A stretch of DNA of 64,000 nt. Source: Candidatus Bathyarchaeota archaeon. Lineage in GTDB: Archaea; Thermoproteota; Bathyarchaeia; 40CM-2-53-6. The position numbers were made by a program, and so were the translations under genes. Of this stretch, positions 1 to 64,000 are shown piece by piece. How positions within the stretch are numbered: the first letter of the stretch is position 1; each line of letters starts with the position of its first letter. The DNA lies in contig VBBN01000035.1 of assembly GCA_005888735.1 (NCBI GenBank), forward strand, positions 11,671 to 75,670. The letters are read 5' to 3'. The notes beneath the pieces were generated by a model that saw nothing but the letters and a program-made list of their open reading frames with translations, was not told where the DNA came from and made no database searches.

Positions 1-164
1 ACGACAAGAGACTGCGAGAGTTCGAGATAACCCCTGGAGGGTTCAAGATAGAGTCAGCCTTCTCCGAATATGAAGGTCTCATGACCGGCTCAGGTAGAAA
101 GGTGGCATCTGAGAAATTTGTTGAACTGTTCCGAGGAGCTTCTGGAAAAACCAAGTCGAGATGA
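1..164 (+). CDS. 3' end of an unidentified protein-coding gene, partial (translation ends ...ELFRGASGKTKSR, stop TGA 162-164)
   Basis: Frame 3 is open from the window edge to the TGA at 162-164. No recognisable motif. Confidence 0.3.
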   Translation, partial: DKRLREFEITPGGFKIESAFSEYEGLMTGSGRKVASEKFVELFRGASGKTKSR

Positions 165-171
165 AGAGTGA

Positions 172-516
172 ATGCTTGACCCAGTAGTCGTTCCAACGTT
201 GTACTTCGTGGCGGTCGTGCAGCTCATCCTGACCGCAGCGGTTGCCTACTACGCCTTCAAAGTCACAAAGCTAACGGGGTCTTTCAGAGCCTGGACACTG
301 ATAATTTTCGCATTCGCTCTACTAACGGTTAGAAACGTCATATCTCTGGCTTTGACCCTCTCCCTTCCAGCTGACCAGCTGGGAACCCTGATAGAATCAG
401 TCGGGGTCACCACTACACTGGCCAGTCAGCTGGTTAACATTATGGCGAACGTCGCACTATTCCTTGGAATGTTCGGTCTTGTCAAGAGATTCCAAAGCCA
501 GTCCAAGCCTTCCTAG
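172..516 (+). CDS. small hydrophobic membrane protein (hypothetical)
   Basis: 114-aa ORF with three or four long hydrophobic segments. No family recognised. Confidence 0.35.
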   Translation: MLDPVVVPTLYFVAVVQLILTAAVAYYAFKVTKLTGSFRAWTLIIFAFALLTVRNVISLALTLSLPADQLGTLIESVGVTTTLASQLVNIMANVALFLGMFGLVKRFQSQSKPS

Positions 517-642
517 GAAGGCCGCCGCTTCATCCTCAGACACTGAAGCTGCCCTCCGATTGGTAGAACTTTTCAAGAACGCTTCGAAGGGAAATAAGTC
601 TCGCGCGAGCCCGGACGTAAATCCCACTTCTAGAGCAGTCAG

Positions 643-1122
643 TTAGACGCGGATCGACGTCTTGGCACTACGTCGCAGCAATGACACTGACACCACAGCC
701 GTGACAACGCCATAAACGATGTGCAGAATGAAACTCCCAACCGCGAAAGTTGCGTCAGTCAGGTCGGTAGGGACAAGAATCCCCGTCACGGGCACATAGA
801 CCAACACCCAGACTGCAACGCCGGCCAAAGCTCCCACCCAGAGGCCCCTGCGAACTGTTGAAAGTGTTAGGATTTTCACGCGCGATGTCACTACTACGAA
901 GGTTGCTCCAGCGACTATTCCCACCAGAAAGTGGAGGGCCCAGCCGCCAGCGATAGACGCTTCTCCAAACCCGAGTTTCTTTGCAACCGTGACGTAGAAG
1001 ACTTCCTGGCCCATTGCCACAGATCCAAGTCCCGCAAACACACCGAGCACAACAGAACCAACTACTCCACCTAAAGCACCTACTCTCAGCCCTCTTGACA
1101 CTGAATATTCAGACAATTGCAT
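643..1122 (-). CDS. multi-pass membrane protein (hypothetical)
   Basis: 159-aa ORF of Gly/Ala/Val-rich hydrophobic helices. No family recognised. Confidence 0.4.
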   Translation of the reverse strand: MQLSEYSVSRGLRVGALGGVVGSVVLGVFAGLGSVAMGQEVFYVTVAKKLGFGEASIAGGWALHFLVGIVAGATFVVVTSRVKILTLSTVRRGLWVGALAGVAVWVLVYVPVTGILVPTDLTDATFAVGSFILHIVYGVVTAVVSVSLLRRSAKTSIRV

Positions 1123-1251
1123 ATTACAGCGTCCACTCTCCTACAGTTATTAATTGATTCCGGACAGTCCTGTTGGCCCGACCCGAGAGAAAAGCCAGGA
1201 ATTCGAATCCGCTTTTATTCCGGACTGTTTGGAGATCGCTCTAGCACGAAA

Positions 1252-1737
1252 ATGGAAAAACTGCGAGTTCGACCTCTGGCCCAAGATGACAAGAGGTGGG
1301 TCGCAGAGTTCACCGAGGAGCACTGGGGCGCGAGGAAGGTCGTCGCCAAGGAGCGAATCATCTATCCAGACGAGCTAGAGGGGTTCGTAGCCTTCAGAGG
1401 CGATAGGAAGGTTGGATTAGTCACTTATCACGTAGAAAGGGGCGAGTGTGAGATAGTTACGCTAAACAGCCTAGTGGAGGGACAAGGTATCGGGTCCTCC
1501 CTGATGGATGCGGTGAAGAAGGCTGCCATCTCCGCAGGTTGCGGGAGACTTTGGCTGATTACGACTAACGATAACATGTCCGCCCTGCGATTCTACCAGA
1601 AAAGGGGTTTTCGACTAGCAGCCCTTTACCTGAATGCTCTTGACCGCTCACGCCTGCTAAAACCGCAGATTCCATTGTTCGGGAAAGACGGCATTCCGCT
1701 GCGGGACGAGATAGAGCTCGACATGTCGCTCGCGTAA
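1252..1737 (+). CDS. GNAT family N-acetyltransferase
   Basis: Acetyl-CoA binding Q/RxxGxG/A motif (GQGIGSSLMDAV) and NDNMSALRFYQKRGF. The listed ORF starts at 1117, but the first ATG giving a typical GNAT N-terminus (MEKLRVRPL) is at 1252. Confidence 0.7.
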   Translation: MEKLRVRPLAQDDKRWVAEFTEEHWGARKVVAKERIIYPDELEGFVAFRGDRKVGLVTYHVERGECEIVTLNSLVEGQGIGSSLMDAVKKAAISAGCGRLWLITTNDNMSALRFYQKRGFRLAALYLNALDRSRLLKPQIPLFGKDGIPLRDEIELDMSLA

Positions 1738-2015
1738 GGCCGTCGTGAAGGAGCTAGAAAGTGTATTGAACGAGAATCCCGACCGGACAGAAAGCAAAAT
1801 GAAAACGGAACACAGGGCCGACGGTCGAAGAGTATCTTCACGGCCTTCCCCAAGAGGCGTTTCAGGAACGCTTCTTGCTCTGTTGTTCCGTTTTGCTCAG
1901 TACTTCCAGTTCTTCGGTGGAAAGGTCGCAGCGAGTGCCTGATAGATAGTCGCCGAAACCGTCCTCCCATCGTGTTCAAATCTGAGTCCCTGTTGTTCGG
2001 CGAGCTGTAATAGCC

Positions 2016-3101
2016 ATGGCAGAAGAGCCACCTGGCGGATTCCTCACACTCAGCGATCTTGAAGAAGCCGCCTCAAAGAACGCCCTCGAACCAGCTTGGG
2101 CCTATGTTCAAGGCGGCGCCGGCGAAGAGCTGACGATGAAGGCAAACCGCGAAGCATTCCAACGAAGGACACTTCGACCCCGCGCCCTAGTCAACGTAGA
2201 AACCCTAGACCTCACATCGACCCTCCTAGGGGAGAAAGTGAGCGCTCCTTTCTACGTCAGTCCCACCGCCTACCAGGGCCTACTCCATGCCGACGCGGAG
2301 CTAGCCACTGCTAGGGCAGCCAGTTCAGCAGAAATTCTCGCGATCTTCAGCACCATCAGTTCACGCTCGTTGGAGGATATCGCCCGAGCCGCCCCCAAAG
2401 GTCCTCGATGGTTCCAGCTCTATTTCCAACCAGAACAGGCAACGACTCAACGTTTGGTGGAACGGGCCGAGAAGGCCGGCTACACAGCAATAGTTCTGAC
2501 CGTGGATGCTCCCGTTTTTGGCAACAGGGACACGACAATTCTAGGAGGATTCAATGTGAGTTCCATCCCTCTCGGAAATGGCCCCGACGTTTTTCCTCCC
2601 ACACACCCCACGGCCATAGACCAGCTGTACCATAATCGCAGCGAAGCTTCAGCCACATGGGACACAGTAGACCAGCTTCGAACGCTAGCCCATCTTCCCA
2701 TCTTAGTCAAGGGGATCCTCACAAGTGAAGACGCTCAGCTGGCCTTAGATCATGGTGCAAAGGGAATAATCGTCAGCAACCACGGCGGACGCCAGCTCGA
2801 CCAAGCACAAGCCAGCCTAGACGCCCTCCCGGAAATTGTTGAAACGGTCGGAGCCAATGCCGCCGTCTACCTCGACGGGGGAATTCGTCGGGGAAGCGAC
2901 ATTCTAATCGCTCTCGCCATGGGAGCCAAAGCTGTCGGAGTTGGACGCCCCGTATTGTGGGCTCTAGCCGCAGGTGGGGAAGCGGGAGTGGCACGATTGC
3001 TCTCATTGCTGAAAGAAGACCTCGCCATCGCAATGGCCCTTACAGGACGGCGAACGATCGCTGAAGTCGACCGGACCCTTTTGGGCACACCCATTCAATA
3101 A
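2016..3101 (+). CDS. FMN-dependent alpha-hydroxy acid dehydrogenase/oxidase (glycolate oxidase / L-lactate dehydrogenase family)
   Basis: SNHGGRQLD active-site motif, TIM-barrel FMN-binding pattern, GIRRGSDIL. Length 361 aa. Confidence 0.85.
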   Translation: MAEEPPGGFLTLSDLEEAASKNALEPAWAYVQGGAGEELTMKANREAFQRRTLRPRALVNVETLDLTSTLLGEKVSAPFYVSPTAYQGLLHADAELATARAASSAEILAIFSTISSRSLEDIARAAPKGPRWFQLYFQPEQATTQRLVERAEKAGYTAIVLTVDAPVFGNRDTTILGGFNVSSIPLGNGPDVFPPTHPTAIDQLYHNRSEASATWDTVDQLRTLAHLPILVKGILTSEDAQLALDHGAKGIIVSNHGGRQLDQAQASLDALPEIVETVGANAAVYLDGGIRRGSDILIALAMGAKAVGVGRPVLWALAAGGEAGVARLLSLLKEDLAIAMALTGRRTIAEVDRTLLGTPIQ

Positions 3102-3157
3102 GAACTGTTTAGGCTGGACCCATTCTCATACCTTACTACCAAGCTTCCAAGGCGCTT

Positions 3158-3613
3158 TTAATCTTCAAGAGAGTTCCGGGACCTTTGGTCCCCGACTGAA
3201 CTCAGCTGGCTCTCGAATTCAACATGGCTCGAGAAGACGTGTTCGCTACCGAACTTTCGTCCGCACGAGCAGATGAACTCGTTTCGGTTTCTTGAAGCTA
3301 GGAAGTGCTCCGACTCTGCGAGAGTCTCGTCTCCGCCCGACTCTTCTGCTCCTTCATCATTGTCCAGTGGAGGGCCTCCGGGGATGTCTGGAGGCACGGG
3401 GATAGACGCATCCTTGGAATTGTTGTCTCTGTCCCCCTTTAGCTCTGCAACTATCAAGCCCGCAAGATCGTCTGACAGGATGCGAACATCTTCGAGCGTG
3501 GCTTCAATGATTGCCTTGCCGGGAATGTTTCCAGCTCTATGCTCCTTGCAGCCGTTCAGGGTAAAGGCTCTGCAGGTCAGGCAGTGATACCCTTTGGTCC
3601 ACCAAATTGTCAA
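3158..3613 (-). CDS. hypothetical protein with Cys/His clusters (possible zinc-binding) and an acidic low-complexity linker
   Basis: N-terminal HCLTCRAF...CKEH and C-terminal CSCGRKFGSEHVFSSH clusters. No confident family. Confidence 0.3.
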   Translation of the reverse strand: MTIWWTKGYHCLTCRAFTLNGCKEHRAGNIPGKAIIEATLEDVRILSDDLAGLIVAELKGDRDNNSKDASIPVPPDIPGGPPLDNDEGAEESGGDETLAESEHFLASRNRNEFICSCGRKFGSEHVFSSHVEFESQLSSVGDQRSRNSLED

Positions 3614-3888
3614 GCCGATGCCTCTGCAAGAGCCTAGGAGTAATGGCAGAGGAGGCGTGTGTTCCTCGATTTAACTGGATTGTACCTTCGATAGACCAGT
3701 ACGCATAAGCGGGCGTCCTCCCCTTGGGGAGACGATAATCCCGGCTCTGGGAAACCCTGAAACTCTCAGGGGTCCTAAGGACTAATCCCGTGGAGGCGAG
3801 TTGCTCGCGACCAAGGCGTAATGACCGTTCGCCATAGGTGCTAGAGTGATGCACGCTTATTAGAACCAGCCAACTGCATCCAGAAGCA

Positions 3889-4356
3889 ATGGTCGTCAAG
3901 ACTGGAACCATTAGGCAAAGACTCCTCATAGCCTCCGTAACACCCAAAGAAGTCTACAGCGCTCTAATCGACCCGAAGAAACACTCAGCATTCACGGGTT
4001 CCAGGGCCACCTGTGACCCTAGGCGTGGTGGAAAGTTCAACGCCTGGGACAAATACATCTCAGGCAAGAACTTAGAGCTGGTCAAAGGCAAGAAGATAGT
4101 TCAGGAATGGAAGACCTCAGAGTGGCCTGAGGACTATCCAAGCTCGATTCTAGAACTCACCTTCACGCGGAAGAAAGGCGGGACGGAGCTGCGAATGGTG
4201 CACTCAAAGGTCCCAGCGAGCCAAGTGGCGAAGTATAGCGAAGGATGGGGAACATCGTACTGGGAGCCTCTCAAAGAATACTTCGGAAGAACAGTGAGGA
4301 TTGAGACAAAACCAAAGTCTCCCAAGAATTGGGAGGAAAATTTCAGCTGCCGGTAA
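3889..4356 (+). CDS. SRPBCC/AHSA1-family (activator of Hsp90 ATPase homolog 1-like) protein
   Basis: 155 aa. Pattern ...IDPKKHSAFTGSRA...GGKF....GKNLELVKGKKIVQEW... is typical of the AHSA1/START-like fold. Confidence 0.6.
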   Translation: MVVKTGTIRQRLLIASVTPKEVYSALIDPKKHSAFTGSRATCDPRRGGKFNAWDKYISGKNLELVKGKKIVQEWKTSEWPEDYPSSILELTFTRKKGGTELRMVHSKVPASQVAKYSEGWGTSYWEPLKEYFGRTVRIETKPKSPKNWEENFSCR

Positions 4357-4568
4357 TCATTCATCTAAGGTCGAGTATTCTATCCCAGAATAGCGTCGAA
4401 CACTATTGTTCCTCTTTTCTCCTTTCTGGATCGTTCTGAGAGCTTCTTCGAGTGCAACGCATATTATTCTCCAGATGTAAGAGGGAGACGGGTCTCGTTA
4501 CATAATCTTCTACTCGACTGTTAATCCAGATTTCTGATTACTGAAGGCTCAAGGGTCTTGGTCAGTGC

Positions 4569-6143
4569 TTGCGAGGATCACGAGGGGTCCTGTTAGCAGT
4601 AACCCTCTTTCTAGGAATCCTGGTTGCGGTGGGCGGCCTCCACAAAGTCAACGCCGCTGGGGAGGGATTCACGCTCACTTCGCTCCCCGCTCGGACCAGC
4701 GAGGGAAACGCCTCTGGCGTCGATCTCACGCTCTCGGTTACTAACGCAGCAAATCCAGGAAGCTACAGTTTTACCTGGACGGTGACAGACCCGTCTGGTG
4801 GGTCGGCGAGTACGACCAAGCCGGTCTTGTCAACCGCTGCAGCGTGGACTGTGGCTGCCAAGTATCCGTCAGACTTCGGCGCATCTCTTAATCTCGTTGG
4901 CTCTTACGATGTGATTATTGCCGAGAACCTCCCCTCGCTAAACTCCAGCATCGCAACAGGACAATTTACAGTCGGGCTAACAGACTACACATCATACCAA
5001 CGGACCTCGACAGTGCATGTAGAGGCCAGCGGGTACCTGCCCGCCGACAACGTGACGATCAACATAGTTTATGGAGCTACCTCTGTCTCTGGCTACCCAT
5101 CGAGTAAAAACGCGGATCCTACGGGGGCCGTCCAGTTTTCTTGGCAGACCGCCGTGGACTCTGCCCTTGGAAACTATACCGTCAGCCTTGCGGGAACGAA
5201 CACCGTCGCCAAAAATCCGGCTGACATTCAACAGGTCATAGTCTATCCGACCAACATCACATTGACGCCTCTGAGGACAGGCAGCATCGTCGTCCAGAGA
5301 ACTGAGACTGTTGATTTTTGGTTCAACGCTACATACCCCAACGGGGCTTTTGTCAACACCGGCTCGGCCCCGCTACGGCTCATGGAGCCGGATGGTGTGA
5401 CTATTCACACTGTCAACGCTATCTATGACCTGTCTTCTGGCACCTATCACGCGGCCTACCCGACGAGCCTCACCCATGCACAAGGAACATGGACAGCTAC
5501 TGTCGCCTCGGCAAGCTTCACTGACGCTTTCGGGAACAGCGGACCCTCCACAGTTCAGCAAACCAGTTTCAGTATCCAACGCGCAACACTGGCTGTTTCG
5601 CTTCTATCGTCCAGCGGAACATATGCCCAAGGCAGTGTCATTCCCCTGTACACCAAGGTCACGGTACCAGGGAACTACAATTTCACGCAGGGAGCAGTTA
5701 GCGCCGTTTTCATAAGCTCCGGACGAACCATCGTAGGACCGATTAGCCTAGTCTACGACCAGTCTCTGGGAAAGTGGACTGGAAGCTACAAGGTCAACAG
5801 GGTAGACCCGACCGGCACGTGGGTCGTGACCATAATCGCGTCAGACAACTACGGCAATATCGGTCAAGGAACCGCCTCTCTTAACGTAGACACTCAGGGG
5901 ACGCAAACCTCAGCGGACTTGGGCTGGGTCGTCTGGCTACTTGTACTTGTAATCGTCGGGCTCGGTTGCGGAATACTCATTTTGAGACGTCGAGGCGTGA
6001 TTCACCGAGAAGTCAAGCTTGACGTTCAAGCCATCAAACAGAAGGCTAACGAAGTGAAGGGCGACGATTTTCTTCAGTCAATCCAAACTCAGCTGAAGAG
6101 GAGAGCTGAGAGAATTGCGGCCGAGAAGGAGAAACGTGACTAG
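4569..6143 (+). CDS. type-I surface protein: signal peptide, beta-rich N-glycosylation-sequon-rich ectodomain, one C-terminal TM helix and a roughly 50-aa basic coiled cytoplasmic tail (paralog of 50752..52311)
   Basis: TTG start. N-terminus MRGSRGVLLAVTLFLGILVAVGG then AAGEG. Many N-x-S/T sequons. TM DLGWVVWLLVLVIVGLGCGILIL followed by RRRG... tail. Clear homology to the 50752 ORF (YSF..VTDPSG...YPSDF...VGLTD.S.Y.RT). Confidence 0.7.
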   Translation: MRGSRGVLLAVTLFLGILVAVGGLHKVNAAGEGFTLTSLPARTSEGNASGVDLTLSVTNAANPGSYSFTWTVTDPSGGSASTTKPVLSTAAAWTVAAKYPSDFGASLNLVGSYDVIIAENLPSLNSSIATGQFTVGLTDYTSYQRTSTVHVEASGYLPADNVTINIVYGATSVSGYPSSKNADPTGAVQFSWQTAVDSALGNYTVSLAGTNTVAKNPADIQQVIVYPTNITLTPLRTGSIVVQRTETVDFWFNATYPNGAFVNTGSAPLRLMEPDGVTIHTVNAIYDLSSGTYHAAYPTSLTHAQGTWTATVASASFTDAFGNSGPSTVQQTSFSIQRATLAVSLLSSSGTYAQGSVIPLYTKVTVPGNYNFTQGAVSAVFISSGRTIVGPISLVYDQSLGKWTGSYKVNRVDPTGTWVVTIIASDNYGNIGQGTASLNVDTQGTQTSADLGWVVWLLVLVIVGLGCGILILRRRGVIHREVKLDVQAIKQKANEVKGDDFLQSIQTQLKRRAERIAAEKEKRD

Positions 6144-6900
6144 AAGCATAGCCGTCCACTCCTACAAAGGGGGCACAGGGAAGACAACCATTACCGCCAA
6201 CGTAGCGGTCGCACTGGCCCTGAAAGGACGGAGAGTTGGAGTGATGGACATGGACCTGGAGGGACCTGGACTCCATGTGTTCTTCGACTTAGACCCAAGC
6301 CAGCTCAGATTCACCGTGAACGATGTTCTCGCGGGCGTCGCGCCTCCGGAAGCCGCTTGCGTCCGGATGAGTGAGAAGATGAATCTGAACGGGGGCGAGA
6401 TCTACTATACGCCCGCCAGCGTCAAAGTCTCCGAGATCATGCGCACCTTGAAGGAGGGTTTCGAGCTCGACACGTTCGAAAACGCCATCAGGAGACTCCA
6501 GGAAAAGTTCGGACTACATTACTTGCTCATAGACACGCACCCAGGCATACAGCACGACACGTTACTCGCGCTGGGAATTTGCGACCACCAAGTCGTAATT
6601 TCACGAGTCGACCAACAGGACATTTTCGGGACAGGAGTACTGGTCGAGATTTCAAGCACGATGGACAAACCCGTCCATCTAATTTTGAACATGATTCCAC
6701 CGCGCATCAGAGAGTCAGAAGTGCTAAAGTTCGCGAGGACCCTTGGAGCGCACTTTACAGTCGACATGGCCGGATGGCTTCCCTTCTCCGAAGAAGTCAT
6801 CGGCTCTCTCAGCAAAGCCATCCTAACATTGAAAATGCCGAGGAATCCGATGAGCCAGCGGTTCCGGGGACTCGCAGAGGCCATTGAGTCCTTCGCCTAG
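6136..6900 (+). CDS. ParA/MinD-family P-loop ATPase (deviant Walker A KGGTGKTT)
   Basis: HSYKGGTGKTTITANVAVALA, MDMDLEGPGL, LLIDTHPG. The likely GTG start at 6136 (MTRSIAVHSYKGG) matches the paralog N-terminus and overlaps the upstream stop by 8 nt. The ORF track starts at 6115. Confidence 0.8.
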   Translation: MTRSIAVHSYKGGTGKTTITANVAVALALKGRRVGVMDMDLEGPGLHVFFDLDPSQLRFTVNDVLAGVAPPEAACVRMSEKMNLNGGEIYYTPASVKVSEIMRTLKEGFELDTFENAIRRLQEKFGLHYLLIDTHPGIQHDTLLALGICDHQVVISRVDQQDIFGTGVLVEISSTMDKPVHLILNMIPPRIRESEVLKFARTLGAHFTVDMAGWLPFSEEVIGSLSKAILTLKMPRNPMSQRFRGLAEAIESFA

Positions 6901-6933
6901 GCGAGTGGCTCAGGCTATTTGGGCCGCGGCCAG

Positions 6934-7912
6934 CTAGCCGTGTTTTGCTAGAAACCCCAACACTACACTGTTGAGCTCTGCTGGATTCTCAATGTGTGGG
7001 AAGTGGGCACATTCCCCAATCACCGCCACCTCAGCACTCGGGATTGCCCCAGCGAGCCGGTCGACTATCGAATGTAGGACTTTCGGGCTGTTCTCCCCGT
7101 TTACCAGAAGAGTAGGAGCGGATATCTTTGACGCATCCACTTTGCCGAAAGGCGGAACCTCGGCAGTAAGCTCTCCTATCGTCTTCTCGTTCTCTTTCAC
7201 CATCCTTTGAACGGCTTCTGGAAGCTGATCAAAGGCTCCTCTCCGGTTCATGATCCCATCCAGATTGAGTCTTAGAGCGGCGTCGAAAATCGCCACGTTG
7301 GAAAGCAGCTAGTGATGGGTCTAGAGATGTTCGCTGAAACCGCGCAGCAGACATTGCTGTTGAAGGGCTTCTCAGTAAGAGCGAAAGGAGTTGCGGTATG
7401 CTCTTCCGATTCGTCAAGAGTATCGTCGAAACTGCCGGTTCTACAAGCGTGAGCGTGTGGAAAAGTCCAGGGTTCGTTGCAGCACAGTAGGCCGCAGCGA
7501 ACCCTCCATAAGAATGGCCAACAAGATGCACAGGCGAGACATCTAGTTCATGGATCAAGCCAGCAAGATCAGCCGAGTTGTTCTCAATGGTACTGCCTGC
7601 ATAGTCTTCCCGGTTATGGTTCGGGTTCGCCAGGCGTCTACTGTAAGCAATTACGTGATAGTTGGCCGAGAAGAGTCCAACTTGGGCGTCCCATGCGCGG
7701 TAATCCGTAGGAATGCCGTGCACGAAGAACACGGGATCACCTTGCCCCGCTTCTCGATAAGCGAGACTAATCTCGCCAACCTTGGCGATTTTCAAACCTG
7801 AGGACTGCATTAGCCCCGAAAAACGAGTTCTTCCCCAAAAGGTATTCCACAAGAGGACCGCAACTCCCCGGCAAAGTCGTCCCGGCAGCTTGGGCGAAGC
7901 TGATAAGGACAA
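6934..7912 (-). pseudogene. alpha/beta hydrolase, frameshifted (N-terminal part 7229..7912 and C-terminal part 6934..7296 lie in different frames)
   Basis: N-part has HGIPTDYRAW and the nucleophile elbow GHSYGG. C-part has the catalytic His region ECAHFPHIENP. The two ORFs overlap by 68 nt in different frames. Confidence 0.55.
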
Positions 7913-7926
7913 ACAAACGTCGTTAG

Positions 7927-8745
7927 TCGCGGAGTGTATGGGAAACCCTGAAGATCCAGGTCAACGGCGCAAACCTCAATGTTCTAGAGCTTGGAAACCC
8001 TAAGGCCAAGCCGATCGTTCTCATTCACGGCTTCCCGTTGAGCCATGAGATGTGGAACCCTCAAGTCGAGTTCCTGAAACAAAGCTTTCGAGTCGTCGCT
8101 TATGATATTCGAGGACACGGGCAAAGCGATGTGGGCGATGGCCAGTACACGATGGAACTCTTCGCTGAGGACCTCCTCGGACTGTTGGACAGTCTGAGAA
8201 TTGAGAAAGCTGTACTCTGCGGGTTGTCTATGGGAGGATACATAGCATTGCGCACTGCTGAGAAGAGCCAGGAGCGGGTCGGTGGGCTCATTCTCTGCGA
8301 CACTAAAGCAGAGGCGGATTCCGACGAGGCCAAACTGAAACGGGCCACCACCATAAGATTCATCAAGGAACAAGGCATGAAACCCTTCATCAAGTCACAA
8401 ATTCACGCCCTCCTCGCCTCCCAAACCGTCACAAAGAACCCTGCCACCGTTGAAATGGTGAGAAGAATAATCCAGGGCAACTCGCCAATCGGTGTGTGCG
8501 GAGCGCTTCTTGCAATGGCCGGACGCACGGACACCTCAGCGGCTCTTCCCAATCTCAAGGTTAAAACACTCATTATAGTTGGCGAAAACGATGCCCTCAC
8601 TCCACCAGAGCTCTCAAAGAGTATGCACGCAAAGATTCCAAATTCCACTTTGCATGTGCTCCGAAATGCAGGTCACTTGAGCAACCTTGAGAAAACGGAA
8701 GACTTCAATCACCACCTCAGCGACTTCCTGTCAAAACTCCACTAG
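7927..8745 (+). CDS. alpha/beta hydrolase (paralog of the frameshifted gene, divergently oriented). Start uncertain.
   Basis: HGFPLSHEMW, GLSMGGYIAL, C-terminal NAGHLSNLE. The conserved N-terminal strand LKIQVNGANLNVLELGNPKAKPIVLIHGFP is in frame upstream of the listed TTG at 8038, but no ATG/GTG is in frame (TTG at 7990 possible). Confidence 0.7.
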   Translation, partial: SRSVWETLKIQVNGANLNVLELGNPKAKPIVLIHGFPLSHEMWNPQVEFLKQSFRVVAYDIRGHGQSDVGDGQYTMELFAEDLLGLLDSLRIEKAVLCGLSMGGYIALRTAEKSQERVGGLILCDTKAEADSDEAKLKRATTIRFIKEQGMKPFIKSQIHALLASQTVTKNPATVEMVRRIIQGNSPIGVCGALLAMAGRTDTSAALPNLKVKTLIIVGENDALTPPELSKSMHAKIPNSTLHVLRNAGHLSNLEKTEDFNHHLSDFLSKLH

Positions 8746-8796
8746 GCTACCCCAGAGGGCTCTTAAGTGAACAGTCCGATTCTGCCTAGAGAAATA

Positions 8797-9693
8797 TCAT
8801 CCTACGACTCCCTGTCTCTGAAGTTCGTCCTGTAACCCGGCCCTGATCTGCCTAAGCCTGATACGGTGGTCCGCATAGTCGTCGCCTGAAAGCTTTCCAT
8901 TCCTGAAATCATCGTCGAGCTGTTTTAGCTGATTCTCGAGCTCTGACATTCGCCTTCGCAGCTGGTCTAAGTAGGATGTTGGCGTGTCCTGGCTGGCAAT
9001 CTGGCTCGGGGTGAGCGAGGATTTGATGGTCCCATCCTCGATCCTCATAATGTTGTCCGCTGCCCTCGCAACATTCTGGTCGTGGGTGACCATGATCACG
9101 GTTTTCCCAAGCTCACGGTTCACCTTAACAAGAAAATCAGTGACCATCTTCGCATTCACACTGTCAAGTTCGCCTGTAGGCTCGTCGGCCAGCAGCAAAG
9201 GGGGGTCGTTGGCCAACGCAGCGGCTATTGCCACCCTTTGTTGCTCTCCGCCGCTCAACTCGTCAGGCTTGTGATCCTGCCGGTCCAACAATCCCACCAC
9301 GTTCAGGAGTTCTTTCGTTCTCGCTGAACGAGTTCCACGAGATGTCCCAGCGGCCATCATCGGAAGCTCGACGTTCTCAGCCGCGGTTAGAGTCGGAATC
9401 AGGTTTAGGGTCTGGAATATGTGGCCGACCACCTCCCGTCTGTAGTAGACCAGTTCTACTGGTTCCAAGTCCGTCAGCACGGTGTCGCCGACGCGAACCG
9501 TCCCGGCCGTTGCCCGATCGAGCCCGCCGAGAATATTCAACAGGGTCGTTTTTCCACTCCCGCTTGGGCCAATAATCGAAACCATCCCACCGGTTTCGAC
9601 CTTGATGCTGAGGCCTCGCAGTGCCTGGACCTCAACGCTTCCGAGCTTGTACGCCTTGACCAGAGAGTCGACGATGATCGGGACTGCTGTCAA
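8797..9693 (-). CDS. ABC transporter ATP-binding protein (MacB/LolD-like) with a roughly 70-aa C-terminal coiled-coil extension
   Basis: Walker A GPSGSGKTT, signature LSGGEQQRVAIA, Walker B LLLADEPTGELD. Overlaps the upstream permease by 4 nt. Confidence 0.85.
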   Translation of the reverse strand: MTAVPIIVDSLVKAYKLGSVEVQALRGLSIKVETGGMVSIIGPSGSGKTTLLNILGGLDRATAGTVRVGDTVLTDLEPVELVYYRREVVGHIFQTLNLIPTLTAAENVELPMMAAGTSRGTRSARTKELLNVVGLLDRQDHKPDELSGGEQQRVAIAAALANDPPLLLADEPTGELDSVNAKMVTDFLVKVNRELGKTVIMVTHDQNVARAADNIMRIEDGTIKSSLTPSQIASQDTPTSYLDQLRRRMSELENQLKQLDDDFRNGKLSGDDYADHRIRLRQIRAGLQDELQRQGVVG

Positions 9694-12479
9694 GCAAATC
9701 TTACCGTCCGGCTCATCCTAGAAAGGTCCTTTCTCGCGGAGGTAATTGCCGGGAGAAAAACACCGGCGAACAGTAGTCCAACAGTCCCCAGGATAGTTTC
9801 GGTCGCCCAGAGAGGAAAAACAACCCTTCTCTGAGCTAACATGCTCGTGTAGCTAAGGTTAAGGGTGCTTTGGGCCAGAGCATCACCGCGAACTGTAATG
9901 AGACCGACAGCGGTGGCGAGGATTAGCGCAAATATGAGGAGGGGAAGTACCTCGGTGACCAGTAACCCTAGCATTTGCTTGTACGAAAGGCCTCTCACCG
10001 CGATCATAGTCGTCTCCTTCTCGCGTTCCTTAAAGCCGGTATAGGAGACGGCGCCCACCCCAATGCACGCGGCTAACCCGGCGAAGACTGTTCCCAGGCG
10101 GAGAACATTCTGTATCCCGTTGGAAATGGTTCCCGTCGCTCCTTGAGTGCTGACCTCAGCTGTGTCGACACTGACTGATGTGTACGCTTTGCGAATCGAG
10201 CTGGCTAAGTTTGAGAGGGGTATAGCTGAGTCCGCCTTTGCAAGTACCGAGTAGGTGCTGGAGAAGATGGCCGGGTTCTCGACAACGAGGCCGATTGGAA
10301 CGTATGACCATCCCATGGGCGCAAACCCACCGAAGCCTGGAACGCCGAACGAACCGCCAAGGGACCTTTGGGAATAGTCGGGTCCGAAGAGGCTGATAAC
10401 TGAGAGAGCCTTCGTGCTACTGATGTTCACGTAACTTATCCCGTAGTACGACGCAACCCCATGATCAAGCACAATCGTCTGATTGTCCAGTGCCAAGATC
10501 CGGAAGATATCGTCAATGTTTCCGGTGAACCAGCCATCCTCGTAGTATGCCCCCTGCCTCCACGTCAACGGGTCGATGGCTTTCATCTGTAAGTACTGGA
10601 TCCGTGAAAGCTGGAGCGAAGTGGCCCCTTCAACCGTCGCCCCTGTAATATTGCTCCAGGAGCGTAACTGACTGGCGAACATTGACGCATTCGTTAGGGA
10701 GTTGAACCCGGTTATGCGCAGGTCGGAGCCGACTTGGGTCTCGGCTTGTCGGAAGTTGTAGTCTTGCTGGCTGGCCTGGTCGCCGACAACCCAGATCGAG
10801 TACCCCGCGATCAGGGCTACTAGGAAGACGATTGCGCTGACCCTGCGAGGGTTTCGGAAGACATTCTTGGAGGCTAGGGTTGCAACGTCTCCAACCAGCC
10901 TCTTGGAAAGTGAGGCGAATCCCCGGTGAAATCGGAGAGCTAGCCCTGTAGATAGCTGGGTGGCTCCGTATAGGAAGAGGAATGGGCCTATGAAGGTCAG
11001 TCCAAAGTCTGCGACAGCCATGATAATGAGAACAAGTGCGAGCAGGAAGTTGGTGCCGAAAAAGAATCGGCCTATGTTCTGGAAGTTTATTCCGAGGGTT
11101 AGGAGGATTATCTTGTAGAGGCCGAGAGAGAAAGCTAGGATAGCGCCCGTCTTCCTGCTAGAACGTGTGTCTTCTAAGTAGACGTATTCTCTCAAGGCTT
11201 TAGCTGGGTCCATTGAAGCCGCGGCACGGGCAGGCGAGAAAATTGAGAGCAGCGTCAGAATCACTGTGAAGACTATTGTGATGATTGCGGTGTTGCTTGT
11301 GAGGAACACGGCTCCTGGGTTGCTCCCGCTGAGGACCTGGATAAAATAAGGATTCAAGGTCACCGCAGCCGCCAAGCCAAGACCTCCACCTACGAGGCCG
11401 ACGATCAGTGCCTCGACCATGAAGTGTCTGAACAGTTGCGCATTGGAGAAGCCCTTGGTCTTGAGAAGCCCAATCTCCCTCCTCCGCAGGTTGAACGAGG
11501 CTTGGGAAACAGTTCTTCCAACAAGCCAGGCCACAAAGAAAACTGGAAGCGAGAAAATCGTGAATGTGAATCGGAGGAGGAAAATGCTCTGCGAGAAGCT
11601 TGCCAGAGGCCCGGTCAGACTTTCACTTGAGCTGAAATTGTACCGAGCAGCCTCATTTGTAACCTTGGCCTCGATCTGTTGTACTTGGGCAATACTGCCT
11701 TCGATGTTGAACGCGCTTAGAAGCCTCGACCTGTCAAGGTAGACATTTACAGTTGCGGCGATGTTGTACCCACCGCGATTATTGGGAGGAATGGTTTCCT
11801 TGTACTCCCACCGAACTAAGGGAAGGAAGGTCCGCTCCCAACTCACAATAAGAACACTGCTCGGTCTCTGGACAATGTCCGTTCCTCGGAAATTGCTGAC
11901 AAGAGAGCTAACGCCCAAGGTGGCTGAAGCCAAGGTGTCCAGTTTCGCCACCCCTACAATCCTCAGGGTCACATTGTAGCTGTGCCGGTATGAGCCAAAG
12001 CTGTACCCTACCGTTTGACCAAAGGTGTAATTCTGCCCAAACGGTGAGTCCGCGTTAACAAAAGACTCATTGGCCTCAAGTGTCTTTTGACCGTTGACAA
12101 CTGACAGGTGCTTATAGAGAAGAGAACTGTCCTGAATTGCTTTCACCGTGGGAAATGAAGGGTTGAAAATCGGGCCTTGTTGGGGTGCACTCCCGAATAA
12201 CTCCACAGATGCCACCCCATCCACTTGTCCGACCTTTGCGGCAACGTTTTGGAAGGTCTCCGGTGGAACTGGTATCGAGCCTTGCGGGAAACCAGTCGAG
12301 GGGGTGAGTTGCATGTCGACCGGGGTATCGGCTAGTTGGGCATCGAGAGCCTGTTTCCCAATCGTATCGGCTCCGACATTGATTCCACCGAAGAACGTTG
12401 CGGCCAACATCATTCCAAGTATTAGGGACACGAAAAGTTTCCAGGACCGCACGATCCTCTTCAGGGCATAGGACAGCAT
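9690..12479 (-). CDS. ABC transporter permease, FtsX/MacB-like, with large extracytoplasmic domains (929 aa)
   Basis: Two FtsX-type 4-TM modules separated by long soluble domains. Co-oriented with and overlapping the ATPase gene. Confidence 0.75.
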   Translation of the reverse strand: MLSYALKRIVRSWKLFVSLILGMMLAATFFGGINVGADTIGKQALDAQLADTPVDMQLTPSTGFPQGSIPVPPETFQNVAAKVGQVDGVASVELFGSAPQQGPIFNPSFPTVKAIQDSSLLYKHLSVVNGQKTLEANESFVNADSPFGQNYTFGQTVGYSFGSYRHSYNVTLRIVGVAKLDTLASATLGVSSLVSNFRGTDIVQRPSSVLIVSWERTFLPLVRWEYKETIPPNNRGGYNIAATVNVYLDRSRLLSAFNIEGSIAQVQQIEAKVTNEAARYNFSSSESLTGPLASFSQSIFLLRFTFTIFSLPVFFVAWLVGRTVSQASFNLRRREIGLLKTKGFSNAQLFRHFMVEALIVGLVGGGLGLAAAVTLNPYFIQVLSGSNPGAVFLTSNTAIITIVFTVILTLLSIFSPARAAASMDPAKALREYVYLEDTRSSRKTGAILAFSLGLYKIILLTLGINFQNIGRFFFGTNFLLALVLIIMAVADFGLTFIGPFLFLYGATQLSTGLALRFHRGFASLSKRLVGDVATLASKNVFRNPRRVSAIVFLVALIAGYSIWVVGDQASQQDYNFRQAETQVGSDLRITGFNSLTNASMFASQLRSWSNITGATVEGATSLQLSRIQYLQMKAIDPLTWRQGAYYEDGWFTGNIDDIFRILALDNQTIVLDHGVASYYGISYVNISSTKALSVISLFGPDYSQRSLGGSFGVPGFGGFAPMGWSYVPIGLVVENPAIFSSTYSVLAKADSAIPLSNLASSIRKAYTSVSVDTAEVSTQGATGTISNGIQNVLRLGTVFAGLAACIGVGAVSYTGFKEREKETTMIAVRGLSYKQMLGLLVTEVLPLLIFALILATAVGLITVRGDALAQSTLNLSYTSMLAQRRVVFPLWATETILGTVGLLFAGVFLPAITSARKDLSRMSRTVRFA

Positions 12480-12583
12480 CGCCGAGTGGCGCGTCTACCT
12501 GGCCGAGGCCTATTCAGCTTTGCCGAATCCAATGGTCAAAGGGAATACTTTTCGGAAGGCATTCGAGGCTTGTGGTTTACCTC

Positions 12584-13069
12584 TCAAGCCATTTCACTTT
12601 TCTTGGCGTGAAACTTTTCCAGAAGACGAAGCATATCCTGGTCCTCATATTCTTCAACCAGGACCCTGTACCCCTCGTCAGTCTTCTCGTCAACTAGCTC
12701 TTTCTTCGCGTAAACCTCGCAAATGTAACTGTCCTCCTTCAAAAGGCCGAGTCCCTGCGGACCAGGGCCCAAGACATCGAACAAGATCTTCATGAGGTTA
12801 TCCAGGTCCTTCACGGGTCTCGTGTTTGTGACGCTGGGAGAACCTTTCCACAGGAAGAAACCGACGGTGATACTGACCAGTCGTCCTTTCATCCTGGACT
12901 TGAGCTGTTCAAGATTGTGCCCAGTAGTCGCTTCCAGAATCGCCTTCCGCAGCTTTCCCTCCTTCTCCGGCTTGTCTTTACCGCTCCCTATCGTTACGGG
13001 TTCGAACGGGATGATGGCGATGTCGAGGAGCGTCCGGGTGGACTCAACATCCTCTGCCTCATCTTCCAA
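12584..13069 (-). CDS. RusA-like Holliday-junction resolvase family protein (putative)
   Basis: Motif VKDLDNLMKILFDVL...EDSYICEVYAKK resembles the RusA DxDNLxKxxxDxL...DDxxV.....K catalytic core. Acidic N-terminus and extra C-terminal tail. Confidence 0.4.
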   Translation of the reverse strand: MEDEAEDVESTRTLLDIAIIPFEPVTIGSGKDKPEKEGKLRKAILEATTGHNLEQLKSRMKGRLVSITVGFFLWKGSPSVTNTRPVKDLDNLMKILFDVLGPGPQGLGLLKEDSYICEVYAKKELVDEKTDEGYRVLVEEYEDQDMLRLLEKFHAKKSEMA

Positions 13070-13221
13070 GTTCCGGTCGAGGCTATGCCGCCTCTGTTTA
13101 CTACTTAAGCGGAGGAGGTGGTCGAGCCTTGGACTTCACAAGGCCCCGCTGCTAATCGGTCTCTCTGAGGCCGTGCTCTACCCGAGTCTGAAGAACTCAA
13201 GCCGACCCTCCAGGTCCCTGT

Positions 13222-13752
13222 TCATGAGGTAATGGGCGCAGTCGAGTTGATCCGGTGGAGTGTTTCAACCGCAAAAGTAGTCCATCGTCCCTGTCCATCT
13301 TTCTGCTCTATGATTATTGACCAGGTTCCGTTGGAAGGGTTCCGGGACACGGTATTGTGGAGAGGCCCATCAGGGCCTTCGAAGACGAACTTGATGGAAT
13401 TTTCGTTGTTCAACCTGCCAAACCCGATGGTCTCGGAGAACCTTCCACCAAACACGTCAAGCCAGTGGACAACATAACGCTCGCTCATATTGTCATATCC
13501 GATGAAAACCAAAGCTTCGTACTCGGCGCGTTCCTGCCTGTCTCCGCTGTCGCGAAGCCGTTTTGTTTCTGAGTCAATGAAATTGACACGGAGAAATTGA
13601 TGGTTGAGAACCCACGCCGATTCACAGTACTGATTAATTTCCTGACCTGCAATCTTTCCTGAGACCCTCCAGGTTCCTACCAGCCCATCGAGAAGACTAT
13701 CGTAGAAGGGGTGGCTCTCGCCATCAACCTCCGCAGCTTTCTCCTCGGACAA
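13222..13752 (-). CDS. hypothetical protein (possible beta-barrel/DUF1579-like)
   Basis: 176-aa ORF with no recognisable catalytic motif. Call is by composition and length only. Confidence 0.3.
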   Translation of the reverse strand: MSEEKAAEVDGESHPFYDSLLDGLVGTWRVSGKIAGQEINQYCESAWVLNHQFLRVNFIDSETKRLRDSGDRQERAEYEALVFIGYDNMSERYVVHWLDVFGGRFSETIGFGRLNNENSIKFVFEGPDGPLHNTVSRNPSNGTWSIIIEQKDGQGRWTTFAVETLHRINSTAPITS

Positions 13753-13884
13753 TCAGAATCTTGCTAAAGGTTTTCTGGTAGCATATTATCCGTTTCTAGC
13801 ACTCCCCTCTCAGGGATTTGAGGCGACAGGCTATCGTCAATCATCGGAGAGTATATCTCGGCAAGGCTCCTGCATTGCGCCGAC

Positions 13885-16113
13885 ATGAGACTAGTGATCG
13901 TGTCTAACAGGTTGCCCTTCGCCGCTGTGAAGAGGGGCGACAGACTATTCTTGCGGTCCAGCACAGGCGGTCTTGTCTCAGGTCTGACAGAGTACTTGGA
14001 GTGGGCCGAGAAAACCGTACCTGGAGCAAGTCATGTCTGGCTCGGCTGGCCGGGAATAGATGTTGAGGAGGATCTCAGGGAGACATTGAAGTCCAAAGCC
14101 GCCTCGAAATACCACGCAGTTCCCATTTTCATCGACAGCCAGACAATGGACAAGTTCTACCACGGATTCTGCAACAGCACACTCTGGCCACTCTTCCACT
14201 ACTTTCCCACCTATGCCAAATTTGACGCTGAGTTCTGGGAACAATACGTTCGGGTCAACGAGGCCTTCAGCGAGGCTGTGGCGAAGGTCGTCCAGCAAGA
14301 CGATATCGTCTGGGTCCACGATTACCACCTCATGCTTCTGCCAAACCTTCTACGCAAGAAAATTCCCAACATCTCAACAGGCTTCTTCCTCCATACTCCA
14401 TTCCCCTCCTACGACATTTTCCGCCTATTACCAACAGAATGGCGCAGACAAATACTGGAAGGGGTTGTCGGGGCGGACCTCATAGGTTTCCACACGATAG
14501 ACTACACTCAACACTTCCTCAGGTGTGCACTACGAATTCTCGGCTACGAACACAGCTATGGACAGTTCCCCGTAGAAGATCGAATAGTGAAGGTTGACAC
14601 CTTTCCCATGGGCATAGACTACCAGCTCTTCCACGAATCCGCCAAGAGCGTCGAGGCCCGGCGCGAGGAGCGTGGACTAAAGCAGAAGCTGGCCGGGCTG
14701 AGAACAATACTCTCGACAGACCGGCTCGACTACACGAAGGGGATCAAAAATCGACTTGAAGCGTACTCAATCTTCCTCGACAAGTATCCCCAGTGGCGAC
14801 AAAAAGCAGTTCTCGTACTTTCTATTGTCCCTTCTAGGCTTGGAGCAGAGCACTACCAGGAGATGAAGGAAGAGGTTGACAGGCTTGTCGGCAACATCAA
14901 CGGAAAGTTCGGAACCATCGACTGGACACCCATAGTGTACCGCTACAGGTACCTACCATTCAACCAACTTCTAAGCTTGTTCAGCATCAGTGATGTCGCC
15001 TTGATTACACCTCTGCGTGACGGGATGAACTTGGTCGCCAAGGAGTATCTTGCCTCGAAAACCGACAGGAAAGGCGTCCTAATTCTAAGCGAGATGGCCG
15101 GAGCTGCCAGAGAGCTCGGAGAGGCTCTCGTCATAAACCCAAATGACACAAACGAGATTGTGGAGGCACTCAAGACGGCTCTCGAGATGCCCGAAGAAGA
15201 GCAGATCCGGCGTAACGAGGCGATGCAGGACCGGCTCAAACGCTACGACGTGTTCAGCTGGGGCCAGGACTTTATCAACAAACTGAACGGTGTCAAAGCC
15301 GAACAGAGGAGGTTTAACGCCAGACTTCTGGACCCTCTGAACAGGGAGAAACTCGTTAAGGAATTCGTGATCTCCGATAAGCGGGTCCTATTCCTCGACT
15401 ACGACGGCACACTCTCCCCTTTCGCAGATAGTCCTGAAAAAGCCGTGCCAAGCGATACCTTACTCGAGACTCTCAAACGGCTCTCCGAAGAGCCAAGAAC
15501 CAGAATCGTCATCGTCAGCGGACGCCACAAGGACACACTTCAACAGTGGTTCGGCTCGCTAAACATCGCTATGATTGCCGAACATGGGGGCTGGGTCAGA
15601 GACGAGGGCGGAGAGTGGCGTCCCTCGGTCCCCACCGCCATTGGTTGGAAGGAAAAAGTTCTTCCTGTTCTCAAAACGTACAGAGATAGGTTGCCAGGGT
15701 CGTTCATAGAAGAGAAAGAGTTCTCGCTGGCCTGGCACTATCGACGCGCAGACCCGGAACTTGGACCGATGCGGGCCCGAGAACTTGCAGACGAATTGTC
15801 CGACTTTCTCGCCAACACAGAACTTCAAGTCCTACAGGGCAGCAGAATAGTAGAGGTGAGACAGGTGGGGGTCAACAAGGGCTCGGCGACAGCTCACTTT
15901 CTTGGACAAGCCAGCTTCGTACTCGCCATCGGAGACGACTGGAGCGATGAGGACCTCTTCAAAGCGATTCCAGACACGGCGTACTCGATCAAGGTTGGCA
16001 TGACTAAGTCCTACGCCAAGTTCAACTTGAGAAGCTACCGTGAAGTTATTCAACTCTTGAAAGAACTCGCTCAGAACGCTAGCCTACTCCAACCCGTCCG
16101 GGAACCTGCATAA
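13885..16113 (+). CDS. otsA: bifunctional trehalose-6-phosphate synthase (GT20, OtsA) / trehalose-6-phosphate phosphatase (HAD, OtsB) fusion
   Basis: N-terminus IVSNRLP...WPLFHYFP with the GT20 core. C-terminus FLDYDGTLSPF plus IVSGRHKD HAD motifs. 742 aa. Confidence 0.9.
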   Translation: MRLVIVSNRLPFAAVKRGDRLFLRSSTGGLVSGLTEYLEWAEKTVPGASHVWLGWPGIDVEEDLRETLKSKAASKYHAVPIFIDSQTMDKFYHGFCNSTLWPLFHYFPTYAKFDAEFWEQYVRVNEAFSEAVAKVVQQDDIVWVHDYHLMLLPNLLRKKIPNISTGFFLHTPFPSYDIFRLLPTEWRRQILEGVVGADLIGFHTIDYTQHFLRCALRILGYEHSYGQFPVEDRIVKVDTFPMGIDYQLFHESAKSVEARREERGLKQKLAGLRTILSTDRLDYTKGIKNRLEAYSIFLDKYPQWRQKAVLVLSIVPSRLGAEHYQEMKEEVDRLVGNINGKFGTIDWTPIVYRYRYLPFNQLLSLFSISDVALITPLRDGMNLVAKEYLASKTDRKGVLILSEMAGAARELGEALVINPNDTNEIVEALKTALEMPEEEQIRRNEAMQDRLKRYDVFSWGQDFINKLNGVKAEQRRFNARLLDPLNREKLVKEFVISDKRVLFLDYDGTLSPFADSPEKAVPSDTLLETLKRLSEEPRTRIVIVSGRHKDTLQQWFGSLNIAMIAEHGGWVRDEGGEWRPSVPTAIGWKEKVLPVLKTYRDRLPGSFIEEKEFSLAWHYRRADPELGPMRARELADELSDFLANTELQVLQGSRIVEVRQVGVNKGSATAHFLGQASFVLAIGDDWSDEDLFKAIPDTAYSIKVGMTKSYAKFNLRSYREVIQLLKELAQNASLLQPVREPA

Positions 16114-18046
16114 TCCCATCTTTTCCCGGCCCAAACGAACCCGGCTGATCGCCAGCGGCGGAGACCTTTCTAGCGCCTTTGACTTCGCGTGACAGCGCTG
16201 ATACGTATCGCTTCGAGCTGCTTCGCTGGCGCGCGTACTTGAGACGAACAGCCGCGTTGATAAGTCCCATATGCGTGTAGGCTTGGGGGAAGTTCCCCAG
16301 CGCCTCACCCGTCTCTGTGTCTATCTCTTCCGAGTAGAGTCCAAGATGGTTCCCACGCCCAAGCAGTTGGCTCATAAGTCTCTCTGCGTCTTCCACTCTG
16401 CCAAGCCGAGCTAGACAGTCGACGAGCCAGAAACTGCACACTGTGAACGCTCCTTCTCTTCCTGGTAGGCCATCATTTGCTGAGTATCGGCGCACCAGGT
16501 CGCCCGAGCCGAGTTCCTCCATAATGCGTCGGATTGTGGACTCTACCTTTGGATGCTTCGCAGGCAGAAATTTCGCCAGCGGCATAAGTAGGTTCGCCGC
16601 GTCCAAGTCGTCTCCGTCAAACGTCATTGTGAACGCTCTCTTCCGGGCAGACCATCCTCTCGTCAGAATCTCACTCTTTATTCTCCTCTTAATCGGGTCC
16701 CATCTGGAACAATCTTCATGGTAACCGAGTTCCCGAGCTAGTTTTGCAGCTCGGTCGAGGGCAATGTAGCACCACATTCGAGATTCTACGAAGAGCTTTC
16801 GCTCTCCTCGCATCTCCCAAATCCCACTATCAGGCTTTCTCCAAGCCTCGATTACTTGGTCAGCGGAGGGTCTCACAAGAGTCTCGTAAACCTGCTTTGT
16901 AGTATTGCCCGACACACGGTGGAGGAAGAACAAGGAATCTATCAACACCCCGTGTATGTCGAGCTGAAGCTGTGCGTGGGCAGAATTGCCCAATCTGACC
17001 GGCCTTGAGCCCTCGTATCCTTCAAGATGGTCCAACGAATATTCCGGGCCAACTTTGTCGCCGGTGACAGTTCTCATGATCTGCATTCTCTCGTTCGAGT
17101 ACTTGTGAAGGCTAACCAACCACCTTGCATAGTCCAATGCCTCGCCTGTAACACCGACCGAGGTCAATGCCCAGATGGAGAATGCAGCGTCTCGGACCCA
17201 CGAGTATCGGTAGTCCCAGTTTCTCGTCCCTCCCAAGCACTCAGGGAGAGACGTGGTGATAGCTGCCACGATCGCGCCTGTGGGGGCGTACTGGAGTAGC
17301 TTCAGTACAAGGCAGGACCTGACGACGTGAGACCGGTATGGTCCTTCATACTTCACATGTCTCGCCCAGTTCTTCCAATACTGCAGTGTCTTTGAGAGTT
17401 TGGTGCTCGTTCGATAGGGAGACGCAGGTTTGGTTCGTGCGGTGCCGTATTCGACAAAGAAGGAGGCTCTTCTCCCTTCTTCCAACCTTATTCTTTGGCC
17501 AGCCCCTTCTCTCCTGACTTGAAGCCCAGACGGCGATGATAGGGAGAGCAAGTGTTTCGCGTTCTTGGCATAACAGCCCCGGGATGTCTTTACGAGAACT
17601 GTCTTCCCGCGCGAATAGTTCAGCCGCGGTTGAAACGTCACTCGGAGCATAACCTCCCCACTCACGCACTCAACGAGCCGGTGAAACTCATCAAGGACCC
17701 GGAGCTTTCCCTTCTCCATGAAGCAAGGCATGAAATCAGTCAGTACGGCCCTGCCAGTAGTCGTTTGGAAAGTAGTCTGGAGAACATTTGTTTCTTCTCG
17801 GTAGTTCTGGTGAGAGCTGAACCGACCCGTGGGAGCGATCTGGAATTTTCCACCTTTCCTCGTATCCAATATGGATGCGAAAACACTTGGAGAATCAAAT
17901 CTTGGAACGCAATACCAGTCGACAGACCCGTCAATTCCAACGAGGGCTCCCGTATGCAAGTTTCCGACGACGCCATAGTCGCGAATCCGCTTGTAACCCG
18001 CTGCTGACACAGTTGGCTCTTCACTGGGTCGAGGTTCTTCAGGCAT
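16079..18046 (-). CDS. glycoside hydrolase family 15 (glucoamylase-related; putative trehalase TreH-type)
   Basis: N-terminal GVVGNLHTGALVGIDGSVDWYCVPRFDSPSVF and a C-terminal (alpha/alpha)6 region. Its 3' end overlaps otsAB by 35 nt, convergent. Confidence 0.8.
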   Translation of the reverse strand: MPEEPRPSEEPTVSAAGYKRIRDYGVVGNLHTGALVGIDGSVDWYCVPRFDSPSVFASILDTRKGGKFQIAPTGRFSSHQNYREETNVLQTTFQTTTGRAVLTDFMPCFMEKGKLRVLDEFHRLVECVSGEVMLRVTFQPRLNYSRGKTVLVKTSRGCYAKNAKHLLSLSSPSGLQVRREGAGQRIRLEEGRRASFFVEYGTARTKPASPYRTSTKLSKTLQYWKNWARHVKYEGPYRSHVVRSCLVLKLLQYAPTGAIVAAITTSLPECLGGTRNWDYRYSWVRDAAFSIWALTSVGVTGEALDYARWLVSLHKYSNERMQIMRTVTGDKVGPEYSLDHLEGYEGSRPVRLGNSAHAQLQLDIHGVLIDSLFFLHRVSGNTTKQVYETLVRPSADQVIEAWRKPDSGIWEMRGERKLFVESRMWCYIALDRAAKLARELGYHEDCSRWDPIKRRIKSEILTRGWSARKRAFTMTFDGDDLDAANLLMPLAKFLPAKHPKVESTIRRIMEELGSGDLVRRYSANDGLPGREGAFTVCSFWLVDCLARLGRVEDAERLMSQLLGRGNHLGLYSEEIDTETGEALGNFPQAYTHMGLINAAVRLKYARQRSSSKRYVSALSREVKGARKVSAAGDQPGSFGPGKDGIMQVPGRVGVG

Positions 18047-18070
18047 TTGACCACCGGTCTTTTTGAGGTT

Positions 18071-18421
18071 CTACTTTCTTGATGTCTTTGCAGGCAGCTT
18101 GCTAGCCCATTCTAGTGACCGCCCGACCCATGAACGGATTGTCTCTGGGTCCTTCCACCAAGCGCGAGGAATCATCACGTATTCCTTCATCGGTCTACTC
18201 TGCACAGGCTCTAACAACGAAGCGCCTTTCTTGAGAAGCTCTTTCCGATGATTGTCAGACAGTCGTACAAACAAGTCGTTTCCGAACACTCCGAAGAACA
18301 TGTTGCCGTTCATGAATGCTGACACGTTGTCGAACATTGGCCGAACCGTAACCCTTGGGTCGTCAGGCAAGAACGACCTGAACGCCTCCTTAGACCTCTC
18401 ATCGGCCCGAGGAATATTCAT
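18071..18421 (-). CDS. TfoX N-terminal domain family protein
   Basis: MFDNVSAFMNGNMFFGVFGNDLFVRL...SRPMKEYVMIP matches the TfoX_N pattern. Confidence 0.45.
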   Translation of the reverse strand: MNIPRADERSKEAFRSFLPDDPRVTVRPMFDNVSAFMNGNMFFGVFGNDLFVRLSDNHRKELLKKGASLLEPVQSRPMKEYVMIPRAWWKDPETIRSWVGRSLEWASKLPAKTSRK

Positions 18422-18497
18422 GCCCGACCCCTCGAAACCGACCCGTCTCTTCTTATTCCTTTTAGGACAGGGAGCTTTATGCGGTCTCCCGTCTGCT

Positions 18498-19076
18498 TTA
18501 CAGTTGCTTTAGCGTACGGTTTGCCCATTCGAGTTGCCGCTGGAGGTTCAGCGCGTATTCTTTCAGCATGAAGCCTATTTGCTTCGACGGTATCTTGTCC
18601 CGTTTCAGCTCGAGAACGTCGCGTACAAAACTAAACTGCCCTGATACCATGTGGGTGAACAGATTTGGCAGCTGCTCGGGCTCCACGAGTTCGATGAATA
18701 AGCGTCTCATCGCCCCCCAGTTCTCGCCTGCTTTCCGAAACATATCGCTTGACTGTCGCACGCGCCTTGCACCTTTGGGGGTGATGTGGTACACCCGCTG
18801 AGAGGTCTCGCCTCGCCGATGCGGTTCTGTCTTGATGTAACTTTCAGCGAGGAGTTCTTTCAAGATTGGATAGACGGATCCTGCCCCAGGTCGCCAGGAG
18901 CCCTCCGTCTTGCTGGCGATCTCACGAAGGATATCGTAACCATGTGCGGGTTTCTCTGCTATCCTATGTAGGATGTAGTGACGTAAGAGACCTCGTGGAG
19001 CGCCTTGTGGGCCCAGCAAGCCATGCTGCGGGGGCTTCTTGTCCGGGATAGCTTTCGAGCGGGGCATGCTCACCAT
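18498..19076 (-). CDS. PadR family transcriptional regulator
   Basis: Winged-helix HGYDILREIASKTEGSWRPGAGSVYPILKELLAESYI, typical of PadR. Confidence 0.75.
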   Translation of the reverse strand: MVSMPRSKAIPDKKPPQHGLLGPQGAPRGLLRHYILHRIAEKPAHGYDILREIASKTEGSWRPGAGSVYPILKELLAESYIKTEPHRRGETSQRVYHITPKGARRVRQSSDMFRKAGENWGAMRRLFIELVEPEQLPNLFTHMVSGQFSFVRDVLELKRDKIPSKQIGFMLKEYALNLQRQLEWANRTLKQL

Positions 19077-19188
19077 GATCTGAGGTGCTGTCTGCTAATA
19101 AGGCTCGCTCGTACAGTCTCTCTAATGTCCAATACTTTATATCGCATCATATCTGATGCGATATATCCAATACGATAGTGTAAGCAAA

Positions 19189-20199
19189 ATGGTCGCAATT
19201 CAGGTTGAGAATCTCGTCATGACCTATGGAGACGGAACAAAAGCCGTCAAGGGGATTTCGTTCGGAGTCGACGAAGGTGAATTTTTCGGGTTCTTGGGAC
19301 CCAATGGTGCTGGAAAGAGTACCACCATCAAGATACTAACAACTCTTCTCCGGAAAACCTCAGGCTCGGTCAAGGTGGCTGGGCACGACGTCGAGCATGA
19401 CGCGCAGACGATAAGGAAGCTCATCGGCGTCCAGATGCAAGATACCGTAATCGATGAGGACCTGACTGGAAGAGAGAACCTCATGCTTCAAGGCCATCTT
19501 CAAAGCTTGCACGGAGAAGACCTGAGGACTCGCGTCAATGAACTCCTAAAGATCGTTGACTTGGAAGGGGCCGCGAACAAACGCGCGGCATATTATTCGG
19601 GTGGTATGAAGAAGCGACTTGACCTGGCATCCACCCTGGTTCACCAACCAAGGCTTCTCTTCCTCGATGAGCCAACGACCGGGTTGGACCCACAAACCAG
19701 GGCAACGGTGTGGAGCTATCTGAAACAGCTCAACCAAGAACAGGGAATCACGATCTTCATCACAACCCAGTATCTTGAAGAGGTTGACCGCCTCTGCCGG
19801 AGGCTTGCAATTCTAGACCATGGCGAGATTGTGGCGAAAGGCTCTCCCGCGGAGCTAAAGCAGGAAATCGGAGCAGACGCCATAACCCTGGGCTTCGGCA
19901 ACGGTACGACTGGGAACGGAACGGCTCGCGAAAAAGCGAAACAGATTCTGACCGGGCTTTCTGGAGTCACGAACATAGTCGACGCGGACGGCGGGGTCGT
20001 AGTCTACGCAAAGAATGGCGGGTTCATGGTCCCAGACATTGTCCGAGCCTTTGACGGAGCTAACATACGGCTGTCCTCGATCGGAGTGTCGACCCCGACC
20101 CTGGACGACGTGTTTCTCAAGCACACCGGTAGGAGAATCAGGCCGGAAGAGCTCGACAAGTCGAGAGGTTCGGGTAGAATGTTTAGCAGGAGAAGGTGA
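19189..20199 (+). CDS. ABC transporter ATP-binding protein (ABC-2/DrrA-like)
   Basis: Walker A GPNGAGKST, signature YSGGMKKRLDLA, Walker B LLFLDEPTTGLD. Probable ATG at 19189 (MVAIQVENL); the ORF track starts at 19156. Confidence 0.85.
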   Translation: MVAIQVENLVMTYGDGTKAVKGISFGVDEGEFFGFLGPNGAGKSTTIKILTTLLRKTSGSVKVAGHDVEHDAQTIRKLIGVQMQDTVIDEDLTGRENLMLQGHLQSLHGEDLRTRVNELLKIVDLEGAANKRAAYYSGGMKKRLDLASTLVHQPRLLFLDEPTTGLDPQTRATVWSYLKQLNQEQGITIFITTQYLEEVDRLCRRLAILDHGEIVAKGSPAELKQEIGADAITLGFGNGTTGNGTAREKAKQILTGLSGVTNIVDADGGVVVYAKNGGFMVPDIVRAFDGANIRLSSIGVSTPTLDDVFLKHTGRRIRPEELDKSRGSGRMFSRRR

Positions 20200-20209
20200 C
20201 TCCGGAGAG

Positions 20210-20995
20210 ATGACCCTGTTTTCCGACACTTCTCATCTCTTTGTTCGATCTATGAAGAAGCTGCTCCGCAACCCAATACTGCTCTTCTTCTCGCTCTTTC
20301 AGCCCGTAATCTTTCTCTTGTTCTTCACCCAACTGTTCAGCAAGTTCTCCCTGCTGCCCGGATTTCCAGCCGGGGCCAGCTATCAGGACTACGCAGTGGC
20401 AGGGATAGTTCTGCAGAACGGGTTCTCCAGCTCCTTCCAATCCGGAACCGCCATCGTAGACGACTTACGTTCAGGGTTCCTCAGCAAAATGCTTGCAACG
20501 CCTGTGAGCAGGTCAGCGATCCTATTGGGTCGAATCCTCAGCGATGCTTTTAGGGTGATTGTCCAGTCGACCATAATATTCGGGCTCGCATTCATTTTGG
20601 GCACTTCTGCAGCCACTGGAATACTAGGATATCTCGTGGCACTATCGATCATCGCCTTTTTTGGGCTAGCATGGTCTGGAATCTCTCTCTCGATTGGGCT
20701 AAGGACGAAAAGCGCTGAAACTGTTTTCGGCATCGCAGGATTTCTTACCTTTCCACTACTGTTCACAAGCACTGCGCTGGTGTCGTCCGGTGTACTGCCG
20801 AAATGGATGCAGACTGTATCGAGCTACAACCCGATAAGTTACACGACTGATGCGATCCGGGCTCTCGTTCTCGGCATGAACTCCAACACAGGCTATACTG
20901 TAGGGACAATTCTAACCGCCTATGGAGTGATCGGGTTTATCGGAATCTTGACGATGGGAGCCACCCTATACCTGTTCCGAAAAGTGGTCAGCTGA
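20210..20995 (+). CDS. ABC-2 family transporter permease
   Basis: Six-TM hydrophobic profile immediately downstream of the ATPase. Likely start ATG at 20210 (MTLFSDTSHLF); the track ORF begins inside the ATPase gene. Confidence 0.7.
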   Translation: MTLFSDTSHLFVRSMKKLLRNPILLFFSLFQPVIFLLFFTQLFSKFSLLPGFPAGASYQDYAVAGIVLQNGFSSSFQSGTAIVDDLRSGFLSKMLATPVSRSAILLGRILSDAFRVIVQSTIIFGLAFILGTSAATGILGYLVALSIIAFFGLAWSGISLSIGLRTKSAETVFGIAGFLTFPLLFTSTALVSSGVLPKWMQTVSSYNPISYTTDAIRALVLGMNSNTGYTVGTILTAYGVIGFIGILTMGATLYLFRKVVS

Positions 20996-21112
20996 GAACC
21001 CAGATCTCCACAGGCAGAGCAGAGGGACCAACTGCACCACGGTGCCCGTGAAGTCTACTACCTAGCCTCACGCCCGTAAACGATAAAGCGAGCGACTTTC
21101 TCTCTGAAAACC

Positions 21113-22558
21113 GTGAGCACTTCTAAAGGTCTAGGTGAAGACCTGGCTAAGCTATCTCTCGACATCGCTTCGAGAGAGAATGCGACATATGCGGATTTTA
21201 GACTGGTAAATGGTCGAGACCAGATTGTCACTGTTGTCAACGACAACTCTAGCAGCGAAGAGACCCAGTCCATGGGAGCTGGCATCCGCGTCCTCTATGG
21301 AGGAACCGGATGGGGCTTCGCAGAAACAGACGAAACGAACGACGACAGCATAAGAGAAACCACGCTAAAAGCCCTGTCCCTCGCCAGAGGAGCATCAAAG
21401 ATTGGCTCAGCGGTGTCCTTCGCCGATGAACCTGTCCATGTGGACAGGTGGGAGTCGCCTGTCAAGAAGGATCCCTTCGATGTTTCGTTGGAGGAAAAGT
21501 ACCGTGCTCTCCAAGAGTCAACCGGCAAAATGAAGGGAGAGGGGATCGTTGTTCGAAGGGGACAGATGAACTTCTCCACCGTCGAGAAATACTTCGCCAG
21601 TTCAGCCGGCTCAAAAATACACCAGAACTTCACGTACTCCGGCGCCGCGCTAGCTGTCGCAGCGAAAGGTCCTGCGGGTCTCCAAACGCGCTCAACCCGA
21701 CAATACATGTCTCGCGGCTACGAACTCATTGACGAGCTGGATCTGCCAACGCAAGCCCCGGAGCTAACCAAAGACGCACTAGCACTAGTCAACGCGAAAA
21801 GGTGTCCTGATGGAAAGTCTGACATCATACTCAGCGGGGACCAAGTCGCACTTCAAGTCCATGAGTCGGCCGGGCATCCCATAGAACTAGACCGCGTCCT
21901 GGGGTACGAGGCCAACTTTGCAGGTAGAAGCTTTCTCACACCCGACCAGCTCGGTAGATTACAATACGGGTCGGACAAGGTCAACATAGTGATGGATGCA
22001 ACCCCGGAGCACGGTCCAGGGCTGGGAACCTTCCGCTACGACGACGAAGGCGTCAAGTCCCAGAAAAAATATGCTGTCAAGGAGGGAAAGTTTGTCGGTT
22101 ACCTGATGTCACGCAACACAGCTTCAAAGGTTGGAGAAGCCCGGAGCAACGGCTGTATGCGAGCCGAAGGCTATCATCTCCCAATAATCCGGATGACAAA
22201 CGTTAGCCTGGAACCAGGCGATTGGAACTATGACGAAATTGTCGAAGACACAAAGGATGGATTTCTAATGGTCACCAACTATGGCTGGAGCATCGACCAG
22301 AAACGGTACAACTTCCAGTTCAACTGCGAAAAAGGATACCGCATACGCAATGGTAGCATAGAGGAAATGGTGAGAGGACCAGGCTATCAGGGAATTACTC
22401 CCGAGTTCTGGAACTCGTGCGACGCCGTGGGCGACCGTAAGAGCTGGGTTCTGTGGGGAACCCCTAACTGCGGCAAAGGACAACCTACCCAGATAATGAT
22501 AACGGGGCACGGAGCCTCTCCTGCAAGGTTTAGGAACGTCAAAGTCTTCGGAGCCTGA
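21113..22558 (+). CDS. tldD: TldD family metalloprotease
   Basis: HESAGHPIELDRVLG (HExxxH) and the TldD/PmbA fold pattern. 481 aa. Confidence 0.8.
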   Translation: MSTSKGLGEDLAKLSLDIASRENATYADFRLVNGRDQIVTVVNDNSSSEETQSMGAGIRVLYGGTGWGFAETDETNDDSIRETTLKALSLARGASKIGSAVSFADEPVHVDRWESPVKKDPFDVSLEEKYRALQESTGKMKGEGIVVRRGQMNFSTVEKYFASSAGSKIHQNFTYSGAALAVAAKGPAGLQTRSTRQYMSRGYELIDELDLPTQAPELTKDALALVNAKRCPDGKSDIILSGDQVALQVHESAGHPIELDRVLGYEANFAGRSFLTPDQLGRLQYGSDKVNIVMDATPEHGPGLGTFRYDDEGVKSQKKYAVKEGKFVGYLMSRNTASKVGEARSNGCMRAEGYHLPIIRMTNVSLEPGDWNYDEIVEDTKDGFLMVTNYGWSIDQKRYNFQFNCEKGYRIRNGSIEEMVRGPGYQGITPEFWNSCDAVGDRKSWVLWGTPNCGKGQPTQIMITGHGASPARFRNVKVFGA

Positions 22559-23970
22559 TGGACATGGCCCAGAAAATGATGCAGCCCGACAGCCTGCTCA
22601 AGGAGCGAGCCCACGAGTTATTTCGCACAGTGAAGGACGCGGCTCGCGAGGCAGACGGAATAGAGATAACCCTGACCACCGGCCAGAGCGAGAATCTCAG
22701 GTTCGGAAACAACGAGCTCGGACAATCCCAATTTGGCAAGAGCCGAAATCTGTCAATCCGCCTGACACTAGACAAGAGGCAGGCCCGGGCGACTACTGGA
22801 CGGCTCGAGAAGAGCCTCGTCGAAAAGACGGTCGAAAAGGCGCTTAGTCAAGCCCGTACCAGCCCTCAAGACCCAGACCATCTACCAATGTTGGAGGCTC
22901 AGCGTTATCATGGCTTGGACAGGTATCACGAGCGGACTCTTACCGAGCCTGCTGAGCAAAAGGCTGCCCACATAGGCTTTGCCATCGACCTAGCACGCAA
23001 GAACGGTCTCTTGGCATCAGGGGTCTTAGGGACGAACGTGGGCAACGTCTGGATACTGAATAGCGTTGGGCTAGAGGCCAATTACAAGGGGACAAACGGA
23101 TTCTATTCGCTTACAATGGACGCGGACAATGGCAACCAAACCGGGTATGCGCTTTCCACCTTCGCCGATATCCGAGAGCTGGACGCTGGAAAAGTTGCAG
23201 AGACAGCCCTCGAGAGGGCTCGGCTAAACAAGAACCAAGGTGAAACCCTGCCCGGAAAATATGACGTTGTGGTGGACCCGTACGCGTGGAGCGAGACTCT
23301 CTTTTTCCTCACAGTTTCCGCCACGGCAGGGTACGCTCCCGATTTCGGCATGAGGCAGTACAAGGAAGGGCGAAGTTACCTCTCCGGAAGACTTGGAGAG
23401 AAGATCATGGGCGATAACATCAGTATCGAGGACGACGCCTACCATCCCCTCCAGACGGGTCCCAGCTTCGACGGCGAATGATATCCGAAGAGTCCCGTCT
23501 CACTTGTTGAGAACGGAGAACTGCGAGGTCTCGCCTCCTCCCGAATCTCCGCCCACAGGTACAATGACGCGAAGCCCACGGGGCACGAGCTGCAACTGCC
23601 CAATCCACTCGGCGAGACCCCGACCAATCTCGTCGTCCGAGCCAAAGGGCCTACGAAGACTGTGGAGAAACTTGTCGGGGAGCTAGATAAGGGGATACTG
23701 ATCACTCGGCTCTGGTATGTTAGAGAGGTAGAGCCGAGAACGAAGACAGTAACCGGCATGACGAGAGATGGAACATTCCTCGTTGAGAATGGGGAGATCA
23801 AGAAGCCTCTCCGGAACCTGAGGTTCAACCAGAGCCTCCTAGAACTGTTCAGCAATATCGAATCAGCTTCTGAACCGATCAGAAACACCACCGACTTTGG
23901 CGGGGCAACAATTCTCCAACCTGGAATACTGGCGAGGGGCTTCAACTTCACCAGCGCATCCGTATTCTGA
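22558..23970 (+). CDS. pmbA: PmbA/TldE family protein interrupted by one in-frame TGA (23479-23481). The reading frame continues without further stops to 23970.
   Basis: N-part 22558..23481 and the C-terminal PmbA region (GILITRLWY...TGMTRDGTFLVENGEI) are in the same frame. The stop sits where the conserved DxEG glycine is expected (SFDGE*YPKSPVSLVENGEL). Confidence 0.7.
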
Positions 23971-24485
23971 GAGAAAGCACTCCATACCGCGACTTCAATC
24001 TCTCAACAGTGCCCGGGAAGAGTTACGCCAGGTTAATCACCAGTTCGGAGTCTCGAAACATTAGTCCACGCGTGTTGCAGACACGCCGCCGAGCATCGCC
24101 AAGAACAGCCAGTGAGATATGTGGAAGACGCAAGAAGCCAACGAGAACGAAGCCCACCCTTGGCTGAGTTAGTCCAAGGGGAGGCGAATCCGAGGAGACC
24201 CGTGAGTACTACAGGAAAATACTCAATTCAAACAGGCTCCGTGCGGAAGAGAGACGAGAGATCGAATTTGTAGAGAAGCTCCAGGTCAACGCTGAAACCC
24301 TTATCGAGCATGCCCGAAGAGTAGCGGCTCAGCAGGCGCGGAAGACGTACAGATGCGAAGCCTGCGGTCTAGAGCTTCTTGGCGTTCTCGCGTTCGCCGA
24401 GCATGATGAGCAAACCTCCCATATGACTGAACTGGGCAAGAAAGTACAGTTCGGCGGCGAGGTCTAAGAACAGACCGAAATATTC

Positions 24486-25880
24486 CTAGTTGCTCGTGCC
24501 TGCGGCAAGGGCTACTAAAAGGTCGCCAACATTCGTCCCAGTAGGCCCAGTTACAATGAGGCTGTCGAGCTTCTCGAAGAAGTGGTAAGAATCATTTCTC
24601 TTCAGAAAGGATTCTACCTTCAATTTTCGGCGAGTCGCAAGATTTAGAGTATCCCAACTCGCTAGAGCCCCTGCCGCACGGGTCGAGCCATCTATCCCAT
24701 CAGTGTCCATTGAGCCTATGGCAAGCCCTTGCACTCCTGCCAATCTGAGAACCGCGGACAGTACTACCTCCTGGTTCCGGCCACCCATTCCCCTCCCCTT
24801 CACGGTGACAGTCGTCTCTCCCCCGCCAACCAAGGCAAAGAGACGCGAAGCTCTGAACCTAGAACTGGCGCCGTCTACTAGGGCGCTGCCTATTGCAGTG
24901 CCCACATGTCGGGCCTCGCCTTGTAGCCTTTCCGGTAGGATTGTCGTCCTGTAGCCTTTCCTTCGAAGGAAGCGAGCTGCCTCTACACATGTGTCTCTAT
25001 TGGTTCCCACGATGAAGCTGTGAATGCGGTCGAAAATCTTCGATCCTCTTTTCGGGGTCTCAGGGAGAAGTCCTTGCCGCCCGTTCTCGATAACCATTCG
25101 GACGTTTTCCGGGATCTTATTCCAGAGCCGGTATTTCTTCAGAACTAGCTTTGCTTCGGCGAAGGTTGTTTCGTCCGGCGCCAGGGGCCCAGATGCGATC
25201 GAGTCAAGCCTGTTCGAGAGAACGTCCGAGATAATCAACACTACGACAGTCGCCGGACAAAGCCGTTCCGCCAAGCGCCCTCCTTTTATTGCGGAAAGAT
25301 GCTTTCGAACAGCGTTAATCTCCTCAATTCTAGCTCCGGATTTCAGGAGAAGGTCGGTGACTCGGACCTTATCGCTGACGCGAATCCCTGAAGCTGGCAA
25401 GGGCATCAAAGCCGACCCCCCTCCCGACAGGAGGCAGATCACGAGGTCTCGCTCTGTCCGGTCTCTGGTCATGGACAGCATTTTTTCGACACCTTTGGCG
25501 CCAATTACGCTGGGAAGAGGGTGGGTGGCCTTGTGGAACTGGACGAACCTGGGTTTCGGGATTGAGGTGAGATAGTCTGGAACATTTACCAGGCCTTCGG
25601 TTATCTTATCTCCCAAAACTCTCTCCACCTCCAAGGTCATCAGAGCAGCGGCTTTCCCTCCGCCTAGCACGAAGAGCCGGTTGAACTTGGACAGGTCGAA
25701 GTGTCGAGAGTTCACTCGGAGATTGTGACCCTCTAGCCGAACGTGCCTCCGCAAAAGCCTCTGAGGGTTCGCGCCCTCGAGGCCTGCAGACAGAGCATCG
25801 ATGACATGTCTTCGGGCTAGGCTCTCCTGCAGTCTCGAGAATGTGTGTAATGCCTCAAGCGCCTTTGCACTCCCCAGCAT
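24486..25880 (-). CDS. glycerate 2-kinase (MOFRL family)
   Basis: DUF4147/MOFRL architecture with FVLGGGKAA and LLSGGGSALMP motifs. 464 aa. Confidence 0.8.
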   Translation of the reverse strand: MLGSAKALEALHTFSRLQESLARRHVIDALSAGLEGANPQRLLRRHVRLEGHNLRVNSRHFDLSKFNRLFVLGGGKAAALMTLEVERVLGDKITEGLVNVPDYLTSIPKPRFVQFHKATHPLPSVIGAKGVEKMLSMTRDRTERDLVICLLSGGGSALMPLPASGIRVSDKVRVTDLLLKSGARIEEINAVRKHLSAIKGGRLAERLCPATVVVLIISDVLSNRLDSIASGPLAPDETTFAEAKLVLKKYRLWNKIPENVRMVIENGRQGLLPETPKRGSKIFDRIHSFIVGTNRDTCVEAARFLRRKGYRTTILPERLQGEARHVGTAIGSALVDGASSRFRASRLFALVGGGETTVTVKGRGMGGRNQEVVLSAVLRLAGVQGLAIGSMDTDGIDGSTRAAGALASWDTLNLATRRKLKVESFLKRNDSYHFFEKLDSLIVTGPTGTNVGDLLVALAAGTSN

Positions 25881-25901
25881 GTTTGACCCCTTGATTCTAG
25901 A

Positions 25902-26894
25902 TCAGTTTACATAGTCAGACCGTTTGACAATGTTCTTTGGCTGCAATCCTCTCAGGAACCTCAGAGTATTCTCAACTGCCAACACGACAGGGCGACGTCC
26001 AACCACTGCTGAAGGTCCAGAAACGTGAAGCGTTCCGATAAAGTTCGGTAGGGCAGTGAACGGGAAGGTGGTCTCAAGCGACTCCTTACCATTTCTGTAC
26101 CACCAAACATCTGTTGCGAATCGAAAGGTCGGATTCGCTTTCAAGTGCTCGAATAGTGCTCTCTCCTCGACGAGTTCTCCCCGTCCAATGTTAACAAGTA
26201 TGGCGTTGCTCTTCATCTCTACAAGCGTTTCTTTGTTGATAATTCCTCTCGTAAGCCGGTTCAATGGGAGAGCGAGCACTACGGCATCACTCTTCCCAAG
26301 AACTTGGGTCAGTCCTTTCCCACCGCTGAAAACCCGAATACCCCCACTCCTTGACTGCTTCCGTGAGAAAGCATTGACGTTCATCCCAAAGGCTCTCGCT
26401 ACTCTGGCCACTGAAACTCCAATACCCCCATAGCCCAGAATTCCCAGGGCCTTGCCCGTCAGAACCGTGATGCCTCTGGCCGCATCCCCATGCCGGACAA
26501 GAACCCCCCGACCCTCTTTGATTTGGAGGTGTTGTTCAACGATACTTTTCGCGGCAGCCAGAAGGAGTCCCCAGGCATGTTCCGCCACTTCGTCCGAGTA
26601 CGCCCCCGCGTTACTGCAGACAATGACATTCCCGTCGATGAGTCCGAAAGGGATGTGGTTAACGCCTGCAAGAATGCTCTGAATGAATCTCAACCGTTTC
26701 ATCCGCGCTAGTCTTTCCTCCGTGAGGAAAGCCGGCCACGCGAAAACCAACAAACAATCAGTTGAAGGGAGAAGGACCTGAAGTTCATTCTCGGCAAGCC
26801 TCGTGGCAATGATTACGTTGGCGTGCCTTGAGAGACGTTTGATGCTCTGCTTGTCAAGCAGATCTGTGGTGACAAGCACCGTCCTTCTAGTCAA
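25902..26894 (-). CDS. D-isomer-specific 2-hydroxyacid dehydrogenase (hydroxypyruvate/glyoxylate reductase-like)
   Basis: NAD-binding GILGYGGIGVSVAR, catalytic domain pattern, 330 aa. Adjacent to glycerate kinase. Confidence 0.8.
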   Translation of the reverse strand: MTRRTVLVTTDLLDKQSIKRLSRHANVIIATRLAENELQVLLPSTDCLLVFAWPAFLTEERLARMKRLRFIQSILAGVNHIPFGLIDGNVIVCSNAGAYSDEVAEHAWGLLLAAAKSIVEQHLQIKEGRGVLVRHGDAARGITVLTGKALGILGYGGIGVSVARVARAFGMNVNAFSRKQSRSGGIRVFSGGKGLTQVLGKSDAVVLALPLNRLTRGIINKETLVEMKSNAILVNIGRGELVEERALFEHLKANPTFRFATDVWWYRNGKESLETTFPFTALPNFIGTLHVSGPSAVVGRRPVVLAVENTLRFLRGLQPKNIVKRSDYVN

Positions 26895-27129
26895 ATCGAG
26901 AGCTAAGGCGGTCCGTCAGCGCAGATAACTTGGTACCCCTAGACCTAGTTGACCTTTCTGTAGAATTGTGCTCTGCCCCGTTTCCATTCTCTCAAACGCT
27001 CAGAGGTACCGAACCGACGACTACAGAATTTTAAAATCCAGGTTACTTGGTCCTGACTTCACCTCGGACAGAATGCTGTATAGGCTTCCTAGACTTGCTC
27101 TTCGCAGAAAACCCGGTGTTGGCATCGGG

Positions 27130-27666
27130 TTATGTCCTGACGACTCCAGCGGGCCGCAATCTTCGAGCTACGACTATTCCAAAGAAGCCTCCCAGAGCGC
27201 CGATAAGGACGTCAGTTATCAGGGCGATCACCCAAATTGTGAGAGGGAGAATCGTGCCTAGCGCTTCGAACAGTGCAAGGACCACTGCTGCCATTGCAAG
27301 ACTGCCAAGTGATGCCGCGAGGACGATTTGAGACCGAGAGGGAGAAGTTCGTTTATCCCGGTTGATGACTTTCAGATAACCGTCGAAAACTAGCCCGTTT
27401 ACTACGAGGGCTGCAGCGACATGAGGGGGAAATGGAATTGGGGTTAGCAGAAAGAGTAGAAAGATGAGCCCTGAAGTCGTTCCCAGCAGTGTAGCCGTCC
27501 AGGGTTTTCCGACGACGACTACCAGAATGGCGAACAGTGCTGATATTAGAAAGAACAGATCCGCAGAGCGAGTGACGGTCCGGAGAGTGTAACTGGATAC
27601 GGAGCCGACGACTACGTAAAGGGCTGTAAGTGCGGCGACAATCGAAACGTCTCTTGTAGTAAGCAT
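27130..27666 (-). CDS. multi-pass membrane protein (hypothetical; possibly a small-substrate transporter S-component-like)
   Basis: 178 aa with five or six hydrophobic helices. No family motif recognised. Confidence 0.35.
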   Translation of the reverse strand: MLTTRDVSIVAALTALYVVVGSVSSYTLRTVTRSADLFFLISALFAILVVVVGKPWTATLLGTTSGLIFLLFLLTPIPFPPHVAAALVVNGLVFDGYLKVINRDKRTSPSRSQIVLAASLGSLAMAAVVLALFEALGTILPLTIWVIALITDVLIGALGGFFGIVVARRLRPAGVVRT

Positions 27667-27857
27667 GTTTCGCTACCTGAGGGATGCGAGTTTCTGTTCG
27701 GTGTGCATGAAATTTGGGGGTATTTAACGGGGCTCTCTGTTAAGTCTTGTAATCGTATAGATTCGGCGAGCCTTTTCTCTCAAAGAGTGTCATAAGTCTA
27801 AGCGTACTCTCGCTCCTTTAACGGTGCGTGGAGGAAATGTGTATCTCTCAAAGAGAT

Positions 27858-29681
27858 TCACTGGTCAATCATGGGTCCCAAAGGTTTCGACAGTTTGTTT
27901 GTCGTGGGCATATCGATGACTGACATTGCGACGTTCTTCGAGGGTGTCTGCCCCTGCAGCGGAATAGGGGGAGGGGGTGCTGAACCTAGGAAAACTGCTT
28001 TCGATGACACGTCGGCACCAAGCTCGGGAGCTGTTCTGATTACGAAACCCCCGATTATTCTCACCAGAGCTGCGAAGAGAAACAGGTAGGCCCCCAGGCC
28101 ATATCCCCAGTTGACCATGGTCGTTCCTACCACGTCGAATTGTTGGCTTGCACTTCCGGAGACAGGATTTCCTGCGACTGCTCGCACAAGTGAGTCCAGT
28201 TGAGGTGGAATGTTCGTTCCCGGGAGTAGCCCTGACGCCAGCGGAAGGAAACTTGGTAACTGGTTGATGAAAACGAAGATTAGGATAAAGGGCAGAAGCG
28301 AGCTGATTGCTCCCAGGATGAATTTCGAGCCTAGTCTTCGTCCATTCTTGACTCCGATAATGTCTAGGGCAAGCAGGGCAGTTCCAACGGCCAGAAATAT
28401 TGCGAACGGAATTTGCAGAAGGAACAATGTCGTGAATCCTGAAGTTGAATCACCGCCCGCACCCGTGAACAGGTTAACCTGCACTCCGTGGATTCCATCG
28501 ATGCTCAACAGTGTGACACTTCCGTGTTGAGCAAGCGGTCCTGACTGTGAAGAAGCGGATATGGAGTACCAAGGTAGGAAGAGTGCGACGACCGTAATGA
28601 CGATTGCTACTGCTCCGAATAGCAATCCGATGAGACCTCGGCTCTTCAAGAACTTGCCAAACAGCAAACCTCCCTTCCGGTGAAGCCTAGCGATTCCCAC
28701 GACCTTCCAAGCCCCCCTAACTGCAAGATATGCGGCTACGATGACGACGAGATAGGCGGCGAGAAAAGCGAGAATGAAATAGTTCCCATCAACTCCCAGA
28801 GTAGAGCTAAGGTAGGACTGGGGCTGGGACCATCTGGTTCCGCCTTGGTTGAAGACGGGTCCAAGGGGCCCGGCCCTTCCGAGGACGATTTCTTGATCCG
28901 TCCCGACATATCCCCATCGCCCGGGGAAATCCAGCCAGCTCTGGTCGGAAGTGTGGGAGCCTTTCTCTCCTAAGAGAACAAGTTTGAGGTTGGCAGGGTT
29001 TATCGTTGGGCCGCTATTCTGGACGACATCGTTCTCTACTCCGATTTTTCCTTGGTAGGGTCTGAAATAGTTGGCGTGTGATCCTTGGGCAACATAGACG
29101 ACTGGATGGGTATCTGACTTTTCCACATCGTTCCATGCAGCGTTCTCGCCCGCACCGTGTTGCGAGTACAGTGCGTGTTGAGGGCTGCCAGATGAGTCAA
29201 GGAAAAGTTCAACAACCTCCAAGTCACCTTCATGGTCGTTGAGCGGCCCATTGTTGTACGCGTAGAATAGCCAGTACTGAATAACCGTTGAAGCGGTCCC
29301 ATTAGCGACATGAACATATGTGAAATATCCAAGGCTGCCGACTTTGGATGAGTAGTCATTGGCTATGGCGTCGCGAGTTCCCAGCTTGTTATCAAGGAAG
29401 TAATCCGTCGAGTTGTATGTTCCAAGATTTGATGGAGTTGGGCCCGGGTTGACCAACGTCGATGAGCCGTTGACTAACCTCTGTTTTAGAGCGGAGGCTC
29501 CGATGAGATAGTCTACAGATGTAGGAAAGAATCTCTCACCGGAAGTAAAGTGTAGAACGGGCGCGAAGGTTGAGGCTAGAGACGATGAGCTTTGAGCCCG
29601 CGCAGGAGAAGAACTGTCAAGGCCAGCAAGTGCCGGGAGTAGCAGGATAAGGAGGACGAGGAGCAGGCAAGTCTTCCACAA
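27858..29681 (-). CDS. membrane-anchored exported protein with an N-terminal Vps62/DUF946-like domain and a C-terminal polytopic region
   Basis: Signal peptide MWKTCLLLVLLILLLPALAG. Motif IQYWLFYAYNNGPLNDHEGDLEVVELF matches the Vps62 signature YWFFYPFN...HEGDWEH. C-terminal multi-TM segment. Confidence 0.5.
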   Translation of the reverse strand: MWKTCLLLVLLILLLPALAGLDSSSPARAQSSSSLASTFAPVLHFTSGERFFPTSVDYLIGASALKQRLVNGSSTLVNPGPTPSNLGTYNSTDYFLDNKLGTRDAIANDYSSKVGSLGYFTYVHVANGTASTVIQYWLFYAYNNGPLNDHEGDLEVVELFLDSSGSPQHALYSQHGAGENAAWNDVEKSDTHPVVYVAQGSHANYFRPYQGKIGVENDVVQNSGPTINPANLKLVLLGEKGSHTSDQSWLDFPGRWGYVGTDQEIVLGRAGPLGPVFNQGGTRWSQPQSYLSSTLGVDGNYFILAFLAAYLVVIVAAYLAVRGAWKVVGIARLHRKGGLLFGKFLKSRGLIGLLFGAVAIVITVVALFLPWYSISASSQSGPLAQHGSVTLLSIDGIHGVQVNLFTGAGGDSTSGFTTLFLLQIPFAIFLAVGTALLALDIIGVKNGRRLGSKFILGAISSLLPFILIFVFINQLPSFLPLASGLLPGTNIPPQLDSLVRAVAGNPVSGSASQQFDVVGTTMVNWGYGLGAYLFLFAALVRIIGGFVIRTAPELGADVSSKAVFLGSAPPPPIPLQGQTPSKNVAMSVIDMPTTNKLSKPLGPMIDQ

Positions 29682-29769
29682 ACGCGATTTCCTGCCCGGA
29701 GCAAGTCAGGCTCGCTGGAAGTATTTCGGTAATAAGGCTAGTGCATTTTTTTGGGTTCGAGTGTGAGAA

Positions 29770-30051
29770 TTATCCGGGGTCCTGAGTTTCGTTTGCACTA
29801 GGTTTTTGTTGTGGGTTGAAGTAGACTAACACGCTTGGCTCAGGAGAGCCTCCCTCCAAGAGCTTCCTCATCCAAGCTAAGCCTTGCTGACACCTGTCAT
29901 GGTGCTCTCGTAGCACCGTCGAGGTTATTTTCAACCTGAACCGTAGCCCTACCCAACTCTCAACCTCCTCCACAGGCATTCCACTGCGAACTGTCTCCTC
30001 GATCTCTCTACGCGTCATGTAGGGCAGGTCGCAAACCAGGCAAATTGCCAT
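29770..30051 (-). CDS. small hypothetical protein
   Basis: 93-aa ORF divergent from amt. No family recognised. Confidence 0.3.
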   Translation of the reverse strand: MAICLVCDLPYMTRREIEETVRSGMPVEEVESWVGLRFRLKITSTVLREHHDRCQQGLAWMRKLLEGGSPEPSVLVYFNPQQKPSANETQDPG

Positions 30052-30223
30052 GGGGCATCAAAAGCTGCATGAGTATCTTATTTGTGAGTGAGAACTGAAA
30101 CTGTGGGGGGGTGCCTCCGCTAGAATCGGAGTAGAGGCGTCGGAGGTAAGGGAAACCTCGGGAACTAGGGATAAGGAATCTGCTTGTAACCTTATAGCCA
30201 CTAGGTTCGGGCACGTCCCGGCC

Positions 30224-31669
30224 ATGGCCTCGAGCGGAAGAGTATCTTTGCATTCCCGTCTGGCTGTCCTGTCCAGCAGGAGGCGTCTCGTTCTGTTGGT
30301 TTCCGTTGCTTTCTTGGTTGTAGTGTGGTCGATTCTTGCTGTGCGTGCAGCTACGTATCAGCCTCCGTCAAACCTAGACAAGTATCCAGCTTCCTCCATT
30401 CCACCGTGGCTCGACACCGGAAGCAACGCCTGGATGCTGACAGCCGCGACACTTGTCGGTTTGATGAGCCTGCCCGGGCTGGCAATCTTCTACGGCGGCC
30501 TCGCAAAGAAGAGATTCATTCTCAACACGCTATTCATGATATTCTACGCCTACGCCTCTGTTCTACTCGTGTGGCTGCTCTTTGGATACAACTTCGGTTT
30601 CGGGAAGCCAGGAGTCAAAATTGGCGATTACGGGATACTCGGAATTCCCACTCCAGCCTTGGATGCCTCTTTCCTGGGCTCCCAAGCGGCAATAGGTCCC
30701 GCCCAAGTCTCGTACAATATTCCTATGCCATCCATGGTCTTCTTCCAGTTCGTATTCGCCGCCATTACGCCTGGGTTGTTCGCCGGAGCCGTCATTGAAA
30801 GAATCAGCTTCAAGGCTTGGATGATATTCGTCCCACTTTGGTCGCTGCTTGTTTACAGTCCACTCGCCTACTGGCTCTTCGCTGGTGGGTGGCTGAATCA
30901 GCTTGGCGCGGTAGATTTCTCAGGCGGTTATGTAATTCATCTGTCCGCAGGGATCACGGCCTTAGCCGCTGCCCTGGCAGTAGGACCTAGACTCGCCTCG
31001 GATAGACGTATCAAACCCCACAATGTAACACTTGTATTCATCGGCGCGGGGATTCTCTGGCTCGGCTGGAACGGCTTCAACGGAGGAGACCCCTACGGCG
31101 CCACCATCGATGCTGCGATCGCGGTTCTCAACACTGAGCTAGCCGGGGCAACCAGTGTAATCGCTTGGATGTTGTTGGATATGAAGTTCAAACACAAGCC
31201 CACTTTGATAGGTGCTACAACTGCAGCCGTTACGGGCTTGGTCGCGATCACCCCCGCGGCGGGATACGTCAACGGTTGGGGGGCCCTCATCATCGGAATT
31301 GCGGCGGGCACCATTCCTTGGGCGGCAACCGAAAAACTTGCACCGAGACTGAAGCTAGATGACGCCTTGGGAGTGTTCCCAGCCCACGGGGTCGCAGGCT
31401 TGACTGGGGGACTCTTAGCAGGAATTCTCGCGGACCCAGCCGTTACTCAGTTCGTCTACCCTGGCCTTACCGGTGCACTTTATGGTAACCTCTACGAACT
31501 GGGAATACAGGCTCTGGCTGCCTTAGTGGTAGTTGCCTATGTCTTCCCTGTATCATATGCTCTTCTAAAGGTGATAAGCCGGTTCACACCGCTCAAAGAG
31601 AGCGAGGAAAAACTGAAAGTTGGAGACGCTGCGATTCACGGAGAAATTGGGATTGACCTTGGCGACTGA
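30224..31669 (+). CDS. amt: ammonium transporter (Amt family)
   Basis: [26 protein letters not shown] signature, 11-TM profile, N-terminal signal-like segment. No glnK follows. Confidence 0.85.
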
Positions 31670-31806
31670 AGTCGGCCTTCCCTAATCACGAACAGAAATT
31701 TTCAGAGTCAAGAATGAGGCAGGACCATTTATAGCACTGGTGAAAAACAGAATCGCGTAGTCTAAAACTCGAAATCTTTCTTTTTTGTTCCCTTTCAGAG
31801 CTTTCG

Positions 31807-32310
31807 CTAGGCTACGTAGTTTCTGTATTCCTTCTCGAATTCTTTCACAATCTCGAATTTGGGCAGTCTTCGAGTCCTGAGTTCTCCGTGGTGCTGGAAG
31901 CTCATCTCCGGGAAAACGATGGCAGGACCATCGACCGCCAGTTTGGTTGCCGGATGATCGGGGCCCAGTATCCGCCCGCAGATCTCACGTGTGAGCTTCC
32001 GAACCTGTCCCTCGTCCACATAACCGAGGGTGTGAAGGTACTCGTGAAGCAGTGTATAGTACACGTAAGCGTTTACCTGTCGTCTGTCCTTCGCTATGTG
32101 TGTGACTTGGTCTAGGAGGAGTCTGTTCATTACGATGAAATTGGAGCCTATCTGGTGAAAGGCGCCGATGTACTCGGGAAGGTCAGCCAGGCCTAGCATC
32201 AGTCCGGTTCGTCTCCTTCCTAGGCTGCTCTTGACAGAAGTCTTGACCAACTGGAAGACTTCTGAGAAGTTGAAGCTTCGGTCAAGGCTTTCAGATGTGT
32301 TCATCGGCAA
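31807..32310 (-). CDS. putative small zinc metallopeptidase (HExxHxxGxxD motif)
   Basis: LLHEYLHTLGYVDEG has the metzincin/snapalysin-like spacing. 167 aa. No other family motif. Confidence 0.4.
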   Translation of the reverse strand: MPMNTSESLDRSFNFSEVFQLVKTSVKSSLGRRRTGLMLGLADLPEYIGAFHQIGSNFIVMNRLLLDQVTHIAKDRRQVNAYVYYTLLHEYLHTLGYVDEGQVRKLTREICGRILGPDHPATKLAVDGPAIVFPEMSFQHHGELRTRRLPKFEIVKEFEKEYRNYVA

Positions 32311-32530
32311 CCCCCATAACGAATTGTCAGGGTGAGCTAGAGAGCCCGAGGCGCTTATTTAAGGACTGGATTTCTGAAAACTGATTCGGGGAGGCTTCTC
32401 GGGCCACACTAGGGAAGAGTGGAAGAGAATAGTCGATGCGGTTGAAACCTCTGTCCCTCTCTACGAGACTATTAGCGAGAGGATCTCCCTAAACCTCGCG
32501 AGCTCACTTAGGCGACGGGCGGTCTCCTTA

Positions 32531-33118
32531 TTGTTGCGGAGGAGGCGTGACTGGGTCCTCGATTCGGGTGCCGGTCCGGGTGTTTCAACTAGCTTATTGG
32601 TTGAGTATGGGTTTGAGAAGGTTGTTGCTCTGGACCCTTCTGTGAAGCTGCTCAGGTTTGCGAGGTCGAAGCTCGGGGGTGGTTTCGAACCTGTTGTCGG
32701 GACGGCTGAATGCTTGCCTTTCAAACCTCATTCTTTCGGGGCGGTCCTTACATGTTTCTCGCTGAGAGATGTCAGAGACTTGGCTCGCAGTCTACAAGAG
32801 TTCGCCCAAGCCGGGAACCCTGGGTGTCTTCTCGCCATTGTCGATGTAGGAAAACCTGATGCCGCTCTTGCTCGCACTCTGGTTGGTCTTTACATCAGGC
32901 ACGTCATGCCGGTGCTCACGAGACTGTTGGTGCGCAATCGCCTCGTAGGAAATCCCTTCAGAATGATTGTCCCGACATTCGACCGACTGGTGACAAACCA
33001 GACTCTCGTGGCCACTGTCCAAGAGAAGTTTGCGAGTGCAAAACTGGCCGAGTCTCTTTTGGGGGGACTGATCCTCATAGAAGGAGTCGGAACAGCACCT
33101 TTGGACTCCCCCGATTGA
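32531..33118 (+). CDS. class I SAM-dependent methyltransferase (UbiE/MenG-like). Conserved N-terminal region continues in frame upstream to 32378 without a canonical start.
   Basis: Motif I VLDSGAGPG. Upstream in-frame ...WKRIVDAVETSVPLYETISERISLNLASSLRRRAV resembles a UbiE N-terminus. Confidence 0.65.
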   Translation: MLRRRRDWVLDSGAGPGVSTSLLVEYGFEKVVALDPSVKLLRFARSKLGGGFEPVVGTAECLPFKPHSFGAVLTCFSLRDVRDLARSLQEFAQAGNPGCLLAIVDVGKPDAALARTLVGLYIRHVMPVLTRLLVRNRLVGNPFRMIVPTFDRLVTNQTLVATVQEKFASAKLAESLLGGLILIEGVGTAPLDSPD

Positions 33119-33531
33119 AAGGCCATCCTTCCCCGTTCAACCTTCCTAACTTGGTCTCCCCGAGGCTGTGAAAGTAATCAGTGGACGACAAGCGTGAATC
33201 GCCCAGAACAAGCCCTGAATCGTAATCTGTCAGCGATTAGTTACGCTCCCCCGTGATGGTGTTAAGGAAAGCCTAACTATTCCATAGTCCGAAAATTCTA
33301 GACTTGCCCATAACACGCCCTGTCAGCTGATACTCGCCCGTTCTCCCCGCCTGACAGAAAACGAGCCCAGAAAAAATGACAGGGTACGGACGCGGCCGTT
33401 TGAGACGTGAGAGACGCTAGCCAGCCACATGAGAGAAGTCCTTCGAACAAGCCGCCCGCCTCAAACGTTTTTCGCACCTCTCTTTCGCTTTAGGACTAGC
33501 CAGTCTACATTTCAGACTGGACCGGGAAGCT

Positions 33532-35784
33532 TTGAAGAGTCTAGGCTGGGTTTTCGACCTTTACCATCAAAACGGCCAGATGATAGTCTGGCTGAAGAAA
33601 GATAACGGTAGCTGCGTACGGCTCGTTGACCAGTGGAGGCCACGAGTCTACATCGCAGGCGAAACTCGAGATCTACTAGAGCTCGCTTGCAGGGACGAGT
33701 TTACCACGTCACGGCTTGTTTGGAAATATGAGCAGCCTGGCGACATTGAAAAGACTCGAGCATTGGAAGTAGAGGTCGAAGGCGATCGTGAAGCCTTAGC
33801 GCTCGCGGAGAGAATCGAGAGAAACGGCCGCTATTCCATGTTCCGTCTCTACAATGTTGATATTCCACCATCCCAAATGTACCTCTACGAGAAAAACCTC
33901 TTTCCACTCGCATACGTGGAAGTGGAACAATGCGAAGGAAAGGTTCACTGGTCACTAAAAGATTCGAGAGAAGCGGTAGACTATGAACTCCCACATTTCA
34001 AAACCATCACAGTCCAAGTAAAGACAGCGACCGATAGAAGGATCCAAGGCTTCGCAGACGAGCTTAAGTCTTTACGCATTTCCTCCGAGGATGAAGCTCT
34101 AACGATAGATTCTGGCAGCGAGGCTGAGAAGCTCGCAGAAACCTCCAAGGCATTCCAAGAATTAGACCCTGATATTGTTCGCACAGAAGGCGGAGACTCT
34201 TTCATCTTTCCCTACCTGGCCGGTAGAGCTCGAAAGAACAATGTCCTCGCCAAGCTTGTGCTGGGCCGCGAGCCCTCACCCCTCAACGTGTACAGCGTGC
34301 AGGGGCACAGCTACTTCTCGTATGGAAAGATACTGTACCGTGAGACAGCAGTCCGGCTCCCAGGAAGGCTGCACCTAGACCAGACGAACGCCTACATCAG
34401 CAACGACTGCGACCTTGAGGGACTCTTCGAAGTCTCGAGAACTTGCATAATCCCAGTCCAACGCGCGTCAAGAGCAACAATCGGGACGAGCATGACCTCG
34501 CTCCAACTCTACAACGCTGTAAAACAGGAGGTCCTCATTCCCTGGAACAAGAACAAGGCTGAAGACTGGAAGAGAGACGAGGAACTGATCGTCGCTGATA
34601 GAGGGGGCTTCATCTACGAACCCCAAACAGGCGTCCACGACAATATCGGAGAGCTGGACTTTTCCTCCCTCTACCCAATGGTTATGCTACAACAAAACTT
34701 GAGCGGAGAAACCGTTGGATGCTCCTGCTGCCGTGATTCTGCCTACAGAGTCCCGGAACTAGGCTACAACATATGCCAGCGCTGGCAGGGCATCGTCCCG
34801 CGCAGCCTCGAAATTCTCCTCGCGAAAAGAGCAGCCTACAAGAAACTCAAAGAAAACGCGGACCCACCACCCGCGGAGGTATATTCGAAACGCCAAGCCG
34901 CGCTGAAATGGATCCTAGTCTGCTCATAGCCGCCTAGTAAGCGGCGGGCAATCGGCTACCTGGGGTTCAAGAACGCTCGGTTCGGAAAAATTGACGCGCA
35001 CATTGCAACCTGCGCCTTCTCTCGGAGGGTATTGAAACAAGCGATAGAAATCGTGGAAGCGCACGGGTTCGAAATAGTTCACGCTATTGTGGACTCAATG
35101 TGGCTTCGCAAGCCCGGATCCACTCGAGAGGAGTACGAGGACGTCTGCGAGGAGCTTAGAGACCGATTGAACCTTCCCATCAGCTTCGAAGGCCGGTATA
35201 AATGGATCGTTTTCCTCAACTCAAAAGTTGACCGGCAAGCTGCAGTGCTGAACCGGTATTATGGAGTCTTCGAAGACAAGACTTTGAAAGTTAGAGGGAT
35301 AGAATTGAGAAAACACGACACGCCGAGAATAGTGCAGAGGTGTCAAGACAAGATGCTGAAAGTATTCTCTAAAGCCTCCGATTCGCAAGAGTTCCACGAA
35401 CTAGTTCCCGAGGCCTTGAAAGTGCTCATAGAGCATGTTTCAATGGTTAGACAAGACAAAATTCCGATAGAGGATTTGGTTGTTGTCAAGAGTCTGAGCA
35501 AGAACCCCGGAGAGTACACGAACCTTGTCCCCCAGGCCATCGCGGCTCGACAGATTCAGAGAGAAGGAGGCTCGGTCCATTGTGGACAGAGCATCAGTTA
35601 CGTTCTCACATTCGACAAGTCCAGCGTAGAAAACAACCGTGCCAGGCCCTCACAGCTCTTGGATGAGAGCACACCCTATGACAAGCTGTGGTACGAGGAT
35701 CTGCTAGTCTCTTCTGCAGCGAACCTCTTGATGCCCTTCGGACTTGACAAGGTGCAAATCAAACATCTACTCCATGACGGCTAG
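33532..35784 (+). CDS. family-B DNA polymerase homolog with degenerate catalytic motif C (inactivated PolB-like), interrupted by one in-frame TAG at 34927-34929
   Basis: Motif A DFSSLYPMVM. Motif B region AIGYLGFKNARFG lies immediately after the TAG in the same frame. Motif C is HAIVDS instead of YxDTDS. The two ORFs (33532..34929 and 35032..35784) share one frame. Confidence 0.75.
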
Positions 35785-35914
35785 CCTCTAGGCATTTCTA
35801 AAACCAAAGAATGCAACCCTCCACCTAGGACCATAGGCGTCACTCTACTGCCACGTGTATAGTACAGGCCGCATCAAATACCAGAAGAGGACTACCTAAG
35901 CACTGGTAAGAAAA

Positions 35915-36442
35915 ATGTCCAAATCTGCATCAACCAGCTTCATCTTCGCCAACTGCAAAGGTGCTATCACCAATACCATAAACCAGATACGAAGAATCAG
36001 CAACGTCGAAACTGTGACACCCGTCACTGGCCGTTTCGACCTCGTCATCAAGCTCCGAACTAACGAGCCAACGAAAGCCTTCAACGTGCTTGAGAGAATC
36101 AGAGGTATCAAAAACATCACTAACACTCAGACAGCGCTATCCTTCCAATCTATTTCGAGCGGGACTTCGAGGGCTTCGGAAGAGGACGAGCAACCTCTCG
36201 CCTTTGCGCTAGTGAAGGTGAAAGGGGCTTTCCAGAATGTTCTTCGAAGGATCAAGTCCTTCCCGAACTTTCTAGAGGCTCATGTGATCCCTGGAGAGTT
36301 CGACGTCGTCGCCGCTTTCAAAGGCTACAGCCACGAGGAGCTCTTGGAGAATTCCGTTGAGAAGCTCAACACTATCAATGGAATAACCTCTAGCGAGACC
36401 CTCATCGCCTGGAACCCCACCAACGCCACCAGCACATACTAA
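35915..36442 (+). CDS. stand-alone tandem RAM (Lrp/AsnC C-terminal ligand-binding) domain protein
   Basis: Two repeats resembling the AsnC-type regulatory fold (…GRFDLVIKLRTNEP…, …GEFDVVAAFKGYSHEEL…). No HTH. Confidence 0.45.
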   Translation: MSKSASTSFIFANCKGAITNTINQIRRISNVETVTPVTGRFDLVIKLRTNEPTKAFNVLERIRGIKNITNTQTALSFQSISSGTSRASEEDEQPLAFALVKVKGAFQNVLRRIKSFPNFLEAHVIPGEFDVVAAFKGYSHEELLENSVEKLNTINGITSSETLIAWNPTNATSTY

Positions 36443-36525
36443 ACTCGGCCTGGAAGCCAGAACTCAGCTTCCTTCTCCTTTTTTTTCTTGACTAACCTGT
36501 TGTTGAAGTCTTAACCGGTTTTTTT

Positions 36526-37563
36526 TCACCGCGCTGCGATTTTCCTGTTAGACCTCTGATTTCGTGAGGATAGACTCCCATCGTCCACTGCAAGTAATCC
36601 ACTCGCCCAAGTCGCGGGTTCCGGTTCAGCATAGTCGCAACGTCCTTCAAGGGTTACTTGAGAGCCCTCAATTCTTGCGGGTGCATGGGCAGCTCGGAGC
36701 AATATGTTCTCCATTTCCCTGTTACGTGATTGGAGAGTTGTCGTGAGGATGATTGTTTCTGTTTGTTCCGCGATCGCTCTTAGGAGCCTGACGCCTTTGG
36801 CGAAAAGGTTGATAGATTCTTTCGCGTTTTTTACATCGGGGTCACAGTAGAGCTGCGTTATGTCTGAAACAACGGTGAACTTCGTGTTGTAGCGGTCTAT
36901 TCCATTGCGAAGTCGGGTGACAAGTGAATCCACTTGGTGGTGTGTGAAAGCCCTGCTGAGATGAATACGCTCATGTACCTTCCTATGATCTAAACCAAGG
37001 ATTGTTGCATAATGGTCTATTGCGTAAGAGTCGAACATGTTTCCGCCATCGATGAAAATGCAGTCACTGTTAAGACCCTCAGGCTCTGGAAGGATGGCCC
37101 TTACGCAAAGTAGGTGGCTGAAGCTAAGTGATGGCTCTCCATGAAGAGAGACTAGTTGCCCTTTCCTAATTACGAGGACCCGGTCGAAGTATTCGACCCC
37201 TGTTCTCAGGCTTTGCCTCAAGTTCCGCGTCAAACGATTACCCCTCACGAGGCTTAGAGTGAAAGGATCTGAGGGCGGGACAATACTGTCTGGGTCAGAG
37301 CAGTTGGTATTGGTGTAGAGAGCTGCTCCATCCGGGACTTTGAAAGGGTCGCGTTTTAGGTTGTTTTCTAGCTCGAAGCCGCATCCGGGGCACGTGTTAT
37401 CGAAGATAAGGACTATTTTGAGGGGATGGATATCTCTCGCTGTGAGGATTAGAGCTTCATCGCATAAACCGCAGTAGTAGAGTTGCCCTTGTGCTCCTTT
37501 TTCAGGCTGGTTTATTTGCCATGTTTTTGGTGCGAGCGGTTGCCCAGTTAGCTTTGCTGCCAT
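36526..37563 (-). CDS. RadA/RadB-like RecA-fold paralog with N-terminal zinc ribbon and degenerate Walker A (predicted ATPase-inactive)
   Basis: CGLC...CPGC at the N-terminus. LHGEPSLSFSHLLC where GPPGSGKT is expected. Retains IDGGNMFD, VVSDITQLY and TIILTTTLQS RadB-like blocks. Immediately downstream of radA. Confidence 0.5.
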   Translation of the reverse strand: MAAKLTGQPLAPKTWQINQPEKGAQGQLYYCGLCDEALILTARDIHPLKIVLIFDNTCPGCGFELENNLKRDPFKVPDGAALYTNTNCSDPDSIVPPSDPFTLSLVRGNRLTRNLRQSLRTGVEYFDRVLVIRKGQLVSLHGEPSLSFSHLLCVRAILPEPEGLNSDCIFIDGGNMFDSYAIDHYATILGLDHRKVHERIHLSRAFTHHQVDSLVTRLRNGIDRYNTKFTVVSDITQLYCDPDVKNAKESINLFAKGVRLLRAIAEQTETIILTTTLQSRNREMENILLRAAHAPARIEGSQVTLEGRCDYAEPEPATWASGLLAVDDGSLSSRNQRSNRKIAAR

Positions 37564-37584
37564 TCCGGGCCCAATTGAGCGTTC

Positions 37585-38556
37585 CTAGTCGTCTCGCTTG
37601 TTTCTCGGGGTTGCATCTTCGACTCCTTTCTCTGTAATTTGGAAGTAGTTTTCCGACTCGGGGAGGTATGGTGAGTCGATTATTTTCGCGATGCGTATTC
37701 CGCCGGAGGCTTTCTTTAGCATGACTCTGTGCGTGGAAGCGTGGGCGAGAATGTTTCCTCCTGCAGGCCGCATAGGGTCTCCAAAGAATGCTTGAGGGTT
37801 GGCTTGTACTTGGTTGGTGATGACTACTGCGAGATTGAGTGCTTGGGCGATTCGGAGGAGTTTGTGGAGGTGGCTGTTGAGGCGTTGTTGTCGTTCGGCG
37901 AGGCTTTCTCGGCCGATGTATTCGCCTCTGAAGTGGCTTAGGATTGAGTCGACTACCATGAGTTTTACGTTCTCTTCTTTGCAGATTTTGAAGGAATGGT
38001 CTACTGTGAGAATTTGATGGTCGCTATTGTAGGCTCGACTGTATATTATTCCGTCGAGTACTTTCTCAGGGTCGAGTTGTAGGCTTTGCGCCATTTGATG
38101 GACTCTCTGGGCGCTGAAAGTTCCTTCAGTGTCAATAAAGAGGACTCGTCCTTCTAGTCCACCGTCTTTGTTTAGTTGTTGGGCGTTGACGCTGAGCCTC
38201 ATGCATATCTGTGACTTTCCTGCTCCAAACTCTCCAACGAATTCGGTGATCGCCTGTGTTTCAAGGCCCCCTCCTAGTAGCTTGTTGAGGTTGTTGCTGC
38301 CGAAGCTGAGACGCTGGAGGGTTTGACGTCTCTCCCAGAGCTGTTTGGCTGTCACGAAGTCTGTATGGATTGTTTGACGTGCAGCACGGCTGATTTTGAG
38401 AGCTGTGCTGTGTTCGAGGTTGGCCTTTTCGACCAGTTCCTTTATGGGTGCTATGGCGAGGCTTTCGACGCTGTCGAAGCCTGCTTCGTGGAGTTTGCCG
38501 GCGGTTACTGGTCCAACGCCATCAAGGTCTTGGATGTCAGCTATTTCTGTGGACAA
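37585..38556 (-). CDS. radA: DNA repair and recombination protein RadA
   Basis: N-terminal HhH (LDGVGPVTAGKL), Walker A GEFGAGKSQ, 323 aa. Typical archaeal RadA. Confidence 0.9.
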   Translation of the reverse strand: MSTEIADIQDLDGVGPVTAGKLHEAGFDSVESLAIAPIKELVEKANLEHSTALKISRAARQTIHTDFVTAKQLWERRQTLQRLSFGSNNLNKLLGGGLETQAITEFVGEFGAGKSQICMRLSVNAQQLNKDGGLEGRVLFIDTEGTFSAQRVHQMAQSLQLDPEKVLDGIIYSRAYNSDHQILTVDHSFKICKEENVKLMVVDSILSHFRGEYIGRESLAERQQRLNSHLHKLLRIAQALNLAVVITNQVQANPQAFFGDPMRPAGGNILAHASTHRVMLKKASGGIRIAKIIDSPYLPESENYFQITEKGVEDATPRNKRDD

Positions 38557-38740
38557 GTTTGAACCTGTACAGTGCCATGGTTGGGAGGCTAATCTCGGAG
38601 AGTGAGGGGCGAAAGTAATCCATCCTGTTCTAACGGGTTGAGCAGAGTGTCCACGTGAGGCTGGGCGGGAAGGTCGACTGTAAGAGTATCGGTTATATCG
38701 CTCGAAGAGGTTTGATGGGGTTATCCGGACTTTCCCATAG

Positions 38741-39358
38741 ATGGAAGACCGTTTCCGAAACCCCCTTGCTGATGTAGTTGCTGCACGTTATGCATCTCAC
38801 ACCTCGCTGTACAGGGCCGCACTGAAGGACACAAGGTTCTCCTCAGGCTTCGGAATGTATCCTGACACGTACAGGCCTAAGACAGGAGGTTCGCTGGCTT
38901 GGGTCCTGGTCAAGTTCGGCTTTGTCGGAGGACTGGGCATTTTTCTCAATACGTACATCCTCTACCTCCTCACAGGACTTTACACTGAAAGATTCCTGTT
39001 GCCAAACGCTGTAGTCAGCAGCGAGGCTGCGATTCTAGCTAACTTCTCCTTGAACGAGCTGTTGGTGTTCAGGGCTCGGAACGGGAGTAGCCTGGTCCAT
39101 CGGATTCTGCTCTTCAACTTGGTCTCGTCTGCGGACCTGGTGTTGAGGCTTCCCCTCTTGTGGGGTTTGACGACTTTTCTGAACGTTCAATATTTGAGGT
39201 CCAATCTTTATGCGATACTCTTGACTTTTGGGGCTCGGTTTGTTATTAGCGAGAAAAAGATATGGTCGAAAGCTGCTAGTAATGCCGAACGAAAGCTTCC
39301 ACAGAATGCACGAGGTCCAGCCATGGCTGAACCTGCAACTGATACAGCTCACCACTAG
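38741..39358 (+). CDS. GtrA-family membrane protein (putative)
   Basis: Four-TM profile with FVGGLGIFLNTYILYLL and ANFSLNELLVF, resembling the GtrA signature. Confidence 0.45.
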   Translation: MEDRFRNPLADVVAARYASHTSLYRAALKDTRFSSGFGMYPDTYRPKTGGSLAWVLVKFGFVGGLGIFLNTYILYLLTGLYTERFLLPNAVVSSEAAILANFSLNELLVFRARNGSSLVHRILLFNLVSSADLVLRLPLLWGLTTFLNVQYLRSNLYAILLTFGARFVISEKKIWSKAASNAERKLPQNARGPAMAEPATDTAHH

Positions 39359-40001
39359 GTGTCCGGGAGAATTCTGAAACGCTTTTCCTCACGAGGTCGT
39401 CGACTATCATTACTCGTTTCTTTACGTAGTCGCTCTTCTCAGCGACGGGCAATTGCCCGAAAACCTGTGGGGCAGCGAGTCGGACGGAAGCGTACATGGC
39501 CCATGCTAGGTCACGGATTTCCCACTGGGCGTCGGCGGCACAACGCAGGTTGAAGAAGTGCAACAGTTGGCGGGGGCTCATGCTCATGACAATGTTGGTC
39601 GTAGCGGCGTTTGGCCGGAGGTAGCGGCTGTCTTCCGCTTTGACACCTCTCTGGACGAGTTCTTCTTCAGCTTGACGGGTCAAGTCCATCACGTCGGCGA
39701 AGCTCAGCTCTAGTTTTTGCTTGTTAATTTCGACCGGGACCCGGAGATTGTCTGGTATGCTGGGAGGTTTGAGGTAGCCATAGCTACGGGTGATTTTCAC
39801 GTAGCGCTGGCTTTGCTGGCTAAAGCTGGCGACTCTGTGTCGGACGATTTGATGGCTTGCGGCTCGGCTAACACCTTGGAGGTCGAAGGTGAAGCTGCCG
39901 TGCCGGTGAAGGTCTTCGTTTGCGAACTTTACGCCTCGGACTTGGAGTGCGCGTATGAGATGCGGATAGTCAGTGTAGCTGAAAAGTATCGACTTTGTCA
40001 T
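39276..40001 (-). CDS. thyX: flavin-dependent thymidylate synthase ThyX
   Basis: ThyX motif SHQIVRHRVASFSQQSQRY (RHRxxSxxxxSxRY) and FNLRCAADAQWEIRDLAWAMY. 241 aa. Confidence 0.8.
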   Translation of the reverse strand: MTKSILFSYTDYPHLIRALQVRGVKFANEDLHRHGSFTFDLQGVSRAASHQIVRHRVASFSQQSQRYVKITRSYGYLKPPSIPDNLRVPVEINKQKLELSFADVMDLTRQAEEELVQRGVKAEDSRYLRPNAATTNIVMSMSPRQLLHFFNLRCAADAQWEIRDLAWAMYASVRLAAPQVFGQLPVAEKSDYVKKRVMIVDDLVRKSVSEFSRTPSGELYQLQVQPWLDLVHSVEAFVRHY

Positions 40002-40477
40002 CGCGAGCCTAGCTCTTTTGCTTCAGCTGAGAGAACGGATGAGACATTTGGCGCTGCGATAGTCAGGGATGAGACGAGTTCCTTGGTTAGGGAGGATTGT
40101 GTGTTGTTCCGAGCGAGTTCAACTAGGACGCGGAGGTTGGTGGTGATCAGCCAACTGCCCTCATCGAGCCGGCTGGTTTCGAAGAACTTTGATGAGTTCA
40201 GGAGAGAGAGAATTTCCTCTTCTTTTGCCTCAGCGAGCCAGGTGATACTGTTGTGTTCTAGGATGTCATAGTGACCGAGTTCGAGGGCGCGTCTTAGGAG
40301 ACCGCTGATTCTTTCAGAGTCGAACACCTTCTCGCCCTCGAGGGTCCTGTCCGGGTTTGTATGAGTGAACAGTTCGTAGCCGGGGTGCGGTGAATAGCAG
40401 CTGCGCATGGCAGCTGCGCACACACGTTCCAGGTCAGGCTCATAGGCTACGAGGTGGGCACGCAAAGTGAAACTCAT
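39998..40477 (-). CDS. truncated ThyX-like domain protein lacking the RHR/SxRY catalytic motif
   Basis: N-terminal ThyX-like blocks (ERVCAAAMRSCYS, GHYDILEHNSITW) and C-terminal TNLRVLVELARN, but no RHR motif. 4-nt ATGA overlap with thyX. Confidence 0.45.
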   Translation of the reverse strand: MSFTLRAHLVAYEPDLERVCAAAMRSCYSPHPGYELFTHTNPDRTLEGEKVFDSERISGLLRRALELGHYDILEHNSITWLAEAKEEEILSLLNSSKFFETSRLDEGSWLITTNLRVLVELARNNTQSSLTKELVSSLTIAAPNVSSVLSAEAKELGSR

Positions 40478-40883
40478 CGTGAAATATGGTAGTGGTTAGG
40501 CTGGGCTTGGTAAAAGAACTATCTGCGAAGAGGGACATTTCACAGGACAAGCATTCATTTGGGCAAACGCGAGTTTCAAGTTGAATCTGCCAATCACTCG
40601 CGAGCAGGCGATCGAGGTGTTCAGATGGGTGAGTTACTCAGGCGAGTAACTAGGTGAGTCTAAGTAAATGCTAATGACGTGAGGAATAGATAAGCCGTTC
40701 TTGAAGAGCGCCGGTAAGCGCAAGCTTGTCGTATGAGATCGCTCCCGGTCCACGTCACGATATCGTGGCGTGTGTAGAGTGCGGAAGAGGTATGTGCCGG
40801 ACGTGCCCTGACAACTATCACCTGTGTGGAAGGTGTAGGGTCGAGCTGTGCGATTTGTGTGTGACTGAGCACGTTTGCAGATG

Positions 40884-42200
40884 CTAAACAGGCTTGCCTT
40901 TCTGCTTCGAGAGTGTCCTCGAGGCCGGTCTGATGCTAGATGATCGCGAAGGCCGCGACAGGAGTCTCCTGTATACCAGGCCGATTGGAACGACCGCCAG
41001 ACTGATAAGAAGCAATCCTCCGACAAACGGTAGCATCGCAAGCGAAACGATGAGAGAGACCCAGGGGAACAGTCTCTTTCGGCCTTCACCAAGAAGCCTT
41101 ATGCCGCAAGCAGAACCGACAACGTATACGATAATGGCGGCTCCACTTGGGATTAGCAAGGCTGTCTCCAGGTCAATGTTCAGAAAGAAAGATACAGCCA
41201 ATGCGACGACCGACAATCCAGACAAAAGCGCTAGGGCGTTGGCAGGCGCGCCAGTGTTGCTTTGTATTCGGCCGAGCCTCCTAGGCAAACCTCCGCCTTC
41301 AGCTACTGCTGAAACAACTCGTGACATTCCAGTTGTGTAAGCATTGACTGTTCCGAAGATTATGAAAACTGCCAAGATGCCCGTACCAATCGCTCCGTAG
41401 ATCCCTAGAGCATTGGACAGGATGGAGGCAAACGGGGCGACGCTACCTCCTGCGCTATACGACTTGGTTCCAACGGTCGCCACGGCAACGGCCAGGTAGA
41501 GGGTGCTGATCAGGACGACACTGAGAATGATACTTCGGTGAAAGTCTCGCTTCGGGTTCTTGAACTCCCCTCCCACGTTGGACACGTTCTCATAGCCCAG
41601 ATACGACCAGAAGATCAAGGCCGCAACAGTGCCAATGGGGGGGAACCCGTTTGGAAAGAAAGGAGTGAAGTTTTCAAGTCGCACAATAGAAGCGGAGGCG
41701 ATGACCGCAGAAAGCAGGAGAGCGATTATTGAGACGTTGAGTGCAAGTTGGACTTTGCCGCTGATGGTTATGCCTCTATTGTTGACGAGGAAGGTTCCAA
41801 GAATGATCAGCCCGGCGACTAAGTAGATAATGGTTCTGTTCAGCGGTAAGGCGAAGGCAAGGTACGACGCTGCAATTACCGTTACGACTGGTGCACCTGT
41901 GACGTACCAGAGAATGAACAGCCAGCCCACCCCGTCAGCCAGGCTCGGTCCGAAGCTCTCACGGGCAAAAGAGTAGACCCCCCCGGATTCAGGCCTCCGT
42001 GCTGAGAGACTAGCGAACGTGTAGGCTAACGGGTAACTGGCGACTGACAAACCAATCCATGCAAGCAGGGAAGCGGGACCTGCAATCTTTGCAGCTAGCC
42101 CCGGTAGCACCAACACTCCGGAGCCGAGAACTGAACTCATGTAGAGTGCGACGGCGTATCGCAGTGTGACTGTCTTATGTAGTCCTGAGTCGTGGGACAT
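40884..42200 (-). CDS. APC-superfamily amino acid permease
   Basis: 12-TM profile with N-terminal LRYAVALYMSSVLGSGVLVLPG, typical of APC transporters. 438 aa. Confidence 0.8.
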   Translation of the reverse strand: MSHDSGLHKTVTLRYAVALYMSSVLGSGVLVLPGLAAKIAGPASLLAWIGLSVASYPLAYTFASLSARRPESGGVYSFARESFGPSLADGVGWLFILWYVTGAPVVTVIAASYLAFALPLNRTIIYLVAGLIILGTFLVNNRGITISGKVQLALNVSIIALLLSAVIASASIVRLENFTPFFPNGFPPIGTVAALIFWSYLGYENVSNVGGEFKNPKRDFHRSIILSVVLISTLYLAVAVATVGTKSYSAGGSVAPFASILSNALGIYGAIGTGILAVFIIFGTVNAYTTGMSRVVSAVAEGGGLPRRLGRIQSNTGAPANALALLSGLSVVALAVSFFLNIDLETALLIPSGAAIIVYVVGSACGIRLLGEGRKRLFPWVSLIVSLAMLPFVGGLLLISLAVVPIGLVYRRLLSRPSRSSSIRPASRTLSKQKGKPV

Positions 42201-42377
42201 CTGCCCGGCCTAAAGGTCTCGAACCACGGACGACGGGATAAAGTCTGGGCCGTCCTACGACGGTTGCCTCCGCCAGGCGAGTATTTGCAGAATTCCCACC
42301 GGACTCTTTGCCCCTAATGCAGTTGTCGTAACAAGACCTAAATCCGCTTGCCACGAAGGCTGCGCCTCTAGCAGAAA

Positions 42378-42914
42378 ATGTCCGCACCAACAACTTCCCC
42401 TTCAAAACCGAGGACCAGGCGAAGGCGCGTTTTAGCCGGGACTATTGCGATCATTGTTCTCATCGTGGTCCTCGTTCCACCACTTCTCGCGAGCGGCTTC
42501 ACAATACCCGTTTCCAAGGTAACCTTCAACGAGACCACCGGCTCCCTCGCATTCGCAAGCGCCAACGCCACGGTCCAAGTCATGACAGCTTACCAGTGGC
42601 TCTTCACCGTCCGCACCGGAGGTCTGATTCAGACTTCTAATACAGACGTCTCAAGCTCGCGAGGAACCGTCAACATCACAGTAAGGCTAGAACTAACAAA
42701 CCCGTCGAATCAGGTGGTAGATTTGGGAAATACCACGATCAACGGCGCAATCGGAACAAGAAGTCACATTCTCTACCTCTCAGTCGACCAGGGAGTCCGC
42801 GTTGCAGGCACCTACAAGCTTGACATAATAGTCAAGGCCGATGTCAATCCTGTCGGAGGACCGATACAGCTCGCCCTTACAAAAACCGTTACAGTGATCT
42901 TCACGATATCCTGA
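42378..42914 (+). CDS. exported/membrane-anchored hypothetical protein
   Basis: N-terminus KPRTRRRRVLAGTIAIIVLIVVLV then a beta-rich, sequon-containing domain. Confidence 0.4.
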   Translation: MSAPTTSPSKPRTRRRRVLAGTIAIIVLIVVLVPPLLASGFTIPVSKVTFNETTGSLAFASANATVQVMTAYQWLFTVRTGGLIQTSNTDVSSSRGTVNITVRLELTNPSNQVVDLGNTTINGAIGTRSHILYLSVDQGVRVAGTYKLDIIVKADVNPVGGPIQLALTKTVTVIFTIS

Positions 42915-43043
42915 CCGTGATCATAAAAGCATTCTAAGTCTGGCTGAAGTAGACAACGGGTATACCCTGTCGAACGAGGGTTGCCTTGGGTGGAGGAGGG
43001 TTTCCACGGCATCGGCAAGTCTTAAATCAATTTTCCCTCGCCA

Positions 43044-43961
43044 GTGAATAATCGATTCTTGAACACAAAGACGCCATCGTCCGTGTTAATTCTAGCACTC
43101 ACTCTGATTATGATCATGCCAGAAACTCCTCCGATTCTAGCACTCGCACAAACGACCGCGATGGTGTCTATCAATCCCTGTTTCTCAGTGGGAGATCCCG
43201 GGTCTATCTTCCAGGTTGAAGTTGACATATCTGGCGTCCCCAGCTTGGTGGCGTACGATCTTTCATTTGAATTCAACCCCGTTTCGCTAAATGCTACTGC
43301 GGTGGACTTTGACGCCTCGACTGTCGTCGCCGGAACAAGTCACTTCAATGTGGCAACGATCGTCGACAACAGCATTGGGCAAGTACGGTATGCGGTTACG
43401 CTCTTGGGGGGAAACGTGGTAGACGCTTCGGGAACGGTGACCGCACTGAAGCTCACTTTACAGGTTGTCGGTACCCAAGACTCACCCATTAGTATCGCAG
43501 CACAGATTGTTCAACTTGTAAATGGCGTGCCTACAACGGTTTCCAACGTCATCGTGAGTAGCTGCAGATTCGTAGTCCCTCCCACTATTCTCATCGTCCC
43601 ACCCAATTCCGATGTCAGGCCCGGTCAGAGGCTGCGGCGGATCAGCAAAGCTCAGGACCATGTTGACCTATTAGGCTACATACAACTTGCACCCAACTCA
43701 ACTCGGCCAGGCTTCGGGGGTGTGGTCTTCGACATAGTCGGCCCCAATGGTGAAGTTCAAGTCTTCTCCAGCATCGCCTTCATGTTCCCAGGTAACTCCA
43801 CAACGGTGACAGCGTCGTTCTCTTATCCGCTGGACAGCTCCTCCATCGGCACGTACAACTACAGCGTTTTGGCGGTCCGATGTGTGACGACGACGGCTTG
43901 CATACAAGGGACCAAAGCATACATGAGCCTAGATGGGCCATTCTTCAAGGTCAAGGCATAG
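43044..43961 (+). CDS. secreted cohesin-domain-like protein
   Basis: Signal peptide. VSINPCFSVGDPGSIFQVEVDISGVPSLVAYDLSFEFNPVSLNA resembles the cohesin N-terminal strand pattern. Confidence 0.4.
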   Translation: MNNRFLNTKTPSSVLILALTLIMIMPETPPILALAQTTAMVSINPCFSVGDPGSIFQVEVDISGVPSLVAYDLSFEFNPVSLNATAVDFDASTVVAGTSHFNVATIVDNSIGQVRYAVTLLGGNVVDASGTVTALKLTLQVVGTQDSPISIAAQIVQLVNGVPTTVSNVIVSSCRFVVPPTILIVPPNSDVRPGQRLRRISKAQDHVDLLGYIQLAPNSTRPGFGGVVFDIVGPNGEVQVFSSIAFMFPGNSTTVTASFSYPLDSSSIGTYNYSVLAVRCVTTTACIQGTKAYMSLDGPFFKVKA

Positions 43962-44124
43962 ACACCCTCACACGAACGAAGATAATCCCCTGGATGGTGA
44001 GACAGTATTGGACGGGTCCCTTGAGCATTGTGTTTCCACGAACTGATTCTTCCGGGTTGTCCATGTTCATCTAACAATTCCCCTAAGGCGTCCCTTATAG
44101 TATCAGTTGTCGACAAACACGCTC

Positions 44125-44724
44125 ATGGGAGCCGCGGAAATTGTGGTCCGTCGACTCAAACCTGAGCTATTGGATGACTATCTTCGGTTTTTCGACAAGG
44201 ACGCTTTCACGGATTTTCCCTACTGGTCGGGCTGTTACTGCGGCTTCTACGAGACCAGTGGAGAAGAGTGGGACGCAACCGCTAAGGCGGGGCCGGCCCA
44301 TCGAGCAGCAAAGGCAGAACGTATTAGCTCCGGCAAAGCCTTAGGGCTGCTGGCCTATGTGGACGATAAAGTCGTAGGCTGGTGCAACGCGCAACTTCGC
44401 TCCAACTTCGTCAACATGCGTCGTTATTCCGTCGCAATCAATAATCCAGACGAACGCGTCGGCTCGATAATGTGCTTCCTCGTAGCTCCAAACTACAGGA
44501 GAATCGGAGTCTGTACTGCACTCGTGAACGCTGCCTGCGAAATGTTCCGATCCCTTAGCCTCGAAGCGGCCGAGGGCTATCCCACAACCAGTCCCGCGAA
44601 GTCGAGCTGGGAGGTCCCGTGGGCCGAAGAAAACTACAAGGGCCCTTTGAGCATCTTCTTGAATAATGGTTTCAAGATTCACCGCCAGCTAGAACGATTC
44701 GCAATAGTGAGGAAACAGCTCTAA
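44125..44724 (+). CDS. GNAT family N-acetyltransferase
   Basis: RRIGVCTALVNAA acetyl-CoA motif. ATG at 44125 preferred over the listed TTG at 44107. Confidence 0.7.
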   Translation: MGAAEIVVRRLKPELLDDYLRFFDKDAFTDFPYWSGCYCGFYETSGEEWDATAKAGPAHRAAKAERISSGKALGLLAYVDDKVVGWCNAQLRSNFVNMRRYSVAINNPDERVGSIMCFLVAPNYRRIGVCTALVNAACEMFRSLSLEAAEGYPTTSPAKSSWEVPWAEENYKGPLSIFLNNGFKIHRQLERFAIVRKQL

Positions 44725-44923
44725 CGCCTGTCTCGGGCGCTGTCATTGGCATGAATTCGGAGACCTCAACCTCATCACCTGAACAAATCCCTGATGGGCG
44801 GTGCCCCATGGGCGCTCAGCTTCCTAAGACAGACTAGAAGTAAAAAGTGAGCTGTAGGGGCGGTAGCAGATTACCTACAGGCATTTTTTAGCAGATTAGG
44901 CAAGGCTTGGGGATTGACGAGCT

Positions 44924-46177
44924 GTGAGCCCAATGCACCGCAATGGACTAGTAGCTTTGGCGGTCATCACAATTCTAGTGTTCGAATCGATGGTCCCAAG
45001 TATGGTGGCAGCAAGCAATCCCGTCTTGGTTTACTCGGGACTCAATTTTCCAGTTTCCTTCCGGTTCACACCTGATGGGCGAATACTCTTCAACGAGAGA
45101 ACGACAGGCAATATTCGGGTAATCCAGAGCGGGATAATCCTCCCAACACCGTTTGCAACACTGGCAGTGGCAACAGATGGACCCGAGCAGGGTCTTCTCG
45201 GCATGGCTCTAGACCCTGACTTTGCGACAAACGGGTTCGTCTATGTCTACCGGACAGTCTACAATGGGTCTTACTACCATGGACTGGTCACACGCCTCAA
45301 CGCAACAGGAAATACGGGAGTAAACCCCGTAACCATCTTCGACGTTACCAATCCATCTCCAGGCAACCTGTACCACAACGGGGGCTACCTCAAGTTCGGA
45401 CCTGACAGAAGGCTTTACGCGCAAGTCGGCGAATTTCAAAACCAACAGCTCGCTCAAAATCTCTCATCCAATGCTGGCAAGATTCTCAGAATGAACGCCG
45501 ATGGAACAGTACCTATCGACAACCCATACCGAGGAAGCCTTGTGTATGCCTACGGTATCAGAAACGGCTTCGGAATGGACTTCGACCCTACAAATGGCAA
45601 TCTCATTGAAACCGAAGCAGGCCCGGCCAGCAATGACGAGATCAATGTCATCGTCCCCAAGGGCAATTACGGCTGGCCCAATTGTTCAGGAAGGTGCACC
45701 AATACAGCCTACGTAGACCCCATCGCCACGTTCACTCCGGTAGTGACTCCCACGGGAATCGCTTACTCTTCAGGTGGCGAGTACTTTTTCGGCGAATGGA
45801 CTGGAGCCAGCCTCAACAGGTTGAAATTGAATTCGTCGGGTACTGTTCAATCCATTGAGCAAATCTCCCCCATTGGAGCCACCAACGATGGTGTCCTTGA
45901 CGTAGTTCTCGGCCCTGACCAGAAAATCTACTTCTCTACTAGGTCGGGAATCTACTCGTATGATACATCCTTTCCAGGCGGAACGGGACCGCCTTTCGCG
46001 CCTAACATTTCCTCAAGTCTGATTAGCTTCGGTCTCATCGCAATCGGAATCAGCGCAACAATAATTTTCGTACTGTTCTTCCAAAGGAGGCGCAAGCGGT
46101 CCGAGAGCCGACAGCCCGTGTGTCCAACGAAGTCGAAAGCCCTCCTTACCCTCCGTCGCCTAGAATCACAACTCTAG
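44924..46177 (+). CDS. PQQ-dependent sugar dehydrogenase (glucose/sorbosone dehydrogenase, SGDH family) with a C-terminal TM anchor
   Basis: Signal peptide, GLNFPVSFRFTPDGRILFNERTTGNIRVI, GLLGMALDPDF beta-propeller blocks, C-terminal TM plus RRRKR. Confidence 0.7.
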   Translation: MSPMHRNGLVALAVITILVFESMVPSMVAASNPVLVYSGLNFPVSFRFTPDGRILFNERTTGNIRVIQSGIILPTPFATLAVATDGPEQGLLGMALDPDFATNGFVYVYRTVYNGSYYHGLVTRLNATGNTGVNPVTIFDVTNPSPGNLYHNGGYLKFGPDRRLYAQVGEFQNQQLAQNLSSNAGKILRMNADGTVPIDNPYRGSLVYAYGIRNGFGMDFDPTNGNLIETEAGPASNDEINVIVPKGNYGWPNCSGRCTNTAYVDPIATFTPVVTPTGIAYSSGGEYFFGEWTGASLNRLKLNSSGTVQSIEQISPIGATNDGVLDVVLGPDQKIYFSTRSGIYSYDTSFPGGTGPPFAPNISSSLISFGLIAIGISATIIFVLFFQRRRKRSESRQPVCPTKSKALLTLRRLESQL

Positions 46178-46498
46178 ATTAAGTACCGCACAGAATTAGC
46201 CCTTCTGCCCTTAGAGGCAGGAGGGGCAGACACAGTATGAGGCTAATCCGTGGATTTCTTGCATTCGATTCGTGGAGAATTTCGTCTTGGAAGATCAGCA
46301 TGCGCTAAGGCCTCCGCAGTTGAACTCAGCACCGCATATTTCACAATGGAGTATTCTCTCAGTCCCCATTGCTAGAAGAGCGAAGAGCTGAGCGAGCTCT
46401 CCTAGATGGACTATCTGGGATGGCCACCTCTCATGGAGAGTTCACCTTACCTAGGAAAGCATTTCTTTTAGTAAGTATGACGCGCGAGGAATTCGACC

Positions 46499-46864
46499 TT
46501 GAGCGTCTCGAGCCGGCTAGCCGATGACCTCTTCGCTCTCGATGATAGAGTGCGTTACGTTGCAGTCTTGGATAGGAACCACAAGCTTGTCGAGTCGAGA
46601 ATGCGGTCCAGCGTTATGAGCTTGACTCCTGGGGAATATGATCGGAAGTTCATGGGAAGCGTTCCACCCCTCGTTCTAGATACCGTGTCCCAGCTCGAAG
46701 CCCAGTGTGGACCTGTGAGCCACATTTCAATACAGTACCAGAGAGTAGACTTGGTTTTCTTCCCCTACAATAACCAGATTCTCGCGCTGAGCCTTGAGCC
46801 AGGTCCGTTGGAGCCAATTCTTCGCAAGCTGAAGGAAAAGTTCGGTTTGAAGATCCATCTCTGA
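46499..46864 (+). CDS. Roadblock/LC7 (MglB-like) domain protein (putative)
   Basis: 121 aa with an alpha-beta-beta-alpha-beta pattern (...YVAVLDRNHKLVESR...QRVDLVFFPYNNQILALSLEPG...). TTG start, uncertain. Confidence 0.4.
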   Translation: MSVSSRLADDLFALDDRVRYVAVLDRNHKLVESRMRSSVMSLTPGEYDRKFMGSVPPLVLDTVSQLEAQCGPVSHISIQYQRVDLVFFPYNNQILALSLEPGPLEPILRKLKEKFGLKIHL

Positions 46865-46918
46865 GAATTCCTTAATACTGCTGGCCACCGTTCCGCCAGG
46901 CGCGCAGCGTCATCAGGG

Positions 46919-47398
46919 ATGGCAAAGACTCGTAACGGTAGAAGCCAGCTTGCAAAGCTAGCCAGCGCCCATAGGCCCAGCCCCAGGCTACAGACACCGC
47001 GCAAAGAGGATTACGTCGAGATAATCTACGAACTCATCCGAGAGAAAGGATTCGCAAAACCAGTTGACATTGCTAACCACCTACATGTCACCCCGCCCAC
47101 CGTCACTGGTATGTTGGACGGCCTGCGCAGGGAGGGTTTGATAGTTCATGAGAAGTACGGTGGAATAGCCTTGACTGCGAGAGGCTCGGCCATGGCCGAG
47201 ACGATCGGGGAGCGACACGCATTGCTGGTCAACTTTCTCCGTCTCTTCGGCGTTCAAGAGGCTACAGCTCAGAAGGACACGGAAGGCTTGGAACATTACG
47301 TCGCCCCCGGGACCCTGGAGCAGTTGGCCAGACTCATTGATTACGTGAAGGCAAACCCTGACTGGTGGAGCCAGTTTAAGAAACAGTCAAAGGCCTAA
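46919..47398 (+). CDS. DtxR/MntR family metal-dependent transcriptional repressor
   Basis: EDYVEIIYELIREKGFAKPVDIANHLHVTPPTVTGMLDGLRREGLI HTH and a metal-binding helical domain. Confidence 0.75.
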   Translation: MAKTRNGRSQLAKLASAHRPSPRLQTPRKEDYVEIIYELIREKGFAKPVDIANHLHVTPPTVTGMLDGLRREGLIVHEKYGGIALTARGSAMAETIGERHALLVNFLRLFGVQEATAQKDTEGLEHYVAPGTLEQLARLIDYVKANPDWWSQFKKQSKA

Positions 47399-47465
47399 CG
47401 TGACTGTTGAAGACAAGAGCAAGTTTACTGATTGCATCGCCTATCTAAGGTGCAGAAGGAAAAAC

Positions 47466-48944
47466 CTACTTGAGAGATGAAGTAATTTCCTCCACTAGAG
47501 GATTCAGGTCCAGTCCTTTATAGCCAAGGTCTCGCAGCATCTCTTCTACCTGATATTTTTGCCCGAGTGACCACCACTTCTGGAGCTGTATCCCTGCCCC
47601 CCTCTTTAGGAACCAGTCTTCCCCAAAACGCTCGGTTAGGATGCGCTTGACTTGGGATTCGAATATCCAAGCGCGGAGATAGTTGGCACAATAGAATCCG
47701 TCATCAACATCCATCAGATAGTGGCTGGCGGGGTGCTTGAACACCAGCGACAACTCAAGAGTCTCTTTGTACCGGTTCGGGGCGTCCTTGAGACCCTTTC
47801 TATGAAGAGCGAGTTCGTATGTGAGTTTCGCAGCGTACCGGCGCAGGAAGTAGAGCTTGTAGAGATAGACGAACTTGAGAAACGCTCTTGGCTCCCTCAT
47901 ACCTGTATACTTCGCCAGCCAGTGGGGGTTTGTCAGTAAGTATTCCATCAGGAATGCGTAGCCCTCGGTGAGCGAATTATCGCCAAGATACCGGTATTCG
48001 ACTGGGAGGTCTGAACGTGTCGACCCATAATGTTCGGCGTGGCCAGCTTCGTGGAATATCGATGCGTAGTCATCATGCCCGCCTTGCGGCATCACTACTA
48101 GTCTAACGTCGTCCGGGACCTTGATTGGACTGACAAAGGCCCTCGGCGTCTTCTTAGGTCTCTCCTCAACATCGAGGTGGATGTTCCTCTGTTCATCGAG
48201 TCTTATTCCCATTCCTGCAAGGGTCCGCTTGAGCGTCTCAATCGCCTTCTCTCTCCTGAAGAAGCTATCGAACTCTATGGCTCGGAAGACATAACTGATG
48301 TCGTGTTTCTCCGCCTCCGGCAACGTGGCTCCTGCTTGCGTCTTTGTTAACTCGCCTAGTTGCGTAGTGTAGGAAGCTTTCGTCTTCTCGAGAAACGAGC
48401 GTAGCAATAAGTCGAGAGATTCCAGTTGTATAGATTTGATGTCCTCGTAGAGTTTGACATAGTCAGAATAGCCAAGCTCGTGAGCGGTCTTGTGCAGAAC
48501 GAGCATTCTCTCCTCGAGAGTTGGGTTGATGGTCTCGATGACCCGATTACGTGCTCCGAATATTGATGCTCTTTTTTTCCTGTTAGGCTCGTTGACCATG
48601 ACAACGGCGGCTTGACGGAAAGGATACGTGTCCCCGGCCACTGTTACAGTGGCTTCTGACTCTACTGTAGTCGCTTTGTCTGACAGTTGTTTAACACGGT
48701 TCTCCATGTAGTTGCCGAAGAGAAAGGAGCGCAGGTACCTGAGCCTTCTCTCCTTCTCCCCGTCGGCGGACCGGGCCTCCTTCTGGACCTCGTCCAAGAT
48801 GGCCCGTTTGAACAGGTGACCATATTTTTCATAGATCTTAGCAGCTTCAATCTTATCCTTCAACCCGGCTCCATTGAGATAGTATTCTTGGTCCAATAGA
48901 CTGTTGAACTCTTCGAGGTCCGAGCGAATCTGATCGATGTTCAA
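47466..48944 (-). CDS. M3-like (oligoendopeptidase F / carboxypeptidase-Taq-like) zinc metallopeptidase
   Basis: HEAGHAEH zinc motif within a roughly 490-aa helical protein. Exact family (M3B vs M32) not resolvable by eye. Confidence 0.55.
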   Translation of the reverse strand: MNIDQIRSDLEEFNSLLDQEYYLNGAGLKDKIEAAKIYEKYGHLFKRAILDEVQKEARSADGEKERRLRYLRSFLFGNYMENRVKQLSDKATTVESEATVTVAGDTYPFRQAAVVMVNEPNRKKRASIFGARNRVIETINPTLEERMLVLHKTAHELGYSDYVKLYEDIKSIQLESLDLLLRSFLEKTKASYTTQLGELTKTQAGATLPEAEKHDISYVFRAIEFDSFFRREKAIETLKRTLAGMGIRLDEQRNIHLDVEERPKKTPRAFVSPIKVPDDVRLVVMPQGGHDDYASIFHEAGHAEHYGSTRSDLPVEYRYLGDNSLTEGYAFLMEYLLTNPHWLAKYTGMREPRAFLKFVYLYKLYFLRRYAAKLTYELALHRKGLKDAPNRYKETLELSLVFKHPASHYLMDVDDGFYCANYLRAWIFESQVKRILTERFGEDWFLKRGAGIQLQKWWSLGQKYQVEEMLRDLGYKGLDLNPLVEEITSSLK

Positions 48945-49026
48945 GATTAACTGGGCAGTTAGACCGTATTTCCGTGTAGAAAAAGGCTAGAGCATCTGCC
49001 TTGCCCAACTTTTAAGGTCGGAAACG

Positions 49027-50367
49027 ATGCCCACTTCCTCAACTTTGCAAACGAAGGAGCCGAAAGTATCGTACCAGCGAGTCTTTGAACTCTTGGAAGC
49101 CCATCACAAATGGTTCCAGCAGTCCCTTCCCCTGATTGCCAGCGAGAATATCCCGAGCCAGGCTGTTCGCGAAGCGATCCTCTCGGACTTTGGCAATCGG
49201 TACGCAGAGGGGTGGCCGGGTGAGAGAGTCTACGCAGGTTGCAAGTACATTGACCAGGTCGAGCTTTTGTGCAAACAGCTAGCTGAGGAATTGTTCCGGG
49301 TCGAGTTTGCGGACGTTCGCCCCGTCTCGGGGGTCTGTGCAAACCTCGTTGCATACACCACTTTCACGAACCCCGCTGATACGATGATGGCTCTACCCAT
49401 TCCTGCTGGCGGGCACATCAGCATGGGAAAGAAGGAATTCGGAGGGACAGCAGGCTCTGTTCGAGGGTTGAACGTCGAGTATTTTCCGTTCGATACCGAC
49501 ATGATGGACATCGATGTTGACGCGACAAAGAAGAGGGTCGAGAAACTGGTTGCCGAGGGCAAGAAACCTGCTCTAGCCATGTTCGGTGGCTCGGTGCTCC
49601 TCTTTCCTCAACCGGTCCGTGAGCTTTCAGACTTCTTCCACGAGCTTGATGCGAAGGTCTGCTTCGACGCGGCCCATGTCGCTGGGCTGGTCGCGGGGGG
49701 AAAATTCCAAGACCCAATCCATGAAGGGGCGGATGCCATGACATGCAGTACGCACAAGACACTCCCAGGGCCTCAGGGAGGACTGATTATTTCACATGCT
49801 AGGTATGGCGAGGCAATAAAAAAATCTACCTTCCCTAGCAACTTGAGCAACCACCACCTGCACCATTTGGCGGGGAAGGCCGTGATGTTCGCTGAGATGA
49901 TGGCGTTCGGCCGCGAGTACGTTACTCAGATTGTCAGGAATAGCAAGGCCCTTGCGCAAGCTATGCACGAACGTGGTTTCAAGGTCATGGGCGAGAAGCG
50001 TGGTTTCACCGAGTCCCACCAATTGGTAGCTGATATCACGAAGTACGGGGATGGGAGGACTATAGAGAAGCGGTTGGAGAACTCGAACATCATTCTCAAC
50101 CGCAACCTTCTGCCATATGATATCAAGGCCGGCAGGCATTTTGAAGCTCCCGGAGGGATCAGAATGGGAGTATCCGAGCTTACACGTCTTGGAATGAGCG
50201 AGTCTGAGATGGTCGATATCGCAGAGCTAATCGCACGAGTGGTTGTGAAGCGAGAGTCCCCTGAGAAAGTGGCGGCGGACGTGGCCGAGTTCCGAAAGGA
50301 CTACAATCGTGTCAAGTACGCCTTCGACTCGACACGCGACGCATACGAGTACATCAGACTGCGCTGA
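49027..50367 (+). CDS. glyA: serine hydroxymethyltransferase
   Basis: PLP-lysine motif TCSTHKTLPGPQGG, 446 aa, archaeal-type SHMT blocks. Confidence 0.9.
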   Translation: MPTSSTLQTKEPKVSYQRVFELLEAHHKWFQQSLPLIASENIPSQAVREAILSDFGNRYAEGWPGERVYAGCKYIDQVELLCKQLAEELFRVEFADVRPVSGVCANLVAYTTFTNPADTMMALPIPAGGHISMGKKEFGGTAGSVRGLNVEYFPFDTDMMDIDVDATKKRVEKLVAEGKKPALAMFGGSVLLFPQPVRELSDFFHELDAKVCFDAAHVAGLVAGGKFQDPIHEGADAMTCSTHKTLPGPQGGLIISHARYGEAIKKSTFPSNLSNHHLHHLAGKAVMFAEMMAFGREYVTQIVRNSKALAQAMHERGFKVMGEKRGFTESHQLVADITKYGDGRTIEKRLENSNIILNRNLLPYDIKAGRHFEAPGGIRMGVSELTRLGMSESEMVDIAELIARVVVKRESPEKVAADVAEFRKDYNRVKYAFDSTRDAYEYIRLR

Positions 50368-50483
50368 TAGACCTCCAAAAGCCTTGGACGGTACGCTTAA
50401 TACAGTCAGGCGCTGACCTCTATACGACAAACGGCTGATCGGTGTTGGGAGAAAGGGAGAAGAGGCGTCGAAAAGAAGCACCA

Positions 50484-50621
50484 ATGCCAGCCGCTAGTGC
50501 TGGACTCTTGCGGTTTTTCGAAGAGGACACTCCGGGAGTCAAGCTCAGTCCCCAACTGGTCGTCATATCGGGTATCCTTCTTGTGACCTTCGCCCTGATG
50601 GCCTACTTCCTTCTTCCCTAG
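50484..50621 (+). CDS. secG: preprotein translocase subunit SecG / Sec61-beta (45 aa; not in the ORF track)
   Basis: MPAASAGLLRFFEEDTPGVKLSPQLVVISGILLVTFALMAYFLLP. The AGLxRYF-EE...K..P motif plus a single C-terminal TM is the archaeal Sec61beta pattern. Confidence 0.55.
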   Translation: MPAASAGLLRFFEEDTPGVKLSPQLVVISGILLVTFALMAYFLLP

Positions 50622-50751
50622 AAGTTCTTCGAACTCCGCGGGTTCTGTGCTGGTTACATGATGCTTTAGAGAACTCGCACTCCGAGCACTTACTGAGGAC
50701 CTAAGGTAGCAGTGTGGGGGGCTACCTTGGATTCCAGCGAGACAATGGACT

Positions 50752-52311
50752 TTGGGAATACTATCTCGAAAAACAAAAACACTGATTCTCGTTCTGGTCG
50801 CATCATTGTTCCTTGCGGTTGGCCTCGTTCCAGTCCACGCAGCCACTCAGTACGCACTGTCTTTGAACCCCGGGCGAACTCAGGAGCAAAGCTCGCCGGG
50901 TGTGACTGTAACCCTTACTGTTACGGGCGCTAGTAGCGGGCAGCCTTATTCTTTCCTACTTCTGGTCACTGACCCCTCAGGCGCAAAGAGCAACGCAACA
51001 CGTAGCACAATCGCCCCTGGGTCCGCATTTTCCTTTCAGCTGAACTACCCATCAGACTTCTCGCGTGGGTCCATCAAATATGTAGGGCAGTACAACGTTA
51101 ATGTTGCCCAAACTACACCCTCAGTCAGTGCAAGTGTTGCCTCCGGACACCTTGACGTCGGGCTAACAGACAAATCTACGTATGAGAGAACTTATCCAGT
51201 CTCGATAAAGGCAGATGCGTATTCTTCGAACGAAACGGTGAGGATTGACATTACACATGCTTCATTATCAGCGCCCGACTTTCCGGCCTTCGTCAACGCA
51301 GACCCATCTGGCAATGTTTTCTTCTCCTGGCTAACGACCCCGGATCTTCCAATAGGAAACTACAATGTAACTATAACTGGGGGTTCCACTGTAAAGGCGG
51401 TCCGTGACTCTCAAAGCTTCCTGCTCGACCTGACGGGCGTTACGATCCGCGGGATCAATGTCGCGCAGAGTTCGCTTATGCGAAGCCAGACTGCTCGGTT
51501 CAGTTTCTCCGCCGACTATCTTGGAGGCGGACCCGTGCAGAGCGGATTCGCGACTCTACTCGTGACTCAACCGGATTTCACGATTCAGCAAGTCCCTGCA
51601 ACGTACAACGCGACGAGCGCCCGGTTCGAGGCCGGCTATCGGATACCTCTGGTGAGCATGAACGGATCCTGGACTGCCTTGGTGAAAGCAAACAGCCTGC
51701 AGGATTCGTACGGGAATAGCGGGCCCGACAGTAGTCCTTCTGCGGATTTCATCGTCACACCGGCGTCTCTAAGTGTCGATTTGAACTTCACCAGGGGTGA
51801 TATTGTGATCGGCAACGTTGTAGCTATTTACTCGAACATCACGACTCCAGACGGAAGCAGTTTCGCGGCGGGAACAGTATCAGCCTTCGTCTCCCCTCCT
51901 GGACGCCCCATTGGAAACCAGGTTAACCTTCTCTATGACAGCAGCCAACGAAAATGGGTCGGCAGTTACACTGTGTCCACTAACGACCCATCCGGGGTCT
52001 GGCTAGTCAAGGTATCAGCTTCTGACCCCTATGGTAATTCGGGTTCGGGTTCCACATCGTCAATCGTAACCGTTGTTGCTCCAGTCAGTCAAGGGTCGAC
52101 TCTTACACTTTGGTTCTTGACAGCTTTCGGGGCTATCGCAGCCGGCCTCTTGGTCGGGCTCTTCTTGTTGAGAAGGAAACGGACTTTTCAGCACCACCTG
52201 CAGGTTGACCTTCAAGCAGTCAGCGAGGAGGCTAGCAAGGTCAAGAATCAAGAGTTCTTCCAGTCTATCAAGGAACAGATAGAAAAGCAGAGAGAGGGCA
52301 AAGGTTCCTAG
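50752..52311 (+). CDS. type-I surface protein, paralog of 4569..6143 (signal peptide, sequon-rich ectodomain, TM, conserved basic cytoplasmic tail)
   Basis: TTG start. ILVLVASLFLAVGLVPVHA signal peptide. Ectodomain blocks shared with the paralog. TM LWFLTAFGAIAAGLLVGLFLL then the RRKR... tail. Confidence 0.7.
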   Translation: MGILSRKTKTLILVLVASLFLAVGLVPVHAATQYALSLNPGRTQEQSSPGVTVTLTVTGASSGQPYSFLLLVTDPSGAKSNATRSTIAPGSAFSFQLNYPSDFSRGSIKYVGQYNVNVAQTTPSVSASVASGHLDVGLTDKSTYERTYPVSIKADAYSSNETVRIDITHASLSAPDFPAFVNADPSGNVFFSWLTTPDLPIGNYNVTITGGSTVKAVRDSQSFLLDLTGVTIRGINVAQSSLMRSQTARFSFSADYLGGGPVQSGFATLLVTQPDFTIQQVPATYNATSARFEAGYRIPLVSMNGSWTALVKANSLQDSYGNSGPDSSPSADFIVTPASLSVDLNFTRGDIVIGNVVAIYSNITTPDGSSFAAGTVSAFVSPPGRPIGNQVNLLYDSSQRKWVGSYTVSTNDPSGVWLVKVSASDPYGNSGSGSTSSIVTVVAPVSQGSTLTLWFLTAFGAIAAGLLVGLFLLRRKRTFQHHLQVDLQAVSEEASKVKNQEFFQSIKEQIEKQREGKGS

Positions 52312-52312
52312 T

Positions 52313-53077
52313 TTGGTTAGGACCATTACGGTTCACTCTTTCAAGGGAGGAACCGGTAAGAGCACAATCACAGCCAATCTTGCCACAGCACTCGCCGCGA
52401 GGGGGAGACGAGTAGGCGTGATGGATATGGACCTGGAAGGTCCTGGGCTTCATGTTATTTTCAACATAACACCTGAAGAGGTGAAGCATACTCTAAATGA
52501 TGTACTGCTTGACGCCGTTAGTCCTGACGAAGCAGTCATACCTATGAACGGTCGACTGGGGTTGGAGGCCGGCTCTCTCTACTTCAGTCCCGCCAGCGTG
52601 AGAGTGGGTGAAATGCTCAGAACTCTCAGAACCGGTTTCGAGCTGGAATCGTTCTCCCGAGCCATAGCCAAGCTTGGAACGAGCTTCAAACTCGATTACG
52701 TCATGATTGACACACATCCAGGAATCGAGAACGATACGCTTCTGGTGATGGGAGTGTGCGACCACTTGGTTATCGTGTCTAGAATTGACCAGCAGGACAT
52801 TTTCGGAACCGGGGTCGTGGTGGACATCGCACGGACCCTCGAAAAGCCGGCGCACCTTGTCGTTAACATGGTCCCCAAAGGCCTGAAGGCTTCCGACGCA
52901 TCAAAGCTGGTGAAAGGGATCGGGCACCACTTCAAGGTTGACGTGGCCGGATGGCTGCCGTTTTCAGATGCGGTCCAAAGCTCCTTGAGCAAATCGGTCT
53001 TCATCCTAACCAACCCCAGAGACGCAGTGGCGTCTAGGTTTCAAGACCTTGCAAAACAACTAGAGTCCTACAACTAG
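52313..53077 (+). CDS. ParA/MinD-family P-loop ATPase (paralog of 6136..6900)
   Basis: HSFKGGTGKSTITANLATALA, MDMDLEGPGL, VMIDTHPG. TTG start 1 nt after the upstream stop. Confidence 0.8.
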   Translation: MVRTITVHSFKGGTGKSTITANLATALAARGRRVGVMDMDLEGPGLHVIFNITPEEVKHTLNDVLLDAVSPDEAVIPMNGRLGLEAGSLYFSPASVRVGEMLRTLRTGFELESFSRAIAKLGTSFKLDYVMIDTHPGIENDTLLVMGVCDHLVIVSRIDQQDIFGTGVVVDIARTLEKPAHLVVNMVPKGLKASDASKLVKGIGHHFKVDVAGWLPFSDAVQSSLSKSVFILTNPRDAVASRFQDLAKQLESYN

Positions 53078-53088
53078 GGAGTGGGTAA

Positions 53089-53661
53089 ATGTCAGGTTCA
53101 CCAGGAAGGTTCTCTACTAACAGCCTGAGACGCCTGATAACTTCCATGAACTCCATCCGGTTCCGCGACGAATCTGGAGAGATTGAGTACTTCGGGCAAA
53201 AGGTCGTCCTGTTGAGACGAGACGTTTTTGGGCTCATACGAGGAGAACTTTCACGGGTAGCCGGACCCGCAGCAAACGTCATCATCAGCCTAGCGGGCCG
53301 AAAAGTCGGAACGGAAGAGGGACAAGCACTCGCACTCAAGGCCGAGGCCCTGGGATTGAACGGGCCACAGGCGTTTCCTGACTTCCTCAAAACAGCGGTT
53401 GAAGAGACTAATATGGGAATAGGAAAGATCAGAGTGTCTGATCTTGACCTTCAAAACGGTAGGGTCGATATCACGGTCGTGAACGGGTTCGAATCGGATC
53501 GTCCAGGCGGCTCGTTGAAACCCACCTGCTTCTTCACACTCGGGTACTTAGAGGGAATATTTTCCAAGCTGACTGGCAAGGAGCTTCGCGGACGTGAAGT
53601 GGCCTGCAACGCAAAAGGTGACACACTCTGCCGGTTCTCCCTAAACATGTCGGCTCAGTAG
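53089..53661 (+). CDS. V4R (vinyl-4-reductase-like) domain protein
   Basis: C-terminal CFFTLGYLEGIFSKLTGKELRGREVACNAKGDTLCRFS matches the V4R Cys/Gly pattern (C..G...G......E..C...GD..C.F). Confidence 0.5.
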   Translation: MSGSPGRFSTNSLRRLITSMNSIRFRDESGEIEYFGQKVVLLRRDVFGLIRGELSRVAGPAANVIISLAGRKVGTEEGQALALKAEALGLNGPQAFPDFLKTAVEETNMGIGKIRVSDLDLQNGRVDITVVNGFESDRPGGSLKPTCFFTLGYLEGIFSKLTGKELRGREVACNAKGDTLCRFSLNMSAQ

Positions 53662-54710
53662 CTCTCCCAGAGAGTTCGCTGCGCGAAACTCGGCACGACC
53701 CGCGCTTCGATTCCCAGCCTGGCTTTGAGCGCGTATCGGAGCTCGTCGGCGAACCCTGTGAAAATGTAGACTTGACGTGGGGCGCATTCTCTAATGAAAC
53801 CTACTAGCTGGTCAAAGTCGGCGTGGCTGCTGAGTGGAAAGGCTGTCGCTCGGCTCTTTGCCGAGAGAGCCCACCCTGTGGCGTAGGCTCTCGAGAATCT
53901 CCGTCCAAGGTGCTTCCGATCATTCGGCGTTGTCACGTAGACGCACGGCATGTTTTCAAGCGTCTCTTTTCCGTCCGTGGAATGGTCTGAGAGCCAGTGG
54001 AGGTTGTTCCCGTTCTTGTGGTAGGTCTTGTTGACGCCGTCGAGGCGTTGGTCCACTACTACGGGGATCCTCGTATAGGAGTTGAAAAGCCGTATGATTT
54101 CCTGTCCTTTGCCGGCAGCGTAGACATGGAGGCATGGAACGATTCCGTGCCGTAAGGTGTCCAAGGCCCATTCGACGATTGTGGCGTAGACGTTCTCGCG
54201 AGGAGGGAACTTGTAGAAGGGCGAACCATATGTTGCTTCAATGATGAGCACGTCGCACTTCTCCGGCTGGGCTGCCTTCGTTGTCAACGTGTCAACGCAG
54301 TTGATGTCTCCTGTGTAGAGAATAGTAATGTTCGGGGTCCTGACTAGGAACTGGGCGCTTCCGAGCATGTGTCCTGCGTTGATGGCTTTGACTTCGGTAT
54401 CATCGAACTTGGCCAGGTGTCCTAGTTCAAGGGCCGTGAAATTGGTGACTTTTTGGTCGTTCAGTGCGCGGTGAATGTCGCGGGTCTCCGTAGTTGATTG
54501 TTTGTGTCCTCGGTGACTGAATCCGCGTGTGTGGTCGGCGTGCGCATGACTGACAAAGGCCCAAGCATTGTGTGGGAGCCGATGGAGCCGGACAGGGTCT
54601 ACTGCGAGCGTGATATCAGGTGTGGCAACGACCAGGCCGTCCAGCCATCCAATTCTATCGTTTAGCGTCCGGCTTTCCCTCGGGAATACTCTCCAGGCGT
54701 TGTATCGCAT
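53655..54710 (-). CDS. metallo-beta-lactamase fold, beta-CASP family hydrolase (putative RNA-metabolising nuclease)
   Basis: HAHADH motif, ATYG, and the beta-CASP motif-C-like LSSHADFDQLVGFI. Confidence 0.55.
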   Translation of the reverse strand: MRYNAWRVFPRESRTLNDRIGWLDGLVVATPDITLAVDPVRLHRLPHNAWAFVSHAHADHTRGFSHRGHKQSTTETRDIHRALNDQKVTNFTALELGHLAKFDDTEVKAINAGHMLGSAQFLVRTPNITILYTGDINCVDTLTTKAAQPEKCDVLIIEATYGSPFYKFPPRENVYATIVEWALDTLRHGIVPCLHVYAAGKGQEIIRLFNSYTRIPVVVDQRLDGVNKTYHKNGNNLHWLSDHSTDGKETLENMPCVYVTTPNDRKHLGRRFSRAYATGWALSAKSRATAFPLSSHADFDQLVGFIRECAPRQVYIFTGFADELRYALKARLGIEARVVPSFAQRTLWESY

Positions 54711-54945
54711 CCAAGTGGAGAAACAAGTCTCCCTTCGGCTCAGTATTTACGACCTGTGGAATCGGGCTGACGACTGTCGAGCGGAGAATTACTGCGTCCG
54801 AGTTTTCCAGCCAGATCCCGGGAGGCTGATGGCTGACAACCGCTAGTTTCCCGGTGTATCCAAAGTCGCGCGTGATAACGACGAGAATTTTCTTTCCTAC
54901 TAGCTTCTCGAGCCTGTGAAAAACTGTGGGAGATGTTGCTGACAT
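54655..54945 (-). CDS. Sm-like (LSm) domain protein (putative)
   Basis: KKILVVITRDFGYTGKLAVV...IWLENSDAV resembles the Sm1 motif. 96 aa. Overlaps the beta-CASP gene start region. Confidence 0.4.
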   Translation of the reverse strand: MSATSPTVFHRLEKLVGKKILVVITRDFGYTGKLAVVSHQPPGIWLENSDAVILRSTVVSPIPQVVNTEPKGDLFLHLDAIQRLESIPEGKPDAKR

Positions 54946-55149
54946 GGTCGTCTCCTACCCGTTCTGGGATGAGTTCCGGTGGACTGTTCATAATTCCTCA
55001 TTTAAAGAACGGCTCTGGGTTTAGCCGGGAGACCTGTGAATATGACGTATGTTATATGTTCAATTCAATCGTAGACTGAAAGGCCTCAGGTTAGGCAAGG
55101 TTAATCTTCTCCGCCGCCAAGTTGAGCGTGAAACGCAACGGAAGCCACT

Positions 55150-55485
55150 ATGCAAGAAATAGACCAATCACTGGACAATGATGGCGTGAACGGCGATGAT
55201 GGCTATGATGAGGAAATCGGGCCTAACCTTGTCAGGATCGGCAAGAAGCCAATCATGAACTATGTTATCGCGTGCGTAACCCTGTTCAATACAGGCGTCC
55301 CGGAAGTCATGGTGCGGGCAAGAGGTCAGTCTATTACAAAAGCCGTGGAAACCGTTGAAACGCTACGCCGTGCTTTCTTCAAGAACGTAAAGGTCCAATC
55401 AGTAGACATTGGGACAGAAGAGGTCCAGCGGGAAGATGGGTCAAAGATCATGCTGTCCACAATTGAGATAACCCTAGGCAACTAA
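55150..55485 (+). CDS. albA: Alba (Sso10b) DNA/RNA-binding protein with an acidic N-terminal extension
   Basis: NLVRIGKKPIMNYVIACVTLFNTGVPEVMVRARGQSITKAVETVETLRRAF...STIEITL is the classic Alba fold sequence. Confidence 0.85.
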   Translation: MQEIDQSLDNDGVNGDDGYDEEIGPNLVRIGKKPIMNYVIACVTLFNTGVPEVMVRARGQSITKAVETVETLRRAFFKNVKVQSVDIGTEEVQREDGSKIMLSTIEITLGN

Positions 55486-55589
55486 CCCCGAGGGGCCAAT
55501 GGACCCTCGGACAGGTAAGGTCCACACTCGAGCATCCGACCGTCTGGCAATCTTATTAGAGGCATGGGCCGGGTCCCCTTTGAACGCGA

Positions 55590-56939
55590 TTGCAGAAGCA
55601 GACGAAATATCCGCATATCGCCGTTACGCCTCCAGGTCCCAAGGCTCGAGAGGTTGTCAAGGAGGACCATGCTCTAATATCTAGGTCACTCGTCCGGTTC
55701 TATCCGTTGGTGGCCGAGTCCGGCCAAGGCAGTATTGTCCGTGATGTTGATGGTAATGAATTTATCGATTTCAACTCCGGCCTAGTGTGCTTGGCAGTGG
55801 GCCATTCCCACCCGAAGGTTGTCAGCGCTATCAAGGCGCAAGCTGACAAGTTCACCCACTATTCGTACACTGACTTTTACTACGAAAAGGTGGTTCAGCT
55901 GTCGGAGCAGCTGGTCAAGATAACACCGGGCAATTTCCAGAAGAAAGTGTTCCTAAGCAACAGCGGAACGGAGGCGATCGAGGCCGCCATGAAGCTGGCC
56001 AAGTGGCATACGAGGAGACACGCGTTTATCTCGTTCATCGGCGCATTTCACGGTAGAACCCTCGGCTCGCTCAGTCTCACCGCGAGCAAGCCGGCCCAGC
56101 GGCGCCATTTCTTCCCGATGGTCCCTGGCGACACGCATGTTCCCTTCGCCTATTGCTACCGTTGTCCGTTCAAGCTCTCCTACCCTGAATGCGGAATGTA
56201 CTGTGTCGATTTCATCCAGGAACAGGTCCTAGACACGTTTCTTCCGCCGGAGGATGTAGCTGCGCTTGTCACCGAGCCTATTCAAGGAGAAGGAGGATAC
56301 GTTGTTCCTCCTGACGATTACTTTCCACGTCTGAAGAAGCTCCTCGACAAGAACGACATTATGCTGATCGACGACGAGGTCCAAGCTGGCATGGGGCGGA
56401 CGGGACGCTGGTTTGGAATCGAGCACTGGGGAATAGAACCCGACATTGTAACCACGTCGAAAGCGCTCGCGTCCGGCCTCCCAATAGGGGCAACAGTCGC
56501 CAAATCCGAGATCATGGACTGGGATGGGGGGTCCCATGCAAACACATTCGGAGGAAACCCGTTATCTTGCGCGGCAGGAATAGAAGTCATCAACGCGATT
56601 CGCGACGAGCACCTACTGGAGAACGCTACCAGAGAGGGCAATCATATGATAAAACGTTTGAAGGAGATGCAAGAAAAGTACCCAATCATTGGCGATGTTC
56701 GGGGAAAGGGCTTGATGATCGGGGCGGAGATTGTCAAGGATCCTAAGACGAAGGAGTTTGGCGAGGAAGAAGCGAAGGAGATCATGATGAAGTCGTTCAG
56801 AAGAGGCCTCGCCCTGATCACATGCGGACACTCCACCCTGCGGATCGCCCCACCACTAATCATTACTCGCGACCTAGTGGACTCTGGCCTGGACATTCTA
56901 GAGGGCGCGGTCAAAGAGGTTTCCCAGTCCGCCAAGTAG
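55590..56939 (+). CDS. class-III pyridoxal-phosphate-dependent aminotransferase (GabT/ArgD-like)
   Basis: DDEVQAGMGRTGRWFG, PLP-lysine TTSKALASGLP, 449 aa. Confidence 0.85.
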   Translation: MQKQTKYPHIAVTPPGPKAREVVKEDHALISRSLVRFYPLVAESGQGSIVRDVDGNEFIDFNSGLVCLAVGHSHPKVVSAIKAQADKFTHYSYTDFYYEKVVQLSEQLVKITPGNFQKKVFLSNSGTEAIEAAMKLAKWHTRRHAFISFIGAFHGRTLGSLSLTASKPAQRRHFFPMVPGDTHVPFAYCYRCPFKLSYPECGMYCVDFIQEQVLDTFLPPEDVAALVTEPIQGEGGYVVPPDDYFPRLKKLLDKNDIMLIDDEVQAGMGRTGRWFGIEHWGIEPDIVTTSKALASGLPIGATVAKSEIMDWDGGSHANTFGGNPLSCAAGIEVINAIRDEHLLENATREGNHMIKRLKEMQEKYPIIGDVRGKGLMIGAEIVKDPKTKEFGEEEAKEIMMKSFRRGLALITCGHSTLRIAPPLIITRDLVDSGLDILEGAVKEVSQSAK

Positions 56940-57343
56940 CCGTTTGCCCAGTCGCTAGGCGCATTGAAAGTTCGAGAGGAGACAGAGCACTGGAGGGCAC
57001 GGTCGCTCATCTCTATAGGCATCCGCCCCTCTCCCCGGTCATACTGCCTGCTCTTTGAATGCGAGGCTCATCTCATCGAGGAGTCGCAAAGCATCATTTT
57101 CTTGCCCTCGGAATAATGGCACGAGTGGGCTAGCGAGGGTTCACTCGGGACGAAGCACAGCCATTTCCCATCAAACTGTTCAATTTGTGAAACAGAGTTC
57201 CGGTCGAACAACTGGGATGAAGACTCGCCCCGCCATCAGAGCTCGTGGCCGGGTTCAGCCTTACCGCACCCTGGTTTGAACGTCGGCTCCTGCATATGTT
57301 TATCTTGGAAGCCTAAAGAGGCGCTCTCACAAGTCTGGTTGAT

Positions 57344-59002
57344 ATGTCGGAAGTACCTATTCTGATTCTAAAAGAGGGCACTTCCCGTTCAAGGGGAAGA
57401 AACGCTCAGAGAAGCAACATAATGGCCGCTAAGGTCCTTGCAGAAACCGTCCGGTCGACAATCGGTCCACGGGGAATGGACAAGATGCTCGTCGCAGGCA
57501 TGGGGGATATTGTCATTACAAACGATGGTGCAACCATCATGAAGGAGATGGACGTTCAGAATCCAGCAGCAAAGATGCTGGTCGAGGTCGCCAAGACCCA
57601 AGACAGCGAAGTGGGAGACGGGACAACCACCTCAGTCGTCCTTGCAGGCGAACTGCTGGCGGGTGCAGAGTCCCTCCTCGACAGAGACGTTCATCCTAAC
57701 GTCATCATCAGCGGATATCAGGACGCCGCCCAGAAAGCCTTGGAAATCCTCCACAAGATAGCGGTCGATATCAAACCCAGCGACGAAGGACAACTGAAGC
57801 AGATTGCACTTACTTCGCTCAACACCAAGGGAATCTTCGGCTCGCAGAAACACTTCGCGGAACTAGCTGTCGAAGCAATACAACACGTAATGGAAAAGCG
57901 TGGCACTACGATAAAGGCGGACATCGATCTTGTCAAAGTAATGAAAAAAAACGGCCAGAGCCTCGAAGAATCAGAGCTGGTGAATGGAATAATCATCGAC
58001 AAGGAGGTCTCTCACTCGCAAATGCCGAAGAGCGTCACTGACGCCCGAATAGCCCTACTTAACGCCAAACTGGAGATTGAGAAAACGGAGATGGACGCCA
58101 AGATTAACATCAACAAGCCGGAAGAGATGCTCGCGTTCATCCACGAAGAGGAGAACATGCTCAAAGACATGGTGGAGCAAGTAGCCAAAACCGGTGCCAA
58201 CGTACTCTTCACGGAGAAAGGAATTGATGACCAAGCACTTGCGATTCTCGCCAAGAAAGGAATCCTCACGGTGAAAAACGTCAGCAGCAACGACATGGAA
58301 AAACTAGCAAAGGCAACAGGGGGCTCGGTGGTCGGAACCACTAAGGACCTCTCCAAAACAGCCCTGGGCCAGGCAAAGCTTGTCGAAGAAATGAGAATTG
58401 GAGATGACAAGCTGGTCTACGTTCGAGAGGGGAAGAACCCCAAAGCGGTTACGATCATGATTCGCGGCGGCTCCGAACACGTCGTTGACGAAGCTGAACG
58501 GTCACTCCACGATGCACTTTGCGTCGTCAGGAACGCTGTCGAGGACGGAAAGATTCTCGCCGGCGGGGGTGCGCCGGAAGCTGAACTGGCACAACGGTTG
58601 AAGGACTACGCAGTCAAGGTTGGCGGCAGAGAACAACTCGCCGTAACAGCCTTTGCGGAGGCGCTTGAAGCTGTTCCTGTTGCCATAGCCCAAAACGCGG
58701 GCTTCGATCCAATCGATGTCATGGTCGAACTAAGAGCCAAACACAATACGGCGGCTAACCTGTGGTACGGAGTGAACGTGTCGACAGGGAAGGCGTCTGA
58801 CATGTGGAAGATGAACGTGATTGAGCCTCTTCGAGTGAAAACCCAAGTGATCAAATCAGCGATAGAGGCGGTCACAATGCTCCTGAGGGTTGACGACGTC
58901 ATCGCTTCAAAGGCGCCTCCGGCTGGAGGTTCAGGCGGTCCTCCTGGAATGCCACCGGGCATGCCACCGGGCGGCATGGGTGGCATGGGCATGGGAATGT
59001 AA
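57344..59002 (+). CDS. ths: thermosome subunit (group II chaperonin)
   Basis: GPRGMDKML, equatorial ATP-binding blocks, C-terminal GGMGGMGMGM tail. 552 aa. Confidence 0.95.
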   Translation: MSEVPILILKEGTSRSRGRNAQRSNIMAAKVLAETVRSTIGPRGMDKMLVAGMGDIVITNDGATIMKEMDVQNPAAKMLVEVAKTQDSEVGDGTTTSVVLAGELLAGAESLLDRDVHPNVIISGYQDAAQKALEILHKIAVDIKPSDEGQLKQIALTSLNTKGIFGSQKHFAELAVEAIQHVMEKRGTTIKADIDLVKVMKKNGQSLEESELVNGIIIDKEVSHSQMPKSVTDARIALLNAKLEIEKTEMDAKININKPEEMLAFIHEEENMLKDMVEQVAKTGANVLFTEKGIDDQALAILAKKGILTVKNVSSNDMEKLAKATGGSVVGTTKDLSKTALGQAKLVEEMRIGDDKLVYVREGKNPKAVTIMIRGGSEHVVDEAERSLHDALCVVRNAVEDGKILAGGGAPEAELAQRLKDYAVKVGGREQLAVTAFAEALEAVPVAIAQNAGFDPIDVMVELRAKHNTAANLWYGVNVSTGKASDMWKMNVIEPLRVKTQVIKSAIEAVTMLLRVDDVIASKAPPAGGSGGPPGMPPGMPPGGMGGMGMGM

Positions 59003-59092
59003 AAGCTCGCTTCTCACCTAGGACGGCGTAGCGCCAACCGGAGATTTAGACTCCTGATTTGAGCTGAGACGACTAGGCATCTTTTTGAACCC

Positions 59093-59374
59093 GTGAGACC
59101 AAATTGTTCAAGGAGGGCACAGTTGCAGGTCTTCCTCGTAGTCACGGTGCCAGCCAGAGGCGGTCTCTTGATTCCTGTGTACGGCTCCTCCTTAGTTCCA
59201 CAGTTTCCGGATCCAGCATCGTCCAACGATACATGTCCAACTTGTAGAACTCAAGTACTCGCCGACTGGAGGTTCTGCTCGCAGTGTGGAAACCGTCTTC
59301 GCTGCTCAAATTGTGCAACGCCTGTCTCGAAGGATGGCAAATTCTGCCCTGAATGCGGGAACCCTACAAACTAA
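59093..59374 (+). CDS. double zinc-ribbon domain protein (putative; start uncertain)
   Basis: CPTC...CSQCG...CSNC...CPECG, i.e. four CxxC pairs. Confidence 0.35.
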   Translation: MRPNCSRRAQLQVFLVVTVPARGGLLIPVYGSSLVPQFPDPASSNDTCPTCRTQVLADWRFCSQCGNRLRCSNCATPVSKDGKFCPECGNPTN

Positions 59375-59476
59375 AGCCATGAGAACGAAACTGATTCTAG
59401 ATACCTAGAAGGTGGTCGAGGGAGACTCCACTCCCTAAGAGAGCCAATGCCAGCGCCGCCAGGAATAGTGTAACAT

Positions 59477-59728
59477 CTAGTTCGTATCCCCCCGGTACTT
59501 CTTCTTCAACTTCGACCTAGCGAACCACGTCGTGGAAAGCATCCACAACGCACTCAACACCGCGAGAACTGGGGTCAGTAATCCTATCACCAGCCCGAGA
59601 CTACCGAAAAATTCGGTAACTCCCCCAAACAAAATCATACCCGCTGGTATTCCTTGGCTCTTCATCCATTGCTCGCCCATTCCTCGCTGGGAGGTTAGCT
59701 TCGACAACCGTGGGCAATAAAGAGGCAA
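59477..59728 (-). CDS. DoxX-like membrane protein fragment (two TM helices)
   Basis: GMILFGGVTEFFGSLGLVIGLLTPVLAVLSALWML resembles the C-terminal half of DoxX. Confidence 0.3.
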   Translation of the reverse strand: MPLYCPRLSKLTSQRGMGEQWMKSQGIPAGMILFGGVTEFFGSLGLVIGLLTPVLAVLSALWMLSTTWFARSKLKKKYRGDTN

Positions 59729-60154
59729 CCGACAGCTAGGCGTAGGATTAGAGAAGCGAGGCCCGTGTAAACACCAAACAATGACTGAATCGAACCCGCA
59801 CCAATCCCTCTAAGGCTCCTAGAAGGCTCATTTGTTTAGGCCCATTGCCTAGAGCCCAGAAGCGGACGCCGATCAGGCTCCGTGAACAGTCGTTGTGGTT
59901 CCGGAAGCGTCTCTATTGAGGGAGCCTCTATCGCATGCATTTCTATCATGGCACGTGATTACCTCGGTCCATGCTATAAAGTTAGTAGTTAGATACTACT
60001 AAGTAGGTAAATGAGATGTGACCAAGTCAAACCCACTTTATCGACGTGCGCTTTCTAAGGCCCACCCGGTCAATCCTATTAGTTGCAAGCCGGGCAGCAT
60101 AAGACGTGTGGGATTCTCTTGAGCGCGTCTGAGAAACCGGAGGGTGTCCGTTGG

Positions 60155-60421
60155 ATGGCAATCTTTGGAATCATCGTTCGAACTGCTTACGTGGTCGGTG
60201 TTCTCTATTATGTTGCGTTCACAGCCTCGGGCTTCGATGTTTTCCAAAAACTCGTCGTACTCATCATCGCTGCCATCATTTACGGAGCCGCTAGCGCGAT
60301 CATCCACGTTGCTTGGCCGGGGAGGCGGCGAAGAGCGTGGAGCTGGCTTTGGAAAAGGTCCAAGCTCGGGAACCATCTGGATTGGACCGGGTTGCCTTTG
60401 CTATCTTCAATCTCAAACTGA
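60155..60421 (+). CDS. small two-TM membrane protein (hypothetical)
   Basis: MAIFGIIVRTAYVVGVLYYVAF...LVVLIIAAIIYGAASAIIHV. The listed ORF starts at 60083; the internal ATG at 60155 is preferred. Confidence 0.25.
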   Translation: MAIFGIIVRTAYVVGVLYYVAFTASGFDVFQKLVVLIIAAIIYGAASAIIHVAWPGRRRRAWSWLWKRSKLGNHLDWTGLPLLSSISN

Positions 60422-60528
60422 ACCTCGCCTTCTATTACGGTGTCCGAAACTCGCATTCGGAGAATGACAGACGACGAGCTTTCAAGACACAGGGGACTGT
60501 CAACGATTTCTTAACTTCGGCGCTGGAA

Positions 60529-60975
60529 TCAGCCTTGGCCCTCAACGGGCCGCTTCGAGTCTAGGATGGCGCAGAGTTCCTCCTCGACAGTTCCGAACTT
60601 TTGAGGAGTTTCGATGAACCGTCCGACCTCTTTCCAGTTCCGGTCATATACAATTATGGTTGGAATCGCCCGTACCCTGAACTCATCAGCCATGTCACGG
60701 TAATTGTCATAGTCGACGACTCTAGCTGCCAGCATGTCGTTCTTCGCCGCCATCAACGACTTTGCAAGCCCTGGAACGTAGGCGACACAATCAGCACACC
60801 AGTCTGCGGAGAACACGATCAAGTAGTGCTTCTGGTCCACCCGTTCCAGCTTGTCAATAGACGCCTGGTTCGGCATGTATTCCTGGAACCGTTTCTTCAT
60901 TCCATGCCGCGACTTTTCCAGCCTAACACCGTTGATGTAGTCGAAAGGGTCCTTGCCAACCCTGTGCGCCATCAA
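60529..60975 (-). CDS. thioredoxin-fold protein (WCxxC)
   Basis: LIVFSADWCADCVAYVP and IPTIIVYD match the thioredoxin-like pattern. Confidence 0.6.
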   Translation of the reverse strand: MMAHRVGKDPFDYINGVRLEKSRHGMKKRFQEYMPNQASIDKLERVDQKHYLIVFSADWCADCVAYVPGLAKSLMAAKNDMLAARVVDYDNYRDMADEFRVRAIPTIIVYDRNWKEVGRFIETPQKFGTVEEELCAILDSKRPVEGQG

Positions 60976-60999
60976 GGCTTCTTCAACGCTTCGAGAATT

Positions 61000-62136
61000 C
61001 TACTTCTTCACTGTCTGCGAGAGAAAAACTGTCGAGGCTTCCAGTTCATCCATAAACCCGCGACGTATTCTTACACCGGCCACTTCTACCAAGTCTCCAA
61101 GTCTGACACTGTCTGCGAACTCCGCGTGTTTGTCCCAGAGAGACACTCGAATTCTGCCGCTGCTATCCTCAATTCTGATATTTGAGACTCTCGCTTTTCG
61201 CCCCTCCCGGGTCTCAATCTCCCTAGCATCAGATCGTTCGACGACCTTTCCACATATGATTCGCAGCACGGGCTCCAGATTCAACGATCCGATGCGAGCC
61301 GGGGTAGGCGAGCTAGTAGCGGGCTGGTCACTTCGAGTGACTCTGGATGTCCGGCCGACGTTCACATAGAGCAAGCCGTTCCTCTCGGCCGCGTAGGCTC
61401 CCTCAACGAGGACATTCTCTCCTTCGCCTATAGCAAGCGCCACTTCACCTGTATCATCCCAGAATTTCACGATGACCAGACCCGTGTCGTCTTCACAGAG
61501 TGCTTGGACGGGGCCTTTCTCGGTTCTACCTTTCAGAAGCTTTCTGATCCTGAGCCTAATAGACGGCACAGGTCCCAACGCCTTGGGCAGGCTAGCCACC
61601 CGAGCCTGCCACGTCGGCCTGCCAATCGCAGTTGGACCATGGAGAACCTGAATACTGCTCCTCGACCCAAGATGGAACTCGGTCTCGCCCCCTCTCCCAT
61701 ACTTGGTGTAGCCATGCTCAAACCTGACGCGGGAACCAGTCGAAACCCCTTGCTGGGCAAAAAACACACCAACGTCGTCCCACATGACACAACTTACCCG
61801 CCCGGAACCGTCCTCCAGCCGCACCCTCAAAACCCTCCCGACTGACCCGTCCTGCCGATTGAATTCAGAAAGTTCACCAATAGACACTACCTCCCCGCCG
61901 ATTGAGGCATCCATAAGCCCAGCTTGCAAGCTAGCAATCCGCTGGTCTCCGACCCCAACGACTGGAATCGACACGGTCGAGAGTTGTTGTGCTAGTAGGC
62001 GAATCGCTCCCTCATCCGAGAGCAACCCGTGAGATTCTTGTTTCTTCTTCTCGACCAGAGTCAGCAACTCCTGGGGTTGAATATTCGGGTTTTGTGAGAG
62101 AATGAGATTCAACAAGTCCCTGAACTGGTCGTTCAT
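61000..62136 (-). CDS. RPA-like single-stranded DNA-binding protein with three OB-folds and an N-terminal helical domain
   Basis: Three repeats of the OB pattern (GRVLRVRLEDGSGRVSCVMWDD; CEDDTGLVIVKFWDD; ARVSNIRIEDSSGRIRVSLWDK). Confidence 0.5.
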   Translation of the reverse strand: MNDQFRDLLNLILSQNPNIQPQELLTLVEKKKQESHGLLSDEGAIRLLAQQLSTVSIPVVGVGDQRIASLQAGLMDASIGGEVVSIGELSEFNRQDGSVGRVLRVRLEDGSGRVSCVMWDDVGVFFAQQGVSTGSRVRFEHGYTKYGRGGETEFHLGSRSSIQVLHGPTAIGRPTWQARVASLPKALGPVPSIRLRIRKLLKGRTEKGPVQALCEDDTGLVIVKFWDDTGEVALAIGEGENVLVEGAYAAERNGLLYVNVGRTSRVTRSDQPATSSPTPARIGSLNLEPVLRIICGKVVERSDAREIETREGRKARVSNIRIEDSSGRIRVSLWDKHAEFADSVRLGDLVEVAGVRIRRGFMDELEASTVFLSQTVKK

Positions 62137-62137
62137 G

Positions 62138-64000
62138 CTAGTCCCAGAACATTCGTGTACGCTCGAACGCTCGCTCAGCTTTCAGAACATCTAGATATAA
62201 GTCATCTTCTCTGACATGTCGACCCCGTAGGATCCTCGCAGCAGTGGTTGGTCCTACACCTCGCCCGGCTAAGACGATACCCGCTTTCCTTCCGTAGTTC
62301 TGTATGAGCCCGGCGGCTCGCCAAGCCGTCATCCATTCCTTTTCCTCTTCCTCGGTCAACTTCTTCCCACGCTTTTTCTTGGAAATCGTCGACGCTAGGC
62401 TGTCGTGGCTCAAGTATGTTGCGGCAACTAGAGACGACCGGCATTTCGGGCAACGGATCTGGTCGCGTAGCGTCTCAACAGTACGAATACTGTCCCACTC
62501 TCCGCAGTTCAGGCAAAGAAGTCGTTGCTTAACGTGTAAAAGGCGGGTCTTCACCACCTCGACAATCGACGCCTCTTCTACTGCTGGGCGAAGCAATCCA
62601 TGCGGAACAATGCGGTCCAGCAGAGGAACAGCAAAGGGAGTACACTCTCCGACGTCCTGGACAACGTCCAACTCCACTTCGTTGTCGTGGATCATTTCGA
62701 GTACGTGCTTCGCCCCTTCAACGTCTAACTTCTCGGCGAACAACTCTCTCCTCGTTTCGGCATTTGCAACTGAACCCTTGAAAATGTCGACGAGTTGCCG
62801 TGCTCCTCGTGCTTTGTACTCGGCCTCCCTGCTCACAACTCCCAATCGCCGGAGCACGTGCCAATGTCTCCAGGCGAAGAGGTCGGATGACTCCATAGTA
62901 TCCTGAATAATCCTCCCCAACTCATCACTGGTCAACCGGTCAATTTCCCCAGCCACCACAGCAGCACTTATCGGGTGGGGAAAGATGAGGGCAAACCGGT
63001 ACTGGTCCACTTGCGTCGCAATGTTCGCCCCAAGGCTCGATCCGAATATTGAAGCGAGAACGGTCACCAGCGTCTCGTTTACAAGGTTTCCAAAACATGA
63101 GTGAACGACAACACTGTTCTCGAATCCCTCGACCAATACCCGCTTATCGGAAGGAAGGCCCGCGTGCTTCTCGTGTGACCTAATCGTCGCCCTCGCCCGT
63201 TCCACCTCCTCAGACTCCAGCTCGGCCACCTCACCGTTTTCCCTGACCGTCCTCCTGAGCCGACCAACCTCGGATGCAACATCCATCTGAACAGGTATCA
63301 TGTCTCCCTCCCACCCTGGGATGGCGGTTAGGCTCGGAGGAGCGGGTTCAACCTCAACGTGCAGCTTCTCCTCGTCAACGGAGAGAACTTTCCAAGTCTG
63401 TCCATGAAGGATGAACTCAGCACCGCTGGCCAATCTCCTCGCGACAAAATCCTGGTCTAGGCTGCCAATCCTCCGTTTTCGAAAGAAGTCAAACACGCTA
63501 TACCGCTGAACATCTGGGATTACGGAGAGATTGCGGAAATAATACTGAATCGCATAGGGGTTGCGTGGCGAATAGCTTTCTCCCAGTTTCCTGACAAACC
63601 GTAGATCCTCCAATTGTCGGACCACACGTTCGAGTTCCTTCGCATCAGTCTCTCGGAAAGGATAGGAGCGACGGAAGATTTGGAGCATCTCGTCAAGGCT
63701 GACCCGTCGTTTCTGGAGCAGAAGACCAACAATTTGATGGGCTAGAACATCCCAAGCTTTCTCGTGGATAATCGGACGTTCAAGTCTACCTTCTCTAGCT
63801 CTTCTCACGAGAATCACGGATTCTAGTATGTCATCTGTTCCGATCGTCAACACCGTCCCTCGAGATGTTCCCCCTAGGGTATGGCCGCTTCGGCCCATTC
63901 TTTGAACCAGTCGTGTCGTTTCTCGGGGAGAGGTGAACTGAACAATGTAGTCAACACTACCAATGTCGATCCCCAGCTCCAATGAACTGGTGCATATCAG
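62138..64000 (-). CDS. lhr: Lhr-family ATP-dependent helicase, C-terminal portion (5' end lies beyond the window)
   Basis: Helicase motif VI QRMGRSGH followed by the long Lhr-type C-terminal domains, including a CxxC...CxxC zinc site. The ORF is open to the window edge. Confidence 0.75.
   Translation of the reverse strand: MICTSSLELGIDIGSVDYIVQFTSPRETTRLVQRMGRSGHTLGGTSRGTVLTIGTDDILESVILVRRAREGRLERPIIHEKAWDVLAHQIVGLLLQKRRVSLDEMLQIFRRSYPFRETDAKELERVVRQLEDLRFVRKLGESYSPRNPYAIQYYFRNLSVIPDVQRYSVFDFFRKRRIGSLDQDFVARRLASGAEFILHGQTWKVLSVDEEKLHVEVEPAPPSLTAIPGWEGDMIPVQMDVASEVGRLRRTVRENGEVAELESEEVERARATIRSHEKHAGLPSDKRVLVEGFENSVVVHSCFGNLVNETLVTVLASIFGSSLGANIATQVDQYRFALIFPHPISAAVVAGEIDRLTSDELGRIIQDTMESSDLFAWRHWHVLRRLGVVSREAEYKARGARQLVDIFKGSVANAETRRELFAEKLDVEGAKHVLEMIHDNEVELDVVQDVGECTPFAVPLLDRIVPHGLLRPAVEEASIVEVVKTRLLHVKQRLLCLNCGEWDSIRTVETLRDQIRCPKCRSSLVAATYLSHDSLASTISKKKRGKKLTEEEEKEWMTAWRAAGLIQNYGRKAGIVLAGRGVGPTTAARILRGRHVREDDLYLDVLKAERAFERTRMFWD

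Follow-up and report, generated by a model that had tools for sequence, protein, structure and literature searches.

A conserved cytoplasmic tail as a candidate docking peptide for a MinD-type ATPase in Bathyarchaeia

Spatial organisation in prokaryotic cells is chiefly the work of ParA/MinD ATPases. In a genome of the Bathyarchaeia, a gene for an ATPase of this kind directly follows the gene of a single-pass cell-surface protein with a short cytoplasmic tail, and the locus raises the question of what the two proteins have to do with each other. The original prediction, made from a stretch of 64,000 nucleotides that we call the window, was that the tail is a recognition element for the ATPase and belongs to a possible module for positioning or anchoring the surface protein. 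We followed this up by comparative analysis of the two copies in the window and of related loci (Table 1).

Table 1. Features of cassette types A and B in the window
Feature	Residues	Positions	Strand	Basis
Surface protein, type A, 524 aa		4569..6143	+	ORF call
Signal peptide, copy A	aa 1-29	4569..4655	+	N-terminal hydrophobic segment (hydropathy)
Four beta-sandwich (Ig/MG-like) domains, copy A	about aa 30-441		+	AF2
TM helix, copy A	aa 452-473	5922..5987	+	AF2
Cytoplasmic tail, copy A	aa 474-524	5988..6140	+	C-terminal of TM helix
Conserved tail core, copy A, REVKLDVQAIKQKANEVKGDDFLQSIQTQLKRR	aa 480-512	6006..6104	+	Proposed ATPase docking peptide
MinD/ParA-type ATPase, type A, 254 aa from GTG 6136		6136..6900	+	Pfam, homologue alignment
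Surface protein, type B, 519 aa		50752..52311	+	ORF call
TM, copy B	about aa 449-474	52096..52173	+	Hydropathy
Cytoplasmic tail, copy B	aa 475-519	52174..52308	+	Tail HMM match 52183..52296, 54.8 bits
MinD/ParA-type ATPase, type B, 254 aa		52313..53077	+	Pfam, AF2
V4R-domain protein, 190 aa, XylR_N-like N-terminal half and V4R		53089..53661	+	Pfam

The surface protein and the ATPase

As had been predicted, the gene pair recurs at 50752..53077, and the two surface proteins are 36% identical (E 1e-100). Comparative evidence establishes their anatomy: reading frames, hydropathy and an AF2 model bear out a type I protein with signal peptide, beta-rich ectodomain, single TM helix and basic tail. 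Besides the signal segment, copy A has a single hydrophobic segment in the hydropathy profile (about aa 445-478), and its AF2 model (pLDDT 86) comprises four beta-sandwich domains, the TM helix and a tail of low confidence. Copy B has a signal peptide as well, and its four beta-sandwich domains were assigned by homology with copy A. Homologues of the surface protein (n = 88) are from Bathyarchaeia where they are named. Pfam MG2 (PF01835) matches copy A with 38.9 bits, above the cut-off of 32.8, which is a domain-level assignment only; the match is precomputed for most of the homologues, and none was obtained for copy B at E <= 0.01. The ectodomain had also been described as rich in sequons, which did not hold, because composition alone predicts 5.9 and 5.0 N-x-S/T sites and each ectodomain has 7 (P = 0.38 and 0.21).

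The top Foldseek match of the copy A ectodomain was the H. volcanii S-layer protein (7ptp, E 8e-14), followed by complement MG-domain arrays, and no ligand-binding domain was recognisable with Pfam or Foldseek in what is a generic string of Ig/MG domains. The S-layer protein csg (7ptp), complement C3/C5 and CD109 are likewise strings of beta-sandwich domains, and the likeness to 7ptp and the MG arrays is at the domain level only, because the TM-scores are about 0.2. Unlike macroglobulins, the surface protein has no thioester or bait region. It also differs from csg, which is lipid-anchored through an archaeosortase signal, in that its anchor is a TM helix, behind which the conserved cytoplasmic tail follows. 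A preprint predicts S-layer proteins in Bathyarchaeia.

The GTG codon at 6136 overlaps the TAG stop of the surface gene (6141-6143) such that the two genes have 8 nt in common, as originally noted, and the homologue alignment backs this start (MTRSIAVHS). The type B ATPase begins 1 nt past the surface-protein stop, and the junctions across loci are -8, -4 or +1 nt. Because the gene starts overlap or abut, the surface and ATPase genes are probably co-translated. The type A and type B ATPases are 55% identical, and for type A ATPases from other genomes the identity is 70-83%. The deviant Walker A motif claimed for type A is present as HSYKGGTGKT (K11-G-G-T-G-K16-T), together with D38/D40 and the Walker B D133 in DTHPG. 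In the family the motif reads HS[FY]KGGTGK[ST], with K11, G12, G13, G15 and K16 invariant among 39 and 57 aligned members, and the catalytic D38, D40 and D133 are conserved in the alignment. The numbering of K11, K16, D38 and D40 is the same as in E. coli MinD. A deviant Walker A KGGxxK[ST] with a signature lysine defines the ParA/MinD family (PMC11407121).

For the type B ATPase (AF2 pLDDT 88), the closest fold was A. fulgidus MinD (1hyq), followed by Aquifex MinD, FleN/FlhG and Soj; BcsQ, McdA and ParA were also among the Foldseek matches, and TM-scores were 0.75-0.82 to E. coli MinD, FlhG, Soj and McdA. A MinD fold with intact motifs is established by these comparisons. [quoted passage not shown] The scores fell short of the cut-offs for MinD proper (76 compared to 201.75 bits for minD_arch, TIGR01969, and 66-69 compared to 212.9 for minD_bact, TIGR01968), and the identity to MinD is 22-25%. 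Neither minC nor minE flanks either copy or the related loci, where the neighbours are the surface protein and a V4R protein. Most of the ATPases stop 2-3 residues past the last fold helix (H238-251 of 254) with no appended segment, and neither a C-terminal membrane-targeting helix nor an obvious DNA-binding extension was seen in the alignment and the AF2 model.

The top Pfam match of the ATPase is PF10609 'ParA' (Mrp/NBP35/ApbC; 58-70 bits). An Fe-S carrier of the Mrp/NBP35/ApbC kind was rejected because C149 is the only Cys, itself invariant, and a CxxC motif is lacking, and the ApbC and MrpORP models gave 36-60 bits compared to cut-offs of 348-450. The KGGVGR-motif variant AAA ATPase (NF047398; 80-86 bits, just below 90) was rejected as well, the motif here being KGGTGK[ST].

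It would be extremely improbable that we are dealing with an ordinary chromosome or plasmid partition ParA that stands by chance beside a membrane-protein gene. Generic ParA/CbiA/MipZ Pfam matches, and the Soj and ParA structures among the fold matches, fit such a protein. However, no ParB or other partition gene was found beside either copy, the ParA_partition model (NF041546) scored 44-52 bits compared to 180, RepA and SopA were far below their cut-offs, and a genome holds two to three paralogues of the cassette, every one of them linked to a partner that bears the tail. The genes flanking both copies are metabolic, and the neighbours found were an FMN dehydrogenase, an AHSA1-like protein, alpha/beta hydrolases, SHMT, Sec61beta and a metallo-beta-lactamase-fold protein. 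Neither Rfam nor a tRNA scan gave a match in the window. A defence system was rejected, because PADLOC matched a candidate family only in part, over the P-loop.

By analogy with Get3/ArsA, SRP and FlhF, the ATPase might instead be a SIMIBI-class targeting or insertion factor that recognises the TM helix and the tail. The two genes are translationally coupled, the P-loop class is the same, ArsA/GET3 models match weakly, and the motif adjoins a sole TM helix near the C-terminus, where the clients of Get3/ArsA (TRC40) also have theirs. However, the surface proteins are not tail-anchored clients, since they combine a normal N-terminal signal peptide with a large ectodomain and type I topology, and it is their soluble tail that is conserved, rather than the TM helix. 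The GET3/ArsA models reached 17-19 bits compared to cut-offs of at least 135 (TIGR00345: 19 compared to 135) and the fold matches MinD, not Get3, for which reason Get3/ArsA/TRC40 was rejected as an identity; furthermore, the kinase partners described below have no N-terminal hydrophobic segment apparent by eye. We regard a role in biogenesis as very improbable.

Tail conservation and linkage to the ATPase

The tail of copy A is basic and runs RRRGVIHREVKLD...KRRAERIAAEKEKRD, and the tail HMM matches it at 5994..6113 with 76.6 bits. Its core (aa 480-512) is the most conserved 33-residue window of the surface family (rank 1 of 492), with a pairwise identity of 0.71 compared to 0.50 for the ectodomain among 69 family members, 59 of which are type A by a rough tail-motif grouping. 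D485, A493, F501 and Q508 are invariant, the skeleton of the motif is L-K-x-D-L-x-A-V-x-x-E-A-x-x-V-x(4)-F-F-x-S-I-x-x-Q-L, and the conserved residues show the i/i+3/i+4 spacing typical of an amphipathic helix. Over the core of copy A the AF2 pLDDT is 43-58; low confidence of this kind is usual for peptides that fold on binding.

Within cassette types, the tail is the best-conserved segment (81% compared to 54% for the ectodomain in type A, and 94% compared to 51% in type C), while the tail identity between types is only 35-48%. A docking peptide that determines specificity should show just this combination of conservation within types and divergence between them. The original prediction had compared the tails of copies A and B, for which identity over about a third of positions was correct (11/33, 33%), but this is not above the ectodomain (38%), and the A versus B core ranks 277 of 462 windows by identity. 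It is among orthologues that the tail turned out to be conserved.

The conservation of the tail reflects selection at the protein level, because synonymous codons vary freely at the conserved Ala, Ser and Leu positions, which have 4-6 codons each. This comparative evidence establishes the point, and a nucleotide-level by-product of a downstream ribosome-binding site or gene overlap was rejected on the same ground and because the last 12 residues, which hold a Shine-Dalgarno-like GGAG, are the least conserved part of the tail. A known Pfam family was rejected for the tail: DUF6232 matches copy B only and DUF4381 is sub-threshold, and both were treated as spurious because neither is common to types A, B, C and the kinases. 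The motif is rare, with 59 representatives among 1.84 billion proteins in an exhaustive tail-profile search, and in genuine single-stretch matches it is always at the C-terminus or within about 20 residues of it. Three weak multi-stretch matches resemble coiled-coil or repeat proteins. The exhaustive search returned no architectures outside the surface family, the kinase tails being below its threshold, and a word-indexed protein search with the tail profile gave truncated gene calls only.

The ATPase neighbour is conserved in related genomes. When GTDB species-representative genomes were scanned with the tail as the search pattern, 22 of 22 tail-bearing homologues had the ATPase directly downstream, and among 14,734 ORF segments 80 of the 81 tail-HMM matches were immediately upstream of an ATPase gene; near-obligate adjacency of tail and ATPase is established by these comparisons. 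Sorted by ATPase clade, the tail is upstream in 9/9 of type A (evaluable ATPases only), 18/22 of type B, 3/3 of the kinase clade and 46/48 of type C, in a sample of loci that is skewed in that soil MAGs closely related to each other account for many of the type-C loci and one identical tail peptide occurs in 18 loci, counted over all fetched loci. In a tail-less orphan clade of the ATPase it is upstream in 0/18. One tail-bearing protein (L080) is not directly followed by an ATPase. Which tail variant is present goes with the clade of the ATPase.

Other observations bear on how this linkage is to be read. In a mirror-tree analysis, the ATPase distances had a partial correlation of 0.53 with the tail and 0.51 with the ectodomain, and because these are about equal, co-divergence does not single out the tail. 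The ATPase-V4R pair persists in several genomes after loss of the surface gene (L024, L039, L043, L081 and L084), and so the ATPase has a role that does not strictly need the surface partner. Genes that stay adjacent and are conserved together could have any function in common, and their proteins need not touch. Nevertheless, since the tail almost always stands directly before its own MinD-type ATPase gene, it is most likely the handle of the ATPase on the membrane protein, and we think it on balance probable, from the sequence comparisons, that the tail is a short docking motif for the ATPase encoded downstream, acting by the mechanism proposed below.

Kinase, KaiC and V4R partners

At three loci, histidine kinases (HisKA and HATPase_c) end in the tail motif (..DAIKYEAGKVTESEFFKSLRRQLATK) and overlap the ATPase start, and the ATPases partnered with kinases form a sister clade. 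In the kinases the motif is preceded by a long coiled-coil-like stretch. Among the surface homologues the tail is present in 85/88, in one of them split by a frameshift; in the 3/88 that are tail-less, a KaiC-like ATPase domain is fused after the TM helix and no MinD gene lies downstream. Portability of the tail to histidine kinases and its mutual exclusion with fused KaiC-like domains are established by this comparison, and both strengthen the tail as an ATPase recognition element. That part of the original prediction is now backed by conservation, adjacency and portability, but the likeness of the A and B tails that was cited for it was wrong.

Could the tail serve self-association or be a structural element close to the membrane, for instance as a coiled coil that ties together the subunits of an S-layer-like lattice, with the ATPase merely a co-regulated neighbour that has an unrelated job? 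The helical spacing of the conserved residues, the coiled-coil-like stretch of the kinases, the archaeal S-layer protein as best structural match of the ectodomain, and the ATPase-V4R pairs that exist without a surface gene are in keeping with this. However, nearly all occurrences of the motif (80/81) stand immediately before a gene of this ATPase family, its carriers are of two kinds unrelated to each other, it is missing precisely in the proteins with a different, fused ATPase domain, and its variants follow the ATPase clades; a purely structural element is unlikely to travel with one particular ATPase. We therefore regard this reading as improbable.

The gene that follows the ATPase of copy B was not part of the cassette as first described. 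It matches Pfam V4R (PF02830) with 52.3 bits compared to a cut-off of 31, and has weak profile matches to XylR_N, MsvR and MobR. A V4R gene is downstream of the ATPase in 47/47 type-C, 17/22 type-B and 0/8 type-A loci. C146, E170, C173 and C181, which are predicted metal-site residues, are conserved in at least 90% of 65 homologues, and their Cys-Glu-Cys-Cys spacing of 24/3/8 matches that of the zinc site of the MopR/PoxR phenol sensors. The V4R match is shared with the effector domains of MopR, PoxR and DmpR and the C-terminal domain of MsvR, but the third gene has no AAA+, HTH or other output domain; unlike stand-alone V4R proteins, it shares an operon with a MinD-type ATPase, a context that we did not find described in the literature.

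If the tail docks the ATPase, the following mechanism may be proposed. The ATPase, which has the full ParA/MinD catalytic set and no membrane-targeting helix of its own, would reach the membrane only via the tail of its partner. ATP-driven dimerisation would then bring two tails together, and the nucleotide state of the ATPase would be coupled to pairing, clustering or placement of the surface protein. Coupling in the reverse direction is possible, in that tail pairing driven by the ectodomains might promote ATPase dimerisation. With their own tail variants and their own ATPase clades, the pairs of cassettes A, B and C would be insulated from each other, and in types B and C the V4R sensor-domain protein probably regulates, or is the output of, the ATPase cycle. 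In this scheme we infer the physical binding, its stoichiometry, the recruitment to the membrane and the cellular outcome, be it positioning or signalling.

Positioning or anchoring of the surface protein, as first suggested, is one of several possible outcomes, and signalling or regulation is suggested no less strongly by the histidine-kinase partners, the V4R gene and the KaiC fusions. In a transmembrane signalling system, the surface protein would be a single-pass receptor whose ligand-paired ectodomains join the tails and so switch the MinD-type ATPase or a fused KaiC-like autokinase on or off, with V4R as co-sensor or output. Such a system would have the tail-ATPase docking step in common with our explanation and differ from it in purpose, which would be signalling, not spatial organisation. 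The same tail on histidine kinases, which are signalling proteins, beside a sister ATPase clade, the retention of C146, E170, C173 and C181 in the V4R gene of the operon, and a KaiC-like domain right behind the TM helix, an architecture like that of receptor kinases, all argue for it, as do the KaiC- or GvpD-like genes that recur near cassette loci. However, we know of no precedent for a ParA/MinD ATPase as transducer of a single-pass receptor, the cassette encodes no output domain, DNA-binding or enzymatic, V4R is lacking in type A (0/8), and the ectodomain is a generic Ig/MG string with no recognisable ligand-binding domain. We take signalling as the purpose to be rather unlikely, though worth serious consideration.

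More tentatively still than the docking itself, the cassettes may represent an unrecognised archaeal adaptor system, in which a portable C-terminal peptide of about 30 residues plugs different sensor or surface proteins into dedicated, insulated MinD-type ATPases, with a ligand-binding V4R protein as a third subunit and a cargo-tethered ATPase that dimerises single-pass receptors under nucleotide control. If true, this would be a new kind of archaeal cell-surface patterning or a new type of transmembrane signalling.

Known systems and significance

The nearest known systems include the bacterial Min system, MinD with MinE and MinC, and the archaeal MinD homologues of A. fulgidus, P. furiosus and H. 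volcanii. The fold (TM 0.84/0.91 to 1hyq and 0.80 to Aquifex and E. coli MinD) and the deviant Walker A are the same as in MinD, whose ATP dimer binds a short helical MinE peptide (residues 12-31, PDB 3r9i) in a contact like the one proposed here. The ATPase of Bathyarchaeia differs from MinD in its scores far below the MinD cut-offs and in having no C-terminal membrane-targeting segment, MinC or MinE, and the peptide proposed as its partner forms the C-terminal tail of a single-pass surface protein whose gene lies upstream. The cassette ATPase family has so far been named only from Bathyarchaeia. In the archaeon H. volcanii, MinD4 and MinD2 position membrane machineries (PMC11588486; bioRxiv 10.1101/2020.04.03.021790).

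An ATPase gene beside its cargo or adaptor gene, as here, is found in PpfA-TlpT, ParC-ParP, FlhG/FleN with flagellar proteins, BcsQ-BcsR, TadZ/CpaE and McdA-McdB. In ParA/MinD positioning ATPases a short partner peptide contacts the ATPase, and one cell may contain several of them that serve separate cargoes (PMC11407121, PMC10241942). Most of the partner peptides known so far are N-terminal (PMC11407121), whereas the one proposed here is C-terminal, and its carriers, an Ig-domain type I surface protein and a histidine kinase, are of types unnamed in that review. In contrast to cargo-positioning ParA/MinD systems, no matrix-binding element is evident here, and the V4R third component is without counterpart. 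The Dip divisome-positioning system (PMC13228585) was rejected as unrelated, being GTPase-based. We did not find the arrangement described in the literature on MinD with V4R, archaeal ParA/MinD neighbourhoods, the Bathyarchaeia envelope, or gas vesicles with MinD.

Archaeal ParA/MinD proteins with a known cargo are very few, and the characterised examples that we found were Haloferax MinD2 and MinD4. Bathyarchaeia are among the most abundant uncultured archaeal groups. The present analysis adds a candidate cargo-ATPase pair from them, with a defined 30-residue peptide and invariant residues, of which types A, B, C and the kinase type are natural specificity variants. If the tail docks the ATPase, the latter would reach the membrane through the cytoplasmic tail of its cargo, not through an amphipathic helix of its own, and one peptide would connect unrelated proteins to the ParA/MinD class. 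Through the V4R partner and the KaiC-fusion paralogues, three archaeal protein families that are poorly understood would then come together in one system.

The two cassettes and their products

Two copies of a cassette, in which a surface-protein gene is followed by a gene for a MinD/ParA-type ATPase, are present in the window, and a third gene for a V4R-domain protein follows in copy B (see the table of features). The recurrence of the gene pair at 50752..53077 was borne out, with 36% identity to copy A between the surface proteins (E 1e-100) and 55% between the ATPases, and so was the predicted overlap of 8 nt between the ATPase GTG and the surface-protein stop in copy A. We placed this start at GTG 6136 and not at the upstream TTG 6115, because the aligned homologues begin MTRSIAVHS. 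The public gene call for the copy A surface protein (P0001, 504 aa) begins 20 codons downstream, at a GTG (window 4569..4631), and loses most of the signal peptide; the longer ORF with the TTG start is backed by the homologue alignment.

The base composition of the window is even (GC 0.50-0.55), scans of the window returned no tRNA or Rfam matches, and the cassette region looks like ordinary chromosome. The flanking genes encode an FMN-dependent dehydrogenase, an AHSA1-like protein, alpha/beta hydrolases, SHMT, Sec61beta and a metallo-beta-lactamase-fold protein. A ParB nearby, which would have spoken against the original prediction, was found beside neither copy, and the score of the ATPase with ParA_partition was 44-52 bits against a cut-off of 180; that the ATPase is a partition ParA is extremely unlikely. 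The alpha/beta-hydrolase gene 3' of cassette A (6934..7912, minus strand) consists of two overlapping ORFs, an N-terminal part at 7229..7912 and a C-terminal part at 6934..7296, and the split is probably a frameshift, from a pseudogene or an assembly error. Homologues with a source name belonged to Candidatus Bathyarchaeia.

Hydropathy indicated two hydrophobic segments in the surface protein, at the N-terminus and at about aa 445-478. In an AlphaFold2 model built on 69 family members (pLDDT 86), four beta-sandwich domains (approximately 30-137, 140-226, 240-337 and 340-441) precede a TM helix at 452-473, and the cytoplasmic tail, which includes a helix at 502-518, is modelled at low confidence (pLDDT 43-58). 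MG2 scored above the Pfam cut-off in copy A, and the top Foldseek matches were the Haloferax volcanii S-layer protein (7ptp) and the MG-domain arrays of complement C3/C5 and CD109; the TM-scores were about 0.2, and the resemblance is therefore at the domain level only. The ectodomain had been called sequon-rich, but it has 7 N-x-S/T sites per copy, compared to 5.9 and 5.0 expected from composition.

The V4R protein matched Pfam V4R above the cut-off and XylR_N, MsvR and MobR weakly. An N-terminal block, LRRL..S.N..RF.D..GE...FGQK...LRRD, is conserved among 65 homologues, as are C146, E170, C173 and C181 in at least 90% of them, with a spacing (24/3/8) that we take to be that of the zinc site in the MopR phenol-sensor domain. 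No output domain was found in the protein.

Coordinates of the cassette genes and of related features in homologous loci (L numbers)
Feature	Location	Strand	Remark
Surface-protein ORF, copy A	window 4569..6143	+	524 aa, TTG start
ATPase ORF, copy A	window, GTG start possible at 6136	+	overlaps surface-protein TAG stop 6141-6143
Sec61beta gene, small	window 50445..50621	+	between SHMT and cassette B
Surface protein, copy B	window 50752..52311	+	519 aa
ATPase, copy B	window 52313..53077	+	254 aa; start 1 nt past surface-protein stop
V4R-domain ORF, copy B	window 53089..53661	+	190 aa; 3' of copy B ATPase
Cassette genes of L007	7971..10370, 10367..11152, 11142..11966		overlapping starts
Tail-bearing histidine kinases	L100:2250-4765, L105:1947-4753, L108:794-3276		sister-clade MinD-type ATPase gene adjoining
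KaiC-fusion paralogues	L028:4629-6830, L029:1507-3663, L030:974-2869		KaiC-like P-loop ATPase domain in place of tail
Orphan-clade loci	L062, L066, L087, L103 and 15 further		ATPase at ~3990-4820 in each

Conservation of the tail and its linkage to the ATPase

No other 33-residue window of the protein is as well conserved as the tail core REVKLDVQAIKQKANEVKGDDFLQSIQTQLKRR (aa 480-512; rank 1 of 492). Among 69 family members, mostly of type A (59/69 by a rough grouping on the tail motif), its mean pairwise identity is 0.71, against 0.50 for the ectodomain, and D485, A493, F501 and Q508 are invariant. Between four and six different codons are in use at each conserved Ala, Ser and Leu position, and the least conserved part is the C-terminal dozen residues, which overlap the ribosome-binding site of the ATPase. 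Because the conserved positions vary in codon, the conservation acts on the protein and not on the DNA.

Conservation across orthologs, without which the original prediction would fall, is evident within the paralogous cassette types: the tails are 81% identical within type A and 94% within type C, compared to 54% and 51% for the ectodomains. Between types, identity falls to 35-48% in the tail and 32-42% in the ectodomain. The claim that the tails of the two window copies are more alike than their ectodomains did not hold (33% in the tail core versus 38%). Conservation within types and divergence between them is the pattern that a specificity-determining docking peptide would show. In co-divergence with the ATPase, the tail was not singled out over the ectodomain.

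The tail is narrowly distributed. Only 59 representatives among 1.84 billion proteins matched its profile at E <= 0.001, and those inspected were all surface family members or fragments of them; in genuine single-stretch matches the motif lay at the C-terminus or no more than about 20 residues from it. No Pfam family was found to cover it consistently.

In one genome per GTDB species, searched with tail peptides as bait, the ATPase gene directly followed the surface gene in 22 of 22 loci, in agreement with the predicted conservation of this neighbour, and a V4R gene came after it in 19. Gene starts in the cassettes of related loci overlap or abut the upstream neighbour. From the ATPase side, 80 metagenomic loci were fetched by ATPase alignment, and the ATPases of all fetched loci (L001-L110) and the window were pooled, of which 105 were complete enough to cluster (see the table of clades). 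Among 14,734 ORF segments in all fetched sequence, 80 of the 81 tail-HMM matches lay immediately upstream of an ATPase gene, the sole exception being in L080. A purely structural tail is, in our judgement, improbable.

Gene neighbours of the ATPase clades; many of the type-C loci belong to soil MAGs that are close relatives of one another
ATPase clade	n	Tail-bearing ORF upstream	V4R downstream
C	49	46/48	47/47
B, with window copy B	23	18/22	17/22
A, with window copy A	9	9/9	0/8
Kinase-linked	3	3/3	0/3
Orphan, ~274 aa	19	0/18	0/18
Unassigned (L080, L110)	2	1/2	1/2

The type-A surface gene of MAG DASRSU01 (L003:7887-9513) is frameshifted into ORFs of 421 and 154 aa, P0070 being a truncated call of it, and the tail and downstream ATPase are intact. 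Two ATPase homologues 62-70% identical to copy B (P0111, P0155) are labelled 'Candidatus Binatus sp.', a bacterium, at NCBI. Their contigs are only about 3 kb, so the label likely reflects mis-binning; the gene upstream of P0111 encodes a typical tail-bearing surface protein of the archaeal family (L026, L027). Type-C cassettes are preceded by genes for a 298-aa KaiC-like ATPase and a 151-aa protein with Zn-ribbon-like CxxC...CxxxxC motifs and no Pfam family (L007:5888-7273; equivalents in L004, L006, L008-L020). As the MAGs are closely related, this order may reflect recent common ancestry only.

Departures from the cassette

The tail is present in 85 of 88 surface-family proteins (one of them frameshift-split). 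In the other three (P0083, P0084, P0088) the TM helix is immediately followed by a fused KaiC-like P-loop domain, and none of their three loci has a MinD-type gene downstream. No member among the 88 lacked both the tail and a fused ATPase domain. The fusions resemble receptor kinases in architecture, and the one in L028 has an ordinary cassette of three genes immediately 5' of it.

The surface gene is absent from L024, L039 and L043, in which the SHMT-Sec61beta-ATPase-V4R neighbourhood is conserved, and likewise from L081 and L084; ATPase and V4R can therefore be maintained as a pair without it. In L024 (5515-6000) about 50 codons of it are left, comprising the signal peptide and first conserved motif, within the order SHMT-Sec61beta-ATPase-V4R-metallo-beta-lactamase; the surface gene there appears to have been deleted recently. 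The Zn-ribbon-like gene directly precedes ATPase-V4R in L081 and L084. ATPases of the orphan clade are extended at the C-terminus by a short stretch rich in Pro, Gly and Ser. One of their loci, L062, has a GvpD/KaiC-like ATPase some 660 nt upstream.

A HisKA+HATPase_c histidine kinase whose C-terminus bears the motif (e.g. ..IELHPTLIDAIKYEAGKVTESEFFKSLRRQLATK) is encoded upstream of the ATPase in L100, L105 and L108. The tail thus accompanies the ATPase on a protein of unrelated type, without an obvious TM segment. The kinase stop overlaps the ATPase start in L100 and L108; in L105 the overlap is with the longest ATPase ORF (TTG at 3947), some 40 nt before the start inferred by homology. Directly downstream (to about +3 kb) these pairs adjoin the gas-vesicle genes gvpA/J-like, gvpK and gvpF/L, and may be tied to gas vesicles by regulation or positioning.

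The ATPase and a putative docking mechanism

Pfam matches of the ATPase are generic (ParA/CbiA/AAA_31), and it falls below the cut-off of every curated NCBIfam model, with 80-86 bits against 90 for AAA_KGGVGR, 76 against 202 for minD_arch and 66-69 against 213 for minD_bact. A Get3-like biogenesis factor (GET3/ArsA, 19 bits against 135) is a very unlikely identity. A single Cys and the lack of CxxC ruled out an Mrp/NBP35-type protein. Among solved structures Aquifex MinD is closest in sequence (E 6e-15) and A. fulgidus MinD in fold (TM 0.84/0.91; AF2 model, pLDDT 88), followed in fold by Aquifex and E. coli MinD, FleN/FlhG, Soj and McdA. K11, K16, D38 and D40, which presumably bear the same numbers in E. 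coli MinD, are invariant, as is the Walker B Asp D133 (in DTHPG). H8, S95, E110, T134 and T166 do not vary in the four clades that have partners; the orphan clade has other residues there. We regard them, by inference only, as candidate docking-surface residues. Most of the ATPases stop two or three residues past the last helix of the fold and therefore have no appended membrane-targeting segment.

We suggest that the tail probably docks the cognate ATPase, on evidence that is comparative throughout and comes from uncultured organisms. The ATPase, having no membrane anchor of its own, would be recruited to the membrane by the tail, and its ATP-dependent dimerisation would couple two tails, so that the surface protein would be paired, clustered or placed according to nucleotide state. 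Conversely, pairing of the ectodomains could drive ATPase dimerisation. In types B and C, V4R would most likely be a regulator or an output. An explicitly signalling version of docking is favoured by the kinase partners, the V4R gene and the KaiC fusions, and we consider it possible, at rather long odds. Among ParA/MinD ATPases, precedent points to spatial organisation as the outcome (PMC11407121, PMC10241942, PMC11588486).

MinD-MinE, ParA-ParB, McdA-McdB, PpfA-TlpT and FlhG follow the same principle, a ParA/MinD ATPase with an adjacent partner bearing a short interaction peptide. In contrast to these systems, the peptide in Bathyarchaeia is C-terminal and borne by a histidine kinase or by an Ig-domain surface protein with a single TM pass; no matrix-binding element is evident in the ATPase, whose clade lies under every curated family threshold; a V4R protein is the third operon member; and each genome holds several paralogous, putatively insulated cassettes. 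No account of the arrangement of surface-protein tail, MinD-type ATPase and V4R was found in the literature searched. Judged from sequence comparison, the principle of a ParA/MinD ATPase with a peptide-bearing partner is thus known, whereas its arrangement around the C-terminal tail of a surface protein or kinase appears to be new.

Follow-up and report, generated by a model that had tools for sequence, protein, structure and literature searches.

The 345-aa protein encoded directly behind radA in the 64-kb stretch of DNA analyzed here (the window) is probably iRadA, a RadA-fold subunit without catalytic activity in the complex of PolB2, a translesion/extender polymerase of the Dpo2 type. The name iRadA denotes an inactivated RadA, which is encoded in the "mutasome" operon of PolB2/Dpo2 in the order iRadA-PPB2-PolB2 (Makarova et al. 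2014, PMC4104785; Timinskas et al. 2025, PMC11791011). The gene after radA is a member of this already described family, and it is found in a variant locus architecture.

Results

Features of the locus

The features to which the text refers are as follows.

33532..35784, plus strand: polB2, convergent with the iRadA gene and 741 nt away from it
33532..34927, plus strand: polB2 exon 1, as bounded by the candidate intron (degenerate exonuclease domain, motif A DFSSLYP, LIPWN...ADRGG, and the first half of motif B)
34928..34951, plus strand: candidate bulge-helix-bulge (BHB) mini-intron of 24 nt, which brings an in-frame TAG into polB2
34952..35784, plus strand: polB2 exon 2, likewise bounded (the rest of motif B, and motif C HAIVDSMWL)
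35915..36442, plus strand: 175-aa protein between polB2 and iRadA, in which PF01037 matches two stretches (E 5e-16), each a Lrp/AsnC ligand-binding (RAM) domain
36526..37563, minus strand: iRadA (345 aa), homologue of RadA that is inactivated and bears a zinc ribbon at its N-terminus
36529..36648, minus strand: disordered C-terminal tail of iRadA (aa 306–345; sublineage-specific; pLDDT <50)
36649..37227, minus strand: Rad51/RadA-fold core of iRadA, without the ATP site (aa 113–305)
37111..37146, minus strand: P-loop remnant LHGEPSLSFSHL of iRadA (aa 140–151), aligned to GEFGAGKS of RadA
37279..37536, minus strand: N-terminal zinc-ribbon domain of iRadA (aa 10–95; Cys 31, 34, 58, and 61)
37564..37584, minus strand: radA-iRadA spacer (21 nt)
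37585..38556, minus strand: radA, bona fide archaeal recombinase (323 aa; HhH N-domain, polymerization motif FVTA, Walker A GEFGAGKS)

A RadA-like fold with a zinc ribbon in place of the HhH domain

The first-pass annotation had described the protein as a RecA-fold paralog that follows radA on the same strand after a gap of 21 nt, and the ORF coordinates agree with this. The sequence strings quoted for it were also located: LHGEPSLSFSHL lies at aa 140–151, IDGGNMFD at 171–178, VVSDITQLY at 231–239, and TIILTTTLQS at 270–279. The relationship to RadA is genuine. Pfam Rad51 matches residues 118–275 with 35.7 bits (cutoff 22), and the profile search thus places the protein within the RecA fold rather than in a non-RecA family. 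In the hhalign comparison, the iRadA family profile was aligned to the window's own RadA with a probability of 98% (E 2e-13). The AF2 model has an overall pLDDT of 84.9, exceeding 95 across most of the core, and the Foldseek search with this model yielded the cores of RadA, RAD51, and DMC1, with TM values of up to 0.76 (0.73–0.76 for the RadA cores) and an rmsd of 2.4 A.

The protein has no HhH domain, and its place is occupied by the zinc ribbon, whose spacing is C31-x2-C34...C58-x2-C61. This CxxC...CxxC element, which had been proposed at first reading, is well supported: among 103 sequences, C31, C58, and C61 never vary, and at least 90% retain C34. The pLDDT of this region (aa 11–90) is about 90 or more. 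The domain matched no Pfam or NCBIfam family in the profile searches. In the linker between the ribbon and the core (aa 100–112), an FxxA-like polymerization motif was considered, as the hhalign consensus hinted at 'f..a'; it was rejected, the residues being unconserved and the segment disordered. At the other end, a C-terminal LxxYL or LEEF-type (PIP-like) motif terminates 125 of 258 relatives and is missing from the tail of the window protein. A PIP motif or a family-type C-terminus was also sought in the other frames at the 3′ end of the gene, and none was found.

Loss of the ATP site under purifying selection

When the protein is aligned with RadA by hhalign, GEFGAGKS becomes GEP---S with a deletion of three residues, and the remnant retains neither the Lys nor the Ser/Thr of GK[ST]. 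The catalytic Glu is replaced by Gly (IDTEGTF in RadA, IDGGNMF here), the Walker B Asp is displaced (VVDS in RadA, VVSD here), and L2 is shortened by nine residues. With these changes, the protein is predicted to be ATPase-dead, as had been proposed from its destroyed Walker A. This degenerate state is shared by all aligned relatives: GK[ST] is absent at the Walker A position from the 27 close homologues and from the cluster representatives covering the region. At least 22 independent contigs carry this very protein and locus, NCBI VBBU01000031.1 among them. A local frameshift or read error as the source of the Walker A loss is excluded by the conservation in the aligned relatives and by the identical locus in independent assemblies.

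The destroyed ATP site, a C-terminal tail that evolves almost neutrally (dN/dS 0.66 against the L044 orthologue), and an in-frame stop in the neighboring polB2 could together be read as signs of a decaying, functionless radA duplicate, or of an annotation or sequencing artefact. Conservation effectively refutes this reading. The overall dN/dS in the same comparison is 0.25, which, together with the absence of a canonical P-loop from every family member examined, excludes both a frameshift and decay. Moreover, the fold is modelled with high confidence, hundreds of homologues are conserved in two archaeal classes, the same locus recurs in the independent contigs, and the polB2 'stop' sits in a precisely excisable candidate BHB element.

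No part of the protein is more constrained than the zinc ribbon (dN/dS 0.18), with its invariant Cys residues, and the lineage has neither PPB2 nor the clamp motif. These features would be compatible with a nucleic-acid-binding regulator of radA or polB2 expression or activity, for which the decayed RecA core serves only as a scaffold. We regard this explanation as very unlikely, since selection on the core is just as strong (dN/dS 0.21) and the most invariant motifs of the family lie there. LCVRA, DGGNxFD, SRAFTxxQL, and SDITxLYxDPD are motifs that recur across the relatives. Furthermore, family members devoid of the zinc ribbon share the same context, and neither an HTH nor any other known regulator domain was matched in the Pfam and NCBIfam searches.

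Membership in the iRadA family and linkage to polB2

The family profile matches 417 clusters (50% identity) at E<1e-10, which, like the conserved Cys residues, goes far beyond chance. It also matches Nitrosopumilus P0263 (E 2.6e-21), whose locus has the order iRadA-PPB2-PPB2-PolB2 and whose PPB2 pair matches the published type-2 operon sequences. The published iRadA arCOGs are arCOG07763, arCOG04294, and arCOG08101, exemplified by Sulfolobus islandicus WP_012710852 (Makarova et al. 2014; Timinskas et al. 2025). Within Bathyarchaeia, a zinc-less subfamily exists in the same genomic context; no separate zinc-ribbon ORF was found upstream of these short iRadAs.

The polymerase gene of the window is polB2; the type-B polymerase models NF004416/NF004418 match its orthologue. 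In the first reading, this gene, 741 nt downstream on the opposite strand, had been overlooked. Judged by its motifs, the polymerase belongs to the PolB2 group. The first catalytic Asp of motif C is replaced (HAIVDSMWL), as is typical of PolB2, and ALKWILVCSFGYLGF...HAIVDSMWL agrees with the rows marked 'IVD' in the published table for PolB2. ExoI reads FDLYH with the Glu lost, while the D(K/R) motif in ADRGG is retained, a pattern also present in that table; the conserved (V/I)LIPWN...ADRGG segment is kept as well. Of the 34 species-level loci, 27 have PolB2 within 3 kb of the iRadA homologue, and the other seven are mostly truncated; PolB2 also stands beside the homologue in all the Nitrososphaeria loci examined. 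Since PolB2 is the conserved partner across lineages, the paralog is placed in the published iRadA family and is not a new kind of protein.

The 175-aa RAM-domain protein between the two genes is specific to the sublineage (L044–L047 only) and probably lies outside the iRadA/PolB2 system. Other genes of PolB2 neighborhoods (orc1/cdc6, SRAP, and DUF72) were not found in the ten larger ORFs scanned at approximately 28–46 kb.

Linkage to radA

The upstream gene is a bona fide radA: it scores 441 bits with NF003301 (cutoff 259), 412 bits with TIGR02236, and 281 bits with Pfam Rad51, and it is 81–84% identical to its counterparts in related Bathyarchaeia loci. Such a radA immediately precedes iRadA in 21 of the 34 Bathyarchaeia species-level loci, with spacings of 23–77 nt, and it does so in the divergent loci L041 and L042 as well. 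Thus, the survey of radA neighborhoods did recover the degenerate partner behind radA, although across lineages the partner is PolB2. In the clade of this locus, the iRadA gene is tightly coupled to radA rather than to polB2, and the two genes are probably co-transcribed.

This arrangement has to be weighed as evidence for a recombination mediator dedicated to RadA, the role originally assigned to the protein. Such a mediator, like RadB, Rad55-57, the Shu complex, or the RAD51-paralog caps, would bind RadA monomers or filament ends and modulate strand exchange, and the proximity of PolB2 would be incidental. The short spacing is kept across the 21 loci, the RAD51-paralog capping complexes are among the top Foldseek matches, and in the window the link to polB2, on the opposite strand, looks looser than that to radA. 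Nevertheless, we consider this role unlikely, and it is not the best-supported one. The Nitrososphaeria homologues and the zinc-less Bathyarchaeia subfamily never adjoin radA but always PPB2 and PolB2, and even at the radA-linked loci PolB2 remains within 0.2–1.2 kb. In addition, neither RadB nor KaiC/aRadC is specifically similar to the family: the RadB model (TIGR02237) scores 16.6 bits against a cutoff of 172.4, and the KaiC model (PF06745) 15.5 bits against 26.6. The protein is therefore not a canonical RadB, as had been noted initially; the suggested resemblance to Shu and Rad51-paralog proteins was not borne out, because RadA, DMC1, RAD51, and RAD51D all score alike. Finally, in the published modelling, PolB2 binds specifically to iRadA and not to RadA (PMC11791011). 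Still, the adjacency to radA is genuine and conserved in Bathyarchaeia, so that iRadA may also be linked to RadA.

PPB2 and the variety of locus architectures

The PPB2 (arCOG07300) HMM gave nothing significant over the six frames of the window (best E 1.5), and it had no match beside most of the close relatives of the locus. Unless a PPB2 gene lies in another part of the genome, assembly of the heteropentamer in its published form is impossible. A PPB2 with the diagnostic MGRT N-terminus was found between the homologue and PolB2 in L015, L025–L031, L034, L035–L037, L040, and L042, the locus L036 representing the published operon type 2. PPB2 is also present in L041, where a DUF8156 gene lies just downstream. 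The gene order is radA-iRadA-PPB2-polB2 in L042 and identical in L041 apart from inserted genes, and the soil clade has radA-iRadA with polB2 nearby. An N-terminal arm of the soil-clade iRadAs, 'MxTRxxEPLxxKTWQ', was considered as a replacement for the 'MGRT' arm of PPB2 and was rejected, because the arm coexists with PPB2 in L015 and both are missing from L022.

A candidate BHB mini-intron in polB2

Being interrupted by the TAG-containing insert, polB2 can be functional only if the insert is spliced out. The 24-nt insert is a candidate BHB intron, and its predicted pairing fits the archaeal form: a central helix of 4 bp (GCUC/G(G|A)GC) is accompanied by flanking helices and by 3-nt bulges, AUA and AAU. 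For the BHB pairing, 97% of the cells are paired, as compared with 22–55% in slid controls, and compensatory changes occur in the inner helix. Excision of the 24 nt restores the frame as SFGYLGF, identical to the intron-less orthologues, and the joined exons would encode a PolB2 of 743 aa. A scan of the window for intron-bearing tRNAs revealed no tRNA genes. To our knowledge, cbf5 is the single well-documented archaeal case of a BHB intron in protein-coding genes. If confirmed, the polB2 intron would establish a second such gene family beside cbf5, and it would explain the polB2 genes that are split or discarded in annotations.

Discussion

Comparison with known systems

The window protein resembles the published iRadAs in its RadA/Rad51-fold core without the HhH N-domain, in the loss of the ATP-site residues, and in its PolB2 neighbor; its relatives occur in canonical iRadA-PPB2-PolB2 and iRadA-PPB2-PPB2-PolB2 operons, and many of them end in the PIP-like motif. 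It differs from them in its four-Cys N-terminal zinc ribbon of approximately 95 aa, which is described in neither paper (PMC4104785, PMC11791011) and is left unexplained by the published iRadA-PPB2-PolB2 model. The locus of this soil bathyarchaeon differs in that the iRadA gene lies directly downstream of a bona fide radA, in the disappearance of PPB2, and in the inversion of polB2 to a convergent position, and the PCNA-type (clamp) C-terminal motif of the relatives has been lost. The earlier suggestion that the annotation might be new can thus be upheld in part: the family is published, whereas the N-terminal zinc ribbon, the immediately upstream radA, and the absence of PPB2 were not found in the literature searched.

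As in E. coli Pol V Mut (UmuD'2C-RecA-ATP), a protein of the recombinase fold would be a subunit of a translesion polymerase. The likeness extends to the manner of attachment, in which the recombinase-fold subunit is bound via a mimic of the filament oligomerization motif (PMC11791011). Pol V, however, uses an active RecA with ATP and a Y-family polymerase, whereas here a dedicated dead paralog is paired with a B-family polymerase, and the gene of the active recombinase is no more than a neighbor. ImuA/ImuA' of the bacterial imuA-imuB-dnaE2 cassette is also RecA-like, lacks recombinase activity, and shares its operon with the gene of an error-prone polymerase. Compared by description, ImuA differs from iRadA in that its partners are a C-family polymerase and a Y-family adaptor that is inactive, and in having no zinc ribbon.

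Euryarchaeal RadB and crenarchaeal aRadC/Ral are likewise short RadA paralogs without HhH and are implicated in recombination, but they have an intact Walker A and no linkage to PolB2. Eukaryotic RAD51 paralogs and the Shu complex are Rad51-fold accessory proteins, some with degenerate ATP sites, and RAD51D and the RAD51-paralog complexes do appear among the sequence and structure matches of iRadA. They are no closer to it than RadA, RAD51, or DMC1, and their role is filament mediation and capping, not partnership with a polymerase. Bacterial RadA/Sms likewise has a C4 zinc finger at its N-terminus, ahead of a RecA-like domain. Unlike iRadA, it retains Walker A, contains the KNRFG motif, and carries a Lon-like domain at its C-terminus, where iRadA has a 40-aa disordered tail and no Lon domain; TIGR00416 (RadA/Sms) gave no match at E<=1. 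This likeness is a convergence in domain order.

Proposed role and significance

As a PolB2 subunit, iRadA would neither bind nor hydrolyze ATP, and, since it also lacks the long form of the L2 loop, which binds DNA, it is not a recombinase. If the modelled complexes are a guide, the groove that in the RadA filament receives the neighbor's polymerization motif may take the beta-alpha motif of PolB2 (LIPWN...ADRGG), and the part of iRadA in a damage-tolerance polymerase may be structural, or one of targeting, comparable to that of RecA in E. coli Pol V. The present analysis establishes the RadA-like fold, the missing ATP site, the purifying selection, and the synteny with both PolB2 and radA. 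From the literature, we infer its physical binding to PolB2 and its role in damage-induced DNA synthesis; the published support for an iRadA/PPB2/PolB2 complex consists of in silico and co-expression evidence (PMC4104785, PMC11791011).

A more tentative extension, which we think unlikely, is that the zinc-ribbon iRadA bridges PolB2 and the RadA filament in Bathyarchaeia, so that the polymerase is physically coupled to the filament. One face of iRadA would hold PolB2, and contacts with RadA filament ends or with DNA would be made by its RadA-like surfaces or the zinc ribbon. D-loops or gapped DNA would in this way receive the extender polymerase, and the enzyme of the PPB2-less soil clade would consist of two subunits. 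If true, archaea would possess a B-family equivalent of Pol V activated by RecA*, or of the DNA synthesis that accompanies recombination.

The main value of the present analysis lies in correct annotation: genes now labelled 'hypothetical' or 'Rad51' in the databases would be assigned to the iRadA subunit of the PolB2 damage-tolerance polymerase, and not to a recombinase or RadB. The widespread zinc-ribbon form, the apparently PPB2-less clade, and the conserved operon tie to radA constitute natural experiments on which subunits of the PolB2 holoenzyme are essential. The variant loci thereby bear on the composition and targeting of this holoenzyme, and on the coupling of translesion synthesis with recombination in archaea.

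Fold and conservation of the gene downstream of radA

The gene next to radA was claimed in the first-pass annotation to encode an ATPase-dead, zinc-ribbon recombination mediator. The gene layout was exactly as described, and every string quoted from the protein was found in its sequence.

Genes at the radA locus
37585..38556, minus strand: radA, 323 aa
36526..37563, minus strand: 345-aa ORF (iRadA, inactivated RadA homologue), separated from radA by a 21-nt spacer
33532..35784, plus strand: polB2 (family-B DNA polymerase), converging on iRadA, 741 nt beyond the iRadA stop codon

The radA gene encodes a genuine recombinase, with GEFGAGKS as its Walker A and an HhH domain at the N-terminus; its product reaches 441 bits with NF003301 (cutoff, 259) and 412 bits with TIGR02236. 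The 345-aa protein has the cysteine cluster C31-x2-C34...C58-x2-C61 near its N-terminus, as claimed, and its residues 118–275 exceed the Pfam Rad51 threshold (35.7 bits; cutoff, 22), which places it in a RecA-fold family. A profile of 103 family members was aligned to the RadA of the window (98% probability, E 2e-13). In this alignment, GEFGAGKS corresponds to GEP---S, a three-residue deletion without the Lys and the Ser/Thr; the catalytic Glu is missing (IDTEGTF in RadA, IDGGNMF here); the Walker B Asp is displaced (VVDS in RadA, VVSD here); and L2, the DNA-binding loop, has nine residues fewer than in RadA. The AlphaFold2 model obtained from the profile alignment has a mean pLDDT of 84.9.

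Regions of iRadA in the AlphaFold2 model
aa ~10–95: zinc-ribbon domain, with pLDDT at or above about 90 for aa 11–90
between zinc ribbon and core: disordered linker
aa 113–305: RecA-type core, pLDDT >95 over most of the core
C-terminal 40 residues: disordered tail

Foldseek groups the core with RadA, RAD51 and DMC1 (TM up to 0.76, rmsd 2.4 Å). The profile alignment, the model and the structural search agree on a RadA-type core.

A sequencing error, a frameshift or gene decay might also abolish a P-loop, and these were ruled out. Across the aligned relatives, which comprise 27 close homologues and those 50%-identity cluster representatives that span the region, no canonical P-loop occurs. The four zinc-ribbon Cys are invariant or almost invariant. 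Relative to the orthologous locus L044 (82% identical), dN/dS of iRadA is 0.25 overall (zinc ribbon, 0.18; core, 0.21; tail, 0.66), as compared with 0.04 for radA. At least 22 independent contigs carry the identical protein and locus, among them one from a soil Bathyarchaeota MAG (NCBI GCA_005888795.1 VBBU01000031.1; 99.8% nucleotide identity). The family comprises 417 clusters at E<1e-10.

Gene neighbourhoods and identity of the protein

The nearby polB2 had been overlooked. When the neighbours were mapped in 34 species-level loci encoding iRadA relatives, a polymerase was found within 3 kb of the homologue in 27, where it follows downstream in the same orientation or is convergent. Six of the remaining seven stop less than 1.5 kb beyond the homologue or contain just a gene fragment; in the other (L002), the polymerase is absent from 5 kb of downstream sequence. 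The proposed survey of radA neighbourhoods did reveal radA directly upstream of the homologue, 23–77 nt apart, in 21 of the 34 loci. In a zinc-less subfamily (L025–L031; ~250 aa), an 84-aa gene beginning MGRTIPSW and then the polymerase follow, and radA was not found in the available 1–5 kb of upstream sequence. Distant homologues in Nitrososphaeria, including Nitrosopumilus, precede the polymerase; in two of the three loci, one or two DUF8156 genes separate the pair, and a nearby radA is absent from all three. On the divergent contig L042, radA, iRadA, PPB2 and polB2 follow one another on a single strand, and L041 has the same order with extra genes inserted before polB2.

A conserved operon of PolB2 (also named Dpo2), PPB2 and iRadA, the inactivated RadA homologue, has been described (Makarova et al. 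2014, PMC4104785; Timinskas, Timinskas and Venclovas 2025, PMC11791011). PPB2 (arCOG07300) is a small helical protein with a conserved MGRT N-terminus (both papers). AlphaFold models predict a PolB2-iRadA-(PPB2)3 complex, in which a PolB2 beta-alpha motif mimicking the RadA oligomerisation motif binds iRadA; many iRadAs also bear a C-terminal clamp-binding motif (PMC11791011). Judged from its motifs, the polymerase of the window is PolB2: its motif B-C region (ALKWILVCSFGYLGF...HAIVDSMWL) has the first catalytic Asp replaced (IVD), exactly as in the PolB2 table of PMC11791011, the Glu of ExoI is lost (FDLYH), and the (V/I)LIPWN...ADRGG segment, which includes the D(K/R) motif, is conserved. 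The Nitrosopumilus locus matches the "type 2" operon of PMC11791011 down to both PPB2 sequences. From this match and the PolB2 neighbour, the 345-aa protein is therefore iRadA, a known family.

Several contigs with radA-iRadA-polB2 (L018, L020, L023, L031 and L033) are filed in Dormiibacterota, Acidoferrum, Acidiferrales or "bacterium" MAGs, and are likely mis-binned Bathyarchaeia contigs. In the Bathyarchaeia loci L019 (2939–4888), L020 (2941–4890) and L034 (3757–4872), the zinc-ribbon iRadA is directly preceded by a second PolB-like gene that is very divergent (~26% identity to the window PolB2), and radA lies 4.9 kb further upstream; in L034, PPB2 and a further polB2 start are also present downstream.

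A candidate intron in polB2

The functionality of polB2 matters for reading the 345-aa protein as a PolB2 partner. An in-frame TAG (34927–34929) splits the gene into ORFs of 465 and 250 aa inside motif B, where the window reads KWILVCS*PPSKRRAIGYLGF and intact orthologues read KWILVCSFGYLGF. The difference is a 24-nt insert (34928..34951, plus strand; AGCCGCCTAGTAAGCGGCGGGCAA), identical across three independent assemblies. Its excision in silico yields TCA TTC GGC (S-F-G) and restores SFGYLGF and an uninterrupted 743-aa frame. Seven orthologues (L022, L027, L029, L030, L031, L041 and L042) have an insert at this site too, 21, 23, 24 or 26 nt long, of which 23 and 26 are not multiples of three; other orthologues have none. 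All eight sequences fit a bulge-helix-bulge motif.

Elements of the predicted motif
outer helix (exon-exon): UAGUC/GGCUA
central helix, 4 bp: GCUC/G(G|A)GC
bulges at the two junctions, 3 nt each: AUA and AAU
inner helix, covarying: GCCGC/GCGGC, GCCG/CGGC, GCUGCC/GGCGGC, GUCGA/UCGAC, GGC/GCC

RNAfold produced this shape in five of six folded sequences, 97% of the alignment cells were paired (22–55% with slid partners), and two inner-helix pairs were altered on both sides. The insert is thus probably an mRNA intron of the archaeal splicing-endonuclease type, for which cbf5 is essentially the sole well-documented precedent found (PMC2738675), and polB2 is, on this prediction, probably functional.

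At the same codon, the related genomes L014 (6887–6925), L016 (6496–6535) and L017 (2776–2815) carry one extra T (TCC TTT CGG, not TCA TTC GGC), leaving the remainder of polB2 out of frame; the extra base could reflect a pseudogene, recoding, a frameshift shared by the three or a homopolymer error.

Other features of the window

The 83 nt between the convergent ends of the AsnC-like gene and iRadA (36443..36525) contain oligo-T runs on both strands, a pattern consistent with back-to-back archaeal terminators. ThyX is encoded by two consecutive minus-strand ORFs overlapping by 4 nt: 39998..40477 (159 aa; Pfam Thy1 positions 2–64) and 39276..40001 (241 aa; positions 54–191). As L044 (82% identical) and L045–L047 show the same split, it is not an error, and ThyX may be two-piece or partially duplicated. 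A 607-aa ORF (27858..29681, minus strand) has a match to Vps62 (PF06101, E 5e-12), a domain typical of eukaryotes and unusual in an archaeon.

Differences from the described operon and the role of iRadA

The Sulfolobus iRadA has been described simply as lacking the HhH domain, whereas that of the window carries a zinc ribbon, a form common in Bathyarchaeia and Nitrososphaeria. Term searches found no mention of zinc in PMC11791011 or its supplements, nor of a zinc ribbon tied to iRadA-type proteins in PMC4104785, and neither paper mentions an N-terminal domain on iRadA. Unlike the published PolB2 neighbourhoods, for which orc1/cdc6, lexA, SRAP and DUF72 but not radA are listed (PMC11791011), the soil clade, to which the window belongs, has a genuine radA immediately upstream. 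The published operon contains PPB2, whereas the PPB2 HMM, which recognises PPB2 in L015 and all other groups, had no match in the window or next to most relatives of the soil clade. The clamp motif of many iRadAs is also absent here: a poorly constrained tail replaces the C-terminal strands and the PIP-like LxxYL end in the window protein, as in the two relatives closest to it. Finally, polB2 is inverted with respect to iRadA, and between them lies a gene found only in the window sublineage (also in L044–L047; 35915..36442, plus strand), whose 175-aa product has two Lrp/AsnC ligand-binding (RAM) domains and no detected HTH. The annotation had been regarded as possibly new for this lineage; the family is not new, but its zinc-ribbon, radA-coupled, PPB2-less architecture is not described in the available literature.

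The radA-iRadA link is too conserved for chance, yet is not a defining trait of the family. Three readings suit it: simple co-regulation, as both are damage-response genes; a physical bridge joining PolB2 to the RadA filament, which would be analogous to RecA in Pol V; and the originally proposed mediator of RadA. The observation itself stands, and its interpretation is supported in part; the protein belongs to the iRadA family of the PolB2 mutasome. Most likely, iRadA is a subunit of a translesion/extender polymerase, with a structural or targeting function, rather than a RadA mediator.

Follow-up and report, generated by a model that had tools for sequence, protein, structure and literature searches.

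A candidate two-subunit flavin-dependent thymidylate synthase encoded by overlapping genes in a soil Bathyarchaeota archaeon

Introduction

ThyX, the flavin-dependent thymidylate synthase, is an antibacterial drug target. A soil member of Candidatus Bathyarchaeota carries two overlapping genes whose products both belong to the ThyX/Thy1 family, and only the downstream product has the complete active-site motif of the family. The question raised by this locus is what the upstream protein is for: whether it assists a complete enzyme, is the remnant of one, or is itself a part of the enzyme. In the ThyX homotetramer, three monomers meet to form the active site, and His53 from "monomer-3" stacks against the flavin or the pteridine of the folate (PMC11940539, 2025). 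The genes were studied in a stretch of 64,000 nucleotides (the window) from contig VBBN01000035.1.

Gene Layout

The two genes are encoded on the minus strand. ORF1 (39998..40477, 159 aa) is made up of the N-terminal elements of ThyX followed by a degenerate, internally deleted core, and would be a non-catalytic, ThyX-like subunit. ORF2 (39276..40001, 241 aa) has a reduced N-terminus and a C-terminal extension of ~55 aa, and would be the catalytic subunit. The stop codon of ORF1 overlaps the start codon of ORF2 in the sequence ATGA (39998..40001, minus strand), a classic layout for translational coupling. The coordinates, strand, lengths, overlap and motifs quoted in the initial annotation were all correct when the sequence was read again. 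NCBI names ORF1 a "hypothetical protein" (OLE74606.1, TMI30111.1) and ORF2 an "FAD-dependent thymidylate synthase" (TMI30110.1).

The Degenerate Domain of ORF1

ORF1 matches the Pfam Thy1 profile (PF02511) with 31.1 bits against a gathering score of 24.8 (E=2.4e-7), with residues 9-83 covering positions 2-64 of the 191 in the profile. The NCBIfam thyX equivalog (TIGR02170) is matched at positions 4-62 with 22.5 bits, under its cut-off of 87.9. In the Pfam and NCBIfam scans, only these generic ThyX/Thy1 models were matched, and no family dedicated to ORF1 was found. An AlphaFold (AF2) model built from 18 family members has a pLDDT of 76.7. When this model was compared with the PDB using Foldseek, the best 50 matches listed were all ThyX, except for the ThyX-homologous methylase PolB; the ThyX matches have a probability of 1.00 and a TMq of 0.50-0.58. 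A sequence search of ORF1 against PDB chains returned designed helical repeat proteins as best matches, which are spurious and reflect a low-complexity helix. The kinship of ORF1 with ThyX is thus based on Pfam and the fold search rather than on the search of PDB chains. The profile search and the Foldseek probability bear out the initial annotation, which had called ORF1 ThyX-like.

The family profile of ORF1 was aligned to M. tuberculosis ThyX with HMMER. In this alignment GHYDILEHNSITW is placed opposite GHFSVLEHASVSF, and LLESSKFFETSRIDEKRW opposite ELIRHRHFSYSQLS-QRY, with SSK at the position of RHR. The core of ORF1 then runs directly into TTNLRVLVEL, opposite VTGNYRAWRHF of M. tuberculosis, so that ~70 residues are skipped. 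The motif RHRxxSxxxxSxRY is absent from ORF1, as first described. In its place, residues 95-109 (40151..40195, minus strand) read SSKFFETSRLDEGSW, which the profile alignment and the residue table identify as a degenerate remnant of the motif: Ser88 and Arg90 (T. maritima numbering, Tm) are gone, and Tyr91 is replaced by the invariant Trp109. Members of this family are ~151 aa in length and share 65-89% identity across about 160 protein clusters. One homologue is labelled "FAD-dependent thymidylate synthase, partial" by NCBI. By fold and Pfam match ORF1 is a member of the ThyX family, and its residues predict that it is non-catalytic.

The N-Truncated Catalytic Module of ORF2

ORF2 is matched by Pfam Thy1 at E=2e-45, but only over profile positions 54-191 (residues 32-179). 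The thyX equivalog is matched with 130.2 bits, above the cut-off of 87.9, over positions 57-209 of 211, and a sequence search against the PDB gives ThyX matches at 1e-16. Residues 54-67 (39801..39842, minus strand), RHRVASFSQQSQRY, form the complete RHRxxSxxxxSxRY motif from R54 to Y67; they map to Tm R78-Y91 and are invariant in the ORF2 family. The motif and the curated cut-off identify ORF2 as a member of the ThyX family.

The description of ORF2 as an intact thyX holds for the motif alone. The protein has no N-terminal helix 1 and no folate loop, and its counterpart of the GHxxxxEH residues is degenerate. At residues 28-34 (NEDLHRH, 39900..39920, minus strand), N28 replaces His53, R33 replaces Glu58, and H34 corresponds to His59; the column of N28 is variable across the ORF2 family. 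Asn163 is also gone. Neither ORF1 nor ORF2 is a single polypeptide with a complete ThyX domain, and the full set of residues is found only in the two together.

Complementary Residues

Residues were mapped onto the T. maritima ThyX sequence, which was confirmed to be identical to PDB 1kq4_A. Coverage of the Thy1 profile is complementary, with positions 2-64 in ORF1 and 54-191 in ORF2. Residues Q75, R78, H79, R80, S88, R90, R174 and Q180-W181-E182 are lost from ORF1 and kept in ORF2. The same is true of Y91, the position of W109 in ORF1, and of E144 and R147, which are located within a helical insert of ~70 aa that is deleted from ORF1.

The reverse is observed on the N-terminal side. Helix 1 and the folate loop (Tm 27-37, including S30) are deleted from ORF2 and kept in ORF1, where the invariant residues 24-30 (MRSCYSP, 40388..40408, minus strand) belong to this region and C27 is aligned to S30. 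The family-invariant residues 68-75 of ORF1 (GHYDILEH, 40253..40276, minus strand) provide H69 for His53, E74 for Glu58 and H75 for His59, of which only His59 is also kept in ORF2. Residues 112-116 (TTNLR, 40130..40144, minus strand) provide N114 for Asn163 and R116 for Arg165, both invariant in the ORF1 family; ORF2 has Ser at the first of these positions and keeps the second.

The same division is observed in relatives. Twenty-three catalytic modules that have an ORF1-like partner were compared (5 from the ORF2 family, 10 from a second split family and 8 from fused proteins, both described below). Q75, R78, H79, R80, S88, R90, E144 and R174 are kept in all 23, and R147 in 22. These modules have neither helix 1 nor the folate loop; E58 is kept in 0/23 and N163 in 1/23, and H53 in none of the eight aligned at that position. 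Unsplit relatives keep E58, N163 and R165 in 18/18 and H53 in 6/6 of those aligned over the N-terminus. ORF1-like modules lack RHR, S88 and R90, as well as the segment in which E144, R147 and R174 lie. They retain E58 and H59 in 17/17 and H53 in 14/17, and the three with a replaced His53 (P0265, P0272, P0267) are all distant from the ORF1 family of the window. Among 43 ORF1-like sequences, the equivalent of N163 is Asn in 36, and that of R165 is matched in every one.

As judged from these residues, ORF1 and ORF2 are damaged copies of ThyX, each of which keeps pieces of the active site that the other has lost. The relation is complementary rather than accessory because ORF2 has lost H53, E58, the folate loop and N163, and ORF1 alone retains them.

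Conservation of the Pair

A scan of species-representative genomes identified 21 loci with a full ORF1, all in MAGs of soil Bathyarchaeia, and metagenomes provided four further ORF1 loci. ORF2 is found directly downstream of ORF1, on the same strand, at 22/22 soil-Bathyarchaeia loci with downstream sequence. At these 22 loci, as in the window, a stop codon separates the two modules, each of which is a gene of its own. The gap ranges from -4 to +11 nt and covers all three relative reading frames (20/22 loci with a clear ORF2 start codon). A search that started from ORF2-type proteins found ORF1 upstream in 3/3 loci. ORF1 is intact at every locus with complete sequence.

A second split family was identified in public metagenome contigs, which were scanned with a query alignment of 4 sequences. 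Its ORF1-like proteins are 137-143 aa in length and about 30% identical to ORF1, and the same gene pairing is observed in 19/19 loci with downstream sequence. Conservation of the pair in relatives, proposed at the outset as a check, is thus found in both families.

The modules also occur as fused proteins. The Conexivisphaera-type proteins, one of which is named from a Conexivisphaera MAG, have lengths of 343-413 aa; in three further fused groups the length is 300-337 aa. Fused proteins align collinearly over their whole length with ORF1, a linker of ~20 aa, and ORF2. The window pair does not have both modules in one chain, and its homology to the fused proteins is collinear. An AF2 model of a fused protein has a pLDDT of 88.1 and a pTM of 0.90, which indicates a confidently fixed predicted arrangement of the two domains. 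In the Foldseek search, no PDB chain spans both domains of this model (TMq <=0.37).

Selection

Rates of dN/dS were estimated by the Nei-Gojobori method from 17 locus pairs with usable dS. The two genes have nearly the same value, 0.053 in ORF1 and 0.054 in ORF2. Within ORF1, dN/dS is 0.018 in the N-terminal part and 0.086 in the degenerate half; the catalytic core of ORF2 has a value of 0.036. The tightest constraint at the locus is thus on the N-terminal part of ORF1, tighter than on the ORF2 core. ORF1 and ORF2 are under equally strong purifying selection, and ORF1 is not decaying.

Proposed Complex

ORF1 and ORF2 probably each encode one subunit of a heteromeric flavin-dependent thymidylate synthase that arose by duplication of ThyX followed by complementary loss. 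The proposal draws on homology, complementary residues, adjacency, the fusions and purifying selection; from these we infer the association of the two proteins, their stoichiometry, the two-site geometry and the dTMP synthase activity.

In such a complex, ORF2 would supply what two neighbouring protomers contribute in ThyX: Gln75, Arg78-His79-Arg80, the loop of Ser88, Arg90 and Tyr91, Glu144, Arg147 and Arg174. In H. pylori ThyX, the residues that are equated here with Tm R174 and R90/Y91 (our mapping, not that of the paper) are on different chains (PMC4632503). ORF1 would keep the ThyX core for its seat in the tetramer and supply the elements of the third protomer that form the folate/NADPH face: His53, Glu58, the helix-1/folate-loop region, Asn163 and Arg165. 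In the T. maritima structure, Glu58, Asn163, Arg165 and the folate loop are presumably on the third monomer, as His53 is, and these elements are retained together in ORF1. A folate loop with S30 has been described (PMC11940539).

The assembly would be a 2:2 pseudo-tetramer in which a dimer of ORF2 is flanked by two copies of ORF1. With D2 geometry and the ORF2 pair placed across the axis that joins the monomer-1 and monomer-2 roles, the full residue set would be present at 2/4 sites, and the other two canonical sites would be dead. ORF2 would be freed of its own third-monomer residues in such a tetramer, and ORF1 of the catalytic residues. Equimolar synthesis of the subunits would be favoured by the overlap of stop and start codons.

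A fuller version of this proposal is held more tentatively, at somewhat below even chances. Here the pair would be a natural, obligate alpha2-beta2 ThyX with two sites, in which a dead paralogue gives folate-side residues in trans. The architecture would be old and present in several uncultured archaeal lineages in split and fused forms, and some one-gene ThyX would have been re-formed from it.

Alternative Explanations

It is unlikely, though the strongest of the alternatives, that ORF2 is a self-sufficient homotetrameric ThyX and ORF1 an accessory protein (a regulator, assembly factor or scaffold) that is dispensable for the chemistry. ORF2 passes the thyX equivalog cut-off and has the whole motif, Arg165 and every residue that contacts dUMP; some activity of an ORF2 homotetramer is possible because these residues are kept. 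Moreover, His53 variants of T. maritima ThyX have been purified and crystallised with FAD (PDB 4kar, 4kas), so the fold may survive when only His53 is lost. The losses of ORF2 extend beyond His53, however, to deletion of helix 1 and the folate loop and replacement of Glu58 and Asn163, both of which are invariant in the unsplit relatives checked. The same losses are found in every catalytic module with an ORF1-like partner, split or fused (apart from the one that keeps N163), and in none without a partner, and the residues lost from ORF2 are conserved in ORF1 under the strongest constraint of the locus. The initial annotation had offered a motif-less paralogue acting in a hetero-oligomer as regulator or scaffold. 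The hetero-oligomer survives as the best reading, given adjacency, fusions and purifying selection; the role of mere regulator or scaffold of an intact ORF2 does not. An improbable reading is that the complex catalyses another flavin-dependent methylation or uses another one-carbon carrier, with a rebuilt folate side. In its favour, the changes are concentrated on the folate/NADPH face, the carriers of many archaea differ from bacterial-type folates (PMC9931769), and ThyX homologues with other substrates exist, such as the UMP/dUMP methylase PolB (PDB 4p5b), which is among the fold matches of ORF1. Against this, no change is seen in the motif or in the residues that bind dUMP, and ORF1 still has the His that stacks on the folate; the nearest unsplit relatives carry the annotation of an ordinary ThyX, and nothing points to another substrate.

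That ORF1 is a decaying tandem duplicate, as was also suggested early on, or that a frameshift or a faulty assembly split a single two-domain gene, is very hard to credit. The fused, one-chain versions of other lineages and the homologue labelled "partial" could be read in this way. Decay is refuted by the dN/dS of ORF1 (0.053, or 0.018 for its N-terminal half), which matches that of ORF2, by a product of ~151 aa kept across about 160 clusters at 65-89% identity, and by an intact ORF1 at the complete loci. An artefact is excluded because all three relative reading frames occur across the loci, with gaps of -4 to +11 nt; a stop codon lies between the genes in 22 independent assemblies, and the three frames are covered by the 20 in which the ORF2 start is clear.

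Origin of the Pair

Against unsplit ThyX from MAGs of Bathyarchaeota and Nitrososphaeria, residues 6-80 of ORF1 show 52-60% identity to the N-termini, and residues 16-240 of ORF2 show 47-53% identity to the remainder of the same proteins, from ~56 to the end. Residues ~54-80 of ORF1 and 16-40 of ORF2 align to the same 24 residues of these relatives. Simple fission of one gene was rejected, since the products overlap over these 24 residues and the remaining core is still present in ORF1 in degenerate form. Identity of the window proteins to the fused Conexivisphaera-type is 31-37%.

In a neighbour-joining tree of catalytic cores, the neighbours of the window family in 281/500 bootstraps are the unsplit proteins P0243, P0341 and P0353. 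It never grouped exclusively with other split or fused forms in this tree (0/500 bootstraps), so the catalytic domain does not support one common origin for all the split and fused forms. The degenerate module gives a different result. An HMM was built from the degenerate halves of other ORF1-like groups, with the window family excluded. The C-terminal half of ORF1 scores 77 bits on this HMM, and unsplit ThyX cores from which the insert was artificially removed score 4-12 bits. Independent origins of the split and fused forms are contradicted by this common module, which, because of the difference in scores, looks like a single invention.

The tree and the HMM may be reconciled by an ancient pair from which some one-gene ThyX were re-formed by deletion between the tandem paralogues. 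Re-formation would be feasible because the N-terminus of ORF1 and the body of ORF2 together make a complete canonical enzyme. Recombination may be an alternative reconciliation.

Significance

In ThyX, each site is built from three identical subunits, and the contributions of individual subunits are hard to separate by mutagenesis. If the proposed complex is real, the residues of the third subunit are on a separate protein, their contributions could be altered independently, and a ThyX with two sites would be available. The pair would also be a clean case of a homo-oligomer turned into an obligate hetero-oligomer by complementary loss, with split, fused and unsplit states all existing in related lineages for comparison. 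There are consequences for annotation as well. Despite its annotation as a complete thymidylate synthase, ORF2 expressed alone would probably be a crippled enzyme, and pipelines that drop "partial" matches to ThyX miss half of the system.

Comparison with Known Systems

Chlamydial ThyX is about twice the usual length. In the searchable literature no two-subunit or heteromeric ThyX is described, and only two related reports were found. One is a remark on a duplicated ThyX domain in Chloroflexi as "not characterized" (PMC3224940, 2009). The other concerns some Thaumarchaeota, in which a ThyX-like domain is fused to the methionine sulfoxide reductase MsrB and reportedly keeps the flavin site but lacks the catalytic Ser88 (PMC6211008). 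Compared by its description, the ThyX-like-MsrB protein is a proposed electron relay and, unlike ORF1, has no catalytic ThyX partner.

The closest unsplit archaeal ThyX (P0243, P0341 and P0353, from Bathyarchaeota and Nitrososphaeria MAG loci L026-L032) are single genes of ~270-285 aa with all residues present. They share the C-terminal extension with ORF2, and P0243 shares a LEGEKxFD insertion with ORF1 that is looser in the other unsplit relatives. Where these proteins use one gene, the window spreads the information over two that overlap by ~24 ancestral residues, each with a degenerate remainder. The Conexivisphaera-type fused proteins have the same order (a degenerate module, then an N-truncated catalytic one) and the same complementary residues, in one chain rather than in two genes.

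Canonical ThyX/FDTS is a homotetramer, represented by T. maritima TM0449 (PDB 1O26) and the M. tuberculosis enzyme (2AF6), and its fold is common to both ORFs. It has the same motif and the same dUMP and flavin residues as ORF2, in a site built from three protomers. The window pair differs from it in that no one polypeptide has the full set, with the third-protomer residues and the catalytic residues on different products; a heteromer with two active sites, rather than four, would therefore be expected. The comparison of sequences shows that the two-gene ThyX is real and conserved and that its halves complement each other; most likely it is an obligate hetero-oligomer.

Junction of the two ThyX genes

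The gene pair is made up of ORF1, encoding a degenerate ThyX-like subunit, and ORF2, encoding the catalytic ThyX subunit. In one sub-lineage recovered from three independent metagenomes (L002:5949-7134, the same coordinates in L003, and L004:2558-3743), a TGA codon closes ORF1 and ORF2 runs on in the same frame. ORF2 of these loci has no ATG, GTG, or TTG upstream of the conserved ILFSYT strand. Relative to the related loci L006, L007, and L020, one nucleotide is inserted, and the usual overlapping TTG start is thereby lost. Together, the in-frame TGA, the missing start codon, and the insertion that destroys the TTG suggest either that the stop codon is read through, which would join the two products in one fused chain, or that ORF2 starts at a non-canonical codon.

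Inteins

The ORF2 homologues of three soil Bathyarchaeota MAGs are 599 amino acids long (L014:3467-5266, L015:3474-5273, and L023:3468-5267) and carry an insertion of ~1 kb immediately 5' of HQIVRHR. Because a LAGLIDADG_3 domain lies within it (Pfam), the insertion is identified as an intein at the ThyX motif. P0259, an unsplit relative of 633 amino acids, has an intein at the identical site. In one relative, a gene upstream of the pair encodes an A-type ATPase catalytic subunit of 1133 amino acids (L001:1-1039), which also contains an intein (Pfam matches to Intein_splicing and LAGLIDADG_3).

Neighboring genes

Convergent with ORF2 is a GtrA-family membrane protein gene (window 38741-39358, + strand), whose ORF shares 83 nt with the 3' end of ORF2. 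The related contigs L001-L004 and L033-L035 likewise have a GtrA gene in convergent orientation downstream of the two thyX genes. On the - strand (window 36526-38556) lies a RadA recombinase gene followed by a paralogue. RadA is 323 amino acids long, with Rad51 and HHH_5 domains. The paralogue, of 345 amino acids, matches Rad51 only weakly and in part, and a CxxC...CxxC stretch lies near its N-terminus.

In Conexivisphaera MAGs, where a fused thyX encodes both modules in a single chain, a Pyr_redox_2 flavoprotein oxidoreductase gene lies 36 nt downstream (L036/L037:5001-7231), and a family B DNA polymerase is close by. The oxidoreductase could conceivably be a dedicated supplier of reductant to ThyX.

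Cysteine-rich tail

The window's ORF2 has no GPYCxQxGYCxEGRxxCG tail. This cysteine-rich C-terminal sequence is conserved in the catalytic partners of a second split family (the downstream B genes of L038-L058) and in the unsplit relative P0274. The tail resembles a metal or cluster-binding site.

Follow-up and report, generated by a model that had tools for sequence, protein, structure and literature searches.

The partners of archaeal MinD/ParA-type ATPases are poorly characterised. Eukaryotes regulate a P-loop NTPase, Rab, through a complex that includes the TRAPP fold, and the V4R domain attracts interest because the eukaryotic TRAPP Bet3 fold probably descends from it. MinD/ParA-family proteins are described as positioning membrane-associated cargo via partner proteins (PMC11588486). 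V4R is classically a sensor domain, and what prokaryotic V4R proteins do is not thoroughly understood (PMC2253512). In MopR, the sensor domain governs downstream ATPase activity; C155, C181 and C189 coordinate zinc, which at this site is credited with a role in structural integrity, while H106 and W134 anchor phenol (PMC9556785). Asgard TRAPPC3 proteins also bind zinc (PMC10933270). No description of a unit combining a surface protein, a MinD-like ATPase and a V4R protein was found in the literature, nor was any Ig-like type I membrane protein or V4R protein found described there as a partner of MinD/ParA proteins.

Such a unit is present in the window, the 64,000-nucleotide stretch of Candidatus Bathyarchaeota DNA analysed here. 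Copy B comprises three closely packed genes on the + strand, the strand of every feature of both copies: an open reading frame for a surface protein (50752..52311, 519 aa), one for an ATPase of a distinct subfamily of the MinD/ParA superfamily (52313..53077, 254 aa), and a gene for a stand-alone, sensor-domain-like XylR_N + V4R protein that is probably zinc-binding (53089..53661, 190 aa). The intergenic gaps are 1 nt (surface protein/ATPase) and 11 nt (ATPase/V4R), the stretch GGAGTGGG lies 5' of the V4R ATG, and the unit is probably transcribed together. Its role is probably to organise the surface protein or to signal through it. The sequence-only reading had taken this locus for the second copy of a surface-protein/ATPase pair, here followed 11 nt later by a 190-aa V4R protein that the other copy lacks, and each of these points is borne out: tblastn of the window returns exactly two pairs and one V4R gene, which matches Pfam V4R (E=5.9e-14), and no second V4R gene.

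Copy A consists of a surface protein of the same architecture (4569..6143, 524 aa) and an ATPase (6136..6900, 254 aa) with no V4R gene downstream. The ATPase open reading frame extends 5' to an upstream TTG at 6115, and the likely start is the GTG at 6136, since it is preceded by an AAGGAG motif and overlaps the surface-protein stop by 8 nt, as in the commonest junction elsewhere. The surface proteins of the two copies are 36% identical over 511 aa (BLASTP, E=1e-100), that of copy A matching Pfam MG2 at 1.2e-9, and the ATPases are 55% identical over 251 aa (E=5e-107), with 39/50 identical positions counted in the N-terminal 50 aa of the BLASTP alignment, a segment already noted as highly similar. 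The cassettes are therefore diverged duplicates, as had been proposed, and the surface proteins are related when properly aligned; the description of two specialised versions holds as to diverged paralogs and understates a family of many paralogs, whose ATPases fall into at least 11 clades at 80% identity. The copy A lineage has lost V4R; the orthologous loci L004, L007 and L008 likewise lack the gene, with 5-6 kb of downstream sequence present. Copy A may run unregulated, or may borrow a V4R protein in trans.

Copy B is one instance of a conserved soil Bathyarchaeia module. We took a census of 94 related loci from soil Bathyarchaeia, 85 of them informative for V4R and 82 for the surface gene. 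The V4R gene lies directly 3' of the ATPase in 74/85 informative loci and the surface gene directly 5' in 74/82, and the linkage of all three holds in several unrelated genomic contexts. Dereplication at 95% gave 21 lineages with V4R, 6 without and 3 scored as undetermined (21/27 informative), so that V4R accompanies the pair in most related loci, contrary to what would have refuted the sequence-only reading. The junctions are tight: surface-gene stop and ATPase start overlap by 4-11 nt in 55/60 loci, the V4R match begins 3-32 nt past the end of the ATPase match in the full census, and in the dereplicated set the gap from ATPase stop to V4R start ranges between -4 and +12 nt. A Shine-Dalgarno-like motif precedes the ATPase start in 22/29 lineages and the V4R start in 12/21. 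Distances in the ATPase correlate with those in V4R (0.91) and in the surface-protein tail (0.93), values that whole-cassette duplication alone would give, and the three genes appear to be inherited as a unit. Genomes carry two, or three or more, cassettes, each with its own surface protein and ATPase, and no conserved fourth gene was found in the neighbourhoods of the ATPase clades. One lineage keeps ATPase and V4R and has lost the surface gene, and six keep surface gene and ATPase with V4R absent; neither gene is thus strictly needed in cis. In the family alignment, no ATPase position cleanly splits lineages with V4R from those without.

Surface protein B is a type I membrane protein composed of a signal peptide, four β-sandwich (Ig/MG-like) domains, one TM helix and a conserved cytoplasmic tail. 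The AF2 model (pLDDT 80.9) has strands throughout residues 33-442 and helices at 6-24, 449-474, 490-498 and 501-515. The predicted signal peptide (50752..50841, residues 1-30) shows a basic n-region and hydrophobic core in the sequence, contains the first of these helices and ends in VHA, after which cleavage is predicted. Foldseek matches the protein to adhesin extenders made of tandem Ig-like units and to the MG domains of complement, and to no enzymatic domain; Pfam gives a weak MG2 match. Across the family the middle domains diverge fast and PKD/Big domains are inserted. The TM helix (52096..52173, residues 449-474) coincides with the second AF2 helix, and its hydrophobic stretch aligns in 22 homologs. 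In the tail (52174..52308, residues 475-519), basic stop-transfer residues lead into an amphipathic motif that is conserved and reads approximately hLxVDhxAVxxEAxxVxxxxFFxSIxxQL, in which D486, F502 and Q509 are invariant and A489, A494, V497 and L510 nearly so. A profile of the tail finds only 43 representatives among 1.84 billion, all at the extreme C-terminus. Because it is rare, always C-terminal and conserved at every third to fourth position, the tail looks like a docking surface, though it is modeled with low confidence (pLDDT about 41-60) and is not better conserved than the N-terminal ectodomain (mean pairwise identity 0.46 vs 0.48).

ATPase B matches the Pfam families ParA, AAA_31, CbiA and MipZ, and best, over its full length, PF10609 (NUBPL iron-transfer P-loop NTPase, E=3.6e-19). 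Its nearest PDB relatives are MinD proteins (E=5.6e-15), and its 28% identity to E. coli MinD includes aligned K11, K16, D38, D40 and D133. The deviant Walker A motif (52337..52366) is SFKGGTGKST, residues 9-18, with K11 as signature lysine alongside K16; K11, G12, G13, G15, K16 and T18 are nearly invariant in 19 family members. The catalytic motifs (deviant Walker A, switch I Asp, Walker B) are all kept in the family, and ATPase B has a MinD-type PAS motif, YFSPAS. Also invariant in the family are H47, H135, H181 and a sole Cys, C149, within a GVCDH consensus stretch. No C-terminal membrane-targeting helix is present, the protein ending at residue 254: its alignment to FleN (5j1j, 285 aa) pairs residues 2-252 with 15-257, about 28 residues short of the FleN end, and in E. 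coli MinD the C-terminal KGFLKRLFGG lies well beyond the aligned part. Judged from these motifs, the ATPase is predicted to be catalytically competent and untethered to the membrane by itself.

ATPase B falls below the curated cut-off of every NCBIfam named family, scoring 76.5 vs 201.75 for minD_arch (TIGR01969) and 68.6 vs 212.9 for minD_bact (TIGR01968). Assignment as a KGGVGR-motif variant AAA ATPase (NF047398) was rejected on the KGGTGKS motif and a score of 86 vs 90, and assignment as a ParA partition ATPase on a score of 52.1 vs 180 and the lack of a conserved DNA-binding or ParB-like neighbour. No MinC/MinE-type partner is conserved beside it; only the surface protein and V4R are. The module ATPase thus shares fold class, deviant Walker A, switch I and Walker B with the MinD/ParA positioning ATPases (bacterial MinD, Haloferax MinD4 and MinD2, FlhG/FleN, BcsQ, TadZ), but differs from them in lacking the membrane-targeting helix, in scoring below all family cut-offs and in being multi-copy per genome, each copy tied to its own membrane protein.

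The third protein exceeds the Pfam V4R cut-off over residues 128-185 (PF02830, 52.3 bits vs 31) and matches XylR_N weakly (1.5e-3); the L060 homolog exceeds the XylR_N cut-off. The NCBIfam model MobR aligns residues 20-183 to its positions 13-180, and the family profile matches MopR (2.6e-7), PoxR (1.3e-5) and MJ1460 (3.3e-3). In Foldseek, the AF2 model, in which residues 1-41 are of low confidence, matches the MopR/PoxR/DmpR sensor domains with TM 0.69-0.73 over 182-193 columns (E about 1e-8). Bet3/TRAPPC3 was rejected as the closest structural match, since at TM 0.45-0.58 and E 1e-5 to 1e-4 it ranks below MopR, PoxR, DmpR and MJ1460. The predicted zinc site (53527..53631) is formed by C147, E170, C173 and C181, spaced C-x22-E-x2-C-x7-C and invariant in 40 homologs; these residues align with C155, E178, C181 and C189 of MopR at identical spacing, and the protein is probably zinc-binding. 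The family consensus NSFEAE is identical to the N-S-F-E-A-E of MopR, and the window protein has N-G-F-E-S-D, retaining N132, F134 and E135. The phenol anchors are not kept, W134 corresponding to Val130 and H106 to Glu106 (the latter extrapolated past the aligned block), so a small-molecule ligand is conjecture.

The V4R protein therefore shares with the XylR/DmpR/MopR/PoxR sensor (A) domain the full XylR_N + V4R fold and the Cys/Glu/Cys/Cys site; in those regulators the sensor domain controls a P-loop ATPase. Unlike them, it is archaeal and stand-alone, with no sigma-54 AAA+ or HTH fusion in its 190 aa (the 95 V4R homologs found are all about 105-224 aa), and the neighbouring ATPase is MinD-type rather than AAA+. 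With TRAPP Bet3/TRAPPC3 and the archaeal V4R proteins MJ1460 and Thorarchaeota TRAPPC3 it shares the superfold, but it has the extra XylR_N part and is encoded beside a SIMIBI-class ATPase instead of a small GTPase.

The best explanation, which we favour tentatively, is that the tail docks the ATPase dimer, V4R regulates the ATPase, and the surface protein is thereby clustered, positioned or switched; we infer both the physical contacts among the three proteins and the cellular output. The surface protein would display four or more β-sandwich domains outside and a short conserved helical tail inside, and the tail would serve as membrane receptor for the co-translated MinD-like ATPase, itself without a membrane-targeting helix. 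Driven by ATP to dimerise on the tails, the ATPase would cluster or position the surface protein, or switch its state. The XylR_N + V4R zinc protein may regulate the ATPase cycle, by analogy with the homologous V4R sensor domains that gate the AAA+ ATPase of XylR/DmpR/MopR, possibly on a small, non-phenolic ligand. A speculative and rather unlikely proposal is that of a hitherto unrecognised archaeal membrane system in which a MinD-type SIMIBI ATPase, docked on the cytoplasmic tail of an Ig-like surface receptor, has its nucleotide cycle under the direct control of V4R, a prokaryotic protein related to TRAPP Bet3 in fold. If true, a V4R/TRAPP-fold protein and a P-loop NTPase would be linked at the operon level for the first time in archaea, and the stand-alone V4R proteins of archaea would gain a defined function. 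The tight conserved linkage of the three partners yields testable predictions of binding or regulation, for tail peptide with ATPase and for V4R with ATPase. The module marks a multi-copy surface-protein family in soil Bathyarchaeia, which are abundant and uncultured and about whose cell envelope almost nothing is known.

An outside-in signalling role has an appreciable chance of being correct, if still an unlikely one. Here the Ig-like ectodomain would bind a ligand, surface or cell on the outside, and the signal would reach the ATPase through the tail; the ATPase would be a nucleotide-dependent signalling switch, and V4R would supply an intracellular small-molecule input or convey the output. 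This overlaps the explanation favoured above, its purpose being sensing and not positioning of the surface protein. In some paralogs this ectodomain is joined to a KaiC-like domain in the cytoplasm, and archaeal KaiC-like ATPases have reportedly been proposed as signal-transduction hubs (Makarova et al. 2017, cited in PMC6393860). The many paralogs, fast-diverging middle domains and inserted PKD/Big domains are also as in receptor families, and V4R is a classical sensor module (PMC2253512). However, no conserved output module (DNA-binding, kinase or methyl-accepting) lies nearby, the ectodomain consists only of generic β-sandwiches with no recognisable ligand-binding domain, and MinD/ParA proteins are known for positioning, not signal relay (PMC11588486).

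Metal or cofactor handling is improbable. The ATPase would then be an Mrp/NBP35/ApbC-like or HypB-associated metallochaperone NTPase with a Cys-rich V4R partner, the surface protein being a client or merely co-expressed, a reading consistent with the PF10609 match, with PDB matches to, among others, Mrp-homolog ATPases (3vx3) and carrier proteins for Fe-S, and with the invariant Cys/Glu/Cys/Cys of V4R and C149, H47, H135 and H181 of the ATPase. Against it, the ATPase has no CxxC motif and scores 59.6 vs a cut-off of 450 for MrpORP and 39.4 vs 348 for ApbC. We know of no counterpart, among metallochaperone systems, of strict linkage to the tail of a membrane protein, which also counts against this role. 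The zinc at the equivalent Cys site of MopR, moreover, is credited with structural integrity (PMC9556785).

The layout of the module, in which the cytoplasmic C-terminal segment of a membrane protein is encoded beside a MinD-related P-loop protein, is also that of the Firmicute BY-kinase CapA/CapB, in which the membrane segment activates an autokinase. A kinase of this kind, controlling assembly of a surface polymer or glycoprotein, is very improbable here. Autokinase families are matched weakly (TIGR01007 7.3e-10, EpsG 1.3e-6), TIGR01007 scoring only 38.7 vs a cut-off of 108.05, and the CapA-CapB chimera structures 3bfv and 4jmp are matched at E about 3e-6 but over residues 2-64 only. The ATPases lack a C-terminal tyrosine cluster, B ending ...QLESYN (a single Tyr) and A ...ESFA, the membrane partner is single-pass and Ig-like, unlike a polysaccharide co-polymerase with its two TM segments, and neither glycan-synthesis nor polysaccharide genes are conserved nearby. 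Chance adjacency through genome compaction, with the ATPase no more than a usual archaeal MinD or ParA acting in division or DNA segregation, has next to no likelihood and is contradicted by the context census: homologs carry the annotation MinD, and ATPase and V4R genes each occur without one partner, but at least 11 ATPase clades, set in different contexts, keep the gene order and have stop codons that overlap the next start, every paralogous surface protein has its own ATPase, the minD_arch score is far below cut-off with no conserved ParB-like or Min partner nearby, and presence in two, or three or more, copies in a genome is unlike a core division gene.

Two neighbours of copy B had been connected with the cassette. 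A SecG gene was placed just upstream, and the archaeal equivalent, Sec61beta, is indeed present at 50442..50621; this holds for the copy B locus only, an antisense shadow ORF of Sec61beta recurring in only 2/11 ATPase clades, and the adjacency therefore looks incidental. The ORF at 46499..46864, read as roadblock/LC7-like, did not prove recognisable as such, with no Pfam match at E<=5, no NCBIfam match and no PDB sequence match at E<=10, and it lies about 4 kb from copy B beyond opposite-strand genes. The accompanying statement that V4R often partners roadblock proteins and NTPases found no support in the literature; in the Asgard archaeon MK-D1, small GTPase genes as a rule share no operon with roadblock, longin or TRAPPC3 genes (PMC10933270).

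In some paralogs of the surface protein, a fused KaiC-like domain, of the KaiC/FlaH-like type, takes the place of the tail on the cytoplasmic side, and these loci have no MinD-like gene. The fusion is a feature of paralogs, not of the genes in the window. The Walker A motif of the fused domains lacks the lysine (GSGATT/GSGTTT), so they may not hydrolyse ATP. Fusion to the same ectodomain speaks for a link between ectodomain and cytoplasmic NTPase, as in the favoured explanation, and suggests a general rule for the lineage, by which surface proteins of the Ig-like kind connect to P-loop modules in the cytoplasm. One KaiC-fused paralog sits just downstream of a full module.

The window holds exactly two surface-protein/ATPase pairs and one V4R gene, as determined by tblastn using all five proteins as queries. 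Copy B is composed of ORFs for a 519-aa surface protein (50752..52311, +), a 254-aa MinD/ParA-superfamily ATPase (52313..53077, +) and a 190-aa V4R protein (53089..53661, +), all three as proposed in the sequence-only reading. A single nucleotide separates the surface protein and ATPase genes and 11 nt separate the ATPase and V4R genes, with GGAGTGGG positioned upstream of the V4R ATG. Copy A consists of a 524-aa surface protein (4569..6143, +) followed by an ATPase gene, which from the junction probably starts at GTG 6136, after AAGGAG and with an 8-nt overlap with the surface gene stop; this start yields a 254-aa ATPase, equal in length to that of copy B. The duplication is borne out by BLASTP: the ATPases share 55% identity over 251 aa (E=5e-107), and the surface proteins share 36% identity over 511 aa (E=1e-100). 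The V4R protein is 100% identical to the E6H36_02440 protein (Candidatus Bathyarchaeota archaeon). A candidate TATA box, TTTAGAG, found ~85 nt upstream of the copy B surface gene, was too weak to call.

Just upstream of copy B are genes for serine hydroxymethyltransferase (SHMT; 49027..50367, +) and Sec61beta (50442..50621, +; Pfam 5.8e-12). The neighbor previously read as SecG is a real Sec61beta gene; its antisense shadow ORF, on the other hand, recurs in only 2/11 clades, and the SHMT/Sec61beta arrangement is kept only at the orthologous locus of related MAGs. A metallo-beta-lactamase (MBL)-fold gene (53655..54710, −) converges on the V4R gene, the two stops overlapping by 7 nt. Its product shows a weak match to RMMBL (RNA-specificity), and outside the orthologous context of copy B the gene is not conserved beside V4R. 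The 121-aa ORF at 46499..46864 (+), described earlier as roadblock/LC7-like, has no match, whether to Roadblock/LC7 or to any other family, in Pfam, NCBIfam and PDB sequence searches. Another extracellular protein anchored in the membrane, with no relation to the cassette, is a glucose/sorbosone dehydrogenase beta-propeller (44924..46177, +; Pfam GSDH 2.6e-56) equipped with a signal peptide, a TM anchor at its C-terminus and a basic tail. Other genes of the window code for an Alba-like protein, the homologous gene of which has a Pfam Alba match in the related locus L001, and for an apparent thermosome, a group II chaperonin.

Conservation of the unit was assessed in a census of 94 related loci scanned by tblastn, on contigs mostly from MAGs labelled Bathyarchaeia or Bathyarchaeota. 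The V4R gene lies directly 3' of the ATPase gene in 74/85 loci with enough sequence, and is thus conserved with the pair beyond the window, while a surface-protein homolog lies directly 5' in 74 of 82. When the loci are collapsed at 95% ATPase identity, V4R is present in 21 lineages and absent in 6, with 3 allowing no call; of the 11 clades defined at 80% identity, all have the ATPase, 9 have the surface protein and 6 have V4R. Clustering of all neighboring ORFs gave antisense shadow ORFs only, and no fourth gene is recurrent across the 11 clades. The flanking SHMT, Sec61beta, MBL, Alba and aminotransferase genes are common only to clades orthologous to copy B, and the other V4R-bearing clades occupy unrelated genomic contexts. 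Pairwise distances of V4R (r=0.91) and of the cytoplasmic tail of the surface protein (r=0.93) track those of the ATPase, and the cassette was therefore duplicated and inherited whole.

In an NJ tree built without bootstraps and rooted on E. coli MinD, lineages without V4R are nested among V4R-bearing ones. This suggests that the module originally had three genes and lost V4R several times, the copy A type arising from one such loss. ATPase positions separating lineages with and without V4R were limited to weak and unconvincing candidates (S115, M146 and I203). The surface gene is absent from six related loci (L063–L067 and L072; e.g. L065 4172..5740) that keep the copy B series of SHMT, Sec61beta, ATPase, V4R, MBL, Alba and aminotransferase, with a 4-nt ATPase/V4R overlap, suggesting a single loss in this L064/L049 group. 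MAG BA_6 (VBBA01; loci L009, L010, L013 and L014) carries at least three distinct ATPase-family loci in differing arrangements, L013 and L014 looking like halves of one locus split between contigs. The module is otherwise specific to Bathyarchaeia, but the labels of two module-bearing loci, L005 (DASPWZ010000009.1) and L008 (JAJPJY010000066.1), and of two homolog proteins, P0023 and P0067, read Candidatus Dormiibacterota bacterium, 'bacterium' or Candidatus Binatus sp.; they may reflect mis-binning, lateral transfer being less likely.

The AF2 model of surface protein B (pLDDT 80.9) runs from an N-terminal signal helix through four beta-sandwich domains (about residues 30–136, 150–225, 229–336 and 341–442) and a TM helix (449–474) to two short cytoplasmic helices, 490–498 and 501–515, both of low confidence. 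The tail that follows the TM helix (residues 475–519) has three invariant residues, D486, F502 and Q509, and four nearly invariant ones, A489, A494, V497 and L510, spaced every 3–4 positions as along one helix face; conservation of the tail is not above that of the N-terminal ectodomain. Of 1.84 billion cluster representatives, just 43 were matched by a tail profile, the match in every case lying at the very C-terminus and behind the same core ectodomain, with no unrelated ectodomain among them. In six longer carriers of 619–797 aa (homologs P0259, P0262, P0267, P0270, P0273 and P0274), one or two inserted PKD or Big_3_5 domains separate the TM helix from the last core beta-sandwich domain, showing that the ectodomain grows in a modular way. 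An archaeosortase-type C-terminal sorting signal was rejected, as the conserved tail continues for ~45 residues after the TM helix, too long for such a signal. Residues 398–511, running from the last Ig domain through the TM helix into the tail, narrowly pass for DUF6232 (29.0 vs a gathering threshold of 27.4 bits, E=1.5e-6); the copy A protein gives no match, and composition or the TM segment may drive this hit.

ATPase B belongs to the MinD/ParA superfamily (Pfam ParA/AAA_31/CbiA/MipZ) and has a deviant Walker A motif, KGGTGKS. It is 28% identical to E. coli MinD, with K11, K16, D38, D40 and D133 aligned and conserved within the family, and its nearest solved structures are MinD proteins at only E=5.6e-15. 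It falls under the curated cut-off for every NCBIfam family, including minD_arch (76.5 vs 201.75), ParA_partition (52.1 vs 180) and MrpORP (59.6 vs 450). Four further residues are invariant in the family and untypical for MinD: Cys149, which falls in a conserved GVCDH stretch of the consensus, and His47, His135 (in DTHPG) and His181. The components are members of known superfamilies, and the cassette is a MinD/ParA-type system with new partners; literature searches on V4R with MinD/ParA, Bathyarchaeota MinD and COG1719, incomplete in coverage and no proof of absence, returned no description of this gene combination or ATPase subfamily. Several known systems were set aside. PADLOC gave the ATPase one generic N-terminal P-loop match (PDC-M28B) and nothing for the surface or V4R protein, and a defence system was rejected. 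Get3-like tail-anchor insertion, an idea arising from the Sec61beta neighbor, was rejected because the surface protein has a signal peptide, Sec61beta adjacency occurs in only 2/11 clades, and the ArsA_ATPase match reaches only E=0.003. The orp cluster, raised by the MrpORP match, is irrelevant, OrpR sensing through a PAS Fe-S domain and not V4R. The Dip divisome-positioning system (PMC13228585), a new three-protein archaeal oscillator, is unrelated, since it is built from a GTPase, a Zn-ribbon protein and a DUF2073 protein.

The V4R protein matches Pfam V4R at 5.9e-14 and XylR_N weakly, the XylR_N cut-off being passed by a homolog. Its family profile matches the sensor domains of MopR, PoxR and DmpR/CapR, then MJ1460. 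The AF2 model (pLDDT 74, residues 1–41 poor) superposes on the complete MopR/PoxR/DmpR sensor domains with a TM of about 0.7 over about 185 residues, and more weakly on MJ1460, Asgard TRAPPC3, Bet3 and H-NOX. Forty homologs share a strongly conserved N-terminal block, NSIRFRD...EYFGQ. Neither phenol anchor of MopR is retained: Val130 stands opposite W134, and extrapolating the alignment places Glu106 at the position of H106. What replaces the anchors is polar and invariant, which suggests a different ligand or a protein interface; the EETN stretch of the pocket region, also polar and invariant, speaks against phenols.

These features point to a model in which the tail would recruit the ATPase to the membrane, because the ATPase, judged by its residues, has all that is needed for ATP-dependent sandwich dimerisation, has no C-terminal extension able to form a membrane-targeting helix, and is encoded next to a presumably translationally coupled gene supplying a conserved, amphipathic tail. 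ATP-driven dimerisation would then cluster, position or switch the surface protein. The V4R protein would, by analogy, regulate the ATPase cycle, since homologous sensor domains gate the AAA+ ATPase of XylR/DmpR/MopR (PMC9556785). The more general statement that V4R proteins partner operonically with NTPases is not documented in the papers found, and the opposite is reported for small GTPase genes of the Asgard archaeon MK-D1 (PMC10933270). Outside-in signalling was considered as a rival explanation. Foldseek matches surface protein B to Ig-like tandem extender domains of adhesins and to complement MG domains; none of the matches is enzymatic. Metal handling was also considered: V4R C147, E170, C173 and C181, invariant among the 40 homologs, align with MopR C155, E178, C181 and C189, of which the cysteines coordinate zinc (PMC9556785), and ATPase B has no CxxC motif. 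Mere adjacency of the genes was weighed too; either ATPase partner can be missing, the surface gene stop overlaps the ATPase start by 4–11 nt in 55/60 loci, and ATPase-to-V4R gaps range from −4 to +12 nt with frequent Shine-Dalgarno-like motifs. As for a BY-kinase-like system, ATPase B scores 38.7 vs a cut-off of 108 and has no tyrosine cluster.

Support for a physical tail–ATPase link comes from two paralogs of ~720 aa, which keep the surface ectodomain and TM helix and in which a KaiC-like cytoplasmic domain (Pfam KaiC 1.9e-26) replaces the tail. The ectodomain family is thus joined to a P-loop module in the cytoplasm by two routes, through the tail/ATPase pairing and through these fusions. 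The KaiC-fused paralogs comprise P0245, P0247 and the genes at loci L095 (1507..3663) and L060 (5497..7698). No MinD-like or V4R gene was found at the locus of the two ~720-aa fusions; in the L060 clade a complete surface/ATPase/V4R module is followed, ~700 nt further downstream, by a KaiC fusion gene. The Walker A motif of the KaiC-like domain reads GSGATT or GSGTTT and is missing the canonical lysine, and the domain may therefore bind ATP without hydrolysing it.
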